Source: Rhodothermales bacterium (lineage in GTDB: Bacteria > Bacteroidota > Rhodothermia > Rhodothermales > JAHQVL01). From it: a stretch of DNA of 55,946 bases. The stretch spans positions 1-55,946 of the forward strand of contig JBGCEN010000281.1 of assembly GCA_045106435.1 (NCBI GenBank). Reading direction: 5' to 3'. Below the pieces are notes generated by a model that had not been told where the DNA came from, searched no databases, and saw nothing but the letters and a program-made list of their open reading frames with translations. The position numbers and the translations under genes were made by a program. Below, piece by piece: positions 1 through 55,946 of the stretch; position 1 is the first letter of the stretch, and every line of letters begins with the position of its first letter.

Positions 1-198
1 CCGGTCGCCATTCTTCCGGTGTAAGTCCCTTTTTGCTAACAGTCCATCGCAGTTAACCGCACTCATTGCTGAAGCCGTATTGAGTAATGGCGTGACGGCA
101 ATCACGGGCAATACCCACCCTGCACGAAGTAGTGCACGACGGCTTACTGTATTTTTTGAAGTAGTATCTTCTGATAAATGGCTCATTAGATTATCCAT
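1..198 (-). CDS. Partial ORF running off the window start: small protein with a twin-arginine-like N-terminus (MDNLMSHLSEDTTSKNTVSRRALLRAGWVLPVIAVTPLLNTASAMSAVNCDGLLAKRDLHRKNGDR...)
   Basis: Hand-translated minus-strand frame, open from ATG at 198 (alternative ATG at 186) to base 1. SD-like AAGGTGA lies upstream. SRRxLL motif, then a hydrophobic stretch and an A-S-A site. Not in the ORF track. Confidence 0.6.
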   Translation of the reverse strand, partial: MDNLMSHLSEDTTSKNTVSRRALLRAGWVLPVIAVTPLLNTASAMSAVNCDGLLAKRDLHRKNGDR

Positions 199-444
199 TT
201 GATCACCTTACTGATTGCTTGTTAAGTACTTGATCAAAAGCCAACATGTGGCCCTCAACAGGATGCTGGCCTTGTGCCAGTCTTAATATTCACCCCTTAG
301 ACTGTACTATCGGCCGGAAGTCGTCTTCCTTTTTCATCAATTCTGTTGCAAGTGTGTGGCGAAAAAAACACACTTACTGACCGTTTTTCTTATTTTGACA
401 GCATTTTACTGGCATTCCGATATTGTAATTCATTGTGAGAAAGC

Positions 445-1398
445 ATGAACGCCTGGAGTCTACCTAAATATGGACGCATCGAAGATCTTGGTTATGGGGA
501 TTACCCCAAGCCAACGTGTGAAGCGAATAATGTACTCGTTAAAATCAAAGCAGCAGCCTTAAATCCGGCTGACCTCAAACTTATATCTGGAAAAGACGGC
601 GGTACCCTATTGCACGCGCCTAATTTTCCGCTTGTGCCTGGATATGATTTCTCCGGCGTCGTCGAAGAAGTCGGAGAACAGGTCCGTGATCTTAAGAAAA
701 ACCAGGAGGTGTTCGGGTTTCTACCTTATGCAAAATCAACAACCCAGGGTGCTCTGGGTGACTATCTTATTGCAGATGCAAATACCATCAGTCCAAAACC
801 AGCCAATGTATCTCACGAAGACGCTGCTGCTGCTGCAACCACCGGCACCACTGCGCTCATAGGCCTTCGAGACAAAAGCCGGTTGAAATCGGGGCAGCAT
901 GTGCTGATTAATGGCGCATCGGGTGGCGTTGGTAGTTTTGCCGTGCAAATTGCCCGGCAGATGGGCGCTTCAGTATGGGGTACCTCAAGTGACAAAAACC
1001 TGGATACTATTTTAAGCCTCGGCGCTGAAAAAGCAATTGATTACAAAAAGACAGGTATTTCAGATTTATCAGAAAGCTTCGATGTTTTTTTGGATGCGTC
1101 CTCTACCGCCTCATTCCATCAAGCACTTCCCCGGCTCAACAAAGGAGGCACATACGTAACACTGCTTCCCTCGGCAACGCTGGCGACTGGCATCCTCAGA
1201 AGTTTGTTCTCATCGCGAAACTGCCGGTTTGTGATTGTTAAACCCAACAGTGAGGATCTTGCACAGTTGGCAGCGTGGATGGCCGGCGGTCAGTTAAAGC
1301 CGCTGATTGGCGCGAGTTATCCGATGAAAGAAGCACAGGAAGCGTTGCGGCATCTAAAACGAGGCTGCATTGGAAAAATCGTGTTGACAAATGCATGA
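445..1398 (+). CDS. NAD(P)-dependent medium-chain dehydrogenase/reductase (zinc-independent quinone oxidoreductase-like)
   Basis: LNPAD, PGYDFSGVVEEVG and Rossmann motif INGASGGVGSFAVQIA; C-terminal GKIVL; no zinc-binding Cys cluster. Confidence 0.9.
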   Translation: MNAWSLPKYGRIEDLGYGDYPKPTCEANNVLVKIKAAALNPADLKLISGKDGGTLLHAPNFPLVPGYDFSGVVEEVGEQVRDLKKNQEVFGFLPYAKSTTQGALGDYLIADANTISPKPANVSHEDAAAAATTGTTALIGLRDKSRLKSGQHVLINGASGGVGSFAVQIARQMGASVWGTSSDKNLDTILSLGAEKAIDYKKTGISDLSESFDVFLDASSTASFHQALPRLNKGGTYVTLLPSATLATGILRSLFSSRNCRFVIVKPNSEDLAQLAAWMAGGQLKPLIGASYPMKEAQEALRHLKRGCIGKIVLTNA

Positions 1399-1535
1399 AC
1401 GCCTGTAAATAGAGGCTGAATAACTTACGCATACCATCTAAACATCTTCTGAACAACTCTTATGTAGCTTTACCTCACCTAATTGGATTCAATGCGATGC
1501 ATTCTTTTTCAAATCTAGAGTTATTCGACTAGTTA

Positions 1536-3071
1536 ATGCGCTCACTTACGTTAAAACTTATTCTTGCATTTGTAGCCATTTGCATCATTCAGGCAGGGCT
1601 TGTTGCCATGCTTGTACGAGATTCAACCCACCGATCGTTTGATCGATTTGTACAGGAAGATGCCATTCAGTCGTTTATGCAGGAGGCAACGGCCCACTAC
1701 CAGACAAATAACAGTTGGGAAGGATTACGGGCTGCACTTCCATCCTTGCGGCTGGCATCAGGCAGAAATGACCGTCCACCGCCACCGATGCGCAATAACC
1801 AACCCCCACCACCTCGCGGCGGGCCACCTCCACAGCGCGATGGTGTAAGAAATCCCGAGAGACGCAATTCGAATAATAACCAAACAAACCTGCAACCAAA
1901 CAGCCAAAAGAATAATCCACCGCTACAAAAACGCAACAATCCAGGTAGACCAGGCCCAAGCCCCGGAAGTAAAGCACCATTTTTTGGTCTCGCTGATACA
2001 ACCGGCATGGTACTCCTGCCAAACGAGTTATTTGCAGCCGGCCAGACGCTCACCCCGGCCGAGCTTAAAAAAGGGAAGCCGTTATTCATCGATGAGCAAT
2101 TTCTGGCCATTGTGCTCATGCCATCGGAACGGGTACCACTCAGTACGCAAGCCAGAGCATTTATGGCAAGCTCAGATACTGCCCTTTTTTATGCGCTTCT
2201 TGCTGCCTTAAGCGTTTCGCTCGTGCTCGGACTCTGGTTTACCAGAACGTATCTAAAACCAGTACAAGAACTTACAACAGCAGCAAAAGGACTGGCCCAG
2301 GGCCAAGCTCAAGAACCGGTACCCGTTCGTACACGGGATGAAATTGGCACCCTGACGGCCGCGTTTAACCAGATGAACGTGAAACTGGACCGCTCAAAGA
2401 CCTTGCGCCGGCAAATGACGGCTGATATTGCGCATGAGCTACGTACACCGCTGACTGTATTGACCGGCTACCTGGAAGCATTGCGTGATGGAGATCTTCA
2501 GCCAAACAAAGAGCGCATGGAGATGATGTACACAGAAGCAAAGCATCTGCAGCGACTGGTTGAGGATCTTAGATTGCTCTCTCTGGCAGATGCAGGTGAA
2601 TTACCGCTTGTACACGAATCAGTCTCTCCCCACGATCTACTGCAACGCGTGCAGACATCCTTCGCCAAGCAAGCGAATGATGCATCCATAAAGATCAATG
2701 TAGAAGCGCCGGCTACGTTAAACCGCGTTTCACTGGATCCTGTGAGAATGCTCCAGGTCCTTACCAATCTCGTCAGCAATGCACTCCGATATACACCCGC
2801 TGGCGGCACAATTACCCTGGGTGTAGAAGCCTCAGGAGATGAAGTTGTATTTTTAGTTCAAGACTCAGGCGCCGGCATCCCCGAAGAGATGCTACCGCAT
2901 ATTTTTGATCGTTTTTACAAGGCAGATCAATCCCGGCAGCAACACTTGATTACTTCAGGATTGGGATTGGCCATTGCCAAATCTATTGTTGAAGCACACA
3001 AAGGGAAGATCTCGGTATCGTCAGAGAAAGACAACGGCACTGCGTTTGAAATCAGGCTTCCGGGCATATAA
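1536..3071 (+). CDS. Membrane sensor histidine kinase (BaeS-like; two TM helices, HAMP, HisKA, HATPase_c)
   Basis: HAMP RDEIGTLTAAFNQM; H-box IAHELRTPLT; N-box NLVSNALRY; G1 DSGAGI; F-box IFDRFYK; G2 GLGLAIA. Confidence 0.93.
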   Translation: MRSLTLKLILAFVAICIIQAGLVAMLVRDSTHRSFDRFVQEDAIQSFMQEATAHYQTNNSWEGLRAALPSLRLASGRNDRPPPPMRNNQPPPPRGGPPPQRDGVRNPERRNSNNNQTNLQPNSQKNNPPLQKRNNPGRPGPSPGSKAPFFGLADTTGMVLLPNELFAAGQTLTPAELKKGKPLFIDEQFLAIVLMPSERVPLSTQARAFMASSDTALFYALLAALSVSLVLGLWFTRTYLKPVQELTTAAKGLAQGQAQEPVPVRTRDEIGTLTAAFNQMNVKLDRSKTLRRQMTADIAHELRTPLTVLTGYLEALRDGDLQPNKERMEMMYTEAKHLQRLVEDLRLLSLADAGELPLVHESVSPHDLLQRVQTSFAKQANDASIKINVEAPATLNRVSLDPVRMLQVLTNLVSNALRYTPAGGTITLGVEASGDEVVFLVQDSGAGIPEEMLPHIFDRFYKADQSRQQHLITSGLGLAIAKSIVEAHKGKISVSSEKDNGTAFEIRLPGI

Positions 3072-3083
3072 TTTAGCCACTGC

Positions 3084-3773
3084 TCAGCCACTGTCGGCAA
3101 ATCGATAGCCGGCGCCGAAGACTGTTTCTATGTAGGTCGGATTTGCACTATCAGGTTCGATCTTGGTACGCAGGTTTCGTATATGCACATCAACTGTACG
3201 CTCAACACCTTCCACGGCAATATTGTGCAGTTTTTCCAGCAACTGTGCCCGCGAATATACGCGCCCCGGATGCCCCATCATTGTGGCGAGTAATTCAAAC
3301 TCTGTCGGCGTGAGCCTTACTTCTTTCCCCTCAACCAGTACACGGTATTTATCTTTATCGAGTACGATACCGCCAGCCTTCAGTACTGCATCTACATCGG
3401 TTTCTGATGACTCAACCCGGCGCAAAACAGCCTTTATTCTAGCAACCAGTTCGCGCATGCCAAAAGGCTTCGTTACATAATCATCTGCCCCTAACTCCAG
3501 TCCAACCACCTTGTCTGTTTCATCAACCCGTGCTGTGAGCAGAATGATGGGTGTTTTATTTTCCTGGCGATGAATGCGCATGAATTCCATACCATCCAAT
3601 TCAGGCATCATAACATCCAATAGAATAAGATGCGGACGAAACTCTCTCGCCTTAAACAAAGCCTCTCTCCCATTAGCGGCTGTTTCTATCTCAAAACCGT
3701 GCTCGGCCAAGTACTCTTTGAGCATATGCCGCACGTTTAACTCGTCATCTACTACTAATATTTTCTTAGCCAA
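3084..3773 (-). CDS. OmpR/PhoB-family response regulator
   Basis: Receiver ILVVDD, DVMMPELDG, KPF; winged helix LTPTEFELL, RTVDVHIRNLRTKI, TVFGAGYRF. TTG start. Confidence 0.95.
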   Translation of the reverse strand: MAKKILVVDDELNVRHMLKEYLAEHGFEIETAANGREALFKAREFRPHLILLDVMMPELDGMEFMRIHRQENKTPIILLTARVDETDKVVGLELGADDYVTKPFGMRELVARIKAVLRRVESSETDVDAVLKAGGIVLDKDKYRVLVEGKEVRLTPTEFELLATMMGHPGRVYSRAQLLEKLHNIAVEGVERTVDVHIRNLRTKIEPDSANPTYIETVFGAGYRFADSG

Positions 3774-3901
3774 GTGCTACACCCTTCGAAGTTTTCAACT
3801 CAGTATTGCCCGATACGGCCAACAGGTACTCTTTTAACATGTCTGGTTCCTTTCGAACCTGCCAACACGCCCAAACTGGCAAATTTCGCATAAAATCGCA
3901 A

Positions 3902-3956
3902 TGGTACAATCCTTGTACAGCAGACCCATACCCAACCCAAGCTCTCCCCAAGGGCT
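3902..3956 (+). promoter_or_regulatory. Sigma54-like -24/-12 element (TGGTAC-AATCC-TTGTA, 3902-3917) followed by hairpin AGCTCT-CCCCA-AGGGCT (3940-3956)
   Basis: Same block with the same spacing upstream of the paralogous S8 gene at 7173-7227. GG-N10-GT rather than canonical GG-N10-GC. Confidence 0.5.
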
Positions 3957-4033
3957 GCCACCAGAGGACTTCATTACCTAGTTTCTTCACACAGGCGTGT
4001 AGATAGATTTCTATCCGTTTTATTGATGGTGAC

Positions 4034-6457
4034 ATGAAGCAAACTCCCGCTCGTAATCAATACAACTCAAACCGTTGGATTACGTTACTGATCGCTGGTT
4101 TAATATTTTTTAGCCCCGCAATTTTACAAGGATGCGACGGATTAACGGGGATTGCCCCGCACGAAGAAGAGACGCTTCAAACACCCCGAAATGAGCAAAT
4201 AAAGCGAGTCAATAAATTAAGGCATTCCAACCTTTTGGAAAATGCAAGCCGGCTAACAATGGATTCTGCCGGCAAATCCGGGTCCCTGGCAATCAGCCTA
4301 TTCCTTTCTTTTAACGTCTATGAAGCCGACGGCATCACTCCGCGTCTTCTAAACAGATTTGAAACAACCAATCGTATTCTCGAAGAGTACGGCATTACGC
4401 GCAGGGTGCTTGAGAAATATGGAATTACCCATCGGATATTAAACGAATACGCAATTACGCGACGCATATTAAATCAGTACGGCGTAACGAGGCGCGTGCT
4501 TGAGAAGTATGGCATCACGCCCAGACTCCTGTCTCAATTCAACGACCAGGCCACGCCTGAATTGCTTGCGGATTATGATGTTTCAGACGACGTGCTGCTT
4601 AGCGAAGGCCTGACGCAGGCGGAAATAGATGATTTCAACAGGCTTTCCGCTTTACTTACAGACTTTAACATCACCATTGAGGAATTTGTAGAGGGGCTCG
4701 AGTCTGCTGTGCAGGAAATACGCGTCAAAATATCAATTGATGGCGCAAACCTGGGTATTTCTATTGAATTGGCCTCTGCCATGCTCGAAGCCTTCCTGGA
4801 AGAAATTGGTGATGATGAAGATATTCTTTTTGCAGAGCCAGACATAACCATCGACACTGCATTACTTGGAACGACAAGTGGTGAGTGGTATGACAAGCAG
4901 GTCATCCCCTGGGGCATTACGCACACGGAAACTCCAATACCCACTTTCTTCGACCTGTTTACGGCCGGCTATGCTGCAAAAAACCCTGTACACGTATTTA
5001 TCCTTGATTCCGGAGCGCTGGAAAACTCAATGTGGGATGATCTTTACTATGTTGAAAAGAAAGACTTCACCATGCTGTTTGAAAACCCTGATCAGCTAGA
5101 ATGGGATGAGGATCTTGCAGAAGATGTGACCGGATTTGACCCGGGTGATCTTGGAAATCCGTATGATGAATCTGGACATGGTACACACATCGCCGGCACC
5201 ATTGGGGCAAATAATGACCTTATCGGTGTGGTTGGGGTCGCGCCCTTCGTCAGAATACATAGCCTTAAGGTGCTCACCAAAGAAGGCCGCACAGACATAA
5301 CAACCCTACTGGCTGCTGTAGACTATGTTACGCGCACCAAAGAGGCCAATCCTGAGTGGCCAATTGTGGTCAATATGAGTCTTGGTGTTGATATTGGCAC
5401 CACCTCGTATAATATCCTCGACGAAGCCGTTAAAGAATCCATTTCAAAAGGAGTTGTATACGTCGCCGCAGCAGGCAACAACGGTGAAGATGCGTCCACG
5501 TATTCTCCTGCACATGTCGAAGAGGTTATTACTGTCGGTGCGTACAATGAACAAAGCGAATTTAGCAGCTTCTCCAACCACGGCACTCATGTAGATATTC
5601 TTGCTCCCGGCGAAAACATTATCTCGCTGTCACATATTATCGAAGACACCCAGTCTTTTGAAAGTGTTTTAGCAAGTGGCACATCCCAGGCTGCGCCACA
5701 TGTTACCGGGGCAATTGCGCGTTATCTGGGAGAAAACCCATACGTAAATGCCGGCCAGGTAGCCAAAGCATTGCAAACCTCGGCAAATACAGTCATTACA
5801 GGTGTACCTAACGGGACTACCAATAAATCGCTCAATGTGAATGTCCTACTGCAAGACGTCTTGGTCCTGGAAGAAGGAGAACTCATCCAAGATCCATACT
5901 ATGTGGATGAAAACAAGTCTTTAACCGATGCCTCATCATCAACGGATGCTTCGAATGATGACTCTGGCTCAAGCAATAGCACTGGATTCTTCACCATGGA
6001 TGACTTTTCTACGCAGGAATACAGTGGAAGCCATGGAAGTACAGACTGGTCAGGAGACTGGATTGAATCAGGCGAATCAAATGGATATGCAAAAGGTGAT
6101 TTCCGCGTAATAGCTGACAGTAAATGTGCGGAAGGACACTGCTTGCGGATTGATACAGACAAAGAAAACAAAGCCTTGTATCGTGCTGTGGACTTGAGCG
6201 GGAGTACATCTCCGACCCTCTCTTTCGACTATAGAAGAAAAGATCTTGAGTCATCGAACTTGCACCTGGAGGTTTCCAGCGACGCCGGCGCCACCTGGTC
6301 CAGAATTTTCACCTTTAGCAATGGGAATGATGCTGCGCAAGTCCAAAAAACTCTGGACATCTCGAAATTCGTAAGCAGTACAACCCAAATCAGATTTATC
6401 GTGAATGGACAAGGCGACAATTATGTATTCATCGACAACGTCCAAATTTCATTCTAA
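4034..6457 (+). CDS. Lipoprotein S8 subtilase A: I9-like prodomain with seven 10-aa repeats, catalytic domain and C-terminal beta-sandwich domain
   Basis: Lipobox LQG-C34; prodomain end DEDILFAEPD; triad D325 (ILDSG), H382 (GHGTHIAG), S551 (GTSQAAPHV); oxyanion AAGN; repeats at aa 101-170. Confidence 0.92.
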   Translation: MKQTPARNQYNSNRWITLLIAGLIFFSPAILQGCDGLTGIAPHEEETLQTPRNEQIKRVNKLRHSNLLENASRLTMDSAGKSGSLAISLFLSFNVYEADGITPRLLNRFETTNRILEEYGITRRVLEKYGITHRILNEYAITRRILNQYGVTRRVLEKYGITPRLLSQFNDQATPELLADYDVSDDVLLSEGLTQAEIDDFNRLSALLTDFNITIEEFVEGLESAVQEIRVKISIDGANLGISIELASAMLEAFLEEIGDDEDILFAEPDITIDTALLGTTSGEWYDKQVIPWGITHTETPIPTFFDLFTAGYAAKNPVHVFILDSGALENSMWDDLYYVEKKDFTMLFENPDQLEWDEDLAEDVTGFDPGDLGNPYDESGHGTHIAGTIGANNDLIGVVGVAPFVRIHSLKVLTKEGRTDITTLLAAVDYVTRTKEANPEWPIVVNMSLGVDIGTTSYNILDEAVKESISKGVVYVAAAGNNGEDASTYSPAHVEEVITVGAYNEQSEFSSFSNHGTHVDILAPGENIISLSHIIEDTQSFESVLASGTSQAAPHVTGAIARYLGENPYVNAGQVAKALQTSANTVITGVPNGTTNKSLNVNVLLQDVLVLEEGELIQDPYYVDENKSLTDASSSTDASNDDSGSSNSTGFFTMDDFSTQEYSGSHGSTDWSGDWIESGESNGYAKGDFRVIADSKCAEGHCLRIDTDKENKALYRAVDLSGSTSPTLSFDYRRKDLESSNLHLEVSSDAGATWSRIFTFSNGNDAAQVQKTLDISKFVSSTTQIRFIVNGQGDNYVFIDNVQISF

Positions 6458-6564
6458 TACTGTAATACAAACCGGACTTCCTGGGAAAAGGTAGTGCTTA
6501 CCACGGCCCCAGGCAGTCAATCAACCACCATTTTAAACCATCAATACAAACCAACACAAATACT

Positions 6565-6648
6565 ATGTTTGATTATCTATGGGACTTCTTTTTCGGCGGT
6601 AGCGGAGACGACATGGACTCTACAGAACGTGTTTTTGATCGCTTCTAA
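6565..6648 (+). CDS. Small peptide ORF copy 1, 27 aa: MFDYLWDFFFGGSGDDMDSTERVFDRF
   Basis: ATG 6565 to TAA 6648. Homologous to three other intact ORFs in the window; differences from copy 3 are mostly synonymous. Confidence 0.8.
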   Translation: MFDYLWDFFFGGSGDDMDSTERVFDRF

Positions 6649-6733
6649 TCCATCTTGCATCTAACCTACTCCACTTTCTCACCAGTACTTTATTCCACCC
6701 GCGTTTTTTAAACCTAAAACCAATAATTAAACC

Positions 6734-6817
6734 ATGCTTGATTATCTATGGGACCTGTTCTTTGGCGGCGACTCAGAAGAGTTAAACTCCACCCAACGTA
6801 TTTTTGACCGCTATTAA
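6734..6817 (+). CDS. Small peptide ORF copy 2, 27 aa: MLDYLWDLFFGGDSEELNSTQRIFDRY
   Basis: ATG 6734 to TAA 6817; conserved DYLWD..FFGG and RIFDRY ends; A-rich upstream region. Confidence 0.8.
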   Translation: MLDYLWDLFFGGDSEELNSTQRIFDRY

Positions 6818-6819
6818 AG

Positions 6820-6892
6820 CGTCATGCCAAACCATATGCTCAACTTGATTGGGTAGGGCTTGTCTGGATCCTGAATCAAGTCCAGGATGACG
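6820..6892. repeat. REP/MITE-like imperfect palindrome with CGTCAT...ATGACG ends
   Basis: The left arm contains caacttgatt and the right arm is gatcctgaatcaagtccaggatgacg. Same terminal hexamers as the element at 22405-22517. Confidence 0.55.
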
Positions 6893-7172
6893 TTTTGCTA
6901 AGTTGTGACATAGAGACAGGACTTGATCGAAGAAAACACGGTAATTTGCCTTGCCAGACAAGACAGCTTTTTTAAACTCCTAATCCCGCATCAATAACAA
7001 CAACCTGTACACGCACAAGACAAACTTTTTTGTCAGTATTTCAATCGCTCCACTTAAACCACTAATTCAACAACTACCACTAGCTATGTTAAAATGTACC
7101 CTTTGACCTTTACGGGTTTCTTTTTGAATCCACCCAAGCAGACAAAGCCGCTAATTTCGCCTAAAATTGTGC

Positions 7173-7227
7173 TGGCACAATCCTTGTAAAAGATATTTGC
7201 ACCCTACCAAAGCTCTCCCCAAGGGCT
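7173..7227 (+). promoter_or_regulatory. Sigma54-like -24/-12 element (TGGCAC-AATCC-TTGTA, 7173-7188) followed by hairpin AGCTCT-CCCCA-AGGGCT (7211-7227)
   Basis: Matches the 3902-3956 block, with an identical 22-nt gap between promoter element and hairpin. Confidence 0.55.
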
Positions 7228-7305
7228 TACATCAAAGGACTTCATCATTCCCGGCTCTACTGGAATGTGCGCAGATGGATTTAATAATCTATCTTGGAAA
7301 CTTAA

Positions 7306-9213
7306 ATGGACAATATTGCTCCCCGCAGTAACCCACTTCATAAACGCTGGATTACTTTAGGTATTGCTGGTTTGCTCTTCATAAGCCCCAGCGTATTGCA
7401 AGGTTGCGATGCCCTGACCGGCGCTGAAGAAAATGAAGCTCAACTACAATTTGACGACCGCGTTAACGTAAAAGCGGCTCAACAAGAAAACAAACTTAGA
7501 CACCCTGCGCTTCTGACTGGCGCAAAAAGACAATTTACTGGTTCAGCTGGTAAAACAGGCGAGGCCACAAGTCTCTTCCTTGCATTCAACGGGTACGAAG
7601 CAGATGGCATTACCCCACGTGTGCTCAACAAATTCGAAGTCACGAATCGCATCCTTGAGGAATACGGCATCACGCGACGCGTATTAGGCAAATATGGAAT
7701 CACAAAACGTGTTTTAAGCCAATATGATGTTACCAGACGCATTCTCCAGCAATACGATATAACGCGGCGCATCCTGGACAAATATGGCATAACACCACGC
7801 GTTCTGAGTAAATACAATGACCAGCTTTCAGTTGATCTTTTAAACAGCAATGGACTCACTGCCGACGTCCTTGCAGAAGAAGGATTAACGCAAGAGGATC
7901 TGGATGACTTCAACAACCTCTCCCGTCTACTTAACGAACATGATCTAACCCTGGAAACGTTTGTTGCAGAGCTAGACGCAGCCATATCATCCATTCGAGT
8001 CAAAATATTTATCGATGGTGTTCACCTGGGCGTTTCTATCGAACTAAACTCTGATCTACTTGCCGATCTGCTTGATGAAATAGCAGATGATCCAGACATT
8101 CTGTTCGTCGAGCCAGACATAACAATTCAAATCTCTGAGTTGGGGATGTTGAGCGACGGTAATCAGCAGAATCAGATTATCCCCTGGGGCAATACAAATG
8201 TTGACGCGGTGACCTCATCATCAGAAGCGATGTGGACTGCCAAATATTTCACAAATCAATTACGCGTATATGTCCTTGATTCAGGATCAATGAATACTTC
8301 GGGCTGGGATGATGCCATGGTGGAAGAACAAAAAGACTTCACGATGCTTTTCGAGAACCCGGATGAAATGTACTGGGAAGAAGATGATGCTCAGGATGTT
8401 ACAGGATTTGACCCAGGTACGCGAGGCAATCCACTAGACGAATCCGGGCATGGGTCGCACGTCGCCGGCACCATTGGCGCAATGAATAACAAGTTCGGAA
8501 TTATCGGTGTCGCACCGGGTGTATCCATCCATAGCTTAAAAGTGCTGACCAAAGAAGGCAGAACCGACATCACAACCTTACTTGCAGCGGTAGACTATGT
8601 AACACGTGCCAAGCTTAACAACCCAGCCATTCCTATGGTTGTGAACATGAGTCTGGGCGTTGACATTGGGACCACAACCTACAACGTGCTTGATGAAGCC
8701 ATCGAAGCTTCGATTGAGGCTGGCGTCATCTACGTAGTTGCAGCCGGCAATGATGGACAAAACGCTGCCACCTATTCACCAGCACACGTAACTGGTGCAA
8801 TCACGGTTGGTGCTTACAACGAACAGAACTTGTTCTCTTCCTTCTCCAACTATGGATCAAGTGTGGACATTCTTGCGCCGGGTGAAAATATCATTTCACT
8901 GTCACACAAGATCAACGAGACAAAGTCATTTGAGACAATCCTGGCAAGCGGTACGTCGCATGCAGCCCCTTATGTGACTGGCGCTGTTGCCTGGTATTTG
9001 GGCGACAACCCAAATGCAACCGCCGCGCAGGTCAAAGCTGCTTTGCTTGAATCCGCAAACACGGAAATTAACGGTGTCCCTGCCACCACAACGTTAAAAG
9101 CGCTCAATGTGGGCCGATTCACCGGGACAGCACAGGATACGGCTGCCGATGCCTCGGTAGATTCCATCAACGACGACGTCTTCACCAATGTCAAAAAAGA
9201 TAAAAAATGGTAA
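7306..9213 (+). CDS. Lipoprotein S8 subtilase B, paralog of 4034-6457 lacking the C-terminal beta-sandwich domain
   Basis: Lipobox LQG-C34; seven 10-aa repeats at aa 102-171; DDPDILFVEPD; D325 (VLDSG), H382 (GHGSHVAG), S551 (GTSHAAPYV). Confidence 0.92.
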   Translation: MDNIAPRSNPLHKRWITLGIAGLLFISPSVLQGCDALTGAEENEAQLQFDDRVNVKAAQQENKLRHPALLTGAKRQFTGSAGKTGEATSLFLAFNGYEADGITPRVLNKFEVTNRILEEYGITRRVLGKYGITKRVLSQYDVTRRILQQYDITRRILDKYGITPRVLSKYNDQLSVDLLNSNGLTADVLAEEGLTQEDLDDFNNLSRLLNEHDLTLETFVAELDAAISSIRVKIFIDGVHLGVSIELNSDLLADLLDEIADDPDILFVEPDITIQISELGMLSDGNQQNQIIPWGNTNVDAVTSSSEAMWTAKYFTNQLRVYVLDSGSMNTSGWDDAMVEEQKDFTMLFENPDEMYWEEDDAQDVTGFDPGTRGNPLDESGHGSHVAGTIGAMNNKFGIIGVAPGVSIHSLKVLTKEGRTDITTLLAAVDYVTRAKLNNPAIPMVVNMSLGVDIGTTTYNVLDEAIEASIEAGVIYVVAAGNDGQNAATYSPAHVTGAITVGAYNEQNLFSSFSNYGSSVDILAPGENIISLSHKINETKSFETILASGTSHAAPYVTGAVAWYLGDNPNATAAQVKAALLESANTEINGVPATTTLKALNVGRFTGTAQDTAADASVDSINDDVFTNVKKDKKW

Positions 9214-9282
9214 ACAGCCTCACCAGTATCAACATCTCTTAAATCTAGCTACAACACACCTTTACATAAACAGGAAAAAACT

Positions 9283-9366
9283 ATGTTTGACTATATATGG
9301 GATTTCTTTTTCGGCGGCGGCGGAGACGACATGGACTCAACAGAACGCGTTTTTGATCGGTTCTAA
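9283..9366 (+). CDS. Small peptide ORF copy 3, 27 aa: MFDYIWDFFFGGGGDDMDSTERVFDRF
   Basis: ATG 9283 to TAA 9366; upstream CAGGAAAAAACT (AGGA SD-like); 25/27 identical to copy 1. Confidence 0.82.
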   Translation: MFDYIWDFFFGGGGDDMDSTERVFDRF

Positions 9367-9451
9367 TCTGTAAGTATCCAATCCGCAATTCCGTCCCACA
9401 AGCGCATGATTTCACCCGCTTCCTTATGAACCTGTAACCATCAATTAAGCT

Positions 9452-9532
9452 ATGTATTGACACCTCCCAAACCTGTTCTTCGGCGGCGACTCAAGTAGAT
9501 GCAGACTCCATCCGATGCGTTTTGATCGCTCC
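9452..9532 (+). pseudogene. Decayed copy 4 of the small peptide family
   Basis: ATG TAT TGA (stop at codon 3), then AAC CTG TTC TTC GGC GGC GAC TCA (NLFFGGDS) and TTT GAT CGC (FDR). The middle reads VDADSIRCV only in a shifted frame. Confidence 0.65.
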
Positions 9533-9611
9533 TGGCCGGCACGTACTCACCTAAACCAACACTGTAAACAAAACACGCTACATTCGCTACACTCTAAAAA
9601 TCAGGAAAAAT

Positions 9612-9692
9612 ATGTTTGATTATCTATGGGACTTCTTTTTTGGCGGCGATTCTCCCGACGTACAGTCGCAACGCGTCTTCGACCGCTTTTAA
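9612..9692 (+). CDS. Small peptide ORF copy 5, 26 aa: MFDYLWDFFFGGDSPDVQSQRVFDRF
   Basis: ATG 9612 to TAA 9692; upstream TCAGGAAAAAT (AGGA SD-like); conserved termini. Confidence 0.82.
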   Translation: MFDYLWDFFFGGDSPDVQSQRVFDRF

Positions 9693-9745
9693 TTCTCACA
9701 CTTCATTACGACCTGGCCATCTGACGTATGGCAAGAAATACACAA

Positions 9746-9781
9746 AAAGAGCCGGCAGGCTCATCGACCTGCCGGCTCTTT
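9746..9781. terminator. Intrinsic terminator hairpin closing the S8/peptide cassettes
   Basis: AAAGAGCCGGCAGG / 8-nt loop / CCTGCCGGCTCTTT, a perfect 14-bp stem with A and T flanks. Confidence 0.8.
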
Positions 9782-9835
9782 AATTTCACAATCACCCGAT
9801 GTACTCCTGTATTTTTTCTCTGAAGTTTATCAACC

Positions 9836-10264
9836 ATGCGATTCTTTACGGCTGTTCTCTTGATCCTCCTGATGACTTTTGCACTCGGTGACTATCTGGT
9901 GAAGGAGCAAGAAGACAAAAAAATTGCACTCATCACCCCTAAAGATGCCAATGCCCAGTATGAAAAAGGCTTTCTCATCTACAAAACACACTGCCAAAAT
10001 TGTCATGGAAAACATGCGGACGGGAAAGGTAAATTCCCTGGACTAGAGAATCACACCCCTACAGATTTCACGTCTGCCGCGTTCGACAAAACGCCTAAAG
10101 AAATGAGGCAAGTAATTCGCGATGGCGGATTAGCATCGGGACTGGATCCTCTCATGCCCAAGTGGGACACAATTCTGAGCGAAACGGAAATCCGGCAGGT
10201 GGTTTACTTCATCTACACGGTTCATGAAGAAGGAGAAATGCGCAAGCGGATTCGAACCAGGTAG
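9836..10264 (+). CDS. Class I monoheme cytochrome c with N-terminal membrane anchor or signal
   Basis: CQNCH heme motif; probable axial Met in LMPKW; hydrophobic N-terminus. Confidence 0.85.
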   Translation: MRFFTAVLLILLMTFALGDYLVKEQEDKKIALITPKDANAQYEKGFLIYKTHCQNCHGKHADGKGKFPGLENHTPTDFTSAAFDKTPKEMRQVIRDGGLASGLDPLMPKWDTILSETEIRQVVYFIYTVHEEGEMRKRIRTR

Positions 10265-10342
10265 GCAATTCGAGAGATCTCTCAAATTGAAACAGGAATG
10301 TCTAATATGGCTTTTTAATAGCTTCCGGCTAAGGGCTGAAGA

Positions 10343-10366
10343 CCCTTCGACAGGCTCAGCATGACG
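10343..10366. repeat. Half copy of the REP-like repeat (CCCTTCGACAGGCTCAGCATGACG)
   Basis: Nearly identical to the right arm at 22490-22517 (TTTCGACAGGCTCAAGATGACG); lies between convergent genes. Confidence 0.6.
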
Positions 10367-10411
10367 CTCAAGCATAGTTTGCCCTCGTCAACTTTGTAAT
10401 CCGTGAATGAC

Positions 10412-11251
10412 TTACTTCAATATAAGCCGGACAGCAATCACGCCAATGCCCACCTGCATCGTTCCAAGTGCAACAGCGGAATACGTATCAAAACGCTCAA
10501 AACCCGGCCGCAAGTCAGGGTCTCCAGAATTCTCATATCTTGCATAGCGACGATCTGCCTTGGTCTTGAATCGTACGGCCATAACACCCGAAGCAAGAGC
10601 TACACCGCCGGCCACATAGTCAATCCAGCGGGTTGATTTATTGCCGGGTTTCCAAAACGCCTTTGCCAGTTCCTCTTCTACAATTTTGGTTTCCAGGCTG
10701 ATATAATGCTGATTCCAGATTTTCTCACCCGGCGTTATACGCAAGGGTTCAAATCCACTTTTTGTCACCAGCAGCATGCCACGGATCGGATCATCAATTG
10801 CATACAGCAAGGGTGTATCGCCAAGTAAAATGCGCTCGCCCGGCGTTTCTAGAAAGACCTGTGCATCGTATGGCACAGATTCGACCCGGTAATGATATAA
10901 GAAATCAAGATCGAGCACCAAGCTGTCTCCCTGTTCCGTTTCAAGGTCTGCAACCAGCGGAGACATAGACCACGAATCCAGATTCGGCGGCACCAACCGA
11001 AGCGTCTTGGTAGCATGCGACAGCGTAAAGAATTTATCTGATGCCCTGCCGATATAAACGGAATCAGCATAGACCATTGCATTCTCGACGTTGGTCCGAA
11101 TCTCAACAACCCGGCTGCTCAAGGCCTGAGCATGGCTCTGCGCCGGCATCCCGATTGCGCTTACCAGCAGGAGTGCCGCAAAGAGTCCGAACAAAAAACC
11201 CGTCTTTTTAACATTCCACGAACGTTCAATCATTTCAATTCTTCCCATCAT
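10412..11251 (-). CDS. Exported protein with PEGA-like beta domains and a hydrophobic C-terminal segment
   Basis: Signal-like N-terminus ending AQSHA; PEGA-like segments (VEIRTNVENAMVYADSVYIG; VESVPYDAQVFLE..LGDTPL, LVTKSGFEP). Confidence 0.55.
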   Translation of the reverse strand: MMGRIEMIERSWNVKKTGFLFGLFAALLLVSAIGMPAQSHAQALSSRVVEIRTNVENAMVYADSVYIGRASDKFFTLSHATKTLRLVPPNLDSWSMSPLVADLETEQGDSLVLDLDFLYHYRVESVPYDAQVFLETPGERILLGDTPLLYAIDDPIRGMLLVTKSGFEPLRITPGEKIWNQHYISLETKIVEEELAKAFWKPGNKSTRWIDYVAGGVALASGVMAVRFKTKADRRYARYENSGDPDLRPGFERFDTYSAVALGTMQVGIGVIAVRLILK

Positions 11252-11316
11252 ATACGCTCAGCGCTATTAACTTGCCAGTGTACCATGTCGTTGACAATTA
11301 GCAGGCATGTAGAAAT

Positions 11317-12495
11317 TTAAGGCGTCTCTTCCCCTTCGACCTCAGGTTCATCCGGAGTAAAAGACAATATCATTTGTGTTTCAGCTGTAACAATGATGCC
11401 ATTGCCATAGCCGGTGACAGCAGACTTCACGCGTCCGGTCACTTCATGGCTCCAAAGCTCAATACCCGTCGTTGCGTCAATCGCGTGTAAATTTTTACGC
11501 ATGGTACCAACGTACACCGTTTGATCGGTAAAGAGAGGAGCGGCACTGATTGCGCCATCAAGCGAAGTCATCCAGTTTACCTCTCCAGAAGATGCATCAA
11601 AAGAACGGACTTCGCCATTAGTGGCTGATACAACCAACTGCTTTTTAGCAGGAGAATAAGCCGGCGTTGAGAACCGCACCGAAGAATCAGGAAGCGCAAA
11701 CTGCCAGACAAGTTGACCATTCGACGCATCAATAGCAGACAGCCGACCACGCGTTGTCGGAACGTAAATTAACTCGCCATCTGTTGTAGCGGTATTATAA
11801 ACAGGAGCCCCGACACCAACATCCCAAAGCAATTGTCCATCCTGAAGCTGCAATGCAAAAAGAGACCCCAGTTCATCTGTTACATACACCTTGTCTCCAA
11901 TCGCAAGAGGAGATGCAACAACCGTTGTGCGATCAGCAAGTAGTGTGCGCCAGAGTTCTTCGCCAGTTGTTGCATCGATGGCAATAACATGCGCATCTCT
12001 ATCTACGGCAATCACCTTGCCGTCGGTGTAAAGCAAGCCGGCTTCCACAGGTTGGCCTTTCAGTGTCCATAGTTTTTTGCCACTTCTCAAATTATAAGCG
12101 ACAACAGATTTCTTGTCGCCGGCAACGGGTACAAATAGCATCCCGTCCCCAACAGTCATCCCGCCCTCGATTGGCGCATCGTGTTTAATTCGACCGATAC
12201 GTTTTCCATTGGACAGATTCATGCCATGTACCAACCCTTTGCGCGTACCAACAATCACGATATCGTTGACCACAAGTACACCCGAAGGCCCTGTACCAGC
12301 GCCGGCATCGTAACGCCACTGCTCGTACAAAGGTGGATCGATCGTAGACTGGGCTGTATGCTGGCGCTGTACAGTTGCACCTTCCATCGCCCAGTCGCCT
12401 TCGCCTGGTGTCATATCATGCGATACCTTTAACTTCAGGCATCCACTACTGACCACAAGCAGCAAACTGAATAAAATAAATCGGGGATACTTCAT
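11317..12495 (-). CDS. PQQ-like beta-propeller lipoprotein (BamB-like)
   Basis: Lipobox VSSG-C; repeated A.D..TG...W motifs (AIDATTGEELW, AIDASNGQLVW, AIDATTGIELW). Confidence 0.85.
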   Translation of the reverse strand: MKYPRFILFSLLLVVSSGCLKLKVSHDMTPGEGDWAMEGATVQRQHTAQSTIDPPLYEQWRYDAGAGTGPSGVLVVNDIVIVGTRKGLVHGMNLSNGKRIGRIKHDAPIEGGMTVGDGMLFVPVAGDKKSVVAYNLRSGKKLWTLKGQPVEAGLLYTDGKVIAVDRDAHVIAIDATTGEELWRTLLADRTTVVASPLAIGDKVYVTDELGSLFALQLQDGQLLWDVGVGAPVYNTATTDGELIYVPTTRGRLSAIDASNGQLVWQFALPDSSVRFSTPAYSPAKKQLVVSATNGEVRSFDASSGEVNWMTSLDGAISAAPLFTDQTVYVGTMRKNLHAIDATTGIELWSHEVTGRVKSAVTGYGNGIIVTAETQMILSFTPDEPEVEGEETP

Positions 12496-15449
12496 TAGAA
12501 ATCGTAACCAAAGAAGAACTGCTTGAAAATCTTATCAGAACGGGTCTTGAACCCATTGGAATACTGATAACCAAGATCGTATCGCAACACAAAACCGCCA
12601 AACAGATTCATCCGAAACCCGAGGCCGGCAGCGCCAAGTGTTTCTCCAACATTGATCACTTTATTCACATCATAATACCCATCATTCCACGCATGGGCAG
12701 CATCAAAGAATAGCGCACCGCGCAAACTGGCAATCCCGAACGGCGCCAATACAGGTATCAGCAACGAAGGATAATTCATGATCGGGAATCTCAGTTCGTG
12801 AGATGTAAACCACATATTCTTGCCTCGAACGCTGTACAATCGCTTGCCGCGAAGATCCCAGCTTCCACCAAGAATAAATAGCCGTGCTTCTCTCCCTCGA
12901 TTCATCCTACCCACAGCGCGCGATGCAAACGTTACCTGGTTGCCTATCCGCAAATAATTGCGAAAATCAGCCATAAACGTGTAGTAGTTTACATTCGAAT
13001 ATTTGATATCCGTAGTGTAAGCAGCCGTAAGATTGGCTCTCCATCCAGCCATTGGACCATTAAGTCCATACAGTGTATTGTCATGTACAACCGAGACGGC
13101 GTTCGACAAAAGCACTGCTTTACGGTTAATGCCCAGATGGGGTATTTCTCTGTGGCTTGTACTTATTGATGTACTCAGCTCAACCCGTTTGAACATGGAT
13201 ATCGGATAACTGATACCAGCATTTCCTCCATACATGGTTTCAAACACGTACGGGAATGCAGTTGAAGCATCGGGGTCGGTAATATCATAACGCTCACCGC
13301 CATGCCTGAATACGCCGTAGTTGAAGTTTGCACGTTTGTGAAACTGCACACGGTTGACAGCGACGTTCATGCTACGTATAAAATCTTGCCGGCTTCGCCC
13401 CAGGTTGTACAGCGTGACATACCATCGGTCGTTACTCATTAAGTCCGAGAACGAAACAAGTGCGCCACCATACGTCCCCAGGATGTGATTCTGGCTCACC
13501 TGACCTTGCGCGATATCCAACGAGTACTTACGCTTGTATGGTATAGATGTAGCTCCATCCCCATCTTCAACCTTGCCATACTCCCAATGAGAGCCCGTAC
13601 TCGCGAGATCGTGCTGAACAATATCTTTAGGCGCTGTAATCAACGAGTCAATCCCCGATAGCGTCCGAATGGAAAAGCTGCGTCGTTCAAAACTCGAAAA
13701 TATCACCTGATCATCTTTTGTCCATACCGGATCAAAAGCTGCCGTGGTGATGCTGGTAATTCGCTTGGCCTCTCTGGTTGTGAGCGGCTGATCCCAATAT
13801 CTGTTTGTTGGCGAGAATGTCGTTGCTACTACTGGCGGCACGCCAACAGACTGGTCCATGTCTATGGCCCAAATATCCTGTGCGCCGTACTTCCCACTGC
13901 TATCTTTACGCGCACTTGTAAATAAAACATGGTTACCATCCGGGCTCCAATGCGGAGAGAAGTCGTGGTGATCGCCGTGTGTCACATAATGGATGCTGCG
14001 TTCTTTCACATCAAACAAGAACAGATTGTATGCCCCATCTTTGCCGGCACCTGTCCGGTCTGAAGAAAACACAATCCGATTCCCATCAGGGCTCCAGGCG
14101 GGGTCCCGCTCATCGTAAATGTCATCCGTCAGCTTTTCGAGCACACCGGATTCCAGCGTGAAGATGTAAAGGTCTGAGAATCCCCCGCGATCAATAGACG
14201 AGAACGCAATGCGTTCGCCATCCGGGCTCCAGGTAGGAGAATAGATGGCCATCAAATCGCTAAACTGAAACGATCCTTGCAGGTAGTCGCCTTCCAGGTC
14301 GTAGATATGGATGCTATTGTTTTCACCGCTTTTCGTTACAAACGCCAGCCGGCCATCATTTGAAATACTGATGCGACTTTCGAAGAAATGGAACGATTCA
14401 AACCGTGTATCTCGTTCACCCTTGATAATCGCATGCTCTTTAGAGATCGGGCGATACAATGAATCGAGTGTGCGGTGGTACAGGTTCGTATACCCGGTAC
14501 GGTTGCCGATGTAATACACATTCCGGCTGCCATCTTCCTTCTCATAGTAAGAGGGTTTTGAGCTAAAGCCACGGACGGCAATAGGCGTAGAAGCAAGCGC
14601 CGGCGGGACCGCCTCTTCCAGAACGGGATAATACTGACTTTTCACCCAAACATCCCACGCTGCGGCAATTTCATCAAAGTCTTGATGGAGTGTTAACTCC
14701 ATTACCTTTTTAAAGTCTTTGTGCTTCCAGATATTATCAATGATTCGGAGAATCTTTTCCTCGCCATATTCCTCCGAGATAAACCGGCATATTGCTTCGC
14801 CCTGTTTATACATTTGGAAGGTGCCCCGAATCATGAACATGCTTTCAAGCGGGACAAAGTAATTGGAGAATAGTGCATCGCGAAGCACCATCTCATGCTG
14901 GTAATCAGGTTCACCTGACCAGTATTCAGCCAGCCCTTCAGTAAACCAGAGCGGGATTCGCTGCGTGAGCGGAATCCGATATTCCTTTAACGTTCGAAAT
15001 GACTTGAGGAATGTAAATACGTGAACAAGTTCGTGTCGAATGACTCGCTTAAATCTTGTGATCTCCCCATTGGCTGGTATCACGACCCGGCCTTTAAGGA
15101 ATTCAAAAAAACCACCCACCCCGTCAGGAATAAATCCTGGAAAAGTATTGGTCTGCTTGAAGTGCAGATTGGAAGAGTAAAAAATAATCGGTACGCGGTG
15201 GTTGAGCGAGTAATTAAATTTGTTCTCCAGCTCTTTATAAACTTCCTCAGCGAAGAACGCTCCATGCTCCGCCAACTCCTTCATTTCCGGGTAGTAATGG
15301 ATGTCAAAATGTTCTGTCTTTAGAACTTGCCAGTCAAAGTCTTCATACTGAATTTTATTTCGCCCAAAATGGAATTGTGCCTGTGCAAAATCAACCTGCG
15401 CAAAAATTATCAGGATAAACAACAATAGCCGGAGCTTTACTACCCGCAT
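12495..15449 (-). CDS. Omp85/BamA-family outer membrane protein fused to an N-terminal gluzincin-like (HEXXH) domain and a TolB-like PD40 beta-propeller
   Basis: HELVH (aa 139-143) plus WFTEGLAEY; PD40 repeats (PTWSPDG, PAWSPDG, PHWSPDG); C-terminal barrel with LGGSWDLRG, ALFFDA, LRYDLG and terminal F. Confidence 0.82.
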   Translation of the reverse strand: MRVVKLRLLLFILIIFAQVDFAQAQFHFGRNKIQYEDFDWQVLKTEHFDIHYYPEMKELAEHGAFFAEEVYKELENKFNYSLNHRVPIIFYSSNLHFKQTNTFPGFIPDGVGGFFEFLKGRVVIPANGEITRFKRVIRHELVHVFTFLKSFRTLKEYRIPLTQRIPLWFTEGLAEYWSGEPDYQHEMVLRDALFSNYFVPLESMFMIRGTFQMYKQGEAICRFISEEYGEEKILRIIDNIWKHKDFKKVMELTLHQDFDEIAAAWDVWVKSQYYPVLEEAVPPALASTPIAVRGFSSKPSYYEKEDGSRNVYYIGNRTGYTNLYHRTLDSLYRPISKEHAIIKGERDTRFESFHFFESRISISNDGRLAFVTKSGENNSIHIYDLEGDYLQGSFQFSDLMAIYSPTWSPDGERIAFSSIDRGGFSDLYIFTLESGVLEKLTDDIYDERDPAWSPDGNRIVFSSDRTGAGKDGAYNLFLFDVKERSIHYVTHGDHHDFSPHWSPDGNHVLFTSARKDSSGKYGAQDIWAIDMDQSVGVPPVVATTFSPTNRYWDQPLTTREAKRITSITTAAFDPVWTKDDQVIFSSFERRSFSIRTLSGIDSLITAPKDIVQHDLASTGSHWEYGKVEDGDGATSIPYKRKYSLDIAQGQVSQNHILGTYGGALVSFSDLMSNDRWYVTLYNLGRSRQDFIRSMNVAVNRVQFHKRANFNYGVFRHGGERYDITDPDASTAFPYVFETMYGGNAGISYPISMFKRVELSTSISTSHREIPHLGINRKAVLLSNAVSVVHDNTLYGLNGPMAGWRANLTAAYTTDIKYSNVNYYTFMADFRNYLRIGNQVTFASRAVGRMNRGREARLFILGGSWDLRGKRLYSVRGKNMWFTSHELRFPIMNYPSLLIPVLAPFGIASLRGALFFDAAHAWNDGYYDVNKVINVGETLGAAGLGFRMNLFGGFVLRYDLGYQYSNGFKTRSDKIFKQFFFGYDF

Positions 15450-15810
15450 GAGAAGTCACTCGTCAAAAAGCATGAGACAAATAATGTGTGGCGAGCCTTT
15501 GTCATTTCTCAGGGAAAAACACTTGAAGGATCACAATAAAGTATTTTCTATTCCCGGAACGACTTATCTAATTATTCAGTGCTCCCAGCATCAACCGCAA
15601 TCATAATCATCCACTAACAGCACTTCTTATAATATCGTATAAATTGGCTACTATATTCAGGCAAAAGTCGTTCCCCTACCTGTAGCAAGATCTTCACTTT
15701 TACCAGAACAAAAAGAAGGTAATCTAAAAACTCTGTGAGCGATTAATGCTGGTGCATTATATATTGGTACACTTAAGCGTGGCCTATCAACCAGAGACCA
15801 GAATTACTCG

Positions 15811-18800
15811 ATGGCTTTTACTTTGATGTTACAGCGGAGCAAAACGTTTCTGGTTTTATTTTTTGTCGCTACGTTTACAGGCTGCGGAACTGGAGATCAA
15901 CCGTCTGGAAATTCCGACATACCCGACAAAATTGCCTACAACACGCATGTAAGGCCGATTCTATCAGATAAATGTTTTACCTGTCATGGCCCAGATAAAA
16001 ATAAAAGGGAAGCAAATTTAAGGCTGGACAATGAACAAGATGCATGGGCTGAACTGTCAGAATCAAAAGGCAAGCATGCAATCGTCCCGGGGAAACCGGC
16101 AAAAAGCGAACTGATTTCTCGTATAAACGACGATGATCCGGAGCAGGGCATGCCGCCGGCAGCGTCTAACCTGGCACTGACGAACGCAGAAAAAGATATA
16201 CTCAAGCGCTGGATAAAACAAGGCGCAACCTATGAGCCGTTGTGGTCTTTGATCAAACCAATTTCTACACCACCGCCCGTCAATAACACAAACTGGATTC
16301 AAAATGAGATCGACCAGTTTGTATTTGACAATATGCAGCGCGCCGGCCTGCAGCCGGCGCAGCCAGCTACCAAGGAAACCCTCATCCGTCGCGCCTCTTT
16401 TGATTTAACAGGGCTCCCTCCTACCCTCTCTCAAATCGATGCTTTTCTGGCAGACGATGGTCCGGACGCATATGAACAAGTCATCGACGATTATTTAGCT
16501 TCTCCCGGGTATGGTGAGCGCATGGCCTCGTGGTGGCTGGATATTGCGCGGTACGCAGACAGCGACGGCTACCTCGATGACAAACACAGGGACTTCACAC
16601 CGTGGCGTGACTGGGTTATCAGTGCGTTTAACAAGAACCAGCCCTACGATGATTTTGTGACGTGGCAACTTGCCGGCGATTTGATCCCTGATGCGACCCA
16701 GGAGCAGATCCTTGCAACGGCTTTTAACAGGCTGCACAAAAAGAATTCAGAAGCCGGCATTGTCTTCGAAGAATTCCGATCAGAGTATGTTGCTGACCGA
16801 ACAAACACTTTTGGCAAAGCCTTTCTCGGCCTTACTGCAGAGTGCGCCCGTTGCCATGATCACAAGTATGATCCTATTTCCCAGAAAGAGTATTATCAAC
16901 TATACGGCTTTTTTAACAACACAAACGAAATAGGACACGCTGTTTACGGGCCAGATCAAACACCAGGGCCGGCGCTGTTACTAAAAACTCCTCTGCAAGC
17001 ATCTCGGATAGACTCCCTTGAAAACATCATCCGCCGGCTCGAGCAGCAGTTGCCAGGTATCAATACCGAAGCCGAGCATGCTTTTACATCAACTGCAACA
17101 CAGTCTGTGACGCTCCAGGCAATTGGGCGGCAGGTAAACAAGGGGTTGGTAGCACATTATCCCTTCGATCAGCTTTCTGCTAAAAATAACAATAAGGCCA
17201 CGTCACCCAACCTGAAGAACAGAAGTACGCCGGCTACGCTCACTGCACCTGTCAAGACAAAGGGCATCAAAGGCGATGCGTTACTCATCAACAATTACAA
17301 CGGAGGCCGGCTGGGTGAAAAAGTCGGCTGGTATGATAGAACCGATCCGTTCTCTGTTGACGTGTGGATTTATCCAGACACAACGTACGAAGAGGCGATG
17401 ATCTTCACGCACAGTGAATCCTGGAGACTGGGGCTCAGAGGCTATAATCTGCAATTAGAAGACAACAATCTTGTTTTTCGGATCGCTCATTCTTATCCCC
17501 AGAATGCTATTCAAGTAGAAACTACTGAACAAGTCCCGGTTAAAGAATGGACCCATATCACGCTTACCTATGATGGTTCTAGCAAAGCTGCTGGCGCGAA
17601 AATTTATGTCAATGGAGCGCTTGCTGATCAAAGAATCCAGTACGATAATCTATACAAAGGAATTACCTTCACCCCTGACATTCACACCTATGGATTTGAT
17701 GGAATTCAAATCGGCCAAAGAGTTAAATTCACTCCTTTCAAAAACGGCAAGGTTGATGAATTTAAAGTATTCAACACTGCGCTAACGCCACTGGAAGTGC
17801 AATACATTCATGAACCTGAACTTGCCGCTAAAACGCTGCATGATTCGCAAGTCAATGATTCGGACACTCAAGCCACACAATACCTAAAGGCATATTTCCT
17901 GGCGCATCACCATCCTCCTGCGCATGAGTTAAATCGCCGGCTTAAAGCAGTCCGGGAAGAGCTAAACGCTGCATTAAATGATGTGCAGGAAATCATGGTG
18001 ATGGGAGACCTTGCCGAGCCGCGCAAAACATTTGTATTGGATCGAGGCCTCTATAGTGCGCCGGCCGAGGAAGTCACCCCGGATACGCCGGCTGCAATCT
18101 TATCTTTTCCTGAGGACAAACCAAAAAACAGATTAGGCCTTGCCGCGTGGCTCTTTGACGAAAACAATCCTCTGACAAGCCGTGTCATTGTCAATCACCT
18201 TTGGCAAATGCATTTTGGCAAAGGCCTCGTATCAACTGCAGACGACTTCGGCAACCAGGGCGCGCAACCAACCCATGCTGCACTGCTGGACTGGCTGGCT
18301 GTTCATTTTCGAGAATCCGGCTGGGACTTAAAAGCTTTACATAAAACGATTATGCGCTCGGCCACCTATCAACAATCTTCCAGATTAACGGAGGATACCA
18401 TTGAGTCAGATCCTGAAAACAAGCTATTGGCGCGTGGCCCAAGTTTTCGTTTGACCGCTGAGATGATCAGAGACAATGCCCTGGCAATCAGCGGATTGAT
18501 AACACCCAAAACGGGCGGACCAAGTGCCTACCCGTATCAACCGGCCGGCCTGTGGGATGAGCTTACGACGAAACACTGGCGTTATCCCTATTTACAAGAA
18601 CCAGGTGAAGGATTGTATCGGCGTAGTCTTTATACCATCTGGAAAAGAACAGCGCCCCCTCCCTCCATGCTGATTTTTGATGCGCCGGACAGAAGCACCT
18701 GTACCATTAAGCGAGAGAATACCAGCACACCTTTGCAGGCCTTGGCACTATTGAACGATCCGCAATACATCGAGGCATCCCGGGTATTGGCCGAAAAGCT

Positions 18801-19071
18801 ACTTACATCCAATATTTCAACGCCGGCGCTTCTCAAGAATCTCTTCCGCATAGTTACCAGCAGAATCCCAACTCAAGATGAGCTTACGCTCCTTGAAGAT
18901 TTTTATGCTGCAGAAATAAAGACTTTTTCTTCTAATGCAGAGCAAACATTGAATTATCTCTCAACAGGCACATTGCCAAGAAATGAGGCCCTCCCCCCCG
19001 CTAATACAGCGGCCCTAACAGTGGTTGCTAATGCGCTCCTGAACACAGACGAAGGATATATGCGGAGATGA
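15811..19071 (+). CDS. PSCyt1/DUF1549/LamG-like/DUF1553 (PSD1) multidomain lipoprotein
   Basis: CFTCHG heme motif; W.D..RYADS; CARCHDHKYDP; LamG-like WTHITLTYDGS; NPLTSRVIVN, TPLQALALLN; lipobox FTG-C. Confidence 0.9.
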   Translation: MAFTLMLQRSKTFLVLFFVATFTGCGTGDQPSGNSDIPDKIAYNTHVRPILSDKCFTCHGPDKNKREANLRLDNEQDAWAELSESKGKHAIVPGKPAKSELISRINDDDPEQGMPPAASNLALTNAEKDILKRWIKQGATYEPLWSLIKPISTPPPVNNTNWIQNEIDQFVFDNMQRAGLQPAQPATKETLIRRASFDLTGLPPTLSQIDAFLADDGPDAYEQVIDDYLASPGYGERMASWWLDIARYADSDGYLDDKHRDFTPWRDWVISAFNKNQPYDDFVTWQLAGDLIPDATQEQILATAFNRLHKKNSEAGIVFEEFRSEYVADRTNTFGKAFLGLTAECARCHDHKYDPISQKEYYQLYGFFNNTNEIGHAVYGPDQTPGPALLLKTPLQASRIDSLENIIRRLEQQLPGINTEAEHAFTSTATQSVTLQAIGRQVNKGLVAHYPFDQLSAKNNNKATSPNLKNRSTPATLTAPVKTKGIKGDALLINNYNGGRLGEKVGWYDRTDPFSVDVWIYPDTTYEEAMIFTHSESWRLGLRGYNLQLEDNNLVFRIAHSYPQNAIQVETTEQVPVKEWTHITLTYDGSSKAAGAKIYVNGALADQRIQYDNLYKGITFTPDIHTYGFDGIQIGQRVKFTPFKNGKVDEFKVFNTALTPLEVQYIHEPELAAKTLHDSQVNDSDTQATQYLKAYFLAHHHPPAHELNRRLKAVREELNAALNDVQEIMVMGDLAEPRKTFVLDRGLYSAPAEEVTPDTPAAILSFPEDKPKNRLGLAAWLFDENNPLTSRVIVNHLWQMHFGKGLVSTADDFGNQGAQPTHAALLDWLAVHFRESGWDLKALHKTIMRSATYQQSSRLTEDTIESDPENKLLARGPSFRLTAEMIRDNALAISGLITPKTGGPSAYPYQPAGLWDELTTKHWRYPYLQEPGEGLYRRSLYTIWKRTAPPPSMLIFDAPDRSTCTIKRENTSTPLQALALLNDPQYIEASRVLAEKLLTSNISTPALLKNLFRIVTSRIPTQDELTLLEDFYAAEIKTFSSNAEQTLNYLSTGTLPRNEALPPANTAALTVVANALLNTDEGYMRR

Positions 19072-19084
19072 CCTTCCTTCAATT

Positions 19085-19151
19085 GCAGTACTAAACAGGC
19101 AGTGCTAAACAAGCAGTGCTAAACAAACAGTGCTAAACAAGCAGTACAAAC
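19085..19151. repeat. About 4.8 tandem copies of a 14-bp unit (GCAGTGCTAAACAA)
   Basis: Units start at 19085, 19099, 19113, 19127 and 19141. Confidence 0.85.
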
Positions 19152-19188
19152 TTAACGACTGTCCAAGACCAGTTCGACCAGCCGACTT

Positions 19189-20631
19189 ATGAATATCCAC
19201 CGCCAAACGCGTAGAGACTTCCTCAAAAAATCAACCATAGGGCTTGGCTCAATGGCTATGGGACATTTATTGAACGCTGGTCAGTCACCTGCTCAACTTT
19301 CATCCGTAGATGACCCATCTCAAGGAATTTTGGGAGCCGGACATTTCCCTGCCAAAGCCAAACGCGTTATTTATCTGTTCCAAAGCGGTGGACCTTCGCA
19401 AATGGAGCTTTTTGATTATAAGCCGGCGCTCGCAAAATGGCACGGCAAAGAAATCCCTGACGCGATCCGGGGCACACAACGTAATTCAGGCATGGTCACC
19501 AACCAGTCGACCTTTCCCCTGGTCCAGTCCTTCACGCCATTTAATCAATATGGGCAAAACGGCGCATGGGTAAGCGACCTGTTGCCACATACGGCAGGTA
19601 TTGTTGATGATATTTGCTTGATCAAGTCCATGTACACCGAAGCCATCAACCATGAGCCGGCCGTCATTTTTATGCAAACAGGTGCGCAGATAAGCGGCCG
19701 GCCATCGATGGGGTCGTGGCTAAGCTACGGGCTTGGCAGCGAAAACAAGAACATGCCTTCCTTTGTTGTGCTGGTTTCCCAGGGCGAGGGTAGTCAGCCG
19801 CTTAACGCACAATCATGGGGTACGGGTTTTCTACCTTCCTATCATCAGGGCGTGCGGTTCAGGGGCGGCAAAGATCCGGTGTTATATCTGAATAATCCAG
19901 AAGGCATGGATATGGCGCATCGCCGGCAAGCATTGGATTATATCCGCGCGTTTAATGAACTGCAAGCAGATGCATGGGGCGATCCCGAGATTGAGTCTAA
20001 AATCAACCAGTACGAGATGGCCTACCGCATGCAAACGTCGGTACCCGGTGTGGTAGATCTTTCTGGAGAGCCAGACTATATTTTTGATCTGTACGGCGAG
20101 GACGCCAGAATACCCGGCACCTATGCAGCAAACTGCCTGCTTGCAAGACGCCTCGCAGAACAAGACGTGCGGTTTATACAACTATACCACACCGGCTGGG
20201 ACCAGCACGGCGGACTGCCTGCAGGCATCAGCCGGCAAGCCAAAAGCACCGATCAGGCAACGGCCGGCCTGATCACCGACCTCAAACAAAGAGGACTTTT
20301 GGAAGATACGCTTGTGATTTGGGGCGGTGAATTTGGCCGGACAAGCTTTTCTCAAGGAGAGCTTACAGCAGACAATTACGGCAGGGATCATCACCCGGGC
20401 TGCTTTACGATGTGGATGGCCGGCGGCGGTGTTAAATCTGGCCATGTACACGGAGAAACAGACGACTTCAGCTACAACGTCGCACAGGATGGCGTACACG
20501 TACACGATTTGCACGCCACAATCCTGCACCTCCTGGGTGTTGACCACGAACGGCTCACCTACCGCCATCAAGGCCGGCGTTTCCGCCTAACGGATGTCCA
20601 CGGCAATGTCATCAAACAACTCCTCGCCTAA
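19189..20631 (+). CDS. DUF1501 domain protein (Tat-exported, alkaline phosphatase/sulfatase superfamily-like)
   Basis: TRRDFLK Tat motif; KAKRVIYLFQSGGPSQ; WDQH; GEFGRT; GRDHH; HVHDLHATILHLLG. Confidence 0.92.
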   Translation: MNIHRQTRRDFLKKSTIGLGSMAMGHLLNAGQSPAQLSSVDDPSQGILGAGHFPAKAKRVIYLFQSGGPSQMELFDYKPALAKWHGKEIPDAIRGTQRNSGMVTNQSTFPLVQSFTPFNQYGQNGAWVSDLLPHTAGIVDDICLIKSMYTEAINHEPAVIFMQTGAQISGRPSMGSWLSYGLGSENKNMPSFVVLVSQGEGSQPLNAQSWGTGFLPSYHQGVRFRGGKDPVLYLNNPEGMDMAHRRQALDYIRAFNELQADAWGDPEIESKINQYEMAYRMQTSVPGVVDLSGEPDYIFDLYGEDARIPGTYAANCLLARRLAEQDVRFIQLYHTGWDQHGGLPAGISRQAKSTDQATAGLITDLKQRGLLEDTLVIWGGEFGRTSFSQGELTADNYGRDHHPGCFTMWMAGGGVKSGHVHGETDDFSYNVAQDGVHVHDLHATILHLLGVDHERLTYRHQGRRFRLTDVHGNVIKQLLA

Positions 20632-20649
20632 AAACAATCCACCCGCCCC

Positions 20650-20684
20650 CTTTTAACTTTTACCTTTTGACTTTTAACTTTTCA
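20650..20684. repeat. Five tandem heptamers CTTTT(NN)
   Basis: cttttaa cttttac cttttga cttttaa cttttca. Confidence 0.7.
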
Positions 20685-20695
20685 ACCCCTCCGGT

Positions 20696-22351
20696 ATGAC
20701 CACCAAATTCCTCTCAACCTGTTTCTTGCTCTTTGCTTTCGTTGCTGTATCCGATGCAACTGCACAATCAACTACCCACGCGTTCTTACAGAAGTCGGTC
20801 AACAAATATGCATTGGACGCAGCACAAATCCCTGCAGCAGCTTTCAAAAATTATTTGATGGAGGACGACTGGACGCATTGGGATAAAGGACCAGTCAAAA
20901 ATTTGAAGGTGGCTGCTAAAACGACAAGGGGTGCCATCTGGTTGAAAAGTGAGCATGGAGCTGCCCGCTTTGACCCAACCGCCAAACACTTGTGGGACAG
21001 GTGGCATTACTTTGCCGGCCAGGCATGGCTACCAGATGATCATGTAACAGATATCTATGTGGATCCTGAACATGCTTCAGAATCAGTATGGATTAAAACA
21101 AAAACGGGCGTCTCTCGCATTACATTTTATGTATCAACACTTGCCGAAAAAGAGCGTCACTACGACAATCTCACCGAGACCTATCATGTACGAAAAGGCT
21201 TTGTTGCCAGGAGTGTCCTAACGACGCCCGGAGATATTACAAGCGCTACAAACAGTGATACAGATAATGATGGCCTGTGGACCACCATGCACATCGCTGC
21301 ACAAGCCTACAGATATGCGGCGACGGGCGATGAGGATGCCCGTACCAAGGCCCGTCGTGGCCTGCATGCACTTATGCGGCTGGAAACGATTGATCCAATC
21401 CCCGGATTCTATGCGCGCACGTATCGTACATTTGATGAACCATTACCCCATAAAGACAATGGCGAATGGCATCCCGTTGGAGATGGCAAAACAGAATGGA
21501 AAGGTGATACCAGTTCAGATGAAACCGTAGGACATTACTATGGCTATTCGCTCTACTACGATTTAGTAGCAGACGAGGCCGAGAAAGATTCAATCCGGTC
21601 GTATATCCGCCTGATAACAGATTACATGATTGATAACGATTATGAATTGCTGGATATCGATGGTAAACCAACCCGTTGGGGTCGCTGGAGCGAAGAGTAC
21701 TATGACTCACTCGAGGGAGATTATGAAAAGGCGCTGCGCTCGCTTGAACTGCTCGCTTTTCTAAAGACAGCCTATCACATAACCGGAGACGAGAAATATC
21801 AAACCGCCTACATGGATCGGGTAGACAAAGGCTATGCTCAGTTTACGCTTGAGTACAGGCGTTGGGGAAGCGAAGAATCAGAAATCAATTTTTCAGATGA
21901 TGAGCTCTATTTTTTGTCCGTTTACCCCTTACTAAAATATGAAGACAATCCTGCACTCCGGGCCATTTACATGGACGGCCTGCGGTACACATGGACACAG
22001 GTTCAGCCAGAATCGAATGCACTCTGGAATTACATTTCCGCTGCCCTTGGCGCCGGCCCGCTAACAGAACCATTAAAAGAGGACGCCTTGCGCGCACTCG
22101 AACGAAGTCCAAACAACCTGATTCGCTGGAGTGTCACGAATAGCCACCGCATCGACGTCCGCCTCATCCAGTCGCCAGACAGACACGGCAGAGGATTTCT
22201 TACGCGTGCACTGGCACCCGACGAAAGGCCGTTACATAAGCACAACGGCAATCCTTATCAAGCTGATGGTGGGAATGGCGGGCGTGAAATGATGGAGCCA
22301 ACCCACTGGTTATTGCCCTATTGGATGGGACGGTATTATGGATGGTTGTAG
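20696..22351 (+). CDS. Exported protein of unknown function, possibly a helical-barrel glycosidase-like fold
   Basis: Signal peptide ending ATA; beta-rich N-terminal part; helical aromatic/acidic core (DNDGLWT, TSSDETVGHYY). Confidence 0.45.
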   Translation: MTTKFLSTCFLLFAFVAVSDATAQSTTHAFLQKSVNKYALDAAQIPAAAFKNYLMEDDWTHWDKGPVKNLKVAAKTTRGAIWLKSEHGAARFDPTAKHLWDRWHYFAGQAWLPDDHVTDIYVDPEHASESVWIKTKTGVSRITFYVSTLAEKERHYDNLTETYHVRKGFVARSVLTTPGDITSATNSDTDNDGLWTTMHIAAQAYRYAATGDEDARTKARRGLHALMRLETIDPIPGFYARTYRTFDEPLPHKDNGEWHPVGDGKTEWKGDTSSDETVGHYYGYSLYYDLVADEAEKDSIRSYIRLITDYMIDNDYELLDIDGKPTRWGRWSEEYYDSLEGDYEKALRSLELLAFLKTAYHITGDEKYQTAYMDRVDKGYAQFTLEYRRWGSEESEINFSDDELYFLSVYPLLKYEDNPALRAIYMDGLRYTWTQVQPESNALWNYISAALGAGPLTEPLKEDALRALERSPNNLIRWSVTNSHRIDVRLIQSPDRHGRGFLTRALAPDERPLHKHNGNPYQADGGNGGREMMEPTHWLLPYWMGRYYGWL

Positions 22352-22404
22352 TTAAAAATTAGTTCAGGATAAGGAGTGTTTAAAAGCCACTAAACCCTTT
22401 TCAA

Positions 22405-22517
22405 CGTCATCCTAAGCAAAGTCGAAGGATCTCACGAACCACAGTTACATGCCTTTGCGTTAATCAAAGACCGTTTTATTGTATTTCGAGAGATCTTTCG
22501 ACAGGCTCAAGATGACG
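22405..22517. repeat. 113-bp REP/MITE-like element with ~28-bp imperfect terminal inverted repeats
   Basis: Left CGTCATCCTAAGCAAAGTCGAAGGATCTC; reverse complement of right arm CGTCATCTTGAGCCTGTCGAAAGATCTC. Lies between convergent genes. Confidence 0.75.
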
Positions 22518-22561
22518 ATAAGTTACCTGACACTATAAACTTTTCAGAGCACGAGGATCAA

Positions 22562-23614
22562 TTACACCTTAGCTAATTCTGATTTCAACTTATCAATCAG
22601 CCCAATCGGCGTAGGATCTACATCACGCAGATACGCGAGATACAGACTAACCCAGTCCCCCAGATTAATCATCGACATCATACGAGCAAGCTTACTGCTT
22701 CCCCGGGAATTGATCTCAACCCAGTAACCCGCTTTTTCCGACAACAGCTTCCTTGTCACGTCCATCCGGTGCTGTACACGGCTGTGATCTGCTTCATCTC
22801 TTAGTACAACCACACCCAAATTCCCATGCATGGTTTTGCCATTGGCAAATTCCCACGCCATAATTTCGTTATGGTTTAGTTCGGGATATACATTTCCGAC
22901 GGCCAGTTTTTTGGCATTCTCCTGAAATTGACCGCGCCATCTCAGGTTCACGGTTTCCATCATACCTGTAGAACTGTATACAAAAGGAAATCGTTGTGAT
23001 AACGCCTGTGCTACTTCAATCGCCTGATGTGATCCTTCAGGGTTGCTATAGGTAGCGGTTTGCTCATCCAGTAATGCCTCTGATTCGGCCCAGTCAGTAT
23101 CGCTGAGTTGTACCAGGCCCAGCTTGCTACTCACAACCATGAGCACGCTTAGCGAATACCCCAGAGCAGCGCGCGGCGGCATGCCGCCTGGAATTTTTAC
23201 AATAGGTAAATTGTGTTCTGCTGCCAGCTCAGATACGCGTCCACCGGAAGAAATACATATGATGGTTGCTTTACGATCAAGTGCCTGCTGAAATGCAGAT
23301 AAGGTCTCTTCCGTGTTACCAGAGAAACTGGAGGCGATAACGACCGAATGTTCGTCAACAGATGCTGGGAGTTCGTAATTGCGAACAACGGAGATTGGCA
23401 CAGGAGACTGATCAATAGCAAAACATCTCACCAGATCACCAGCGATCGCAGAGCCACCCATACCTACTACTACAACCTGATTTTTTGTTGACAGGTCAAC
23501 ATTCAGATCTACGGCCTCGGCAATTTGCCGGCCTTCTTTCCATTGATTCGGAAAACCTTTCACCAAATCATACATGCCGTCTTTATCAATACGACTAATA
23601 TCTGCTAAATTCAT
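22562..23614 (-). CDS. Bifunctional phosphoglucose/phosphomannose isomerase (SIS domain)
   Basis: GMGGSAIAGD, SFSGNTEET, PGGMPPRAA, QFQENAK, PELNHNEI. Confidence 0.92.
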   Translation of the reverse strand: MNLADISRIDKDGMYDLVKGFPNQWKEGRQIAEAVDLNVDLSTKNQVVVVGMGGSAIAGDLVRCFAIDQSPVPISVVRNYELPASVDEHSVVIASSFSGNTEETLSAFQQALDRKATIICISSGGRVSELAAEHNLPIVKIPGGMPPRAALGYSLSVLMVVSSKLGLVQLSDTDWAESEALLDEQTATYSNPEGSHQAIEVAQALSQRFPFVYSSTGMMETVNLRWRGQFQENAKKLAVGNVYPELNHNEIMAWEFANGKTMHGNLGVVVLRDEADHSRVQHRMDVTRKLLSEKAGYWVEINSRGSSKLARMMSMINLGDWVSLYLAYLRDVDPTPIGLIDKLKSELAKV

Positions 23615-23769
23615 TGCTCAATTTAAATGCTTGTGATCGGTTGATTCATCTCAATATATTTTTATCAATGCACAAGAAGCTGTTTAAGAACTGCTTTGCT
23701 CAAATGTGTTTGTAAAACAAGAAATATTCAACCAGAATAAAATGCCAGTAGTGCTCGATTAGAAATCAA

Positions 23770-25626
23770 TCAACCAATAGTCTCTAAAGAGGAGCTTTCG
23801 CTTTCTGTAAGAAAAGCATAATAATCAGCTGCATGATATTTCAACCAGTCCATCAACGTTTTTTTGCGCTCTACCGGGTCAAAAATACCAATCACTTTAT
23901 TGGCCAGGGCTTCAGCATCTTTTCGTCGCATAGACCGAATTACACGTTTTATTTCGGGCAAAAAAGTAGGCGTTGCACTAAGGCTATCAATTCCCAGTCC
24001 AATTAATAAAGCCGTTGCCAATGGATTGGAAGCAATTTCTCCACAAATACTCACCGGTATATTCCTTTTGCGAGCAGCCGTTGCCACATGCTTCACAAGT
24101 GTCAATACAGCAGGATCTAACTCTTGATAGCGATCAGAAACCATATCATTGCCCCGATCAACTGCGAGTAAATACTGTGTAAGATCATTCGTTCCGATGG
24201 AGAAAAAATCCACCTCAGTTGCATAGCGATCAGCCATCAATGCGACAGCCGGCACTTCCACCATAATACCGAGCGGCAGATCTTCATCAAAATCGACGCC
24301 AGATGTCCTTAACTCGTCTTTTACCGCTTCAAACGATTTTTTAAGTGCCTTTACTTCGCCCAAGTCAGAAACCATGGGCACCAGTAATCTTACCGGGCCA
24401 AAAGCACTCGCGCGGACAATAGCCCTGAGTTGAGGCAAAAGAAGTTCGGGTTTATCCAGCAAAATGCGAATGCCTCTCCACCCAAGAAAAGGGTTGTGCT
24501 CACGATGCCCCATGGGCAGCATTTTATCGCCTCCGAGATCCAGCAACCTGAACGTGGTCGGATACGGGCTCATTTTTTCTACAATGGTCTTGTATGTTTC
24601 AAGCTGCTGCTCTTCTGAGAAATCATCAAACCCATTCATTAAAAACAAAAACTCAGTACGAAAAAGCCCTACGCCTTCCGCGCCGTACTCAGCAACCATT
24701 TCAAGCTCTTCTTTGAACTCAAGATTTGCCTGCAAACTAACTGAATGTCCATCTTGTGTTATGGCCTCAAGAGAGGTGAGCGTTTTCTCATCTTCGAGCA
24801 GATTCTCAAAGCGCTCTTGCAAGCGTTGATAGGTATTCCTGGTTGTTTCTGATGGATTTACAATCAGCCGGCCATTAAATCCATCCAGTACAATCTGATC
24901 TCCTGTCTGGATAACATCTGTTGCGCCATGCATGCTAACAACAGCCGGCACGCCAAGGCCACGCGCCATGATCGAAACGTGCGAGGTAGGTCCGCCAAAG
25001 TCTGTGACGCATCCGAGAATGTTGCGCCGGCTAAACAGAATGATGTCTGCAGCGCTCAGGGTTTCGGCAACTACGATGGTGTTATAATCAATGGCTGAAA
25101 GCAGCTTGCCTCTGCGCAAATTTCTGATCAAACGATCACGCACATCTAGCAAATCGTTTGCACGCTCCCGAAAGTAATCGCTTCCACTCGCCTCGAGGCG
25201 TTTCCGGCTTTCAGAAATGAATGCATCAACAGCATAGCCTGCATTAATATTGTCGCGCTTGATCAATTCCTCAACAGAAGAAGACAGTCCTTCATCTTTC
25301 AGCATGAGAGCCTGCGCCTCAAAGATGTTCGCGCTCCCTTCTCCCAGTTTTTCACGTGCAACGGACGTGATCTTGATCACTTCCCGCGTTGCATTTTTCA
25401 CGGCCTGTCTAAACCGGTTAATCTCCAGGTCAACTTCTGCATCTCTGACATTTCGCAGATCAACCTTAATCTCATCCCGGGCATACCGATAAGCCGGCCC
25501 AATCGCTATTCCGCGAGATACAGCGATCCCTTCAACGATGGTTTCACCATCTGTAGTTTTCTGGTATTTATACGTCCTACCATCTCGATCTTTGGACTGC
25601 CCATAAGATGAGCTGTTTTGTCGCAT
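23770..25626 (-). CDS. ptsI: PEP-protein phosphotransferase, PTS enzyme I
   Basis: Phospho-His motif GGPTSHVSIMAR; GLFRTEFL, LDLGGDK, NPFLGWRGIR, SIGTNDLTQY, SICGE. Confidence 0.95.
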   Translation of the reverse strand: MRQNSSSYGQSKDRDGRTYKYQKTTDGETIVEGIAVSRGIAIGPAYRYARDEIKVDLRNVRDAEVDLEINRFRQAVKNATREVIKITSVAREKLGEGSANIFEAQALMLKDEGLSSSVEELIKRDNINAGYAVDAFISESRKRLEASGSDYFRERANDLLDVRDRLIRNLRRGKLLSAIDYNTIVVAETLSAADIILFSRRNILGCVTDFGGPTSHVSIMARGLGVPAVVSMHGATDVIQTGDQIVLDGFNGRLIVNPSETTRNTYQRLQERFENLLEDEKTLTSLEAITQDGHSVSLQANLEFKEELEMVAEYGAEGVGLFRTEFLFLMNGFDDFSEEQQLETYKTIVEKMSPYPTTFRLLDLGGDKMLPMGHREHNPFLGWRGIRILLDKPELLLPQLRAIVRASAFGPVRLLVPMVSDLGEVKALKKSFEAVKDELRTSGVDFDEDLPLGIMVEVPAVALMADRYATEVDFFSIGTNDLTQYLLAVDRGNDMVSDRYQELDPAVLTLVKHVATAARKRNIPVSICGEIASNPLATALLIGLGIDSLSATPTFLPEIKRVIRSMRRKDAEALANKVIGIFDPVERKKTLMDWLKYHAADYYAFLTESESSSLETIG

Positions 25627-25710
25627 TTTTAGTGGTTTTTGGTTGCTGTATACGAAAGAAAGTGCAGATAAAAGCTTACTAACAAAGACCCTTCAATTCC
25701 AATAAAAAAG

Positions 25711-25980
25711 CTATTTTTTTTCACCAAAGCCTGATGCAAATATTTCAGCTATAGCATCTGCGGCCGCAATTTCATCTTCTCCTTCAAAGGTCAGCTTGAG
25801 CAGCGCACCTTGCTCTGCGGCGAGCGTCATGACACCAATTATGCTTTTGCCGTTGATCTCATATCCATCCTTTTCTATAAAGAAATCAGACTTATATCGA
25901 GCGGCTTCACGCACAATCATTGACGCAGGACGTGTATGTAAACCTGCTTGATTCAGAACAGTAACTTCTCGGGTAACCAT
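25711..25980 (-). CDS. ptsH: HPr phosphocarrier protein (start set to MVTREV)
   Basis: GLHTRPAS (His15 site) and NGKSIIG (Ser46 site). Confidence 0.95.
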   Translation of the reverse strand: MVTREVTVLNQAGLHTRPASMIVREAARYKSDFFIEKDGYEINGKSIIGVMTLAAEQGALLKLTFEGEDEIAAADAIAEIFASGFGEKK

Positions 25981-26052
25981 AGAAATAGTACTTATAATCA
26001 ATATTGGCCAATGCGCCGGCTAATTGACCTACGAGATTATGCAGGTAGACAG

Positions 26053-26163
26053 AAAATCTGTGCTGTTTAAAATCTCTGCTGTTTAAAATCTGTGTCGTTT
26101 AAAAATCTGCGCGGTACAAGATATAAGTTGTACAAAATCTGTGCTGTACAAAATATTCGACGT
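26053..26163. repeat. About 7 tandem copies of a degenerate 16-bp unit (AAAATCTGTGCTGTTT/AC)
   Basis: Units start at 26053, 26069, 26085, ~26102, 26118, 26134 and 26150; upstream of ptsH. Confidence 0.8.
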
Positions 26164-26274
26164 AAAAGATCAGGTAACTGGCAAGTCTCATCGCAGGTTA
26201 ATATAAGAATTGCACGATATCAAATTTATACGATGCACCCAGTTCAGGAATCATTGAATGTAGTTTAAATCAAC

Positions 26275-27273
26275 TCAGTGCATTCGATTTTGCATTTCGC
26301 CAATAAGCCAGCGAATTGCATTCCCGGCTTCAGAATCACCAAATACATGCATACAATCCTGGGCTATTTCAGTATGATGCAATACAGCTTTTCTGGCGTC
26401 TTCAAGTATACCATTTTCTTCCAACAACTGCTTTGCTACCGGAATTTTCTCTTCAGCAAGACCGTTGTGCGCAACAATTTTCTCAAAGAAAGACTTCGAC
26501 GGTCCCTCAACACGCTCGATGGCACGTAGCAACAAATAGGTTTTCTTCCCTTCAATCAAGTCTCCCCCAACTTTCTTGCCCCATTTTGCATTTTCGGCCG
26601 TTATATCCAACAAGTCATCCTGGATTTGAAACGCCCGGCCGACACTTTTGCCGAGCAGGCTCAACCGGTTTCTCTCTTCGTGTCCAACGCCACCAACGAT
26701 ACCGCCAATTTCAAAAACTGCTTCAAGTAGCGCAGCAGTTTTTCGGTCAATCATATAGATGTATTCGTCGACTGTAACATCTGAGCGCGTTTCAAAGGCT
26801 TTGTCGAGTGCTTGTCCCTCGCAAAGCAACCGTACCATGTGGTGGTACACTCTTAGCATTTCTGAAATATCGCCGGCGCCTGTACGCGATAGCAATTCGT
26901 AAGACAATCCCATCAAATAATCGCCAGACAATATAGCGGTACCGGGATCCCAATGTTCATGCACAGTGGGTTTGCCTCTACGGGTAGATGCATTGTCCAT
27001 TATGTCATCATGGACGAGGGTAAAATTATGAAACACTTCAACCGCAAGTGCAGCCGGCATCGCCTCTTCTACTTCAGCATTAAACGCATTTGCGGTCAAG
27101 AGAAGCAAAACGGGGCGGAGTCGCTTTCCTCCACCAGACAATACATATTTTGCCGGCTCATACAAGAGTGCCGGCTCAAGGTGTGGAATAATCTGACCAA
27201 GCGACGCTTCTACATCCGCGCGCAGTTCATCAATAAAGTCCCGTGCAGGCCGGGCATACTCAACAGGAATCAT
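26275..27273 (-). CDS. Polyprenyl diphosphate synthase (IspA/IspB/GGPP synthase family)
   Basis: GGKRLRP; first Asp-rich motif HDDIMD; second motif FQIQDDLLD; GDLIEGKKT. Confidence 0.93.
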   Translation of the reverse strand: MIPVEYARPARDFIDELRADVEASLGQIIPHLEPALLYEPAKYVLSGGGKRLRPVLLLLTANAFNAEVEEAMPAALAVEVFHNFTLVHDDIMDNASTRRGKPTVHEHWDPGTAILSGDYLMGLSYELLSRTGAGDISEMLRVYHHMVRLLCEGQALDKAFETRSDVTVDEYIYMIDRKTAALLEAVFEIGGIVGGVGHEERNRLSLLGKSVGRAFQIQDDLLDITAENAKWGKKVGGDLIEGKKTYLLLRAIERVEGPSKSFFEKIVAHNGLAEEKIPVAKQLLEENGILEDARKAVLHHTEIAQDCMHVFGDSEAGNAIRWLIGEMQNRMH

Positions 27274-27313
27274 CTATGGGGTAAAATTCTAATGGGACTG
27301 TAGCAGTCTGGGA

Positions 27314-27985
27314 CTATTGCGGCTCCTCTGTTTGTTGAACCGGCTCGACCACAGGCTGACCCGCCATCTTCTCAGCAATAATAGACTGTACCGTTTCCAA
27401 ACTCTGCGTACCATCTATCTTTAAGTAGTGCGGATGGCTCGTAAAAAAATCTTCTACGGGCTTCGTTTGTCGATGGTAGATGGAAAGGCGTTTTCTAATT
27501 GCCTCAGCTCTGTCATCTGGCCTTTGCATCAGGAGATCGGGATCCAGATCGGCCGGCGGAGGATTGTAATCCAGGTGGTAATTCTCCTTTGTAATTTTAT
27601 GTACACGCCGCTTGCTCAATCTACCTACAATGACCTCGTCAGGTACTTTTAAGCTCACTATCACGCTCAGGTCAATTTCGTTCTTTTCAAGAAACAGTTT
27701 CAGCCACTCAGCCTGCTCGACAGTTCGAGGGTAGCCATCTAAAATAAATCTATTGTAACCCGCTTGTGCAATTGCGTCTTCTGTCAGGTCCCGAATCATT
27801 TCATTAGGTACAAGCCTGCCTTGATCAATATAGCTTTTCGCTATACGACCCATCTCAGAATCTGAATCTATCACTTCACGCAGCATATTACCCGTAGAAA
27901 TATGCGTCAAGTGATATTTTTTAACTAGTAAACTGGCTTGTGTACCTTTTCCCGCTCCAGGAGGACCAAACACGAGCACACGCAT
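27314..27985 (-). CDS. adk: Adenylate kinase (start set to MRVLVFG)
   Basis: GPPGAGKGTQ, HISTGNMLR, ILDGYPRT, QRPDD. Confidence 0.95.
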   Translation of the reverse strand: MRVLVFGPPGAGKGTQASLLVKKYHLTHISTGNMLREVIDSDSEMGRIAKSYIDQGRLVPNEMIRDLTEDAIAQAGYNRFILDGYPRTVEQAEWLKLFLEKNEIDLSVIVSLKVPDEVIVGRLSKRRVHKITKENYHLDYNPPPADLDPDLLMQRPDDRAEAIRKRLSIYHRQTKPVEDFFTSHPHYLKIDGTQSLETVQSIIAEKMAGQPVVEPVQQTEEPQ

Positions 27986-28116
27986 TAAACTATACCGTAT
28001 CGTTAACATATATAAGAAACGCAAGGTGAGAACTGCTTACTTGTCAAGTGATTTACAAGAAGATGTTTCTTGTAAATCTTCAAGAAAACAGACCGGTTCA
28101 CTAATGCGCAGGATAT

Positions 28117-28626
28117 TCAGTTTTGGCTATCGTCTTTTTTTTCTATCTCTGAACCAGCCGCAGCAGCCTTTTCATCGAGAAAGTTTAAAAAAGACTTCTT
28201 GGCAAAGCCCATGGCCATTTCGAGGCCAATGCCAAAGAGCTTTCCAGTTAATCCGCTTGATTTACTTTTCTGCTCTGCAAAAGCAGCGGGCGGAGCTGAT
28301 TCTCGCAGGGCTTCACGCAGCAAAGCACCTACTTCCCTTTCAGAAGCACCCGTTTCGCGTGCTACTTCTGTGAGCCGCTCAATATAAGTATCAACTAATT
28401 CTTTTTGGCGCGTCTTCGCACTTTTTTTACCTGCGATCAAACCCACCGCAATTCCAGCTACAATGGAGCCGGCTAAACCCACCCATGGATTCTTTTTAAG
28501 ATAATTCTTCACATCGGAGCCCGTGGAGGTCATTTCCCCCTGAAGTGCTTCAATGCGCTTGCTTATCTCTTCTTCTTTCTGCTTAAGTCGGGAAGCAACA
28601 GCATCCCTACTGCTGATCTTTTCCAT
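28117..28626 (-). CDS. Hypothetical membrane-anchored protein (ElaB/YqjD-like coiled coil plus TM)
   Basis: Coiled-coil N-terminus, KNPWVGLAGSIVAGIAVG TM motif; adjacent to a holin-like gene. Confidence 0.55.
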   Translation of the reverse strand: MEKISSRDAVASRLKQKEEEISKRIEALQGEMTSTGSDVKNYLKKNPWVGLAGSIVAGIAVGLIAGKKSAKTRQKELVDTYIERLTEVARETGASEREVGALLREALRESAPPAAFAEQKSKSSGLTGKLFGIGLEMAMGFAKKSFLNFLDEKAAAAGSEIEKKDDSQN

Positions 28627-28663
28627 GTTTTTCAGGGGTAAGCTCCGGCTTTAAATACGGAGT

Positions 28664-29149
28664 CTAGTTTTTCGTGGTTAACTCTTTCGGGACAGGCTGA
28701 GAAGCTTCATTTTCGGATAGTTTTCGTTGCTCTTCTTCTACACTATACGAATATGACTTTACTTTTCCTTTTTTGGCATTTGCACGATCCCCCCACCACT
28801 TGACAATTAAAGCGATAATGACAAGCAATCCCGTAACGGAAAGGAATCCCCAGCCAGGATGACCAAGCCAAGCACCAAGCCCGAACGATAATGCAGTCAA
28901 TCCAAACAACACTGCCAACAGAAGAACAGCAAAAAAACCTGCCTGATATGCGAACTGCAGACCAGTGGATTTAATTTCTTCTTTAAAATCTAACAGCACA
29001 AACTCCATCTTCAGCTCAAACCAAGACTTTAAGTCTTCAACCAGTCCGGTTGTATGGCCTGCGATGCGATCTATTTTAGCAGCCTCTTCTTTTACAGAAT
29101 TATCGGCTGCCTGTTGCTTTGCTTTTTGCTTCTCTTTAATACGCATCAA
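28664..29149 (-). CDS. Phage-holin-like membrane protein (YqjE/Phage_holin_3_6-like)
   Basis: Helical N-terminus ELKMEFVLLDFKEEI, two TM helices, basic C-tail. Confidence 0.7.
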   Translation of the reverse strand: MMRIKEKQKAKQQAADNSVKEEAAKIDRIAGHTTGLVEDLKSWFELKMEFVLLDFKEEIKSTGLQFAYQAGFFAVLLLAVLFGLTALSFGLGAWLGHPGWGFLSVTGLLVIIALIVKWWGDRANAKKGKVKSYSYSVEEEQRKLSENEASQPVPKELTTKN

Positions 29150-29184
29150 ACTGTACCGGTTAACACTTTACTACAAAAACAGTA

Positions 29185-30252
29185 TTAAAGCGCTTGTAGA
29201 AAGGCTATTGTATCAATTCCATCAGCGCACCAGTTCAACGATGGGCGTTGTGCATCACCTAAAGGTAATACATCAGGGATATCCAATTCAGTGATGTTCT
29301 TAAAACGATTTAACGTATGCTTATTGGCTAAGACCAGCTGAATTTCATCCTTGTGGTTCTCAATCCAACTAATAAGTTCTTTCTCGGTTCGATACTCGGC
29401 CCAACGAACGTGCCCTGGCTCCTGTTGTTCTGGTGCTCCTTTGCTTACGAGAAATTCCATGCCTTCTCCATATGCGTGCGGCGTGTCAACTGCTGCAAGA
29501 AATGCCTGCTTCATTTTCAATGACCCCGGCGTGCGTGTATGTACCGGGAATACGCTCCGAAAAACGGCAAAAGCATCCAAATATGGATCTGGTGATACAT
29601 TTTCGGGTGCCCATATAATTGAGACGTTTCTACATCCCATCCCTTCGTGTAGCAAAACATCTTCCGCCAGGTTTTCCAGATCTGCAGCGCCCTCATTCCC
29701 CGTTAACAGCGCTATACTTAATCGATGGCCTCGCAACAGGCATTGTTTTTCAGATAAGTCATTTTCTATGCATTTTTCTCGAACGGCTGCAATCGTTTCA
29801 TCACCTCCACTGGCAATCACGGCGTCTACTTGATCGAAAAGAGGATCGTATTCAACAAAATCCATATCCAGATCTGGATAAAGATCCACGACATCCAATG
29901 CAAAAGCCGGCAAGAAAAAGGGCGATTTCGAAGAAAGCACGCCGCGGTATCCAGCGCCGGTTAAAACCACGGCGAGCCAGTCTTGCAGCCCAACAAGGGG
30001 TATATTGCCGGCGTTTAGGACGCCAATTAGTTGTGAATCGCTCACACGCCTTCCATTTACCCACTCAAGCAGTGCCCCCTCATTCAGCAAAGACATCTGC
30101 TGGTTGATGGCAAAGGACATGGCTTCTTCTGTAAAGCGATTGCCTAGAACAAGCGTATCCTCAACAACAGAGCGTCGTTGAGGATACGTTGGTTCAATCC
30201 ATTTACTTGCAACTTCCGCGATGGCATGCGAAAGTGCCTGCTGATCAATCAC
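29185..30252 (-). CDS. Acyl-CoA reductase (LuxC-like)
   Basis: AGNIPLVG; VIASGGDET; catalytic Cys in GMGCRNVS; C-terminal GDAQRPSLNW.ADG.DT..FL. Confidence 0.85.
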   Translation of the reverse strand: MIDQQALSHAIAEVASKWIEPTYPQRRSVVEDTLVLGNRFTEEAMSFAINQQMSLLNEGALLEWVNGRRVSDSQLIGVLNAGNIPLVGLQDWLAVVLTGAGYRGVLSSKSPFFLPAFALDVVDLYPDLDMDFVEYDPLFDQVDAVIASGGDETIAAVREKCIENDLSEKQCLLRGHRLSIALLTGNEGAADLENLAEDVLLHEGMGCRNVSIIWAPENVSPDPYLDAFAVFRSVFPVHTRTPGSLKMKQAFLAAVDTPHAYGEGMEFLVSKGAPEQQEPGHVRWAEYRTEKELISWIENHKDEIQLVLANKHTLNRFKNITELDIPDVLPLGDAQRPSLNWCADGIDTIAFLQAL

Positions 30253-30775
30253 CTTCAGGAATACCGAGATTTTCCTCTTTATTCAGCTCTTCAACCGTCC
30301 ATGTCTCTTTGCGGTCAGCCACTTTTGCTCTCACGCGAGCCACTTCCTGTTCAGTAACGGCATCAGCTTCGTTGCCAAAACTGCTGCGAACGTAGGTTAA
30401 AACTTCGGCAACCTGCTGGTCGTTTAGAAATCCACCCCACGGCGGCATCATCCCGTTATACGTAACACCATTTACGGTGATTTCACCACTTAACCCGTTA
30501 AGTATCATCCGAATGACGCGCCCTTTATCCCCAGCAACGTACTCGCTGGAAGCCAAAGGGGGGAAGACACCCGGTACGCCTTGTCCTTCAGCCATATGGC
30601 AAGAAAGACAACGTGTCATGTAAATCTCCTCACCATCCAATACAAGATCTGCTTCCGCAACAGCAGCACCACTTTCTGGATGAACAGGTTGTTTTGTTTC
30701 AAATACAAACGCTGTGCTTACAAAGCTAAGCAGCAATAAGACAACGAGTATTGGTAAGTACTTCGATATTTTCAT
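30245..30775 (-). CDS. Monoheme cytochrome c
   Basis: CLSCH; GQGVPGVFPPLA; YNGMMPPW; YVRSSFGN. Confidence 0.9.
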   Translation of the reverse strand: MKISKYLPILVVLLLLSFVSTAFVFETKQPVHPESGAAVAEADLVLDGEEIYMTRCLSCHMAEGQGVPGVFPPLASSEYVAGDKGRVIRMILNGLSGEITVNGVTYNGMMPPWGGFLNDQQVAEVLTYVRSSFGNEADAVTEQEVARVRAKVADRKETWTVEELNKEENLGIPEGD

Positions 30776-30856
30776 CTTTTAAAATCTAGGTTAAGGGCAC
30801 CGGCATTGAGAATGCATCTACGCAGTACTGCGTTCCCGAGCACAGTTGATTATCGC

Positions 30857-33800
30857 TTATTTCTTGTTAGAAACCCATTTGTACCGGGTCACTTTTGAGC
30901 CAGGCGCGGCATACCAGAATCCAGTAAACTCAGCAACATAGATAGCACCGTCTGGACCGAGCTCCATAGAAATAGGCCGAGTGCCTCTTAGAATGTCGAA
31001 GGTCTTCACATCTACCATACGCTGGGTCATCATCTTGTAGCTTTCACCGTTGGCTTTCTCCAGAACAACTTCCTCTTCAACCAGCTTGCCATATTTGATC
31101 CAACTTCTCGCCCAATCATACATAAAAATCCGATCCTGGAAGATTGGCGGGAATGCGCCTTCTCCTTCATGCCGATAAATTGGACCACCAGAAGCAGAGC
31201 GTCCGCCCGTTTCATAGGTATATTCCCATGCTGGAGGTGCATAATCAGGAATCATGTCCGGTGTCCACTCATTGTAAACGAGCCGGCCAATCTCTCTCGG
31301 CCATCCAAAATTCTCCCCACCCTTGACTGACACATTGTACTCATCATAGTCAAACTGTGCATCAGGGCCTACAACGCCGATGTAAAGCTGTCCATTTTCC
31401 TGGTCAACTTTGAAACGATACGGATTACGCAATCCATAGGCATAAACCTCCCAACGAGCACCTGGCTCACCATAAAAAGGATTGTCTTTGGGAATGCTTC
31501 CATCTTTATTGATCCGCAAGATCTTGCCACGCAAGTCTTGCAAATTCTGGGCTGTACGTTCAGAATCCACCAGACGAGACCACTGGAATTCCTCCAGATT
31601 ATGCGTAGCCTTAAATGTTTCTAGTTCTTCTTCTGTCAACTCCCAATCAGGACGCGTCTCAGACATGCCGGTATCTCCTGTAGAAAGATACAAGGTGCCG
31701 TCTGGGCCCCAATCGATGTCACCTGCCTGATGACAGCACTGAGGCTCTGTAGGCACCCGCAGAATCACTTCTTCGGAAGCCAGGTCTATGGCCCCGTTTT
31801 CATATTTGTAACGCGAAAGGGTGTTGATGATGGACTCTCTTTCAGCGTAGAACATGTATACGTAAGGCTCCCCACTGTAGAAATTCGGATCTACCTCGAT
31901 TCCGTACAATCCATGCTCGATATTTTTAGGGTCTGTCGTTGGTAGTTCTGCTACCAGTTTGGTTTCTCCGGATGCAGCATCATAACGATGTACTTTACCT
32001 GTCAGCTCTGCAATCCAGACATTGCCTTCATCATCAACAGCGATGTCATCTGGCCAGACATTGTCAGCGATGGTTTCTTTTACAAGATGACCAGAGAAGT
32101 CTGACTCAATCCTGCCGGCTGCCATGCGCATGCCCTGAAGTAAGTGCTGCAGGAAATCAGGCGTTGTCCATACATCGGGGAAATGCCCGAGTTTTGTATA
32201 GAATACCTTCCCGCCGTTATGCTCGCGCAACCAAGAAATCGGGAAGTCGTTACGATAATTCCCACGAGAATCCCCATCTGGCTTTACGCTATCCATATCA
32301 AGCGACAGAAGCACTTTAGAATTCCAGCGCGGGTTTTCGTCCAGCACGTAGATTTCATCACGAATAGAGAATGAATCTCCAAAATGCGCAACAGCCGGAT
32401 TATCTTTCTCTTCTACTACAACGCGAACACTTTGCGTCCATGGATGGGATTCAAACAAGCCGCCGCCGACCATTTCTTTGTACCCGTCCCAATCGTAAAA
32501 TGCATCAAGCGCCGAATGCGCGCCGATAACACCTTTACCCTGCGCAAGGAAATCCATCACTGCATCTTGCTGCATCTGGCTCACTAGCTCTTTACCTTCT
32601 TCCAACACCATATCGCCGTTGCTTCCCTTAAAGGGCACCTCCATGCTGCCGCCAACAGTAAACAGACCAGTGATGGCATTGCCGGCTACATCTGCTTTTC
32701 CATCAACCCTGCCAAAGTCAGGCGTCTCAAAGTAAAAAGTGAGTGTAGAACCCTCTTTTTTGAGATCCATCAGTTCAGCTGGATTCTGATTCGGATCAGA
32801 TGCGATGTTTCCAGACAACCCGTCTTCATCCGACAGATTAAGCATCAGGTTCATCGTACCATCTGGCGCAGCCGCTTCAACGGCCCACGCCCCCGCAATG
32901 CTACCGCCCGACTGCATAACCTTTGTGCCAAGAATCGGAATTTCTCCACCCTGTACACTAATGGTGCCGGCCAGGTCGGCGCCATCCATTGTCGTTTTTG
33001 CTACAATTTTGCCAAATTCTCCACCGTCCCAGCTAAAAGACAGTTTGTCGCCATCTACGCTGATATCCGCGAGGGGCAATACGCCCGGAAATTGAGCAAA
33101 TTCTACTTTCCCCTCATACCCATCATCCGTGGTAGAGATACCTGCTGTACCGGTAACCTCTCCTTGCGGCGAAGATACAACCAAATTCCACACACCAAAA
33201 TCTCCTGTAATACTGCCATTTGAGGCAGCAATTTCTTTTGCTTCAGATTTTAAACGAAGCGTAGCGTTTGAAAAGAACAAGAGGTCGTATTTGCTCAGGT
33301 TTTCTTTGGTGAGCACGGATACATCTTCAGTAACATCGAAATTAAACTCCGTTGTTGTCTCCAGCTCTTCCATGACAGTTTTTGCCATATCAATGGCCGG
33401 CCCGTGGCGAAAACCATGCGTCGTTGAGATCATCAATACATTGATTGGATCACGCACTTCGCTTACAGCGAAATGCTCAGCCAAACTCGCAGGCGAGCTG
33501 GTGTCACCCAAAGATTTAACCCGAATATTCCGGAATGACACCTTTGAATCATCATCGTGATTTTGAAGGCCAATCATTCCTTCCAGAGAACGATCTCCAT
33601 AAAAATCATTGACCTGCTCACCGTTTAAATAAATTTTGTACCGCTGGCCTTTGACTTCAATCTTATAATGATTCCATTCACCTAACGGCTTAGACGCAGC
33701 ATGAAATGGAGCAGAGAAGTCATAGATCGAGCCTGTCTGCTTAATGGGATCCTGGCTGTCGTCAATCTGGATTTCATAGCCTGTATTTACAGCAAACCAA

Positions 33801-34150
33801 GGATCGGGTGCATCTGGAAATCTGACAAAAACGCCAGAATTTGCTTTCGCAGAGGTAGATTTCCATTCCAGCTCCAGCTCAAAGTCTTTCAGCATTAAGT
33901 CCTTGTAGTAGAACAGCCCCATGCCTCCTTGCGAAGTAATTGTACCGTCTTCTCCAAGTGTGAATGCACCAGGTCCGGTCATTTCCCAGCCTTCCGTACT
34001 GGTCCCATCAAACAACTGAATCCATGTATCAGATGCTGCCTGGGGTTCGCTGGCCATTTTAGACCCAGAAGAACATCCGATTCCGGTGACTAAAAGCCCC
34101 GCAACTAAAAGCGAGGCGAATAACGAGTGTTTATTTAAGGCTTTACGCAT
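30857..34150 (-). CDS. Lipoprotein fusion: DUF1080, ThuA-like domain (split by a two-repeat insertion) and GSDH/PQQ-type sugar dehydrogenase propeller
   Basis: Lipobox GIG-C26; DUF1080 NSGVFVR, GLQNH, FRNIRVK; ThuA GFRH, GAHSA, DEIY, YTKLGH; GSDH GDIDWGPDG.LY, RGKILRI, AYGLRNP. Confidence 0.85.
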   Translation of the reverse strand: MRKALNKHSLFASLLVAGLLVTGIGCSSGSKMASEPQAASDTWIQLFDGTSTEGWEMTGPGAFTLGEDGTITSQGGMGLFYYKDLMLKDFELELEWKSTSAKANSGVFVRFPDAPDPWFAVNTGYEIQIDDSQDPIKQTGSIYDFSAPFHAASKPLGEWNHYKIEVKGQRYKIYLNGEQVNDFYGDRSLEGMIGLQNHDDDSKVSFRNIRVKSLGDTSSPASLAEHFAVSEVRDPINVLMISTTHGFRHGPAIDMAKTVMEELETTTEFNFDVTEDVSVLTKENLSKYDLLFFSNATLRLKSEAKEIAASNGSITGDFGVWNLVVSSPQGEVTGTAGISTTDDGYEGKVEFAQFPGVLPLADISVDGDKLSFSWDGGEFGKIVAKTTMDGADLAGTISVQGGEIPILGTKVMQSGGSIAGAWAVEAAAPDGTMNLMLNLSDEDGLSGNIASDPNQNPAELMDLKKEGSTLTFYFETPDFGRVDGKADVAGNAITGLFTVGGSMEVPFKGSNGDMVLEEGKELVSQMQQDAVMDFLAQGKGVIGAHSALDAFYDWDGYKEMVGGGLFESHPWTQSVRVVVEEKDNPAVAHFGDSFSIRDEIYVLDENPRWNSKVLLSLDMDSVKPDGDSRGNYRNDFPISWLREHNGGKVFYTKLGHFPDVWTTPDFLQHLLQGMRMAAGRIESDFSGHLVKETIADNVWPDDIAVDDEGNVWIAELTGKVHRYDAASGETKLVAELPTTDPKNIEHGLYGIEVDPNFYSGEPYVYMFYAERESIINTLSRYKYENGAIDLASEEVILRVPTEPQCCHQAGDIDWGPDGTLYLSTGDTGMSETRPDWELTEEELETFKATHNLEEFQWSRLVDSERTAQNLQDLRGKILRINKDGSIPKDNPFYGEPGARWEVYAYGLRNPYRFKVDQENGQLYIGVVGPDAQFDYDEYNVSVKGGENFGWPREIGRLVYNEWTPDMIPDYAPPAWEYTYETGGRSASGGPIYRHEGEGAFPPIFQDRIFMYDWARSWIKYGKLVEEEVVLEKANGESYKMMTQRMVDVKTFDILRGTRPISMELGPDGAIYVAEFTGFWYAAPGSKVTRYKWVSNKK

Positions 34151-34274
34151 GCTACTTAATTTATTCTATCTAATTCTATACAGCCATTCGATCAGTGTCT
34201 CTTTTCGACATCAGGTTGATCGTACAGCTTCGTAAGCAAATTGGTGGTTTACTGGTTGCTATAACACTCGAAGA

Positions 34275-35099
34275 TCACGTCCCTACAAATCCGCCGGCCT
34301 GTGCCTGCTCCAGTGCAGCATTCAGTCCGCCTTCCATTTTCTCTGCCTTTACCACGCCATCTTTATTGGCATCCAGCCCCTCCAGCACACGTTTTGCGAG
34401 ATCAGCCATGCCTCTTGCATGCTTCCGGGCTTCGTCTACGTCGCCGGCGTAATCTACTTTCATGATATTGATTGCTTGAGAATACACTTCCAGCAGCCAA
34501 CCTGTATCTGATGTAGACAACCAAAACTCTGAGGGAGAATCCCATTCGCGCGTCAAGTCAACGCGAGGTTGCAATTCTCCTTTGGTAACACCATTGTCCA
34601 TCTTCATCCATCCAATCACATTATTCAAAGATGCGATGGCTGCCTCTGCGTGTTTCTTTTGCATCATGCTGGCGCTGTCGCCATCCAGGATTTCCTGCAT
34701 CATCTTACGCGCAGCCCTGCCACGTCCCATCATGCCCAATGTTTTGATATCCGTGACTTCCGGTGGCACAACACCATATCGCTCAGCAAACGCTTCATCG
34801 AAAAACCCATTGTCCACTTGCCATCTGGTTTTCCAGCCATGTACGTGCACTGCACCTTTATCGTCCTCTTCTCCTAGCCCGGATCCGGATCCCCAGACCA
34901 TTTCGAATACTGAATTGGCATTTGATTTTACACCAGCAACATCGGCAGCGCCCGCTGCTTCCTCACTGACGGCTAATACTTTTTCTGCCAATTCGTGAAT
35001 TTCTGTTAAGTAAGCTGAAACCTCGGCTTGCGCGCGAGAATCCTGTGCGCCCATCAAGAGGAACGACACAATGAAACACAATGCAAGAGCAAAACGCAT
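34275..35099 (-). CDS. Exported hypothetical protein, helical (start set to MRFALAL)
   Basis: Long ORF with a clear signal peptide ending SRA-QA; no recognised motif. Confidence 0.65.
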   Translation of the reverse strand: MRFALALCFIVSFLLMGAQDSRAQAEVSAYLTEIHELAEKVLAVSEEAAGAADVAGVKSNANSVFEMVWGSGSGLGEEDDKGAVHVHGWKTRWQVDNGFFDEAFAERYGVVPPEVTDIKTLGMMGRGRAARKMMQEILDGDSASMMQKKHAEAAIASLNNVIGWMKMDNGVTKGELQPRVDLTREWDSPSEFWLSTSDTGWLLEVYSQAINIMKVDYAGDVDEARKHARGMADLAKRVLEGLDANKDGVVKAEKMEGGLNAALEQAQAGGFVGT

Positions 35100-35432
35100 A
35101 GTATGCTTTAGAATTTGGTTGTATTTAAGGGTAACGTGGTGGATGTAAAGCGGCCCAAATATAGCAGAAGACATAATAACCAAACAAGGTCAAAATAATT
35201 ATCTCCCTGCAGATTCCCGGAGCCGGCTAAGAGTATTCAAAACTTGCCAAGGTGGGATTTTGTAATGAATCCTGTGTACGAAACACATTAAGAACTAAAA
35301 ATATCGCTATATCTTCGCTAATAGCCTAACGTATGGAAGGCGTGCGGAGTTACGAAGAAAAGGACTGTGCTACTGGATCGCAAGTTTTGTCAAGTGCGTT
35401 AGTACGCTGAACGAAGAATTAGAAATTACTCC

Positions 35433-36614
35433 ATGAAACATCAAATCAATCGCCCTCAATTTCGCTGGAAGCACCTCCCTCTTGCAACCCAGCTTACACT
35501 CGCCCTGTTCGTGCTTATTAGCTGTAGCCAAACTTCCGAGTCTCTCGAATTTGCCTTTCCAAACCTGAACTTTTCGCGTCCGGTTGATCTCCAGCACGCT
35601 GGAGATGAGAGCAATCGTCTTTATGTTGTCGAGCAAGCCGGCATAATCAAAACTTTTGATAACGACGCACAGGTATCAGCTGCGCAAACTTTTCTCGACA
35701 TACGTGAACGGGTAAGAGACAATGGTAACGAAGAAGGGCTGCTTGGGCTTGCCTTTCATCCGGACTATGAATCCAATGGATACTTTTTTGTCAACTACAC
35801 AGCATCAAATCCAAGGCGCACCGTCATTTCAAGATTTTCAGTAAACCAGGAGAACCCGGAAGAAGCTGATGACACAAGCGAACTGATCATTCTCGAGATA
35901 GACCAACCCTACGGCAATCACAATGGTGGACAGCTTGCCTTTGGCCCTGATAACTACCTCTACATTGCTATAGGCGACGGAGGATCTGCCGGCGACCCTA
36001 TGCAAAACGGACAAAATAGAAGCACTTTACTGGGCACCATTGCGCGGATAGACATCGACGTTCAGCAAGAAGGCCAAAACTATGGCATCCCCGCTGACAA
36101 TCCCTTTGCAGCACTTGGCGCCCCCGTACGACCTGAAATTTTCGCCTACGGACTTCGGAATCCCTGGCGTATAAGCTTCGATCCCGACACAGGCGATCTT
36201 TGGGCCGGCGATGTAGGGCAGAATGAATTTGAAGAGATCAACAAAATAGACAGCGGTGGCAACTACGGCTGGAATTACAGAGAAGGTAAAACGTGCTTTG
36301 AACCCGATGAGAATTGCCCTGCAGAAGATTTAATCGACCCAATCATAGCTTACGGACGCTCCAGTGGAAGCTCGGTTACTGGAGGCTATGTGTATAGAGG
36401 ATCTGCAATTCCTGAGTTCTTTGGCAAGTATTTTTATGCAGACTTCTCATCTGGAAGAATTTGGATGATTACAATGGATGGAGATAATGTGACAGAAAAT
36501 ACTGAGCTTTCTAACACAAATCTACACATTTCTTCATTTGGAGTTGACCAGAACAATGAACTATATATATGTGCATTTGACGGACGCATCTATCGGTTAG
36601 GTCGCCCTCAATAA
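35433..36614 (+). CDS. PQQ-dependent sugar dehydrogenase (GSDH/YliI-like) lipoprotein
   Basis: EEGLLGLAFHPDY, NHNGGQLAFGPD.YLYIAIGDGG, AYGLRNPWR, GDVGQ, GGNYGW; lipobox LIS-C. Confidence 0.92.
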   Translation: MKHQINRPQFRWKHLPLATQLTLALFVLISCSQTSESLEFAFPNLNFSRPVDLQHAGDESNRLYVVEQAGIIKTFDNDAQVSAAQTFLDIRERVRDNGNEEGLLGLAFHPDYESNGYFFVNYTASNPRRTVISRFSVNQENPEEADDTSELIILEIDQPYGNHNGGQLAFGPDNYLYIAIGDGGSAGDPMQNGQNRSTLLGTIARIDIDVQQEGQNYGIPADNPFAALGAPVRPEIFAYGLRNPWRISFDPDTGDLWAGDVGQNEFEEINKIDSGGNYGWNYREGKTCFEPDENCPAEDLIDPIIAYGRSSGSSVTGGYVYRGSAIPEFFGKYFYADFSSGRIWMITMDGDNVTENTELSNTNLHISSFGVDQNNELYICAFDGRIYRLGRPQ

Positions 36615-36724
36615 CAGTTGAACAATATTTTAAGGCAGATGCATGATCCGCTGATTATAATAGCTAAAGCTACTGCAGCTGAAAATATTGTTTGTTCATT
36701 AATTTGCTCTAAGCCAAACCCTCT

Positions 36725-38707
36725 ATGTACCTCGCCAAAGACAACAAAAGTGACCCACCATCACAATTGAACCTTGAATCTGGCATCCACCTAGAAAGAG
36801 TCCGCATAAAAATATTCGACAATCCTGCCAATCTTTCGGCAAATGTATCGGATTATATTGCCGGCTTGATTAAGACACGAAGAAAAGAAGGATTAAATCT
36901 GGTTCTGGGCCTCCCTACCGGATCAACGCCTATCGGTGTTTACAAGCGACTTATTGACCTGCATAAAAACGAGGGGCTTGATCTTTCCAATGTTATTACA
37001 TTCAATCTGGATGAGTACTATCCCATGGAGCCAGATACGCTGCAAAGCTATCGCCGCTTTATGTTTGAGAACTTCTTTGATCATGTAAACATTCCGGATG
37101 CCCAGATTCATATCCCGAGTGGTCAGGTCCCCCGCAGCAAAATCAATCAGCACTGCGAGGAATATGAGCAAGCCATTTTGGATGCCGGCGGCCTGGATCT
37201 GGTTTTGCTGGGAATCGGCAGGAGCGGACATATAGGGTTTAACGAACCAGGCTCAAGTTCATCAACCAGAACACGACTGATTACCCTGGACGAACTTACC
37301 AGAAATGATGCTGCAAGTAGCTTTTTTGGTGAGCAAAACGTACCCCGCGAAGCCATTACGATGGGTGTAGATACAATTCTGGACGCCCGTGAAATTATTT
37401 TGATGGCTACCGGTGAGCACAAAGCCATCACTATTCAACGCGCTGTTGAAGAAGAACCGAACAAGCTTATCACAGCTTCTTTTCTTCAACACCACCCCAA
37501 CACCACATTCATGGTTGATGATGGGGCAGCCGGCGAGCTTACCCGCATCAAAACACCTTGGCTTGTAAAAGATGTAGATTGGGATGATGACCTGACCAAA
37601 AAGGCGGTAATCTGGCTTTCAGAAAAGGTTGAGAAATCGATTCTCAGACTCGATTCTGCTGATTTTTACAACAACCGGCTCCACAGCCTTGTTTATGCCA
37701 ATCCAAATGTAGATTCGCTTTGCAGAAAGATATTTGAAGATCTGCGTAAACGCATTGTGTATCATGAACACCTTTTCAGCGAGAAACGGGTCATTTGCTT
37801 CAGCCCGCACCCGGATGATGATGTCATCTCGATGGGTGGAATGCTTGACAAGGTAGTTGCAAACAAAAACGATGTCACTGTAGCCTACATGACCAATGGG
37901 TCAGTGGCTGTTTTTGATGCGGACGTGCGCAGATATCTGCAATTTGTTGACATGAGCATGGAAGTGTTTGGGATAGATCAAAAAGCCCTGAAACACTTTC
38001 ATGGCGAGAGTCAACGCATTCAGAATTTTCTCGAGAAGAAACGCGCCGGCGAAGTTGACATCGAGGAAGTACAGAAAATCAAAGCGTTTATTCGTTATTC
38101 AGAAGCCATCGCCGGCATAGAGGTCATTGGCCTCACCCCTGATGATGCACGCTTCCTGGACATGCCTTTTTACAAAACAGGCATGGTACGCAAAGACCCG
38201 ATCAGCGAAGCTGATGTGCAGGTCGTGCTAGATCTGCTCAATGAAATCCAGCCACACCATATCTTTGTAGCCGGCGATTTATCGGACCCGCATGGTACCC
38301 ATCGTATGTGTTACGATGCCATCAGGGAAGCCCTGACGCGCTACCGTAAAGAACGTGGAATTGTGGATGCATCTGAGCTGAACGTAACCGCCGAGGCGAT
38401 CCAGTATGCGCCGACTTCGGAGCATCAACCGCTGGTCTGGCTGTATCGCGGCGCGTGGCAGGAATGGGAGATCCACAAAGTGGACGTCTTCATTCCGATG
38501 TCAAAGGCTGATCTGGACAGAAAAATAGAAGCTGTATTCAAGCACGAAAGCCAGAAAGACCGCGCGATGTTTCCGGGCGCCACGGATGCTAGAGAGTTCT
38601 GGGAAAGAGCAAGAGACAGAAACCGCGCCACGGCGGATGCACTCAACAAACTCGGCCTGCCCGAGTTTTACGTTGCAGAAGCCTATGTAACGTCTTACGA
38701 AATGTAG
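36725..38707 (+). CDS. nagB: Glucosamine-6-phosphate deaminase, long form with C-terminal PIG-L/LmbE-like domain
   Basis: LGLPTGSTP, FNLDEYY, GIGRSGHIGFNEPG; C-terminal SPHPDDD and DPHGTH. Confidence 0.95.
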   Translation: MYLAKDNKSDPPSQLNLESGIHLERVRIKIFDNPANLSANVSDYIAGLIKTRRKEGLNLVLGLPTGSTPIGVYKRLIDLHKNEGLDLSNVITFNLDEYYPMEPDTLQSYRRFMFENFFDHVNIPDAQIHIPSGQVPRSKINQHCEEYEQAILDAGGLDLVLLGIGRSGHIGFNEPGSSSSTRTRLITLDELTRNDAASSFFGEQNVPREAITMGVDTILDAREIILMATGEHKAITIQRAVEEEPNKLITASFLQHHPNTTFMVDDGAAGELTRIKTPWLVKDVDWDDDLTKKAVIWLSEKVEKSILRLDSADFYNNRLHSLVYANPNVDSLCRKIFEDLRKRIVYHEHLFSEKRVICFSPHPDDDVISMGGMLDKVVANKNDVTVAYMTNGSVAVFDADVRRYLQFVDMSMEVFGIDQKALKHFHGESQRIQNFLEKKRAGEVDIEEVQKIKAFIRYSEAIAGIEVIGLTPDDARFLDMPFYKTGMVRKDPISEADVQVVLDLLNEIQPHHIFVAGDLSDPHGTHRMCYDAIREALTRYRKERGIVDASELNVTAEAIQYAPTSEHQPLVWLYRGAWQEWEIHKVDVFIPMSKADLDRKIEAVFKHESQKDRAMFPGATDAREFWERARDRNRATADALNKLGLPEFYVAEAYVTSYEM

Positions 38708-38713
38708 GGGCTT

Positions 38714-38794
38714 TCAGTTTTCAGTAATCGGTGATCAGTTTTCAGTAAAGAATTATTTCTGAAAACTGATTACTGCAAACTGATTACTGAAAAC
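38714..38794. repeat. Inverted array of TCAGT(TT/AA) heptamers between convergent genes (possible bidirectional terminator)
   Basis: Left tcagttttcagtaatcggtgatcagttttcagtaa; right ctgaaaactgattactgcaaactgattactgaaaact is its approximate reverse complement. Confidence 0.7.
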
Positions 38795-38797
38795 TTT

Positions 38798-39328
38798 TCA
38801 ACCTACTCGCGCGAAGGCTCCAGGTGAAAGGAAAGTTTTGCTATTCTTAATGTAATTATCTGCATACTTCCCAATGCCTGCGATTTCTTCCTCGCGCAAA
38901 GGCCTCACCACCTTTGCCGGCGAGCCAAGAACCATAGATCCGGGAGGTACAATAGTCCTTGAAGTAACCAATGCGCCGGCTCCGACGATGCTACCACTGC
39001 CTATGACAGCATTATCAAGGATGATGGCGCCCATGCCAATCAAGACATTGTCTTCGATGGTACAAGCATGAACGATGGCACCATGCCCAACGGTTACCCG
39101 GTTACCAATTAAGACAGGCCCGGTCTTTTCAGTGATGTGCACGACTGCATTGTCCTGGATATTGGACTCCTCCCCTATGCGTATCTTGTGTATATCTCCC
39201 CGGATTGACACGTTAAACCAGACACTTGTTCGTGCCCCTAATTTAACGTCGCCCATGACATCTGCAGAAGGGGCAATGAAATTTGTATCATCGTACTCCG
39301 GGGTGATCCCATTAAAAGCGTATATCAT
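38798..39328 (-). CDS. Gamma carbonic anhydrase family protein (YrdA-like hexapeptide repeat)
   Basis: SVWFNVSIRGD, NIQDNAVVH, VTVGHGAIVHAC, LIGMGA. Confidence 0.93.
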   Translation of the reverse strand: MIYAFNGITPEYDDTNFIAPSADVMGDVKLGARTSVWFNVSIRGDIHKIRIGEESNIQDNAVVHITEKTGPVLIGNRVTVGHGAIVHACTIEDNVLIGMGAIILDNAVIGSGSIVGAGALVTSRTIVPPGSMVLGSPAKVVRPLREEEIAGIGKYADNYIKNSKTFLSPGAFARVG

Positions 39329-39414
39329 CTATCTTCTGGCTGCTGATTTGTCTTAAAAATTTCGTGCTTAAATCTTACCGAATATAGATCATAACGAGCT
39401 AAATCCAAGCAGAT

Positions 39415-39430
39415 TGGAACGCACATTGCC
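39415..39430 (+). promoter_or_regulatory. Sigma54 -24/-12 consensus-like element TGGAAC-GCACA-TTGCC
   Basis: Exact GG-N10-GC spacing, ~125-155 bp upstream of the ORF at 39554/39587. Confidence 0.45.
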
Positions 39431-39586
39431 TGTACATTCAATGAACGTCTTTGAATTATCGATGCCTCAATACCTGCTTATTCAAGGGCATTGAAATAAA
39501 CTTCAGAGGATGTAACTAAAGCATCTGCTTTTGCGTAGTGAACAACATTAAACATGAATTTGCGTCAATCTTTAACACAGAAGAAC

Positions 39587-40861
39587 ATGCGCCGGCTGAT
39601 AATCCCTCTACTTCTTTGTTCATTTATTGCCCTTCCGGCGATAGCAGAAACACCTCTAGCAGCAACAACGCTGGCTGACGATATAGATGGCCGCATCTAT
39701 GGCAGGATCACGACAGATGACGGAGAGGTATTTGAAGGAATTATCCGATGGGACCGCAACGAAGCAAGTTGGGTAGATGTCTTAAACGGAGACAAAGTAT
39801 TCTACAGAGATCGCCGGATGAGCGACAGCGACGACCGTGATAATCGTGGCAAGCGCATTGAGATTTTTGGTGTTACTGTTTACGAAGAAAACCGCAGCAG
39901 TAGCAACAAAGGAGGCTCTTCCACACGCACATCAGGCATACGGTTCGGCCATATAAGCACACTCGAAAGAGACGGAAACTCAGCCATTCTCGAGCTTCAG
40001 TCTGGTGAAAAAATAGAATTTAAAAACGGCTCAACTGATATCGGCAGCGACATCCGGGAAATCATCGTTGAAGACGCTGAACGCGGTGAAGTTGAGTTAA
40101 AATGGAAAGACATCGATTTTATTGAGTTTTTCCAGGCTCCCAGATCAGTACGATCTGATTATGGCAAACGCCTGCATGGTACCTTGATGACGCGTGGCGG
40201 CCTTGAATTTACAGGCTTTATCTGCTGGGACATCGACGAAGTTCTTACTTCAGACATCCTCGACGGTAACGATGAAAAACGCCGGCGCCGCAAAGTACGC
40301 TTCGGTAATATCGACACCATCCAACGAAATAGCTCAAGCAGTTCGCTTGTGATCCTGAAAAATGGAGAAGAAATGGTACTGCGCGGCACAAACGATGTCA
40401 ATGACGACAACAGCGGAATTCTTGTACTCGACCCTATGCTCGGTCAAGTAGAAGTTGATTGGAGTGACTTCGACCAGGTAACATTTAGCGAAGCTGAATA
40501 TGTCCCTACCTTTGATGATTTCGGGTACTCCGGACCGCTATACGGAACGGTATTCACAAGAGATGGCGATGCAATCGAAGGCATCATTCGCTGGGATGAT
40601 GATGAAGCAAGTGGCTGGGAATTCCTGGATGGCGAGATGGATGACCTGACCTTCGACATCGAATTTGGTAAAATCCGAACCATCGAGCGAATCTCTTCAA
40701 GCAGTGCAGAAGTCATTCTTTTTGATGGCAGAAACTTTGACCTGAGAGATTCAAACGACGTTGATGACGATAACGATGGCATTTTTATCTACGACGACAA
40801 TGGCGATGAAACGCGCATATCATGGCGTGATTTTGACAAGATCGTCTTTGATAAGCCTTGA
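39587..40861 (+). CDS. Exported acidic protein built of three ~130-aa internal repeats (alternative start 39554)
   Basis: Signal peptide ending AIA. Thrice-repeated G...T.DG..(F/I)EG.I.WD, (R/E)FG.I.T..R and D....(N/I)..I...D motifs. Confidence 0.75.
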   Translation: MRRLIIPLLLCSFIALPAIAETPLAATTLADDIDGRIYGRITTDDGEVFEGIIRWDRNEASWVDVLNGDKVFYRDRRMSDSDDRDNRGKRIEIFGVTVYEENRSSSNKGGSSTRTSGIRFGHISTLERDGNSAILELQSGEKIEFKNGSTDIGSDIREIIVEDAERGEVELKWKDIDFIEFFQAPRSVRSDYGKRLHGTLMTRGGLEFTGFICWDIDEVLTSDILDGNDEKRRRRKVRFGNIDTIQRNSSSSSLVILKNGEEMVLRGTNDVNDDNSGILVLDPMLGQVEVDWSDFDQVTFSEAEYVPTFDDFGYSGPLYGTVFTRDGDAIEGIIRWDDDEASGWEFLDGEMDDLTFDIEFGKIRTIERISSSSAEVILFDGRNFDLRDSNDVDDDNDGIFIYDDNGDETRISWRDFDKIVFDKP

Positions 40862-40918
40862 TGAAGTTTTTGGTGGTTAGTATTTAGTGGTTAGAATCTG
40901 TTCTTCTGTTATACCACT

Positions 40919-40954
40919 AAAAAAAGGGAGCGATGAATCATCGCTCCCTTTTTT
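40919..40954. terminator. Bidirectional intrinsic terminator
   Basis: AAAAAAGGGAGCGATG-AAT-CATCGCTCCCTTTTTT between convergent genes. Confidence 0.85.
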
Positions 40955-41117
40955 ATTTCTTAAAATCAGTGTGCTGAGTCCTAAGAAACTGTTGAGACTT
41001 GAGGTTCGCAATTGAGAGAGATGAGATTAAATCTCAACAGGTTCTAAATGGTACAATGCAGGTTTTTGCATACAAAACACTGAACATTGAACCCTAAACC
41101 CGGAACGAACCCCAAAC

Positions 41118-43826
41118 CTAGTCGCCCACGATTTTTTTGAGCTCCACCAACTTCAACAAGGCTTCAACGGGCGTCATTGCGTTCGGCTCTAGCTTTCTGA
41201 GTGCATCAGCCGCTTCTGCGGCCGCAGGATCCTGGATCTGAAAAAGCGAAAGCTGATGGGCATCCGAAAGCGCATTAAAACCTCCGCCAGTTTGTACGCC
41301 CGTCGGAAGTTTAGTCTTATCTTCTTTCCCACCGTCGTCTTTTTCTGCGCCGCCGTGTATCTCCAACTGTTGCGATTCCAGGTGCTGTAATACCTCTTGC
41401 GCGCGTTCTATCAATGGCTTTGGCAAGCCGGCCATTCGGGCGACCTCAATACCATATGAATGGTCAGCGCCACCAAGAATCAGCTTTCTCAGGAATACCA
41501 CTTTCCCTTTATGCTCTTTAACCTGTACACGCAGATTAACAATTCTGCCATACCTGTCTTTCAACTCATTGAGTTCGTGGTAATGGGTCGCAAACAAGGT
41601 TTGAGCGGCTACTTTCTCATTCTCATGTAGATACTCAACCAGTGCCCAGGCAATTGACAGCCCATCAAATGTGCTTGTACCTCTTCCTACCTCATCTAAC
41701 AAGATCAGGGACCGTGGCGTTGCATTGTTAAGGATGTTGGCAGCTTCGTTCATTTCAACAAGAAACGTACTTTCCCCGGAAGCCAGATTATCTGAAGCAC
41801 CAACACGCGTAAAAATCCGGTCTACAACACCAATCGTCGCCTTTTCAGCCGGCACAAAGGCACCTACCTGTGCCAGCAAAATGATAAGCCCTGTCTGGCG
41901 CAGCACCACACTTTTACCGGCCATGTTCGGTCCGGTAATAATTAGAATCTGGCGTTCCTCTGGGTCGAGAGAAATGCTGTTTGCAATGAATGCTTCTCCT
42001 ACAGGCAACGTTTTCTCAACAACCGGATGTCGACCATCCACAATTTCGATGCCCCGTCCTTCGTGAATCTCGGGACGCGTGTATTTGTGCTGTACCGCAA
42101 CCTCACCCAGACAAACAAAGCAATCCAGCATCGCCAACAATCGCGCATTCATTTGCAAGGCCGCTGTATGCAAAGCCACGCGCTCACGAATCTCTTGATA
42201 CAAAGAAGTTTCGATATGATTTATTCGCTCTTGCGCTGTAAGAATCTTCTCCTCGTATTCCTTCAGTTTTGGCGTGATATATCGCTCTGCACTTACCAGT
42301 GTCTGTTTTCTGATAAAATCGTCTGGCACCTTGTCTTTATGAACATTGGTAACTTCCAGGTAATACCCAAAAACACGATTAAACCCAACCTTGAGAGACG
42401 GGATACCTGTTCGCTCAGACTCTTCCTGTTGAAGCTTGACAATCCAGTCTTTGCCTGATTTTGAGATCTCGCGTAACTCATCAAGCTCTTCATTGTATCC
42501 AGGCCGGATATATCCACCCTCGGCCAATTGAGCCGGCGGTTCATCTACAAGCGCCTCAGCAACCAACGAGGTAACCTCTTCGCACAAAGTCAGCCGGCCT
42601 GCAACAGCTTTAATCGAAGACACCGTCTCATCAGCAAGAATATTCTTAATCTCCGGAATACACGCAAGTGTTGTCCTAAGCGCCACCATTTCTCTTGGCG
42701 TGGCCCTGCCTGTAGACACACGGGCAGCCATCCGTTCCATGTCACCAACAGACTGGAGCGTTTCCTGCATGCGTCCACGGAGAAAATCTGAGGTTACAAA
42801 GCCCTCAACTGCATCAAGTCTCTTTTTAATTTCTACGATATCACACAAAGGCCGGAGCAGCCACTGCCTGAGCAAACGACCACCCATTGGCGTATTCGTC
42901 ATGTCCAGGATTTGTATGAGTGTACCTTCCTGCCGCCCACTTTGCATCGAAGAGATGAGCTCCAGATTACGCTTGGTTTGCGCATCCAGCATCATAAATC
43001 CGTCGCTGGCAAAGTAATTTAGCCGATCAATATGAGGGAGTTTCCCTTTCTGCGTTTCTCCCAGATAGTATAACACTGCGCCGGCTGCTACGATGCCCAG
43101 CTTATGATCATCAACACCAAAACCCTTTAGGGAATGTGTTTTAAAGTGCCTGAGGAGCGATTCATAGGCAAAGTCGTAGCCGAAGCACCAGTCTTCCTGC
43201 GGCGTTACGACCATTTGCATATCACGCAACCAGCGGATGTCTTCATGCCGGCGTTTATCGATCAGAATTTCGCTTGGGCCAATCGCATGAATCAGTTCTT
43301 TCGCATCCTTGGCCGCTGCTTCGGCTAAAAAGAATTCTCCAGTTGACGCATCAATAAATGAAAAGCCTACCCGTTGATCTCCTGATTTTGGATCCCAATG
43401 TATAGCAGCAAGATAATTTGAGCGTTTGGGTTCAAGCAATTGCTCCCTGAACGAGACACCAGGTGTGACAATTTCGACTACATCACGTTTTACAATTTTG
43501 CGGGCTGTTTTAGCATCTTCAAGTTGCTCACAAATGGCTACCCGATGACCGGCCTGGACAAGTTTTGGCAGGTAATTATCCAGGGCATGGTATGGAAAGC
43601 CGGCAAGCGGTACATGGCTTGCCTTTCCATTAGCGCGCTTTGTAAGCGTTATCCCTAAAATCTGGCTGACAAGCTTTGCGTCATCCTCAAACGTCTCGTA
43701 AAAATCTCCAAGTCGAAACAAAAGTATGGCGTTGGGATGCCGCTCCTTTATCTTATAATACTGACGCATTACAGGCGTAGCTGCACTGCCTTTGCCTGCC
43801 GCTTTTTTATCGGTGGTTTTCCCCAT
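41118..43826 (-). CDS. mutS: DNA mismatch repair protein MutS
   Basis: TPVMRQY, LFRLGDFYETF, Walker A GPNMAGKS, GESTFLVEM, DEVGRGTST, ATHYHEL, SYGIEVA. Confidence 0.98.
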   Translation of the reverse strand: MGKTTDKKAAGKGSAATPVMRQYYKIKERHPNAILLFRLGDFYETFEDDAKLVSQILGITLTKRANGKASHVPLAGFPYHALDNYLPKLVQAGHRVAICEQLEDAKTARKIVKRDVVEIVTPGVSFREQLLEPKRSNYLAAIHWDPKSGDQRVGFSFIDASTGEFFLAEAAAKDAKELIHAIGPSEILIDKRRHEDIRWLRDMQMVVTPQEDWCFGYDFAYESLLRHFKTHSLKGFGVDDHKLGIVAAGAVLYYLGETQKGKLPHIDRLNYFASDGFMMLDAQTKRNLELISSMQSGRQEGTLIQILDMTNTPMGGRLLRQWLLRPLCDIVEIKKRLDAVEGFVTSDFLRGRMQETLQSVGDMERMAARVSTGRATPREMVALRTTLACIPEIKNILADETVSSIKAVAGRLTLCEEVTSLVAEALVDEPPAQLAEGGYIRPGYNEELDELREISKSGKDWIVKLQQEESERTGIPSLKVGFNRVFGYYLEVTNVHKDKVPDDFIRKQTLVSAERYITPKLKEYEEKILTAQERINHIETSLYQEIRERVALHTAALQMNARLLAMLDCFVCLGEVAVQHKYTRPEIHEGRGIEIVDGRHPVVEKTLPVGEAFIANSISLDPEERQILIITGPNMAGKSVVLRQTGLIILLAQVGAFVPAEKATIGVVDRIFTRVGASDNLASGESTFLVEMNEAANILNNATPRSLILLDEVGRGTSTFDGLSIAWALVEYLHENEKVAAQTLFATHYHELNELKDRYGRIVNLRVQVKEHKGKVVFLRKLILGGADHSYGIEVARMAGLPKPLIERAQEVLQHLESQQLEIHGGAEKDDGGKEDKTKLPTGVQTGGGFNALSDAHQLSLFQIQDPAAAEAADALRKLEPNAMTPVEALLKLVELKKIVGD

Positions 43827-44320
43827 TACAAATCACTACTGCAAATCACTACTCGGTTACACTACAAGATCAACCGATCTTGCCCTTTTGCTAAAACTGA
43901 CGGAAAATAAGAAAAAGGTGCCTACTTAACTGGCAGAGTTGAAGTTTGTTGTTTATTGCGAGGTGAATTCTACACCGTACCGAGTATTAATGTGAGACAG
44001 ATATTTTAAACGTTCTTTAGCAACTTCTCATTGCATATGGCTTTAAACAACCACAAATCGTCGCATTTTCTTACGCTTACGCTTCTTTTTTACACGCTAA
44101 AATAAGTCGCATCTTATCAGACAGGGTACAAAAACGCATTGCAATTGCGCTAAACACCCTATGGCACAATTTTTTCGGTTGATATAATAGCAATACGCAG
44201 ATCTCCTTCTATGTATTGACTGCTATTCATCTCATGTTGTGCGTTTTTCAATTTTTTACTGAAAATAATTATTTAACCAATCAAAAACTTATGTCTCTTC
44301 TTTCTCTAACTAATCAAAAA

Positions 44321-45865
44321 ATGAACATGGCACGTCAGTTACTGATGCTTTTCGTTTTGGGTCTGATGGTGTACACTGCACCTGTACAGGCTAACGACGA
44401 TCCACTAAAGAATGATGTTAAAAGCGAAGTACAGGCTCAGGTGCTTGCGCCTTCATTCAGCGAACTGGTACCTGGAGGAGGCGGCAACCCCTTCCCAAAC
44501 ATGACATCCGACACCTTCAGCTCACCTTCATTTGGTGACATTGATGGAGACGGCGACCTCGACATGTTCAGCGGCAACGAAGCAGGTACTATTTCTTTCT
44601 TCGAAAATACGGGTAACAACACAACGCCGAGTTTTGTGCAGCAAACAGGCGTAAACAACCCACTGGACGGCGTTGATGTAGGAGACAAATCTTCTGCAGC
44701 GCTGGTTGATATCGACGGCGACGGCGACCTCGACATGTTCATTGGAGAAGAGCTTGGTGCTTTTTCTTACTATGAAAACACAGGCGATGTGAACACGCCA
44801 ACTTTTGCAGTTGGTGGTTCAAATCCGATGGGTGCATTTGACGTAGGTAACCGCTCTCAGGTAACATTTGTAGACCTTGATGCCGATGGTGACTACGACG
44901 CAGTGAGTGGTGAATTCAGTGGCACGGTTAACTACTTCGAAAACACAGGCACCAATATGGCTCCTACGTTTAACGAAACGGTTGGCGGTTCAAATCCATT
45001 TAATGCAATTGTTGGTGCAACAACCAATTCAGCAGTTGCACTAGGCGACATTGACAATGACCTTGATTACGATCTCGTAATGGGTGATAAAGATGGTGGA
45101 TTCCGCTACTTCGAAAACACAGGTTCTACAGTGGCTCCTGCATATACAGAAGTAACCGGCGTTAGCAATCCTCTCGATGGCTTCAATGTAGGTGCAACCA
45201 AAGAATCAGCTCCAGCGATCGTTGACTTGAACAATGGCAACGGCGTTGACGTGATTAGTGGCAACACCGACGGTGATTTCTACTACTACATCAATGCTGA
45301 TCCGCTTCCAGTTGAGCTTTCTTCTTTCAATGCTGTACGCAACCTTGGAAAAATTACGCTTACATGGACAACAGCAAGCGAAACTAACAACGCTGGCTTC
45401 GAAGTACAGACACGGACAAGCCGCGGTTTTGAAGCTGTAGCATTTGTACCGGGTGCTGGTACAACTACTGAAGCGCGTTCTTATTCGTTTACTATTGACC
45501 AGGTACGTCCAGGCCGGCAGTCTTTCCGCTTGAAGCAGGTTGACTTCGACGGCGCGTTTGACTTCAGCTCTGAAGCTTCTGTCTCTATTCCATTGGAATC
45601 AAGCTTCTTGATGACACCAACAAGCCCAGAGCCATTTAACCCACAGGCAACCTTCAACCTTACCGTTGCAAGCAGCCAGCAGGTTACAATCGGCGTTTAC
45701 GACATGCAGGGTAGAATGGTTGAACTGCTTCATAGCGGCGAACTCGAGTCTGAGCAGCCCTATCAGTTCTACGTCACGGCCAACGATTGGGCCAGTGGCA
45801 AATACATCATCCGTGCAATTGGTGAAGCCTTCCAGGCCTCACAGATGATTACATTACTCAAGTAA
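44321..45865 (+). CDS. FG-GAP (DxDGDGDxD) repeat protein with T9SS type A C-terminal sorting domain (start uncertain: 44291, 44321 or 44327)
   Basis: Five NP...D[IL]DGDGD.D...[YF]ENTG repeats; LPVELSSF, TASETNNAGFEVQ, YSF, PEPFNP, YDMQGR, ASGKYII. Confidence 0.88.
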   Translation: MNMARQLLMLFVLGLMVYTAPVQANDDPLKNDVKSEVQAQVLAPSFSELVPGGGGNPFPNMTSDTFSSPSFGDIDGDGDLDMFSGNEAGTISFFENTGNNTTPSFVQQTGVNNPLDGVDVGDKSSAALVDIDGDGDLDMFIGEELGAFSYYENTGDVNTPTFAVGGSNPMGAFDVGNRSQVTFVDLDADGDYDAVSGEFSGTVNYFENTGTNMAPTFNETVGGSNPFNAIVGATTNSAVALGDIDNDLDYDLVMGDKDGGFRYFENTGSTVAPAYTEVTGVSNPLDGFNVGATKESAPAIVDLNNGNGVDVISGNTDGDFYYYINADPLPVELSSFNAVRNLGKITLTWTTASETNNAGFEVQTRTSRGFEAVAFVPGAGTTTEARSYSFTIDQVRPGRQSFRLKQVDFDGAFDFSSEASVSIPLESSFLMTPTSPEPFNPQATFNLTVASSQQVTIGVYDMQGRMVELLHSGELESEQPYQFYVTANDWASGKYIIRAIGEAFQASQMITLLK

Positions 45866-45887
45866 TCTTATTAAGCACCGACATCGC

Positions 45888-45927
45888 AAAAACGGCGGCT
45901 GATTTTTTAATCAGTCGCCGTTTTTTT
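45888..45927 (+). terminator. Intrinsic terminator
   Basis: AAAAACGGCGGCTGATT / loop / AATCAGTCGCCGTTTTTTT. Confidence 0.85.
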
Positions 45928-46036
45928 ATTTATAGCATTTAGATTACGTATGATTCATTCCCTTCGTGTCTAATGCATTGAGGGCTTAGATTTAAGCTGT
46001 TTTACTAATCTCCCTACACCGGGTGCATATTCTCCT

Positions 46037-46606
46037 GTGACAGAAACCACTCCTTCATTTGATGTGCTTGCCGATGGCCTAAAAGCCTCGGACCACGATG
46101 CATATGCGGCATTGTTCAAGCTCATGCATGAACCCTTGTTGCGTTATACGTTTCGTATAACAAGGGACGAGGCGTTGTGTCTGGATATTTTACAGGATGT
46201 CTTCATGAAATTATGGGAGAAGCGGCATCAGTTGGAAATTCGTGTTTCTTTAAAAGCGCTGCTCTATACGATGGCACGCAATCAGGCGCTGAATGCGATA
46301 CGAGGCACGGGTAAAACCATCGAAATTAACCAGATTGATTGCGCAAAACAGCTGGCAATAGCACCGGGAGCTGAAAAAAAACTTGCCGCAAAACAACTGA
46401 ATGCATATTTCAAGTCGTGGATTAATGAGCTACCACCCAGAAGAGCAGAAGCTTTCATTCTGAGCCGGCACCACGACTTCAGCCACCTGGAAATCAGTAA
46501 CATAATGGGATTATCCAAGCGTACCATTGACACGCATATTACCCACGCACTCAGGTTTCTCCGAGAACGCTTTGAAAAGCTCCAAAAACAGGGAATGGAA
46601 TCGTGA
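46037..46606 (+). CDS. ECF sigma-70 factor (FecI/Bacteroidota type)
   Basis: DILQDVFMKLWEKR, LYTMARN; region 4 LPPRRAEAFILSR...EISNIMGLSKRTIDTHI. Confidence 0.93.
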   Translation: MTETTPSFDVLADGLKASDHDAYAALFKLMHEPLLRYTFRITRDEALCLDILQDVFMKLWEKRHQLEIRVSLKALLYTMARNQALNAIRGTGKTIEINQIDCAKQLAIAPGAEKKLAAKQLNAYFKSWINELPPRRAEAFILSRHHDFSHLEISNIMGLSKRTIDTHITHALRFLRERFEKLQKQGMES

Positions 46607-47556
46607 AAAATGCTAACCACATACCTGGTGACCCACGCAAGGAAGCACTTTCCAATGTGCCGCAAGCTGAACAAGGTCATCTGAGCGAGATCTGGGATTT
46701 GGTCGAAAATACCGACGAATCCCCCAGAATCAGCAATGCTGACATCGATCAGGTATGGCAAACGCTTTCTGCCACTACGTTATCCAGTCAGAGCGTCGAG
46801 ACTACAGCTCCAACTCGCACGAAGCTACGTCTCGTTTCCAGCCGGCAAACCTGGATGTCTATTGCAGCAACACTTCTCATTGGTGCGCTAGGTATTGGAT
46901 GGTGGTTACAACCCGTTGCAATGTATGCCCCTGAAGGACAACAACTTGCTGTACATCTACCGGATGGCTCACGAATTGATCTCAACAGTGGCTCCTCTAT
47001 TAAATACCCGCGTCGCTTCAGCGATACGAGGAATGTTTATCTGGATGGAGAAGCCTTTTTTGACATCTCGAAAAGCGAAGTCCCGTTTGTCCTCACCACA
47101 TTTAACGCAAATGTGGAGGTCCTGGGCACCTCCTTTAATGTCAAGGCATGGAAAAACAGCATTGCGCCGGCTACTTCTGTGAGTCTTGCAGAAGGAAGCA
47201 TCAAATTTTCTACAACAGAGTCACCCCAGAATAGCGTATTGCTTGTCCCTGGTGAAACCAGATATGTACCGATCGGCAGTGATCAAATATCGCCGGCAGA
47301 TACAGTCATTCAGCGCTACGCAAGCGCATGGCAGGAAAATGACCTCGTTTTTAGAGATCAATTACTCGGTGTGATTATCGAAGATCTTGAGCGCAAGTTT
47401 GCGATAGACATCAAGCTTCGGAACGAGTCCTTGCTCCAAAAAGAGTTCACCTTCATTTATAGAGAAGCGGAAGCGTCAGATGCAGTTATAAGCAGCTTGT
47501 GTCAGGGACTCGGCCTGAACTACAGTGAAACTTCGAACGGGATTTCTATTTACTAA
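46603..47556 (+). CDS. FecR-family anti-sigma factor / transmembrane signal transducer
   Basis: LPDGSRIDLNSGS, VYLDGEAFF, VLGTSFNV; 4-bp overlap with the sigma factor gene. Confidence 0.92.
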   Translation: MKNANHIPGDPRKEALSNVPQAEQGHLSEIWDLVENTDESPRISNADIDQVWQTLSATTLSSQSVETTAPTRTKLRLVSSRQTWMSIAATLLIGALGIGWWLQPVAMYAPEGQQLAVHLPDGSRIDLNSGSSIKYPRRFSDTRNVYLDGEAFFDISKSEVPFVLTTFNANVEVLGTSFNVKAWKNSIAPATSVSLAEGSIKFSTTESPQNSVLLVPGETRYVPIGSDQISPADTVIQRYASAWQENDLVFRDQLLGVIIEDLERKFAIDIKLRNESLLQKEFTFIYREAEASDAVISSLCQGLGLNYSETSNGISIY

Positions 47557-47610
47557 GGGAGCGTCACATCAACTTTAACGTCTGATATAGATTAATTACA
47601 AGAGGCCTTA

Positions 47611-50415
47611 GTGTTATCCCGGCTACACCCATTTTCCAAATTAGCTTTTCTTCTTTTTTTACTGATCGGACTTTCAAGCCGGTTTGGTGCCGGCGCCTAT
47701 GCGCAAAAAAATGCCACGCCGTTACCGGAAGCCAAATATTCATTTGTCCTTGTACACATTCCTCTCAGCGAGGCTCTAAACGAACTCATCGATAAAACCA
47801 ATATCGATATTTTCTACGAATCGGAGCTCATCCAAGAAAAAACAACGTATTGTAATATTGAAAACGCTTCTGCAAAAGAAGCATTGTCCTGTATTCTTAC
47901 GAGCGCCAAACTTGATTTTTACCAGCAATCTTCAGGGCTCTATGTTATAACACTCCCCAAGCGGGAAGCCCCTCTACATGGAAGCTTGACGGGTATTGTT
48001 GTGGATCTGAATACCAATGAGCCACTCCCCTATGCATCCATCTTTCTCGAAGAAGCATCAACCGGAGCTGCATCTAATATTGAAGGACGGTTTGCTTTTA
48101 GCAGATTAAAGCCAGGTAGATATCGCGTCTATACTTCGCATGTTGCCTATGAAGACAGCGCAGATTCTCTGTACGTAGACCCCGCTGGCCACCATCTGAT
48201 GGAAATCAAGATGGCTCCGAAGACCGTATTGACAACGCCCATCGTGATTAATGGCCTAAACCAGCGGCTCCCGTCAAAAGAATTAAGCGCCGTGCGGATT
48301 TCAGCCGGCGAACTACAAAATGCCCCAGCATCCAGTACTCCATCAACGCTGCAAGCTTTGGATGCTGTCGCGGGTGTTCATGTCGGCGATGCGCTGGCAG
48401 ATGTACACGTTCAGGGAGGTGATTCAGGTGAGCATCAATATCTCCTGGATGATGCCCCGATATTTATACCTATCCGGAATGGCGGATTTTTCGGATCATT
48501 TAGCCCTTTCGCCATCAACCAGGTTACCGTTCATAAAGCCGGCTTTGAAGCACGACACGGAAGTTACCTATCCGGCTCGATTGAGTTTAATCACGACTTG
48601 CAATCCAGCGATGGATCCATTGCGACAATTCAGATTGACCCCTTAAGTCTCAACGGAAGATTGAATGGCAAAATTCGTGAGGAGAAAAACATATCTGCCC
48701 AGTGGATGGTTGCCGGCAGGTTCGGGCTATGGGATGTATTTCAGCCAAATCAGATTGAGCAAAATTTCAGGGACTGGAGCCGGCCCAACACCTTTTTGGC
48801 AAATACACTGACCAGTACAGCTGAGGACCCAACACTAAACCCGGCCAATTTTGCAGATTCACTTCTTCAGATGTCTTTCTCAGATATCCATGCTGCAACA
48901 CGCATTCGATTTGGCCATGCCAGAAGTATCTATGCATCGTTATACAGCGGAAATAATGAGTTTGGCATTGGCACCATTCCGTTCACAGGCATAAGCTTCA
49001 GTGACTCCAGCGGTGCTTCAAGGAGCCTGGATGACGATGACAGGCCGGCTGAGGCTTATAGCTGGTCCAATCGCATGAGCCAGATTCGATACGAATGGGT
49101 GCAGGGGAACAGAACATTTCTCAAAGCCGGCCTGTGGTCCACTAAATACAAACTCAAACACCCATTTGAAGACTCTCCTTTCCTTTCATCTTCACAGCTG
49201 ACAACCAGGACTGATAGCTCATTCACGGAGGAGTTATCTGACGACTTTAATGAGATTCGGGAGTTTGGCATACAACTAGGAATAGACTGGGCACCGAGCG
49301 CCCGTCATATAATTTCTGCAAATGCCCAGCTAATCAACACAGAATCAGAGTTCAGGCTTTCTATAGATCCACTCGCCAGCTCTCTGTCCATCACCGACAG
49401 ACAGTTGCAACCTATTTCCTGGCGGCTTCAATCGTTTGTAGAAGACGCAATTTCTTTGAGCAAGGACACGCGTGTCACCCTGGGATCACGGTTCACCTAT
49501 ATTCCGCTGCAAAAAAGACTCTATGCTGAGCCGAGAATTTCTGTACGACGCGATTTTGTTCGGGAAAATGGGCAAATATGGGCGGTACAATTAGCAGCCG
49601 GCTTGTATCGGCAATTTATCAATCAGTTTGATGTAGCCTCATACAACAGCTCGGCCCTTCTGCCCAGCTTCAGATTCTGGATACCTGTTAATAAAACAAC
49701 GCGTGCATCATCAGCTTACCATACTGCCGCAAGCTTGTTGTTTATTCCCAATGAGTCGGTGCAAATCAACCTGGAAGGCTACTACAAATACCACCCAAAT
49801 CTTACGCTGCTTGATTATACCACGCGCTTGAACAACACGATCGCGCATACCGCCAATAGTTTTCTGCAAAATGCTAGCGGGTACTCGTATGGTCTGGGGC
49901 TTTCACTTGCCTACAAGCTGGATCACTTACACCTGAGAACAAACTATGATTATGCGATTGCACGCAGGAAACAGCGCAATAGATTTGATGACCGATTTGT
50001 ACCTGTGCCCTGGGAAACACCTCACCAGTTGCATGCAATAGTCGATTACACCCTGGTCAATCAACTCACGCTTACCATAAGATGGCAAGGGCTATTTAGT
50101 CGTAGCTGGGGATACAGAAGAGCCTACTACGATTATCTCGAGCCAGACCCCTCTCTTGTAAGTCTGCAAACACTAAACTTATCTGAACCAGAAAACCAGA
50201 AACTGCCAGCATTTACTCAATGGGATCTGGGCATTGCTTACAGCCATCAAATCGGCCATACAGGTATTCAAGGCCGGCTGAACTTTGTCAATGTGTTCAA
50301 TGAATCCAATGTAATAGACTGGATCCTGGTCTCTGACAGTAACGGTAACACAATTCGAGCATCCAGGAAATCCATTGCCTTTTTTCCCTCGGCATCTCTC
50401 AAACTTTCTTTTTAA
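47611..50415 (+). CDS. TonB-dependent receptor/transducer with N-terminal STN-like and carboxypeptidase-regulatory-like domains
   Basis: N-terminal LSEALNEL...IFY; G.VVD..TNEPLPYASI; plug VQGG, YLLDD.PI, KAGFEARHG; terminal F. Confidence 0.88.
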   Translation: MLSRLHPFSKLAFLLFLLIGLSSRFGAGAYAQKNATPLPEAKYSFVLVHIPLSEALNELIDKTNIDIFYESELIQEKTTYCNIENASAKEALSCILTSAKLDFYQQSSGLYVITLPKREAPLHGSLTGIVVDLNTNEPLPYASIFLEEASTGAASNIEGRFAFSRLKPGRYRVYTSHVAYEDSADSLYVDPAGHHLMEIKMAPKTVLTTPIVINGLNQRLPSKELSAVRISAGELQNAPASSTPSTLQALDAVAGVHVGDALADVHVQGGDSGEHQYLLDDAPIFIPIRNGGFFGSFSPFAINQVTVHKAGFEARHGSYLSGSIEFNHDLQSSDGSIATIQIDPLSLNGRLNGKIREEKNISAQWMVAGRFGLWDVFQPNQIEQNFRDWSRPNTFLANTLTSTAEDPTLNPANFADSLLQMSFSDIHAATRIRFGHARSIYASLYSGNNEFGIGTIPFTGISFSDSSGASRSLDDDDRPAEAYSWSNRMSQIRYEWVQGNRTFLKAGLWSTKYKLKHPFEDSPFLSSSQLTTRTDSSFTEELSDDFNEIREFGIQLGIDWAPSARHIISANAQLINTESEFRLSIDPLASSLSITDRQLQPISWRLQSFVEDAISLSKDTRVTLGSRFTYIPLQKRLYAEPRISVRRDFVRENGQIWAVQLAAGLYRQFINQFDVASYNSSALLPSFRFWIPVNKTTRASSAYHTAASLLFIPNESVQINLEGYYKYHPNLTLLDYTTRLNNTIAHTANSFLQNASGYSYGLGLSLAYKLDHLHLRTNYDYAIARRKQRNRFDDRFVPVPWETPHQLHAIVDYTLVNQLTLTIRWQGLFSRSWGYRRAYYDYLEPDPSLVSLQTLNLSEPENQKLPAFTQWDLGIAYSHQIGHTGIQGRLNFVNVFNESNVIDWILVSDSNGNTIRASRKSIAFFPSASLKLSF

Positions 50416-50728
50416 GACCAGACGCTGGCGACATATTCCTGGAAGCCTTGTTGTAAGTTTTTCCCGCCCCTAAATCCATTGCTACATCCATCTATCTATC
50501 AAAAAAACACCAAACCGCCCTCTTGCCTTAATCAGGTTTTTTGCTATCTTGCAGTCCCTCTTATGTTAAAAATGACGTACTACCCCGCTACGTTTTTCGC
50601 CGACGAAATTGGAAATCCGTTAGAATAGGCTTTCTAACACCCCTCCTTTCAATTGCTCAATCTGTGATTAACGTGGCATAAACACGTCAACGTAGTTATT
50701 CTAACCAAACCGTGTGATCTATGCCCTA

Positions 50729-51253
50729 ATGTCGCATAAACATATTACCCGCCTTGATTACCAGAAAACGCATGGCTGGTGGGTGCGTATCCGGCGAAAG
50801 TCGAATCCGTGCTCAAAGTTGTTTTCAGATGGTGTCTTTGGAGGGCGCGACACTGCCTTAGAGGCTGCAATGGCATGGCGTAACGAAAAACTAAGGACTG
50901 CTCCTAAGCAAACCAACCGGACCGCCGAATCGTCGTCAAAGACGATTAAAACAGGCGTCCCAGGCTTATGTGTGAGTTTTGTAGAAGGTGCCAAGCAGAA
51001 TCTGGCCCATTTGCAAGTTTCCGTTCAACGCCATGGCAAACGTACAAGTACCCGTTATTCAATTAGTAAATGGGGACTTCGTGCAGCCCTTTGGAAATCT
51101 TGTGTTGCCCTTGCAAAAGGCTCTATTAAAAACACAGTCACCGCGGAGTCTGCTCGGTCCAATCTTCAAGCTGAGGCTATCTTGTTGTTTGATAAATCAT
51201 ACCCCAAGGTAGCAGAAGCATTAGAAGAAATCGGGTACGAAGTAGACGCCTGA
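50729..51253 (+). CDS. Stand-alone AP2-like DNA-binding domain protein (alternative GTG start 50714)
   Basis: ITRLDYQKTHGWWVRIRR...KLFSDGVFGG..ALEAAMAWR and a second TGVPGL...RYSISKWG segment. Confidence 0.6.
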   Translation: MSHKHITRLDYQKTHGWWVRIRRKSNPCSKLFSDGVFGGRDTALEAAMAWRNEKLRTAPKQTNRTAESSSKTIKTGVPGLCVSFVEGAKQNLAHLQVSVQRHGKRTSTRYSISKWGLRAALWKSCVALAKGSIKNTVTAESARSNLQAEAILLFDKSYPKVAEALEEIGYEVDA

Positions 51254-51287
51254 TGGAATCAAATAGCCTGGCATAATTGACCCACAA

Positions 51288-52523
51288 TTACCCCATGGTA
51301 CTATTCTTTTTCTGACCCACTTGATCAGCTTCTTCCAAAAAAGCTTCGATCTCGTCATGCTGATGCGCAGCATCGTTATAACCAACATCGATGAGATCTT
51401 TCATGTACTCTTTTTGGAATAGAAGCATACTCAGCCAGTCAGGGCTTTTAGTCTCGTCAGATCCGATGCTCATAGTAAACAAACGGAGGGCACCGGAGAA
51501 TTGTGGTTTATATTTTCCAGCTAACTTACCGATGTCCACAGACGGCCTGATCATAAGCAATTTGATCGGACGTAAGCCATTTCGGCTTCGTTCTGGAATT
51601 TGCCGAAGCAGCTCGTTTACGCGCTCAAGGTTTTCGGCATCCTGATCGATCGCATCCAAAAAGATTGCATTCATCAAGATACCGATGATCTGAGCTGCGG
51701 GTGGATATCCTTTAATCGTAGGTACATCCGCTTCTGCTTGTGTGCGTTTATACCGGGTCGAAATCACGAGAATTCGATCAGCACCCATAGTGATCGCCGG
51801 CGAAAGCGGATTTGTTAATCGAACCCCGCCGTCCCCATGCCAGGATCCGTCAATCATTACCGCTGGAAATAGTACCGGAAGTGCAGCAGAAGCCAGAATA
51901 TGATCAACGGTTAACTGTGTTCGAACCCCTACCCTACTTGGACGCACCCACTGCTCGATATTACATCCTTGCACAAACGTTGTAGTTTGGCCTGTCATGT
52001 AATTCGTGGTTGTAACAGCAAACGCCTTCAGCTTTCCTGTGTCGATGTTCTCCTGGACGCCCGTCAGATTCCCTGCTTTGTCTGTTCGAAATTTATCCGC
52101 CAGGTATTGCCTTAATGGCGCAGGATCCAGCAATCCCCGCTGATGCGCCATAGAGGACGTGATGCGCTCTTCATAACTATCTCCATCTTTGTTTTTCATC
52201 AACCGTCTAAAAAAATCGAAGGTTGATTCTGTCTGAAACACGTGATCCAATGATAGGTCTTGCCAACTCTCAACCATCAATTGAGTAGCATCCCTGAAAG
52301 ACCCTGTATGATTTGCGAGATATCCCGTATTGATTGCGCCGGCTGATACCCCTTTCATAATAGAAAAATGCGTATCAGGAAAGGCATCTGAAATATAATC
52401 CAATACCCCAGCCTGATACGCAGCACGTGCACCGCCGCCACTTAATACCAGGCCAATATCTTCCTTCTCTTTTTCCTTAAGACCGAGAAACTCCTGAAAC
52501 TTGTTTATCATCTCATCACGCAT
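51288..52523 (-). CDS. Patatin-like phospholipase
   Basis: SGGGARAAYQAG, GVSAG nucleophile elbow, DGG. Confidence 0.92.
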   Translation of the reverse strand: MRDEMINKFQEFLGLKEKEKEDIGLVLSGGGARAAYQAGVLDYISDAFPDTHFSIMKGVSAGAINTGYLANHTGSFRDATQLMVESWQDLSLDHVFQTESTFDFFRRLMKNKDGDSYEERITSSMAHQRGLLDPAPLRQYLADKFRTDKAGNLTGVQENIDTGKLKAFAVTTTNYMTGQTTTFVQGCNIEQWVRPSRVGVRTQLTVDHILASAALPVLFPAVMIDGSWHGDGGVRLTNPLSPAITMGADRILVISTRYKRTQAEADVPTIKGYPPAAQIIGILMNAIFLDAIDQDAENLERVNELLRQIPERSRNGLRPIKLLMIRPSVDIGKLAGKYKPQFSGALRLFTMSIGSDETKSPDWLSMLLFQKEYMKDLIDVGYNDAAHQHDEIEAFLEEADQVGQKKNSTMG

Positions 52524-52605
52524 ACAATCAAAAATCTATTTCTAATTGGTCGTTACGGCAACCGTCCATTTGTAATCAAATGGCTCTCATGCGTAGATCG
52601 CCATA

Positions 52606-52669
52606 ATTTATTGCAATCCTATTTTAGTGCAATCATATTTTATTGCAATCCTATTTTAATGCAATCATT
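52606..52669. repeat. Four tandem 16-bp units (TTTTATTGCAATCCTA) in a divergent promoter region
   Basis: Units start at ~52606, 52622, 52638 and 52654. Confidence 0.8.
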
Positions 52670-52734
52670 ATCCTGACACATGAGTAACTGAAGCAGGCAT
52701 CAAATTACTTGCCACCGCTTCACAGATGGTCTAA

Positions 52735-53733
52735 TTGAAAAAGCGAACCCCGAAACATACTTTTATGCCGCCACAATCTACAAAGCTTCCACTACACATC
52801 CTCTTTGTATTTATCGATGGCGTAGGCCTTGGCCAAGAACTTCCTGATTTTAATCCATTGAGTCAACTCAAACTGCCGGCTTTTAGCACTTTAGGCAAAA
52901 ATCAACAATGGATCCAGGGTCTCACACCCGTACAAGATGCTGATCATGTTTTCAAGCCTATCGATGCGTGCCTTTCTGTAGATGGCCTCCCTCAAAGCGG
53001 CACAGGACAGGCCACTTTGTTTACTGGAAAGAACTGCGCTAAAATTGCGGGCAGACATTTTGGCCCGTACCCTCATTCCACCTCAAAACCTGTCATCGCA
53101 ACGGATAATATATTCACGCAGGTTCAAAGGGTACTGCCGCATCACCCCGAACCCAATGCTTTTGCCAATGCATATCCGCCTCCATTTTTCAAACACGCTA
53201 CCGCAAGAAACAGGTGGACAGTAACAACCCTTTCTTGCATTGAGGCCGGCATACCGATTAGAAAAGAACCAGAATTGGAACGAGGCCATGCACTCACAGC
53301 TGATATAACCGGCAATGGATGGAAAGAAAAACTTAACATGCCGATTCAATCAATAGATTAATCTGAAGCTGCAAAACGCTTGGCCTCTATAGCAAGCAGT
53401 CATCCATTTACACTCTTCGAATACTATCTAACAGATAAAGCCGGCCATAGCCGCGACATCACTAAAGCATCAACTATTCTGCATTCCCTGGATCGTTTTT
53501 TTGCAGGACTTATGCAGCACATCGACTTCTCACAAACCCTTTTACTTATCACAAGTGATCACGGCAATATTGAAGATCTATCCACTAAATCTCACACGAT
53601 CAATCCCGTACCATTCATTGCACTTGGAAACAGCGCCTCTTATTTCAACGAAGTCCGATCGCTGATGGATGTTACACCTACCCTTGTTGAAACGCTTCGC
53701 AAAGTTAATAGTACATCAACAAGGACCATTTAA
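52735..53733 (+). pseudogene. Alkaline-phosphatase-superfamily metalloenzyme (cofactor-independent phosphoglycerate mutase-like) split by one in-frame TAA at 53359-53361
   Basis: ORFs 52735-53361 (FIDGVG, PQSGTGQ) and 53380-53733 (TDKAGH, TSDHGNIED, SHT.NPVP) share a frame and read ...PIQSID*SEAAKRLASIA... Confidence 0.75.
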
Positions 53734-54018
53734 CGTGTTCCAGAATGCTTTATCTAAGTTCAGTGATAGACTATTTCTTTGGTTGATATATTGTAAGAAC
53801 CTGTCTACAATCTATAGCCCATTAACTGAATCAAGACGTATTTCGTACTTCTCGTACCGATGAACCTCAAAGCTTAACTTATTTTCCTGACAGCGTACTA
53901 GATACTTAATAATACGACTCAGTCCACGAATGCAACGATTGTGAGATACTATTAAGAGATTATTTCGCATCCTTTCTGTCGTGATCAACTCGTTTAATTA
54001 GCCAGGCAGTATTACCAA

Positions 54019-55716
54019 GTGAGATTCAGGTTACCGATTTTTTTCCTTTTTCTTCTCTGCCCGCTTCTTGCAGCGGCTCAATCAGCAGGTACTCAGCTTG
54101 AAAAAGAAGTACAGATTGAGCGTTATGTTGTACAGGCGCTAACCAAGTCCTTTCTTGGGTACCATGAAGAAGCGATTGCTTTATACAAGCAGGCACTAGA
54201 CTTATCTCCTACGTCTTCTACAGTAAATTCGTCTATAGCAGAAGCCTATTCAAAGCTGGAAGACCACTCCTCTGCTGTTTATTACGCAACGCAAGCAAAA
54301 GATTTTTCGCCAGATAACAGTTTCTACCATCACCAATTGGCAGAATTGTATATAGCCTTGGAAGAGGTTGCTTTAGCGGAGAAAATACTCAAAGAGATTA
54401 CCGTCAAATTCCCCGATGACATCGAAGCATTGGAGCAACTTGCTTATCTGCAATTCACAACAGAGCAATACGATAAAGCGCTTATCTCCTACAAAGCCAT
54501 TGAGGGCCGGCTGGGGCCGCAACAACAAACAAGCTATCGACTCCTGCAGATATATTTTGAGATGAATGATGTAGGCGGTATGGAGCAGGCTTTAATAAAT
54601 CTGGAAAAACAGAATCCCTCCAATCTTGCCATCAAACGCAATCTTGCAGAGCTGTATGCGCAAAACAACCGCGAAGACGAAGCGGTCCAGCTTTTAGAAA
54701 TGGCGCTAGCCATGGATTCTTCAGATGTGGAGACGATCGTTCCGCTCGCTCAATTGTATGAAGCGCTTGATGAAAAAGCCAAAGCAGATGCCTTGTGGCA
54801 AAGCACCCTGCAGGTGTCTGGTTCACCGGAAGCTGCCTTTTCCCGTGCCTCACATCTCTACACACGTACAGATGACCACAATGAAACGCTAGACGTAGTT
54901 GTACGGCTACTTGAATACGCCATCGAACAAGATCCTTCATATGCAGAAGCGATCGTCTTACTGGGTACCATTCGTTTTGAAGAAAGCAAGTTCGATGAGG
55001 CCGGCAAACTGCTCTATGAAGCCGTCCAATTAAATCCGCGCAGTCCAGACATCTGGGTGCAGGCCGCGGCGGCATACCTGCGTATCAATCAGCCCAAACG
55101 CGCTGCCGATATTGCGGACGAGGCCCTCATGCTCTTCCCTGGACAAACATCTCTCCTGCGGGTTGCTGCTTATGGCTATATGGATGCCTATCAAAATGAC
55201 CGGTCTATCAAGAAATTTGAAGAGTTCTATACCTTGCTAAAGAACGACTCAGCCCAACATCGCGAACTGCCTGAAATTCTGGCTGCACTTGGTTTGCTTC
55301 ATGCCAGAACAAAGAACTATGCTGCTTCCGACAGCTCCTATGAAAGAGCGCTCGAAATGGCACCTAAAAATGCCTTGGTGCTAAACAACCTTGCCTATAG
55401 CCTGGCTGAAAGAAATAAATCACTAAAGAAAGCGCTCGACTTTGCAAATCAGGCAATCAAGCTGGATCCAGGCAACCCTTCTTATATGGATACAATCGGG
55501 TGGGTTTACTTCAAATTAGACGACTTGAAAAAGGCTGAGCACTGGCTTAAGAGAGCCATCGAAGCCGGCGCAAATTCGGCGACAACGTATGAGCATTTAG
55601 GAGATATCCAGGTCAGACTTGGCAATCATGATGCTGCTCTTGTCTCGTGGAATAAATCACTTCAAATCAATCCTGAGAATCATTTGCTTTTAGAAAAAAT
55701 CAAAAACAACGAATAA
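54019..55716 (+). CDS. Exported tetratricopeptide repeat protein
   Basis: Signal peptide ending AAA-Q; many TPR helices; C-terminal LNNLAYSLAE, YMDTIGWVYFK, EHLGDI. Confidence 0.9.
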   Translation: MRFRLPIFFLFLLCPLLAAAQSAGTQLEKEVQIERYVVQALTKSFLGYHEEAIALYKQALDLSPTSSTVNSSIAEAYSKLEDHSSAVYYATQAKDFSPDNSFYHHQLAELYIALEEVALAEKILKEITVKFPDDIEALEQLAYLQFTTEQYDKALISYKAIEGRLGPQQQTSYRLLQIYFEMNDVGGMEQALINLEKQNPSNLAIKRNLAELYAQNNREDEAVQLLEMALAMDSSDVETIVPLAQLYEALDEKAKADALWQSTLQVSGSPEAAFSRASHLYTRTDDHNETLDVVVRLLEYAIEQDPSYAEAIVLLGTIRFEESKFDEAGKLLYEAVQLNPRSPDIWVQAAAAYLRINQPKRAADIADEALMLFPGQTSLLRVAAYGYMDAYQNDRSIKKFEEFYTLLKNDSAQHRELPEILAALGLLHARTKNYAASDSSYERALEMAPKNALVLNNLAYSLAERNKSLKKALDFANQAIKLDPGNPSYMDTIGWVYFKLDDLKKAEHWLKRAIEAGANSATTYEHLGDIQVRLGNHDAALVSWNKSLQINPENHLLLEKIKNNE

Positions 55717-55946
55717 CTCCAGGGCAATTGCATTTAAAATTGTTCTGAATCTTAATTACTGCTGTGACGCGTTGCTCCGTTGTATAATCGCAATACAGCT
55801 TTATCCACTTTTAACACCCTGTTGAGCAAAAACTTTTGCGCGGGGATATCCCGGCAAATGCGCGGCGTTGTGCGGGGGCTTTTATCGAAGCGTTTAGCCA
55901 GGGACTGAGGCCGGCATGTCATAGCTGTATCTAACGTCGCTGGGTA

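Follow-up and report, generated by a model that had tools for sequence, protein, structure and literature searches.

Lipoprotein subtilases and a family of tiny peptides in a Rhodothermales bacterium: probably two separable gene families joined in one lineage

Two subtilase genes, each followed by very short open reading frames (ORFs), lie in tandem on a 55,946-nt contig of a Rhodothermales bacterium (GenBank assembly GCA_045106435.1, contig JBGCEN010000281.1), referred to here in its whole length as the window. The locus raises the question of whether protease and peptides constitute a dedicated system, as the original prediction held, or are separate gene families that came to adjoin. The tandem layout itself was borne out, since all the elements described for the two units are present. 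S8-A (4034..6457, + strand, 807 aa) and S8-B (7306..9213, + strand, 635 aa) are paralogues with 62% identity across 605 aa. Both are members of the Peptidase S8 (subtilase) family, and Pfam PF00082 (Peptidase_S8) is matched at 148-149 bits (cut-off 21.8; E ~1e-43, with 3e-43 for S8-A and 2e-43 for S8-B). The catalytic residues follow the order D-H-S, and D325, H382 and S551 are invariant in an alignment of 40 homologues. By Foldseek, the catalytic domain of the S8-B model resembles proteinase K and subtilisin (E ~1e-20), on which the S8 catalytic domain superposes with a TM of ~0.8 on the target. The C-terminus of S8-A carries a MAM/choice-of-anchor-J-like domain, with weak matches to MAM and NF038128. 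Read from the sequence, a hydrophobic stretch in both proteins is followed by the lipobox L-Q-G-C, whose residues Q32, G33 and C34 are almost invariant among S8 homologues. By the usual rule of a signal peptide ending in [LVI][ASTVIQ][GAS]C, S8-A and S8-B are thus bacterial lipoproteins.

Seven 10-aa repeats in each prodomain, another feature that had been predicted, were also confirmed. They occupy aa 101-170 of S8-A (4334..4543, + strand, counted as motifs in the translation) and aa 102-171 of S8-B (7609..7818, + strand, seven matches to T.R[VI][LF]..[YF]), and the unit takes the form [IV]T-x-R-[VIL]-L-x-x-[YF]-x. In the AlphaFold2 model of S8-B the repeats are predicted, with low confidence, to be helical (pLDDT <50 at aa 97-136), and the N-terminal region contains β1 (84-94), helices (109-227), β2-3 (230-248), α2 (249-259) and β4 (265-270). 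This is the order of an I9 propeptide with an insertion. An I9 domain is defined by a β-α-β-β-α-β fold N-terminal to the catalytic domain together with a sequence match to PF05922, and Pfam I9 gave no sequence match to S8 aa 1-300. Nevertheless, ~400 columns of S8-B were aligned by Foldseek to unprocessed pro-subtilisin E (3whi), and the prodomain ends with DDPDILFVEPD, which is typical of I9. The model therefore points to a helical expansion within an I9-like prodomain that escapes the Pfam profile. In triad, catalytic fold and the predicted β1 ... β2-β3-α2-β4 order, S8-A and S8-B resemble the subtilisin/proteinase K-type enzymes with an I9 propeptide, from which they differ in being lipoproteins, in apparently having the helix-1 region replaced by ~130 residues of helices with two to nine decapeptide units, in lacking a detectable Pfam I9 match and in their sigma-54-like upstream element. 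A second subfamily of S8 lipoproteins bears (KVLDRY)n repeats at the same prodomain position.

Each S8 gene is preceded by a conserved block, as had been noted; the two blocks, at 3847..3974 and 7118..7245 (both + strand), form a direct repeat with 72% identity. Each contains a sigma-54-like element, TGGTACAATCCTTGTA at 3902-3917 and TGGCACAATCCTTGTA at 7173-7188. A sigma-54 promoter is recognised by TGGCAC at -24 and TTGC at -12 with 5-nt spacing, in a genome with rpoN and an enhancer-binding activator. The S8 elements read TGG[CT]AC-N5-TTGT, with GT rather than GC at -12, and rpoN is encoded in the genome. The motif occurs twice in the window, a count reached in 11 of 100 shuffles. It is conserved upstream of five S8 genes, including the homologues in two congeneric genomes (G001 and G002) and in a close relative (L065). 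Because the motif, in the looser form TGG[CT]A[CT]-N5-T[TA]G, is conserved before S8 genes that have no peptides, the block is assigned to the S8 gene and looks like a sigma-54-like promoter that travels with it.

The short ORFs are P1 (MFDYLWDFFFGGSGDDMDSTERVFDRF, 6565..6648) and P2 (MLDYLWDLFFGGDSEELNSTQRIFDRY, 6734..6817) behind S8-A, and P3 (MFDYIWDFFFGGGGDDMDSTERVFDRF, 9283..9366) and P4 (MFDYLWDFFFGGDSPDVQSQRVFDRF, 9612..9692) behind S8-B, all on the + strand. These 26-27-aa peptides are homologous, with 14 invariant columns, and P1 and P3 are 93% identical. Two to three peptide ORFs had been proposed for each unit; the homology holds, and the third ORF does not, since the fifth copy (~9453..9535, + strand, P2-type, family D3), which begins ATG TAT TGA and so meets a stop at codon 3, is a pseudogene. 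Each cassette accordingly has two intact peptides, and cassette 2 additionally holds the decayed copy. The wider family is 26-31 aa long and follows the pattern M-[FL]-x-x-[ILF]-[WL]-x-[FLW]-[FLI]-[FT]-G-G, an acidic linker of varying length, and R-[VI]-[FLV]-D-R-[FY]-stop, with every member terminating precisely at DR[FY]. The G-G pair at residues 11-12 is kept in all members but one (G-E).

The peptides look like constrained coding genes. Pairwise dN/dS is ~0.05-0.35 (pS 0.4-1.0 vs pN 0.03-0.4; 0.41 and 0.03 for P1 vs P3), and 17, 10 and 24 of 26 columns vary at the first, second and third codon positions, respectively. Start and stop codons are conserved across genera, and an SD-like AGGA or GAGG lies 5' of several copies. 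The strong terminator that had been recognised after the last peptide is present at 9746..9781 (+ strand; -34.5 kcal/mol, z = -4.84), and a terminator-like hairpin (6820..6904, + strand; -27.3 kcal/mol, followed by UUUUGC) stands after P2. Equivalent hairpins follow the lone or array-terminal peptide in L065 and in four genomes (G002, G003, G006 and G007), so that each such copy has a terminator of its own. A metatranscriptome contig of 161 nt (9547-9707; a single contig, depth 2) covers P4 alone, and it is the only such contig within 3700-50300. Selection, conserved start and stop codons, own terminators and this contig together suggest real genes. P1-P4 have no signal peptide, whereas the S8 proteins are exported lipoproteins. 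From this, from the absence of a C39 exporter, and from the terminators and the transcript over P4 alone, we infer that the peptides are translated, cytoplasmic and independently transcribed small proteins.

The distribution of the two families speaks against a dedicated protease/peptide module. The peptide is present in 6 of 285 genomes of the order, all in the window's own family; among 1.84 billion representative proteins a profile found two true matches, and pattern scans of GTDB genomes and JGI metagenomes gave no peptide beyond the known matches. Around 20 further repeat-bearing S8 genes, spanning three families of the order and metagenome contigs (from G001, G002, G150, G155, G252 and G253, and contigs L057-L060 and L066-L068), all lack a downstream peptide. 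Conversely, six or more peptide loci have no S8 gene. The surroundings of the ancestral peptide locus can be recognised from synteny: the left anchor is an OmpR-type response regulator (3084..3773, - strand; Pfam Response_reg and Trans_reg_C) and the right anchor a membrane-anchored mono-haem cytochrome c (9836..10264, + strand; Pfam Cytochrome_CBB3/Cytochrom_C), in a neighbourhood of alcohol dehydrogenase (ADH), histidine kinase (HK), response regulator (RR), cytochrome c and PEGA-like protein genes. G001 has the order ADH-HK-RR(-)-peptide-cytochrome c-PEGA-BamB-Omp85, which is that of the window without the S8 cassettes. G002 has the response regulator, a single peptide and cytochrome c, and the congeneric P0048 metagenome contig a single peptide followed by cytochrome c, again with no S8 gene at the slot. 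The regulators flanking the lone peptides of G001 and G002 are orthologous to that of the window, and the repeat-bearing S8 orthologues of these two genomes lie on other contigs with no peptide downstream. Its position and its ...VEPQRVFDR[FY] type mark P4, the copy nearest cytochrome c, as ancestral and as orthologous to the lone peptides of G001, G002, L065b and P0048. In other genera of the family the peptide stands in unrelated contexts.

S8-peptide adjacency was seen only in the window species, a ~97% identical strain and the close relative L065, whose S8 is 87% identical to the window S8 over the N-terminal region. The pseudogene stop is common to the window species and L065, so that the decay of this copy is old and the adjacency in L065 represents the same evolutionary event; with no occurrence elsewhere, a single event is implied. 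Recurrence in independent lineages, which would mark a conserved S8-peptide operon, was not seen. On the other side of the balance, an S8 with this kind of prodomain is found wherever the peptide is, although with only eight genomes in the family the co-occurrence carries no statistical weight. The expectation that peptide matches would sit just downstream of repeat-bearing S8 genes, and with it the candidate system, did not survive the comparison.

On balance, the locus is probably not a conserved protease-peptide system but the product of a single lineage, in which insertion and tandem duplication brought two separable gene families together. One family would be an autonomous small-protein gene confined to one family of Rhodothermales, whose ancestral form in the genus may have been a single peptide gene with its own terminator between the OmpR-type regulator and cytochrome c. 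The other would consist of proteinase-K-like S8 lipoproteins under a sigma-54-type promoter. The history may have begun with a promoter-bearing S8 gene placed just upstream of the peptide gene in an ancestor shared by the window species and its close relative. Local copying of the peptide gene would have followed, then tandem duplication of the whole unit [promoter-S8-peptide a-peptide b], and finally decay of one of the peptide copies. It had been pointed out that promoter, protease and peptides were retained in both copies, and intact peptides are indeed found in both cassettes. That they stayed intact, with P1 and P3 remaining 93% identical, while the S8 proteins diverged to 62% identity is a point against this explanation.

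The resemblance of the peptide tail to the protease repeat, also part of the original prediction, is real, though modest. With a position-specific scoring matrix (PSSM) built from 245 S8 repeat units only, and applied to the C-termini of all six-frame ORFs of the genome, the tails (T-x-R-V-F-D-R-F) rank 12th (P2), 127th, 128th and 304th of 214,019, that is, in the top 0.006-0.14%. The best-scoring S8-B windows for the peptides lie in the repeat region, and SPQRVLDRY(KVLDRY)n of the second S8 subfamily is nearly identical to EPQRVFDRY of a peptide. This likeness to both subfamilies is a hint that peptides and proteases are related in function or in evolution, which pure juxtaposition would not account for, and it counts against the explanation favoured here. 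A peptide might then act in trans on S8 proteases as one free prodomain repeat unit, either by binding the S4-S1 subsites in the manner of a product (hydrophobic F/L at substrate position P4, aromatic F/Y at substrate position P1) or by competing for a partner of the exposed helical repeats, tuning prodomain release or activity. The invariable end at DR[FY], the equal position of the (KVLDRY)n repeats in the prodomain, and the survival of the adjacency in two species and in each of the paralogous cassettes would all suit such a role. Yeast PBI2 and Pleurotus POIA1 are stand-alone propeptide-like inhibitors of subtilases. There is further precedent for stand-alone prodomain-like subtilase inhibitors in other organisms, such as the Plasmodium SUB1 propeptide-like protein (PMC6993865). 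Like the present peptides, such inhibitors are separate gene products resembling part of a prodomain and possibly acting in trans; however, each of them forms a whole I9 fold of ~75 aa whose homology can be detected, whereas the peptides are 26-31 aa long, match only a single unit of 8-10 aa, have no export signal and are unlinked to S8 in most genomes. Against such a role, the peptides lack a signal peptide and the genome a C39 exporter, whereas the proteases are exported, and S8 homologues of other families work without any such peptide. Profile-profile comparison of peptide and S8 repeat found no homology, and pairwise alignment against shuffled peptides gave p = 0.001-0.78, mostly 0.08-0.3 per peptide. 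It is therefore rather unlikely that the peptides mimic the prodomain, and equally doubtful that the invariant free C-terminus [VI]-[FL]-D-R-[FY]-COOH occupies the S4-S1 subsites or the repeats' partner and so times prodomain release. If true, this would add a new and minimal class to the genetically encoded regulators of subtilases and explain why the same unit recurs in the prodomain expansions of two S8 subfamilies. We read the short shared motif as reflecting shared ancestry or a loose relationship in trans rather than an obligate module.

Other functions can be imagined for the peptides themselves. The P4-type ORF and its terminator could be a leader peptide and attenuator of read-through into cytochrome c, the remaining copies being duplicates without that role. 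TnaC and SpeFL are leader peptides that stall at termination, and P4-type copies share with them a tiny ORF, a C-terminus conserved right up to the stop, a terminator and a downstream gene. The P4-type ORF, followed by a strong terminator, lies 115-290 nt upstream of same-strand cytochrome c, the order ORF, hairpin with T-tract, cytochrome c is found in five genomes of the genus, and at most 55 nt are left in the window for a separate cytochrome c promoter. Against this, the sequence shows no obvious alternative pairing that could act as an antiterminator, the variable linker (26-31 aa overall) leaves the spacing of the conserved N- and C-terminal parts unfixed, the peptide has no same-strand gene downstream in G003, G006 and G007, members of other genera, and purifying selection also acts on P1-P3, which do not precede cytochrome c; attenuation is improbable. 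A precursor array for a ribosomally synthesised and modified peptide (RiPP) or pheromone, matured by the adjacent S8 in the manner of LanP or PatA or cleaved after G11-G12, is more improbable still. Several near-identical small ORFs do adjoin a subtilase, as in LanP and PatA/PatG systems, and the G-G has hydrophobic residues at -4, -7 and -12. However, unlike those systems, this one has no recognition-sequence architecture, neither the locus nor its syntenic counterparts contain a modifying enzyme or a transporter, and in congeners the peptide occurs on its own. Known double-glycine leaders are also longer than the putative one of 12 aa.

Two assignments to known classes were also considered. 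A RiPP cluster requires LanB/C/M or a heterocyclase, usually with a transporter, adjoining the precursor genes; the lanthipeptide/cyanobactin class was rejected, as the neighbours include no modifying enzyme and the S8 proteins reach 52-57 bits with TIGR03895 (PatA/PatG), far below its NCBIfam cut-off of 421, in agreement with the earlier view that the locus fits neither. Double-glycine export by a PCAT, which calls for a C39 peptidase-ABC transporter and a leader of ~15-25 aa ending in GG, was likewise rejected on leader length and on the absence of PF03412 from the 93.7%-complete genome, the controls being positive in 7 of 14 genomes. A minor observation concerns the hairpin after P2: it belongs to a REP-like multi-copy element, of which the rest of the genome contains ~13 partial copies, and reads over 6820-6904 show high depth and many loose ends.

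Two tandem units of ~3.27 kb each, with the same layout, occupy the interval between an OmpR-type response regulator gene (3084..3773), which is on the minus strand and divergently transcribed, and the gene for a membrane-anchored small cytochrome c (9836..10264); the duplicated cassette of the original prediction is thus present. Each unit consists of an upstream block (3847-3974 and 7118-7245, 72% identical to each other), a lipoprotein subtilase gene (S8-A, 4034..6457, 807 aa; S8-B, 7306..9213, 635 aa) and peptide ORFs of 26-27 aa. P1 (6565..6648) and P2 (6734..6817) are situated downstream of S8-A, and P3 (9283..9366) and P4 (9612..9692), the last peptide, downstream of S8-B. Homologous tiny ORFs follow each S8 gene, as had been claimed, but the intact ones number two per cassette and not two to three; the third in cassette 2 (~9453-9535), between P3 and P4, is a pseudogene with a stop at codon 3. 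The strong terminator proposed after the last peptide was confirmed as a hairpin and T-tract at 9746-9781 (-34.5 kcal/mol, z = -4.8), on which Rfam gave nothing above threshold, only sub-threshold matches. The hairpin after P2 (6820-6904) is made of a short REP-like interspersed element, ~13 partial copies of which (24-55 nt, 89-100% identical) are found on the genome's other contigs; metagenome contigs end in this interval, where depth is high and loose ends are many. The histidine kinase adjoining the locus (1536-3071) contains a long low-complexity Pro/Asn/Gln-rich stretch (~aa 70-150) within what is presumed to be its periplasmic loop.

S8-A and S8-B are 62% identical, match Pfam Peptidase_S8 (E ~1e-43 for both) and begin with a hydrophobic N-terminus with L-Q-G-C at its end. 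Both contain seven copies of the unit [IV]T-x-R-[VIL]-L-x-x-[YF]-x, and S8-A has an additional C-terminal MAM / choice-of-anchor-J-like domain. The prodomain that houses the repeats is I9-like: the start and strand 1 of the subtilisin propeptide have their counterpart in 'AGK...LFLAFN.YEADG', and its strands 2-3, helix 2 and strand 4 in 'IRVKIFIDGVHLGVSIEL...DDPDILFVEPD'. Everything between these two stretches, namely the seven repeats plus ~60 more residues, is helical in an AF2 model (mean pLDDT 70; <50 for aa 97-136). By Foldseek, the catalytic domain aligns with proteinase K-type enzymes and ~400 columns align with unprocessed pro-subtilisin E. These S8s add new members to the proteinase-K-like subtilases. 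Their I9-like prodomain is unusual in its expansion by repeats, the number of which varies among homologues from 2 (G005) and 3 (P0043) up to 9 (P0042). Several homologues have long poly-Asp tails (in the congener G001, at L049 8260-10224, with at least 25 D; P0014; P0047), whereas the C-terminus of S8-B is Lys-rich. Repeat-bearing S8 lipoprotein genes are paired or tripled in the metagenome contigs L057-L060 (ENA ERZ26696514) and at L050 in the congener G002 (G002:C114), where a 731-aa (KVLDRY)n type is accompanied by one or two decapeptide-repeat types. Sulfatase genes adjoin these groups, and giant T9SS-tailed DUF8202/NHL proteins do so in L058-L060 only; the sulfatase neighbourhood, with DUF8202/NHL in L058-L060, is probably the ancestral S8 context.

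The upstream block contains TGG[CT]AC-AATCC-TTGT, and TGGTA[CT]-N5-T[TA]G is found before the S8 genes of G001 and G002. Only two occurrences of the sigma-54-like pattern exist in the 56-kb window, both ~120-130 nt ahead of an S8 start, and RpoN is encoded in the genome. Taken together, these findings assign the block to the S8 gene, and its sequence suggests that it is probably that gene's own promoter region, of sigma-54 type. Its reading as a feature of a protease-peptide operon was rejected because the equivalent elements in the two congeners precede S8 genes that lack peptides.

P1-P4 are the only copies of the peptide in the genome itself. Homologues exist in G001 and G002, in another genus of the family (G006), in a close relative (L065, GCA_964351915.1; two copies) and in a metagenome contig (P0048), with weaker ones in a third genus of the family (G003, G007). 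An ATG start and a terminal D-R-[FY]-stop are kept in 11/11 sequences, as is the F-G-G core, except that one has G-E for G-G. In the eight closest sequences, codon positions 1/2/3 are variable in 17/10/24 of 26 columns, and pairwise pS is 0.4-1.0 against a pN of 0.03-0.4 (P1 vs P3: 0.41 and 0.03). Judged from these substitution patterns, the reading frame is under purifying selection. AGGA or GAGG is present at Shine-Dalgarno distance before several copies, and each lone or array-terminal peptide (P4, L065b, G002, G003, G006, G007) is followed by an intrinsic terminator of its own; these features speak for translation and independent transcription. In a marine metatranscriptome, the sole match within 3700-50300 is a 161-nt contig (depth 2) on 9547-9707, comprising P4 and short flanks; it points weakly but specifically to a short, abundant P4 transcript. 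A search of sequencing runs found no RNA run for P1-P2.

Pfam and NCBIfam have no match for the peptides, a peptide profile gave two true hits against 1.84 billion representative proteins, and no description of such peptides was found in the literature searched. The peptides are an undescribed sORF family of very narrow distribution, which gene callers miss because its members are under 30 aa. A related-locus search with a 6-sequence peptide alignment recovered a true locus in G001 only; its matches to GlmU-like proteins, which carry 'MLDYLWDLFL', are false positives. In a GlmU-like nucleotidyl/acetyltransferase (454 aa; L061, L063, L064; Balneolales MAGs and soda-lake metagenomes), 'MLDYLWDLFLKND' is nearly identical to the peptide N-terminus and is treated as a chance match. 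High-scoring ORF C-termini such as C192 and C147 were discarded as extra family members, being start-less frames overlapping real genes. About 70 nt downstream of the G001 peptide gene lies a second mini ORF of 15 aa, MYDFLRRLFRIFDRY (G001:C3; L006 1660-1707), which retains an N-terminal M-x-D-F-L and a RIFDRY tail without the GG/acidic middle. Two readings fit it: a remnant left by internal deletion, or a minimal member of the family.

The S8 and peptide families are independent of each other, and the proposal that the peptides are conserved companions of the protease did not hold: both sequence patterns that the original prediction had named as refuting it were observed. In G001, the order ADH, histidine kinase, response regulator, peptide, cytochrome c, PEGA-like, BamB-like, Omp85-like matches the window, and no S8 gene is present at this syntenic locus; G002 and the P0048 contig have the same S8-less arrangement. 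The repeat-bearing S8 orthologues of G001 (654 aa, with the poly-Asp tail) and G002 (801 aa, sharing the C-terminal domain of S8-A) are on contigs other than the peptide contigs, and no peptide lies downstream of either. Neither HMM, regular expression nor inspection by eye revealed a peptide downstream of ~20 further repeat-bearing S8 genes from two other families (G150, G155, G252, G253) and metagenome contigs L057-L060 and L066-L068. Elsewhere, the peptide gene adjoins that of an acyltransferase-like membrane protein (G006) or a convergent ABC ATPase gene (G003, G007). Because the lone peptides of the congeners share the '...VEPQRVFDR[FY]' type with P4 and with L065b, the cytochrome c-proximal peptide of L065, P4 is taken as the ancestral copy.

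Outside the window species, L065 is the single relative with an S8 gene next to peptides, in the order ADH - S8 - peptide - pseudogene - peptide - terminator - cytochrome c. Over the N-terminal region, its S8 and S8-B are 87% identical, and the pseudogene start ATG-TAT-TGA is common to L065 and the window, which indicates inheritance of the arrangement from a common ancestor and not an independent origin. Both cassettes are present in a ~97% identical strain from host-associated data sets. The structure is real and curious, but the 'new system' rests on one evolutionary event. In the L065 contig (4548 nt), the S8-B-type cassette directly follows ADH, and the histidine kinase, response regulator and cassette 1 are absent, implying a ~5.7 kb deletion or a different history for the left part of this locus.

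The predicted match between peptide tail and protease repeat was borne out over 8-10 residues. The tail D-S-T-E-R-V-F-D-R-F conforms to the repeat pattern x-x-T-x-R-[VI]-[LF]-x-x-[YF], and with a PSSM built from 245 S8 repeat units only, the peptide C-termini rank 12th, 127th, 128th and 304th among those of all 214,019 six-frame ORFs in the genome. The peptide HMM also picked a second S8 lipoprotein subfamily (~731 aa) in L058-L060, whose prodomain has 'SPQRVLDRY KVLDRY KVLDRY KVLDRY' at the position matching the repeats (compare 'EPQRVFDRY' in the G002 peptide). By these comparisons the motif sharing is real. Alignments of individual peptides against shuffles gave p = 0.001-0.78, mostly not significant, and the likeness is therefore claimed for the tail only; when the profiles of the peptide and of the S8 N-terminus were compared with hhalign, a single column was aligned. 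An extended peptide/S8 colinearity was rejected, its z of ~7 being inflated by averaging homologous peptides. The sharing fits descent of the tail from a prodomain unit, the reverse, or a common short helical/cleavage motif, and by itself does not show a peptide-S8 interaction.

The locus probably formed by insertion of an S8 gene beside a peptide gene, followed by local duplication of the peptide gene and tandem duplication of promoter-S8-Pa-Pb. The peptides, in which no signal peptide was found, would be cytoplasmic small proteins from short transcripts, and the S8s sigma-54-controlled exported lipoproteins maturing by I9-type autoprocessing. The shared tail could also mean that either the peptides or repeat units released by cleavage, with L-x-x-Y at their end, are product-like ligands of subtilase S4-S1 sites or competitors of exposed repeats; this is doubtful, as peptides without a signal peptide and exported S8s raise a compartment problem. 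If the mimicry were functional, the peptide would be a tiny regulator that acts in trans on subtilase maturation, and the unusual repeat expansion inside the I9-like prodomain would have a purpose. P4-type copies lie beside the cytochrome c gene, and a role as its leader peptides is improbable. The array of small ORFs behind a protease recalls RiPP or pheromone precursors, a very remote prospect here: no modifying enzyme was found among the locus neighbours and no C39 exporter anywhere in the genome. The closest functional analogies are stalling leader peptides, RiPP proteases accompanied by arrays of precursors, and stand-alone I9-like inhibitors (PMC6993865), none of which fits as a family.

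If the adjacency is mere chance, it provides a clean case of segmental duplication imitating an operon-like 'system', and a Rhodothermales lineage that is marine, host-associated and little studied gains an unannotated small-protein family. Either way, the S8 family is a distinct, testable subtilase subgroup, set apart by its lipoprotein anchor, its sigma-54-like promoter and a repeat number between 2 and 9. The motif mimicry and the small-protein family are grounds for moderate interest. With 3700-10300 of the window as reference (runs X1-X20), metagenomes of plant-associated, coral, biofilm, seawater and sediment origin were seen to contain the organism or close strains, which reach ~38x depth in runs labelled with eukaryotic host organisms. 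These metagenome and host-labelled runs suggest a marine, host-associated lifestyle.

Follow-up and report, generated by a model that had tools for sequence, protein, structure and literature searches.

The window analysed here is a 56 kb stretch (55 946 nucleotides) of the genome of an uncultured Rhodothermales bacterium. It carries two pro-subtilase genes, each followed by short open reading frames (ORFs) for peptides of 26 or 27 residues, and each of the two units is preceded by a sigma-54-type element and closed by a terminator-like hairpin (Table 1). The peptides are numbered 1–4 in the order of their genes. A histidine kinase and a response regulator flank the units on the 5′ side. On the 3′ side is a cytochrome c gene, which throughout the genus is conserved next to the peptide genes at their 3′ end.

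Table 1. Features of the two pro-subtilase–peptide units and their flanks (positions in the window).
Feature	Positions	Strand	Details
Flank, histidine kinase	1536-3071	+	BaeS-like
Flank, response regulator	3084-3773	-	OmpR/PhoB-type
Sigma-54-type -24/-12 element	3902-3916	+	TGGTACAATCCTTGT; 132 nt 5′ of protease A
Protease A	4034-6457	+	Predicted lipoprotein pro-subtilase, 807 aa; C-terminal jelly-roll-like domain; Peptidase_S8 E = 3e-43
Protease A decapeptide units	4334-4543	+	Seven; aa 101-170
Peptide 1	6565-6648	+	27 aa; MFDYLWDFFFGGSGDDMDSTERVFDRF
Peptide 2	6734-6817	+	27 aa; ..NSTQRIFDRY; stop codon directly 5′ of ATG
Branched hairpin, closes cassette 1	6815-6897	+	Ends in GACGUUUUGC; terminator-like; -27.5 kcal/mol, z = -2.5
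Sigma-54-type element	7173-7187	+	TGGCACAATCCTTGT; 133 nt 5′ of protease B
Protease B	7306-9213	+	Predicted lipoprotein pro-subtilase, 635 aa; Peptidase_S8 E = 2e-43
Protease B decapeptide units	7609-7818	+	Seven; aa 102-171
Peptide 3	9283-9366	+	27 aa; ..DSTERVFDRF; same frame as protease B
Decayed peptide copy	9452-9530	+	Peptide 2 counterpart; peptide HMM match spans TGA stop
Peptide 4	9612-9692	+	26 aa; ..VQSQRVFDRF
G+C-rich hairpin, terminator of cassette 2	9746-9781		15-bp
Flank, cytochrome c	9836-10264	+	Conserved 3′ neighbour of peptide genes in genus

The two proteases score 148.6 and 149.1 bits against Pfam PF00082, for which the cut-off is 21.8. In a Pfam scan of both proteins S8 alone was returned at E ≤ 0.1, with no sequence match to I9; weak MAM and choice-of-anchor J matches fall at the C-terminus of protease A. 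Asp325, His382 and Ser551 of protease B and its oxyanion residue Asn482 occupy invariant or near-invariant columns in an alignment of 42 homologues, and the nearest solved relative of this enzyme is aqualysin I (E = 1.6e-39). The catalytic domain resembles those of pro-subtilases with an I9-type prodomain (subtilisin E/BPN′, aqualysin I and proteinase K), and we propose that the proteases belong to class S8A as proteinase K/aqualysin-like lipoprotein pro-subtilases. Unlike these relatives, both are predicted by signal peptide and lipobox cysteine to be anchored as bacterial lipoproteins; the lipobox, a sequence pattern only, reads ..FFSPAILQGC-D in protease A and ..LLFISPSVLQGC-D in protease B, and Gln32, Gly33 and Cys34 are nearly invariant across the protease family. 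PADLOC gave no specific defence-system match; its returns were confined to a model for subtilases in general and a 21-bit, weak match to IetS.

An AlphaFold2 model of protease B (mean pLDDT 72.5) suggests a prodomain with the order strand, helix, strand, strand, helix, strand, which may correspond to that of I9-type pro-subtilases. Its elements include strands 84–94, 230–233, 242–248 and 265–270 and helix 249–259, and the C-terminal sequence of the prodomain is ..DDPDILFVEPD. Foldseek aligned the model with unprocessed pro-subtilisin E (PDB entry 3whi) over 384–387 columns with an r.m.s.d. of about 12 Å. The decapeptide units (pattern x-I-T-x-R-x-L-x-x-Y/F, seven per protease) lie between strand 84–94 and the β–α–β end of the prodomain and are modelled, with low confidence, as short helices. 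Their copy number is conserved, the units have regular ends and paralogues with two units have exactly 20 residues at the repeat site. Where I9-type prodomains have the helix-1 region, this family would instead carry between 2 and 8 helical decapeptide units together with ∼55 additional helical residues, and we propose that the units are short helices that enlarge this region of an I9-like prodomain, with two in the paralogues and seven in the present proteins. The repeat region also matched long, eukaryote-like repeat proteins of low complexity, but weakly, and these matches were judged to be spurious. The protease family also includes free prodomain-only lipoproteins of 243–259 residues. A literature search found nothing on this architecture. 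Whatever the link between peptides and proteases, three descriptions are new: a helix expansion of 2 to 8 units in a prodomain of I9-like type, lipoproteins that consist of a free prodomain only, and a peptide family putatively driven by sigma-54.

The peptides constitute a real, independent micro-protein family that is restricted to one uncultured Bacteroidota family. Its 12 members, found in three genera, have ORFs of 26–31 codons that are kept from start to stop. All share a head that is both aromatic and amphipathic, a linker of acidic residues and the invariant C-terminus [VI][FLV]DR[FY]-stop. Shine–Dalgarno sequences are absent from the peptide genes, as is usual in Bacteroidota. Nothing positive speaks for the reading that these small ORFs are untranslated and that their DNA is conserved as an RNA or a regulatory element. 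Against it stand three features of the family: start, stop and frame are retained across the three genera at amino-acid identities of 41–93%, the linker varies in length by whole codons, and the changes between peptides 1 and 3, whose genes are 91% identical, are biased to synonymous codons (six synonymous and two non-synonymous). We regard an untranslated element as highly improbable. Searches for further members were largely unproductive: a DNA-pattern scan of metagenomes returned 31 loci, none with the tail, a single match in the genome-collection scan was spurious and a C-terminal STPRIVDRF on another contig (C192) of the same genome is a chance match with no ORF context. A similar decayed peptide remnant is present in L097.

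No signal peptide is found in the peptides, while the proteases are predicted lipoproteins. The peptide start, M-F-D-Y-L-W-D-F-F-F-G-G, recalls double-glycine-leader peptides exported by C39-ABC transporters in its hydrophobic residues spaced before the glycines (at -4, -7 and -12 from GG). It differs from them in that GG is not conserved in genus g2 (FGDD, FGED), being lost in G003 and G005, and in that Peptidase_C39 (PF03412) is absent from the organism's own 94%-complete genome, while control genomes respond to the same search. Export by a double-glycine leader and a C39 peptidase was rejected on these two grounds.

Duplication took in the whole cassette. Positions 6558–6812 and 9276–9530 are 74% identical, the promoter regions of cassettes 1 and 2 are 77% identical and the two proteases are 65% identical. 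The two units would be tandem copies of one cassette, composed of a sigma-54-type promoter, a pro-subtilase gene and two copies of a leaderless-peptide gene. Only two loose sigma-54-type matches occur in the window, each 5′ of a protease gene; elements of this type also lie 86–142 nt 5′ of homologous protease genes and, in G001, G002 and G006, 5′ of the peptide genes. That proteases and peptides share this promoter type speaks for some link between them. The putative element here is TGGCAC/TGGTAC-N5-TTGT, with TTGT rather than TTGC at -12; the canonical TTGC is found before the peptides of G001 and G002. Full-length matches to Sigma54_activat number at least 11 in the same genome; the regulator encoded next to the cassettes is of the OmpR type. 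No terminator-like site was found in the protease–peptide intervals, and protease and peptides are likely to be co-transcribed or co-expressed.

The adjacency of peptides and proteases appears to be recent. Apart from the present genome, the order protease, peptide, decayed copy, peptide, cytochrome c occurs only in a close relative whose protease is 90% identical. In the congeners G001 and G002, the kinase and the regulator directly adjoin a lone peptide gene, followed by the cytochrome c gene, with no protease at the locus, and a seven-repeat protease is encoded elsewhere without peptides. A conserved peptide–protease synteny was rejected: it is missing in G001, G002, G003, G005, G006 and G007 and at the metagenomic loci L039–L041, L098 and L099, and three metagenomic protease loci have no peptides. 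At the level of genomes, peptide and repeat-type pro-region are both present in seven members of the bacterial family and both absent from one (n = 8), and in genus g2 the peptides occur with two-unit proteases only. The ancestral site of the peptide gene in the genus may have been between the OmpR-type regulator and the cytochrome c gene, under its own sigma-54-type promoter. In the present lineage a protease gene would have become situated between this promoter and the peptide genes, so that protease and peptides would now be co-expressed, and the unit would have been duplicated afterwards.

The peptide tails resemble the repeat units of the prodomain. The repeats and tails quoted in the original prediction are exact, and all four peptides halt on the conserved aromatic residue (Phe or Tyr), as it had claimed: the tails read T/S-x-R-[VI]-F-D-R followed by the terminal aromatic, and their ends fall exactly in register with the aromatic residue of the repeat. 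Against a profile built from the 14 repeats, peptides 1–4 have tail scores of 7.5, 7.1, 7.5 and -1.1 bits, compared with 18.6–29.3 bits for true repeats (leave-one-out); tails from relatives score 1.3, 4.8 and 13.0 bits, the last for NQTNRILDRF of G006. Shuffled tails match the observed scores at p = 1.5e-4 to 2e-2, so the tails do better than shuffled controls. Among the C-terminal 10-mers of 62 801 ORFs from the same genome, the fraction scoring as well is 2.4e-4 for peptides 1 and 3, 3.7e-4 for peptide 2 and 1.2e-2 for peptide 4. In the reverse direction, a profile of the 12 tails gives all 14 repeats 3.3–13.3 bits, values that random 8-mers reach in 2e-5 to 4e-3 of cases. From the forward and reverse scores it follows that the tail motif is above chance yet far from a true repeat unit; the claimed likeness holds, but weakly.

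The conserved positions also differ between the two. Asp(-2) and Arg(-1) are invariant in the peptides and variable in the repeats. Thr(-7), Arg(-5) and Leu(-3) are invariant in the repeats, and in the peptides Thr is found in 7/12, Arg in 9/12 and Phe, Leu or Val at -3; the aromatic at position 0 is present in 12/12 peptides. The information content per position in peptides and repeats correlates with r = 0.04, and there is no covariation: repeats from the same genome resemble a tail no more than repeats from other genomes do. At the DNA level, no similarity was found between the peptide genes and the repeats. A further likeness had been proposed between the segment before repeat 1 (FLAFNGYEADG) and the peptide head (FFFGGGGDDMD). 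This did not survive: with the protease-family profile the head obtains -34 to -38 bits, which is chance level, since a fraction of 0.37–0.58 of random C-terminal 27-mers do as well and its own shuffles are no worse. That the entire peptide is homologous to repeat 1 and the segment preceding it was rejected on the same random-like head, on the lack of DNA similarity and on an hhalign probability of 3.8% for the peptide profile against the protease profile. What tails and repeats share is real but amounts to a short motif: an N-capping Thr/Ser, one basic and two hydrophobic residues, and an aromatic at the end; judged by score and conserved positions, the peptide tails do not appear to be units of the protease's own decapeptide repeat.

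The original prediction held that the peptides are free one-repeat mimics that compete for, activate or co-assemble with the site that binds the prodomain repeats. In its favour are the likeness above chance in both directions, the G006 tail at 13 bits, the apparent co-transcription within a cassette duplicated whole and the co-occurrence of peptides and repeat-type pro-regions in the bacterial family. The gap of 12–30 bits between tails and true repeats, the mismatch of invariant positions, the lack of covariation, the null result for the head, the apparently recent adjacency, the genus g2 peptides alongside two-unit proteases and the missing export signal all tell against it. The predicted complex gave a weak negative: in an AlphaFold2 model of the natural in-frame read-through chain (protease B, linker and peptide 3) the peptide remains undocked with block-mean pLDDT of 28–45, a run made on the pro-form, with no alignment depth for the peptide, and read from pLDDT and secondary structure rather than from contacts. 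Judged by the I9 fold, the side on which helix 1 lies would point away from the catalytic domain, and a repeat-binding site on the protease is therefore not expected. The comparison with shuffles leaves the original prediction unrefuted; none of the further computed tests lends support to one-repeat mimicry, and we consider such mimics unlikely. Just as unlikely, in our estimate, is that repeat ends and peptide tails alike bind the active site of the subtilase as substrates or products would, placing a hydrophobic residue at P4 and an aromatic one at P1, where a free ..F-D-R-F would be a product-like competitive inhibitor or decoy substrate in the manner of the I9 propeptide C-terminus. The peptides end in Phe/Tyr with Phe, Leu or Val at -3, the repeats have Leu at -3 and Tyr/Phe at 0, and subtilisin- and proteinase K-type enzymes favour such P4 and P1 residues. 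By alignment consensus, most of the family also has a Trp-Tyr about eight residues before the PWG motif, which would be where proteinase K-type enzymes autoprocess. Such a role is at odds with a presumably cytoplasmic peptide and an exported lipoprotein enzyme, and the AlphaFold2 fusion shows neither a strand nor a confident contact for the tail.

A prodomain that acts as a polyprotein, self-cut into about seven decapeptides that form one kinase-sensed class of signals with the free peptides, seems very unlikely. The conserved copy number and regular unit ends would suit it, as would the sensor kinases that adjoin several family members (the BaeS-like kinase here and Y_Y_Y hybrid kinases on contig C262 of the same genome and in L039); but the free peptides lack an export route, the gene context is not conserved, the units are predicted to be helices of a folded or flexible insert and there is no evidence of cleavage. 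We put at about even probability the overall account in which a duplicated cassette carries an independent peptide family whose tail likeness is not mimicry. Most likely, the likeness does not reflect one-repeat mimicry and the primary partner of the peptides is something other than the prodomain-repeat site; we infer that the peptides do not bind the proteases directly. A counterpoint to an unrelated partner is that peptide genes were retained by selection inside both copies of the cassette. Also unlikely is a new kind of protease control in which these leaderless micro-proteins, co-expressed with the protease from a sigma-54 promoter, tune the folding, export or maturation of the pro-subtilase. 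They would do so through a helix unit copied at their C-terminus or through a ..F-D-R-F end that resembles a product, with the expanded prodomain repeats as the cis counterpart. If true, this would be a case of a micro-protein that controls a subtilase by imitating part of the enzyme's prodomain, and if the peptides modulate the proteases at all, an unannotated small-ORF family of an uncultured Bacteroidota lineage would gain a function.

Comparable arrangements are known. In the Phr system of Bacillus the active C-terminal pentapeptide is freed by subtilisin, Epr and Vpr (PMC3601992). By analogy, the present peptides may be likened to Phr as products of a small, subtilase-linked ORF in which conservation and function centre on the very C-terminal end. 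They differ in having no Sec signal, which Phr precursors bear, and no Rap-like receptor gene lies nearby. Myxococcus PopC is a subtilisin-like protease co-transcribed with a cytoplasmic inhibitor, PopD; in contrast to the present pair, the inhibitor is of full protein size and the protease lacks a signal peptide. The analogy would lie in a protease and a small partner encoded in one operon, with the partner acting before secretion. Free-standing propeptide-like inhibitors of subtilases include POIA1 (PDB entry 1v5i), yeast PBI2 and the Plasmodium SUB1 propeptide-like protein (PMC6993865). These are whole I9 folds of ∼75 residues or more, whereas the peptides described here have 26–31 residues, match about eight residues of a helix unit and carry no export signal. 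The regulation of a subtilase by a separately encoded prodomain-like polypeptide, as in these inhibitors, is the concept behind the mimic idea.

Judging from their DNA, the two halves of the protease/peptide region are a tandem duplication: proteases A and B are 65% identical and their promoter regions 77%, and the segment from peptide 1 through the spacer to peptide 2 aligns with that from peptide 3 to the decayed copy at 74%. The genes for peptides 1 and 3 share 91% identity, with six synonymous and two non-synonymous codon changes. The region is flanked by a kinase/regulator pair and a cytochrome c gene; the presumed periplasmic part of the kinase contains a long Pro/Asn/Gln-rich low-complexity stretch. 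A close relative (contig L097, 1–4548) has an alcohol dehydrogenase gene, then the protease, a first peptide, a decayed copy, a second peptide and cytochrome c. Kinase and regulator are absent there, as is protease A, so the locus is rearranged between close species. Downstream of the second peptide gene, the window and L097 (about 3750–3880) both carry long inverted repeats, whose arms in L097 pair almost perfectly in a hairpin of about 35 bp; a terminator or a small mobile element is possible. The congener G001 retains a decayed peptide gene copy (locus L036, 9378–9422), a 15-codon remnant with head joined to tail, MYDFLRRLFRIFDRY.

Features of the protease/peptide region (window coordinates)
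Feature	Position	Strand	Remark
BaeS-like histidine kinase	1536–3071	+	left flank
OmpR/PhoB-type regulator	3084–3773	-	left flank; partner of the kinase
Sigma-54-type -24/-12 element	3902–3916		before protease A
Protease A	4034–6457		807 aa
Extra C-terminal domain of protease A	5900–6457		about 130 residues; weak MAM and choice-of-anchor J matches
Peptide 1	6565–6648		
Peptide 2	6734–6817		
Terminator-like hairpin	6815–6897		between peptide 2 and protease B
Sigma-54-type -24/-12 element	7173–7187		before protease B
Protease B	7306–9213		635 aa
Peptide 3	9283–9366		
Decayed peptide copy	about 9452–9530		start lost, stops present
Peptide 4	9612–9692		
Strong hairpin terminator	9746–9781		
Cytochrome c gene	9836–10264	+	right flank

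In all four window ORFs the pattern M-[FL]-D-Y-[LI]-W-D-[FL]-F-F-G-G is followed by an acidic linker and then by ..R-[VI]-F-D-R-[FY]-stop. When the bacterial family's eight species genomes were searched with a profile, seven gave at least one full-length small-ORF match (G001, MLEYIWNLLTGGTPDDNDHVEPNRIFDRY; G002, MLNFLWNLLFGGGDNSGDDHVEPQRVFDRY; G006, MFQSILDWLFGGDSGDQTGPENQTNRILDRF; G003, MFSAFWSFLFGEDNERGHTQGILDRY; G005, MLSAFWSFLFGDDKDNERGHTQGILDRY; G007, MLASLLKFLFGGETDPVAESMGVVDRY), and the close relative (NCBI MAG contig) contains two further peptides. No match was obtained in 193 other genomes of the order with a less sensitive four-sequence model, and scans of genome and metagenome collections returned no family member. 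Because reading frame, start codon and stop codon are all preserved and the linker varies in length by whole codons, the ORFs are coding. The invariant core is [VI]-[FLV]-D-R-[FY]-COOH. The head is predicted to be helical by AlphaFold2 and showed no signal-peptide character; a C39 peptidase is absent from the source genome. A 31-codon ORF, MFEYLFNLLLGGSFFLIVIFLIKSIKGGKNK, recurs on metagenome contigs (L053, L057, L058, L059, L071, L074, L075, L077 and L078); its peptide-like head, a likeness imposed by the search pattern, is followed by a membrane-helix-like stretch.

The original prediction likened the peptide tails (the last ~10 residues) to the decapeptide units (x-I-T-x-R-x-L-x-x-Y/F) of the protease prodomains. 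Against a profile built from the 14 units, the tails of peptides 1–4 score 7.5, 7.1, 7.5 and -1.1 bits, compared with 18.6–29.3 bits for true units, and those of relatives 1.3, 4.8 and 13.0 bits. The tails surpass shuffled tails (p = 1.5e-4 to 2e-2), with equal or better scores in 2e-4 to 1e-2 of 62,801 genome ORF C-termini. In the reverse direction, a profile of 12 tails gives every unit 3–13 bits, which random 8-mers reach at 2e-5 to 4e-3. As a short motif, the pattern T/S-x-R-[VI]-[LF]-x-x-[FY] is thus genuine in both directions, and the tail likeness stands as such, which confirms the observation in part. The remainder of the claim lacks support: the proposed likeness of the peptide head to the segment before the first unit cannot be told from random, comparison of the peptide and protease profiles with hhalign detected no relation, the strongest constraint differs (T, R and L in the units; D and R beside the terminal aromatic in the peptides) and the tails resemble their own genome's units no more than units from elsewhere.

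A -24/-12 element, TGGCAY-N5-TTGY, is located 86–142 nt before the starts of repeat-type proteases in all genomes of the family, and loose matches in the 56-kb window number only two, each before a protease. The source genome encodes at least 11 sigma-54 activators; the regulator neighbouring the proteases is of the OmpR type and not such an activator. Of 15 upstream regions (L033–L048 set), 6 contain a putative further site, TTCGTTTTGTAA, upstream, versus at most 3–5 in shuffles. In G001, G002 and G006 the stand-alone peptide genes have the -24/-12 element in front of them too. The occurrence of this element and the sigma-54 activators favor a functional link between peptides and proteases, as do the lack of a terminator between protease and peptide genes (here and in the relative whose protease is 90% identical), the retention of the whole protease–peptide unit on duplication and the co-occurrence of peptide and repeat-type pro-region in seven genomes, the eighth having neither. 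Other observations speak against such a link: at the syntenic locus of G001 and G002 the peptide stands alone, with the seven-unit protease elsewhere; the surroundings of the peptide genes in two other genera, g2 and g3, are unrelated; three metagenomic protease loci have no peptide within 10 kb of flank each; g2 peptides accompany two-unit proteases only; and the peptides lack the export signal that would bring them to the compartment of the lipoprotein proteases.

Protease B and peptide 3 share a reading frame, with one TAA and 23 codons between them, and this natural read-through was translated (TAA read as G) and folded with the family alignment using AlphaFold2. The protease part was unchanged from the earlier model and the peptide was undocked (block-mean pLDDT 28–45), with a low-confidence helix at the head and a coil tail; as the model is of the pro-form, with no alignment depth for the peptide and an unreadable contact map, this is a weak negative. 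The proposal that the peptides are free one-repeat mimics of the prodomain unit is neither refuted nor supported; we regard it as unlikely, and equally so the proposal that they are product-like ligands of the protease active site. The best-supported reading has an independent micro-protein family, driven by sigma-54, becoming linked to the genes of repeat-bearing pro-subtilases through recent rearrangement and duplication; peptides and proteases would thus be co-expressed, and the likeness of tail and unit would be that of a short helix-unit motif.

Both proteases match Peptidase_S8, with the catalytic Asp, His and Ser and the oxyanion Asn in invariant columns. The N-terminus comprises a signal peptide, a lipobox (LQGC), a conserved KLRHP..AGK..LFLAFNxYEADG segment and seven decapeptide units; about 55 more helical residues and an I9-like end (..DDPDILFVEPD) connect these to the catalytic domain. 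This N-terminal region was found in 43 public proteins (90% clustering), mostly with seven units (range 3–8), and in 26 clusters at 50% clustering with E <= 1e-15; the next clusters inspected beyond this threshold were spurious, low-complexity repeats. The family includes complete, repeat-bearing prodomain-only lipoproteins of 224–259 aa (L038 7255–8031, minus strand; P0058, P0062, P0064 and P0066) that end at the ..DDPDI.. motif without a catalytic domain and could serve as free-standing propeptide-like inhibitors or chaperones. The extra domain of protease A is also present in about ten homologues and absent from protease B. Family proteases are often paired (own-genome contig C262 27003–32888; L039 3006–11833; L040; L041); the pairs of C262 and L039 adjoin a large Y_Y_Y hybrid sensor kinase, and each protease of L040 and L041 is preceded by an uncharacterised protein of about 732 aa.

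An AlphaFold2 protease model built with 42 homologues (mean pLDDT 72.5) shows a strand (residues 84–94), the units as low-confidence short helices (block-mean pLDDT 42–62) and a beta-alpha-beta prodomain end. Same-family paralogues contain exactly two units at the corresponding place (..YEANGITPRIVNKFDVTNRLLNKFG-EGITIKSE..), and we infer that the units fill and enlarge the place of helix 1 in the I9 fold. Among solved structures, the nearest are aqualysin I and proteinase K-type enzymes.

What the first reader, a model, noticed from the sequence alone, without database searches (positions are those of the whole stretch)
6565..9692. Unannotated small-ORF family (four intact copies) under purifying selection
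Copies: MFDYLWDFFFGGSGDDMDSTERVFDRF (6565), MLDYLWDLFFGGDSEELNSTQRIFDRY (6734), MFDYIWDFFFGGGGDDMDSTERVFDRF (9283), MFDYLWDFFFGGDSPDVQSQRVFDRF (9612). Copies 1 and 3 differ at 8 codons, 6 synonymous and 2 non-synonymous (L/I, S/G), which supports translation. Each has three parts: an aromatic 12-aa head ending in GG, a variable acidic linker, and a conserved tail. All are below the ORF-track length cutoff. None has a signal peptide. The GG could be a cleavage site, but the head does not match the classical LSxxELxxIxGG double-glycine leader.
Basis: partly seen in the sequence, partly recalled or inferred. Interest (0 to 1): 0.85.

Follow-up and report, generated by a model that had tools for sequence, protein, structure and literature searches.

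The report
Miniproteins copying a protease pro-region motif
Four tiny genes (26-27 codons) in a marine Rhodothermales-type bacterium are real, selected protein-coding genes of an undescribed family, and their conserved last six residues match a short motif repeated in the pro-region of the neighbouring subtilisin-like lipoproteins, which suggests (unproven) that they modulate those proteases.

Summary
Four intact ORFs sit at the stated coordinates, and a fifth, decayed copy lies at about 9451-9540. They are coding. Paralog similarity starts 7 nt before the ATG and ends 2 nt after the stop. Over five independent pairs, pS is 0.51 and pN 0.15 (Fisher p 1e-7). Strains carry only synonymous or conservative changes, while the dead copy collects indels. 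One metatranscriptome contig covers exactly pep4.

Members occur in 6 of 8 genomes of one GTDB family (three genera) plus a sister species, and nowhere else searched. There is no Pfam or NCBIfam match. The ancestral state is one stand-alone gene followed by a terminator. Here it was amplified together with a duplicated S8 lipoprotein cassette.

The invariant C-terminus h-h-D-R-F/Y matches the hexapeptide unit (K-V/I-L-D-R-Y/F) repeated 3-5 times in the I9-like pro-region of this order's S8 lipoproteins. The same unit is the core of the 7x decapeptide in the adjacent S8-A and S8-B.

The double-glycine leader idea is not supported: the head is 12 residues, one member has GE, and no PCAT was seen.

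Best guess, at moderate confidence: a membrane-seeking head plus a free pro-region-motif tail acts as a mimic or modulator of S8 maturation. The main objection is that the peptides have no export signal while the proteases are exported.

The parts
6565..6648 (+). pep1, 27 aa: MFDYLWDFFFGGSGDDMDSTERVFDRF
   Evidence: ORF list. HMM 55.9 bits in the own-genome scan. No substitutions inside the ORF in the strain contigs except TAA>TAG at the stop.
6734..6817 (+). pep2, 27 aa: MLDYLWDLFFGGDSEELNSTQRIFDRY
   Evidence: The strain variants 6742 (D3E), 6772 and 6793 are all at third codon positions.
6816..6897 (+). Long hairpin followed by a U-run after pep2. It is a copy of a small dispersed palindromic element and is the likely end of the S8-A/pep1/pep2 transcript.
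   Evidence: Fold -33 kcal/mol. About 8 partial copies in the assembly. Very high depth in runs.
9283..9366 (+). pep3, 27 aa: MFDYIWDFFFGGGGDDMDSTERVFDRF
   Evidence: Orthologue in sister species L067. The 69-nt spacer to the S8-B stop is unstructured, so co-transcription is likely.
9451..9540 (+). Decayed fifth copy (ATG TAT TGA ..., frame broken), at the same 169-nt spacing from pep3 as pep2 is from pep1.
   Evidence: D2, D4. The same early stop is shared with L067, but only 52 of 102 columns are identical and 24 are gap columns. One strain has an indel at 9519.
9612..9692 (+). pep4, 26 aa: MFDYLWDFFFGGDSPDVQSQRVFDRF. This is the copy at the ancestral position, directly upstream of cytochrome c.
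   Evidence: Synteny with G001, G002 and L067. A metatranscriptome contig covers 9547-9707 only.
9746..9781 (+). Intrinsic-terminator hairpin (14-15 bp) after pep4.
   Evidence: I3; z = -4.8. It is kept with compensatory changes in L067 and G002.
4034..6457 (+). S8-A, an 807-aa subtilase lipoprotein (lipobox LQGC). Its pro-region carries 7 decapeptide units T-x-R-h-L-x-x-Y/F-G-I at aa 102-171 (nt 4337-4546).
   Evidence: Pfam PF00082, E = 3e-43. Units listed.
7306..9213 (+). S8-B, a 635-aa paralogue of S8-A. The 7 decapeptide units are at aa 103-172 (nt 7612-7821).
   Evidence: AF2 model with mean pLDDT 72; the repeats are short helices of low confidence.
1536..3773 (.). Context only: histidine kinase (1536-3071, +) and OmpR-type response regulator (3084-3773, -). 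In G001 and G002 they directly flank the single peptide gene.
   Evidence: Absent from the sister-species locus L067.
9836..10264 (+). Context only: 142-aa membrane-anchored mono-haem cytochrome c. It lies downstream of the peptide gene in all four genus-g1 loci.

Best explanation
The four ORFs encode real miniproteins of 26-27 residues. They belong to an undescribed family restricted to one family-level clade of marine Rhodothermales-type Bacteroidota.

Each protein has three parts:
- a 10-residue aromatic amphipathic helix capped by GG, which is a membrane- or interface-seeking head;
- a short, variable acidic linker;
- an invariant free C-terminus h-h-D-R-F/Y.

That tail is the same hexapeptide unit that is repeated 3-5 times (K/R/Q-V/I-L/V-D-R-Y/F) inside the divergent I9-like pro-region of this lineage's S8 lipoprotein subtilases. 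The same unit forms the core of the seven decapeptide repeats of the two adjacent proteases.

The ancestral state is one stand-alone gene with its own terminator. In this species the gene rode along with a duplicated S8 cassette, is probably co-transcribed with it, and rose to four live copies plus one dead one.

Most likely function (inferred): the peptides act in trans as mimics of the pro-region repeat. They would compete for whatever reads that motif. The simplest candidate is the subtilase's own substrate cleft, where L/F-D-R-Y/F-COOH would sit as a product-like P4-P1 ligand. In that way they would tune pro-enzyme maturation or activity.

Shown: coding status, purifying selection, distribution, amplification, tail-to-repeat identity, and operon-like layout.

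Inferred: helix and membrane binding, the interaction with S8, and any inhibition.
For: Coding and selection:
- Paralog similarity is confined to the ORF.
- p1 versus p4 shows 7 synonymous and 1 non-synonymous change in the head and tail blocks. Five independent pairs pooled give pS 0.51, pN 0.15, Fisher p = 1e-7.
- Orthologues keep the frame at 77-81% nt identity, while the shared pseudo-copy has 24 gap columns in 102.
- Strain variants are synonymous or conservative.

Expression:
- The only metatranscriptome contig on 6.6 kb is 9547-9707, which is pep4.
- The 5' leaders are unstructured and C/A-rich, and terminator hairpins follow pep2 and pep4. The pep4 hairpin is conserved with compensatory changes.

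Family:
- Members are in G001, G002, G003, G006, G007 and L067.
- None was found in 277 other genomes of the order or in a 400-genome phylum sample.
- There is no Pfam or NCBIfam match.

Tail equals S8 repeat:
- In the own genome, tandem [KR]-h-h-[DE]-[RK]-[FY] occurs only in five S8 lipoprotein paralogues.
- The same units occur in S8 pro-regions of 79 of 285 genomes of the order. The D-R form is specific to this family and the E-R form occurs elsewhere.
- hhalign of the peptide profile against the pro-region profile gives P = 4.4e-5 and aligns the tail to the first unit.
- A PSSM built from the decapeptide units scores the peptide tails at p = 8e-6 to 2e-2, and the best position is always the C-terminus.
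- Only 6 other ORFs of 215,604 end in this pentapeptide.
- The G007 peptide ends GVVDRY and its S8 first unit is NVVDRY.

Linkage:
- The S8-pep order is shared with sister species L067.
- No terminator lies between S8-B and pep3.

Literature:
- Subtilase propeptide C-terminal tails bind the cleft in a product-like manner. Stand-alone propeptide-like inhibitors exist, and their last six residues set potency (PMC10580911; PMC6993865).
Against: - Topology: the peptides have no signal peptide and no exporter is nearby, while the S8 enzymes are Sec-exported lipoproteins. A direct meeting is therefore unexplained.
- Linkage is weak. In G001, G002, G003, G006 and G007 the peptide gene is not next to any S8 gene. 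Metagenomic S8 clusters L064, L065, L068 and L069 have no adjacent peptide. Physical linkage is thus recent and confined to two sister species.
- S8 enzymes with these repeats are far more widespread than the peptides.
- The window's own peptides have F, not L, at the P4-equivalent position.
- F/Y covariation between tail and repeats is not consistent.
- The head does not align confidently with the pro-region.
- The similarity rests on 5-6 residues and was noticed post hoc.
- The RNA evidence is a single low-depth contig of unknown strand.
Confidence: 0.4

Rival explanations
1. The peptide is a small cytoplasmic or membrane-peripheral regulator unrelated to the proteases. In this reading it would act on the neighbouring two-component system, the cytochrome c / respiratory membrane, or the Sec machinery. 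The tail-to-repeat resemblance would be coincidental or only historical (a gene born from an S8 fragment).
For: - The ancestral position is between the response regulator and cytochrome c in G001 and G002. The peptide gene lies directly upstream of cytochrome c in all four genus-g1 loci.
- In G006 the orthologous HK/RR pair lies 4.3 kb away.
- The head is amphipathic (muH 0.3-0.5, mean hydrophobicity 0.5-0.75).
- The best match to the head among 19,779 candidate N-termini of the own genome is SecA's lipid-binding N-terminus, MIKFVQKLFGGDSND.
Against: - The TCS is missing from the sister-species locus that keeps two peptides.
- Neighbours differ completely in G003 and G007.
- The SecA match is not significant (E = 0.42).
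- This reading does not explain why the most conserved part is the S8 repeat unit, or why the copies multiplied together with S8 genes.
Confidence: 0.27
2. The ORFs encode double-glycine-leader precursors. The 12-residue head would be cut after GG by a C39/PCAT exporter, and the acidic 14-19-mer would be released as a signal or bacteriocin-like peptide, perhaps sensed by the adjacent histidine kinase.
For: GG is at positions 11-12 in 10 of 11 members. Hydrophobic residues sit at -4, -7 and -12 relative to GG. A TCS is adjacent in three genomes.
Against: - The head is shorter than known double-glycine leaders and lacks the -8 Glu and the -15 position.
- G003 has GE.
- The head is at least as conserved as the supposed mature part, whose N-terminal half is the most variable region.
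- The 8 long ABC-type ORFs in the genome are 590-640 aa (plus one non-exporter of 1046 aa) and none has a C39 motif. This was a crude screen of a 94%-complete MAG.
- No transporter lies at any of the seven loci.
- The product would be strongly anionic.
Confidence: 0.08
3. The ORFs are cis-acting leader or arrest peptides. Ribosome stalling at the conserved C-terminus and stop codon would control the terminator and therefore the downstream gene (cytochrome c, S8-B).
For: The strongest conservation is in the last six codons before the stop. A conserved terminator lies between pep4 and cytochrome c.
Against: - The hairpin starts 54 nt after the stop, which is too far for ribosome occlusion.
- In G003, G006 and G007 the next gene is convergent, so there is nothing to regulate in cis.
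- The pep1-pep2 and pep3-pseudo-pep4 tandem layout does not fit this model.
Confidence: 0.06
4. The ORFs are RiPP precursors whose leader or follower is removed by the adjacent S8 peptidases.
For: S8 peptidases are used as RiPP leader peptidases (LanP, PatA/G; weak NCBIfam similarity only). There are multiple precursor copies with a hypervariable middle.
Against: No modifying enzyme is present at any locus. The S8 enzymes are exported lipoproteins of a large housekeeping-like paralogue family, and they are unlinked in most genomes. The variable part is an acidic linker, not a core flanked by recognition sites.
Confidence: 0.05
5. The copies are a non-coding DNA or RNA repeat, or dead fragments of S8 genes, with open frames by chance.
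For: The ORFs are very short. There is no gene-caller support and no database family.
Against: The third-position bias is strong and pN/pS is about 0.03-0.3. Conservation stops at the start and stop codons. The genuinely dead copy looks entirely different. Rfam finds nothing.
Confidence: 0.02

Closest known systems
Stand-alone subtilase-propeptide-like inhibitors (MEROPS I9: Pleurotus POIA1, yeast PBI2/YIB2, Plasmodium SUB1 propeptide-like protein)
   Same: They are separate genes that copy part of a subtilase's own pro-region. In those inhibitors the C-terminal ~6 residues lie product-like in the active-site cleft and set potency (PMC10580911; PMC6993865). Here the conserved free C-terminus equals a pro-region unit with a hydrophobic P4 and an aromatic P1.
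   Different: Those proteins are about 70-80 aa with a full I9 alpha/beta fold and share the compartment of their protease. These peptides are 26-31 aa and copy only one six-residue repeat unit. That unit comes from the N-terminal half of the pro-region, not from the junction tail. They have no I9 Pfam match and no export signal.
Double-glycine leader peptides of PCAT substrates (class II bacteriocins, ComC-type pheromones)
   Same: They are small, have GG near the N-terminus, show hydrophobic periodicity before GG, and have a two-component system next door in some genomes.
   Different: The head is 12 residues rather than 15-30. There is no LSxxELxxIxGG consensus. One member has GE. No PCAT was found. 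The conserved part is the extreme C-terminus, and the peptide is anionic.
N-terminal amphipathic membrane-targeting helices (SecA residues 1-20, MreB, MinD-type MTS)
   Same: The head is a short N-terminal aromatic/hydrophobic amphipathic segment ended by G-G/S. The own-genome SecA N-terminus MIKFVQKLFGGDSND is the best proteome match to the head.
   Different: The resemblance is not statistically significant (E = 0.42). Those helices are parts of large proteins, whereas here the helix is a third of the whole product.
Bacterial small-protein regulators encoded beside two-component systems (MgrB, SafA, PmrD)
   Same: They are very small, unannotated-size genes. This family is adjacent to and divergent from a response regulator in G001 and G002.
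   Different: MgrB and SafA are transmembrane, and this family has no TM segment. The link to the TCS is not conserved outside one genus and is lost in the sister species.

Membership tests
Double-glycine leader / PCAT substrates | Leader of about 15-30 residues with consensus LSxxELxxIxGG (hydrophobic at -4, -7, -12, -15; Glu at -8) | tested here: not met
   Only 10 residues precede GG. Position -8 is L/I/F, and there is no -15 position.
Double-glycine leader / PCAT substrates | Invariant Gly at -2 and Gly/Ala/Ser at -1 | tested here: not met
   The G003 homologue reads FGEDN, with Glu at -1. The other 10 members have GG.
Double-glycine leader / PCAT substrates | A C39-peptidase ABC exporter encoded nearby or elsewhere in the genome | tested here: inconclusive
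   No transporter at any locus. A regex screen of the 94%-complete MAG found 8 long ABC ORFs, none with a C39 Cys motif or the extra ~130-aa N-domain.
I9 propeptide-like stand-alone subtilase inhibitors | I9 alpha/beta fold of ~70-80 aa (Pfam PF05922) | tested here: not met
   The peptides are 26-31 aa and give no Pfam hit at E <= 10.
I9 propeptide-like stand-alone subtilase inhibitors | Sequence derived from or similar to the cognate protease's pro-region | tested here: met
   The tail matches the pro-region repeat unit. hhalign P = 4.4e-5. The motif is unique to S8 pro-regions in the genome. The last repeat aligns weakly to I9 profile positions 37-43 (E = 0.043).
I9 propeptide-like stand-alone subtilase inhibitors | Binds and inhibits the protease with the C-terminal tail in the substrate cleft | not testable with these tools
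   This needs enzyme assays or a complex prediction. Only single-chain prediction was available.
I9 propeptide-like stand-alone subtilase inhibitors | Same cellular compartment as the protease | tested here: not met
   The peptides lack a signal peptide (sequence). The S8 enzymes have lipoprotein signal peptides ending LQGC.
Leader / arrest peptides (TnaC, SecM type) | A co-directional downstream gene whose expression is controlled in cis | tested here: not met
   The downstream neighbour is convergent in G003, G006 and G007. The terminator starts 54 nt after the pep4 stop.
RiPP precursors | A modifying enzyme (rSAM, YcaO, LanM, P450, etc.) co-localised with the precursor | tested here: not met
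   None within the window neighbourhood or in six other loci.
Small transmembrane TCS modulators (MgrB/SafA type) | A single transmembrane helix | tested here: not met
   The hydrophobic head is only 10 residues and contains two acidic residues.

The most novel reading that the evidence does not exclude
This would be a new class of protease-regulating micropeptides. They are leaderless 26-31-residue products made of a membrane-seeking helix and a single copy of the repeat unit from a subtilase's own pro-region. They would reach the exported S8 lipoproteins (or their precursors at the translocon) by an unrecognised route. Acting as product-like decoys, they would time pro-enzyme activation. The gene number would scale with the number of protease cassettes.
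Probability: 0.2. Interest if true: 0.75.

Novelty: new variant of a known kind. Interest (0 to 1): 0.56.

Why it matters
Genes this small are invisible to standard annotation. This is a clean, well-controlled example. It has live copies, a dead copy, orthologues and strain variants side by side, so selection on a 27-codon frame can be shown from sequence alone.

If the tail really mimics the pro-region repeat, two things follow. It would be the smallest known free-standing propeptide-derived modulator of a subtilase. It would also give a function to the unexplained hexa- and decapeptide repeats that sit in the pro-regions of S8 lipoproteins in about a quarter of genomes of the order.

The hypothesis is directly testable with a synthetic peptide and a recombinant protease.

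Tried and rejected
- Rfam gathering scan of the whole window found nothing.
- Pfam and NCBIfam scans of five peptides at E <= 10 found nothing.
- A degenerate DNA pattern scan found 0 hits in genome contigs. It found 1 hit in metagenome contigs, which is a false positive ending in Trp rather than a stop.
- A profile search of 1.84 billion representatives returned only PKD-repeat proteins, matched through their YxWDFGDG motif, and no family member. ORFs under 30 aa are rarely called, so this absence is weak.
- Attempts to name the organism through the search for related loci returned no relatives. The only names came from S8 homologues: Bacteroidota / Rhodothermales MAGs.
- PolyA RNA-seq runs of a host organism contained no reads on the locus.
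- F/Y covariation between peptide tail and S8 repeats was looked for and is not consistent.
- Homology of the peptide head with the pro-region beta1 segment is not supported by hhalign.
- The SecA N-terminus resemblance ranks first in the proteome but has E = 0.42, so it is not significant.
- The AF2 model of S8-B gave low confidence over the repeats and no information on contacts.
  - The genome search blocked the PF03412 scan.
  - The fetch from genomes blocked collecting all S8 paralogues of the family.
  - The look-up of sequencing runs blocked a second RNA-run search.


Full report
**What is there**

The window carries the following genes in order:
- a zinc-type alcohol dehydrogenase (445-1398);
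- a HAMP histidine kinase (1536-3071, +);
- an OmpR-type response regulator (3084-3773, -);
- an 807-aa S8 subtilase lipoprotein, S8-A (4034-6457);
- pep1 and pep2;
- a 635-aa paralogue, S8-B (7306-9213);
- pep3, a decayed copy, and pep4;
- a strong hairpin;
- a small cytochrome c (9836-10264).

The repeat finder shows that the paralogs resemble each other only from 7 nt before the ATG to 2 nt after the stop. It also shows that pep2 follows pep1, and the decayed copy follows pep3, at the same 169-nt spacing. So the unit [S8 - pep - pep] was duplicated, and pep4 lies outside the duplicated unit. A protein search and my own HMM search of the six-frame translation find no further copy in the 7.19-Mb assembly.

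**Are they coding?**

Yes. The evidence is as follows.
- pep1 and pep3 differ at 8 nucleotides: 6 at third positions (synonymous) and 2 at first positions (L/I, S/G), as claimed.
- In the alignable head (12 codons) and tail (7 codons), paralog pairs have pS 0.5-0.86 against pN 0.02-0.13. For example, pep1 versus pep4 shows 7 synonymous changes and 1 non-synonymous change.
- Five phylogenetically independent pairs pooled give 28.4 synonymous changes on 55.5 sites against 34.6 non-synonymous changes on 229.5 sites (Fisher p = 1e-7).
- An internal control is available. The decayed copy begins ATG TAT TGA in both this genome and the sister species, so it died before they split. It now aligns with only 52 identical columns of 102 and 24 gap columns. 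The live orthologues keep 77-81% identity with at most one in-frame 3-nt indel.
- Contigs of related strains in public runs carry only synonymous or conservative changes inside the four ORFs: 6742 D3E, 6772, 6793, 9303, 9660 V17I, 9665, and TAA>TAG at 6648. The flanks and the dead copy collect more substitutions and an indel at 9519.
- Rfam finds nothing in the window.

**Expression**

A marine metatranscriptome holds one contig on the 6.6-kb stretch 3700-10300. That contig spans 9547-9707, which is pep4 with 65 nt of leader. This is thin evidence: depth is about 2, the strand is unknown, and DNA carry-over is possible. Still, a random 161-nt piece would contain a whole peptide ORF only about 5% of the time.

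The leaders are C/A-rich and essentially unstructured. No terminator separates S8-B from pep3. A long hairpin plus U-run follows pep2, and a 14-15-bp hairpin (z = -4.8) follows pep4. The pep4 hairpin is kept with compensatory changes in the sister species and in G002. The likely transcripts are therefore S8-A-pep1-pep2 and S8-B-pep3-(pseudo)-pep4, with pep4 probably also keeping its ancestral promoter.

**Distribution and history**

HMM searches of whole genomes found one copy each in the two other species of the genus:
- G001: MLEYIWNLLTGGTPDDNDHVEPNRIFDRY
- G002: MLNFLWNLLFGGGDNSGDDHVEPQRVFDRY

They also found copies in the other two genera of the same GTDB family:
- G006: MFQSILDWLFGGDSGDQTGPENQTNRILDRF
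- G007: MLASLLKFLFGGETDPVAESMGVVDRY
- G003: MFSAFWSFLFGEDNERGHTQGILDRY

No full-length match was found in the other 277 genomes of the order or in a 400-genome sample of the phylum. Names attached to S8 homologues place the lineage in Bacteroidota / Rhodothermales. The run metadata are marine: plant, coral and biofilm metagenomes.

In G001 and G002 the order is ADH-HK-RR-pep-cytochrome c, with no protease. Their S8-A/B orthologues lie on other contigs without a peptide. A sister species (GCA_964351915.1, locus L067) has ADH - S8-B orthologue - pep - the same dead copy - pep - hairpin - cytochrome c, and it lacks the HK/RR pair. In G003, G006 and G007 the gene stands alone with unrelated, often convergent neighbours.

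The ancestral state is therefore a single monocistronic gene. The S8 linkage and the amplification are recent and confined to two sister species.

**The informative feature: the tail**

I noticed early that T-x-R-V-F-D-R-F resembles one unit of the decapeptide T-x-R-h-L-x-x-Y/F-G-I, which is repeated seven times in the pro-regions of S8-A and S8-B (note). The first-stage notes later shown to me say the same. I tested it in several ways.
- A PSSM built from the 14 decapeptide units scores the peptide tails at p = 8e-6 to 2e-2 per 8-mer against the proteome. In all eight peptides scored (pep3 has pep1's tail and was not scored separately) the best position is the very C-terminus.
- Five other S8 lipoprotein paralogues of the same genome (contigs C83, C99, C117, C279, C301) carry four tandem hexapeptides K-V/I-L-D-R-Y/F just before the I9-like FNGFA...EPD segment. 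These are the only ORFs in the genome with such a tandem motif.
- The peptide tails R-V/I-F-D-R-F/Y, RILDRF, GILDRY and GVVDRY are single copies of that unit.
- hhalign of the peptide profile against the pro-region profile gives P = 4.4e-5 and aligns the tail on the first unit.
- Only 10 of 215,604 stop-to-stop ORFs end in [IVLM][IVLFM]DR[FYW], and four of them are these peptides.
- Such S8 enzymes occur in 79 of 285 genomes (51 of 105 genera) of the order. In the peptide-bearing family the units read h-h-D-R-Y/F. In the loci from other families that I read they read h-h-E-R-Y/F, with an occasional Q-R unit.
- G007's S8 starts its array with NVVDRY, and its peptide ends GVVDRY.
- A weak Pfam match (E = 0.043) places the last repeat on I9 profile positions 37-43, so the repeats sit inside a divergent I9 prodomain.
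- AF2 models the decapeptide repeats of S8-B as short helices with low confidence.

**The head**

The first ten residues have mean hydrophobicity 0.5-0.75 and helical moment 0.3-0.5, with the two polar positions (3 and 7) on one face. The whole peptide has net charge -2 to -5.

The head is too short for a transmembrane helix. It looks like an interfacial amphipathic helix stopped by GG. Its best match among 19,779 candidate N-termini in the genome is SecA's lipid-binding N-terminus (MIKFVQKLFGGDSND). That match has E = 0.42, so it is only an illustration.

**Mechanism**

Established knowledge:
- Subtilase propeptides inhibit by laying their C-terminal tail product-like in the cleft.
- Free-standing propeptide-like inhibitors exist, and their last six residues tune potency.
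- Propeptides carry preferred cleavage sites for their own protease (PMC10580911; PMC6993865).
- Subtilisins generally favour a hydrophobic P4 and an aromatic or large hydrophobic P1 (my own knowledge).

L/F-D-R-Y/F-COOH fits that pattern. My best explanation is therefore that the repeats are recognition or cleavage sites used during pro-enzyme maturation. The miniproteins would present the same unit as a free C-terminus on a membrane-seeking head and act as decoys or product-like modulators.

The weak points are serious:
- The peptides have no export signal, while the S8 enzymes are exported lipoproteins.
- Linkage to S8 is recent.
- The similarity covers only six residues.

I put this reading at about 0.4. 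The fact that these are real, selected small proteins I put above 0.9.

**Rivals**

- An S8-independent membrane-peripheral regulator tied to the TCS, cytochrome c or Sec: 0.27.
- A double-glycine leader precursor: 0.08.
- A cis-acting leader or arrest peptide: 0.06. Against it, the downstream genes are convergent in three genera.
- A RiPP precursor: 0.05. Against it, no modifying enzyme is present.
- A non-coding repeat: 0.02.

**Verdict**

This is an undescribed, lineage-restricted miniprotein family with a specific and testable link to subtilase pro-regions. Interest is moderate to good.

Noticed in passing
window 9451-9540; L067 about 3990-4080: A fifth peptide copy is dead. The early stop ATG TAT TGA is shared with the sister species, so the death predates their split. 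It has since decayed by indels. It serves as a built-in neutral control for the four live copies.
   Followed up: yes
window 6816-6925: A small palindromic dispersed element (GGATCCTGAATCAAGTCCAGGATGACG core) has about 8 partial copies in the assembly and 5-15x excess depth in public runs. It forms the terminator-like hairpin after pep2. A similar palindrome sits between the two peptides of L067.
   Followed up: partly
own genome contigs C83, C99, C117, C279, C301; loci L071-L092: S8 lipoproteins carry 3-5 tandem hexapeptides x-h-h-[D/E]-R-[Y/F] inside a divergent I9-like prodomain. They are present in 79 of 285 genomes (51 of 105 genera) of the order. No Pfam model covers the repeat, and its role is unknown.
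   Followed up: partly
window 4337-4546 and 7612-7821: Both adjacent proteases carry seven decapeptide units T-x-R-h-L-x-x-Y/F-G-I. Metagenomic homologues have intermediate units such as GITKRLLDRY, which link the decapeptide to the hexapeptide type.
   Followed up: partly
window 3879-4010 and 7117-7300; L067 1418-1582: A block of ~130 nt upstream of S8-A, S8-B and the sister-species S8 is about 80% identical, while the rest of the intergenic DNA has diverged. Motifs were not analysed here.
   Followed up: no
L065 3170-11920 (ENA ERZ26696514 contig): A metagenomic relative has four S8 genes in a row, alternating hexapeptide-type (~731 aa) and decapeptide-type (~635 aa), with no small peptide nearby. 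L064 has two S8 genes flanking a 1528-aa hybrid histidine kinase.
   Followed up: partly
own genome C366:12383 (SecA N-terminus): SecA begins MIKFVQKLFGGDSNDRDL. This is the best proteome match to the peptide head plus GGDS, but it is not significant (E = 0.42).
   Followed up: yes
P0056 (1033 aa, representative library): The profile of the peptides cross-hits PKD-domain repeats through their YLWDFGDG motif. Anyone searching small-protein catalogues with this family should expect this false positive.
   Followed up: yes
window 1536-3773 versus L067: The HK/RR pair present in this genome, G001 and G002 is absent from the otherwise collinear sister-species contig, where the ADH gene is directly followed by S8.
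   Followed up: partly
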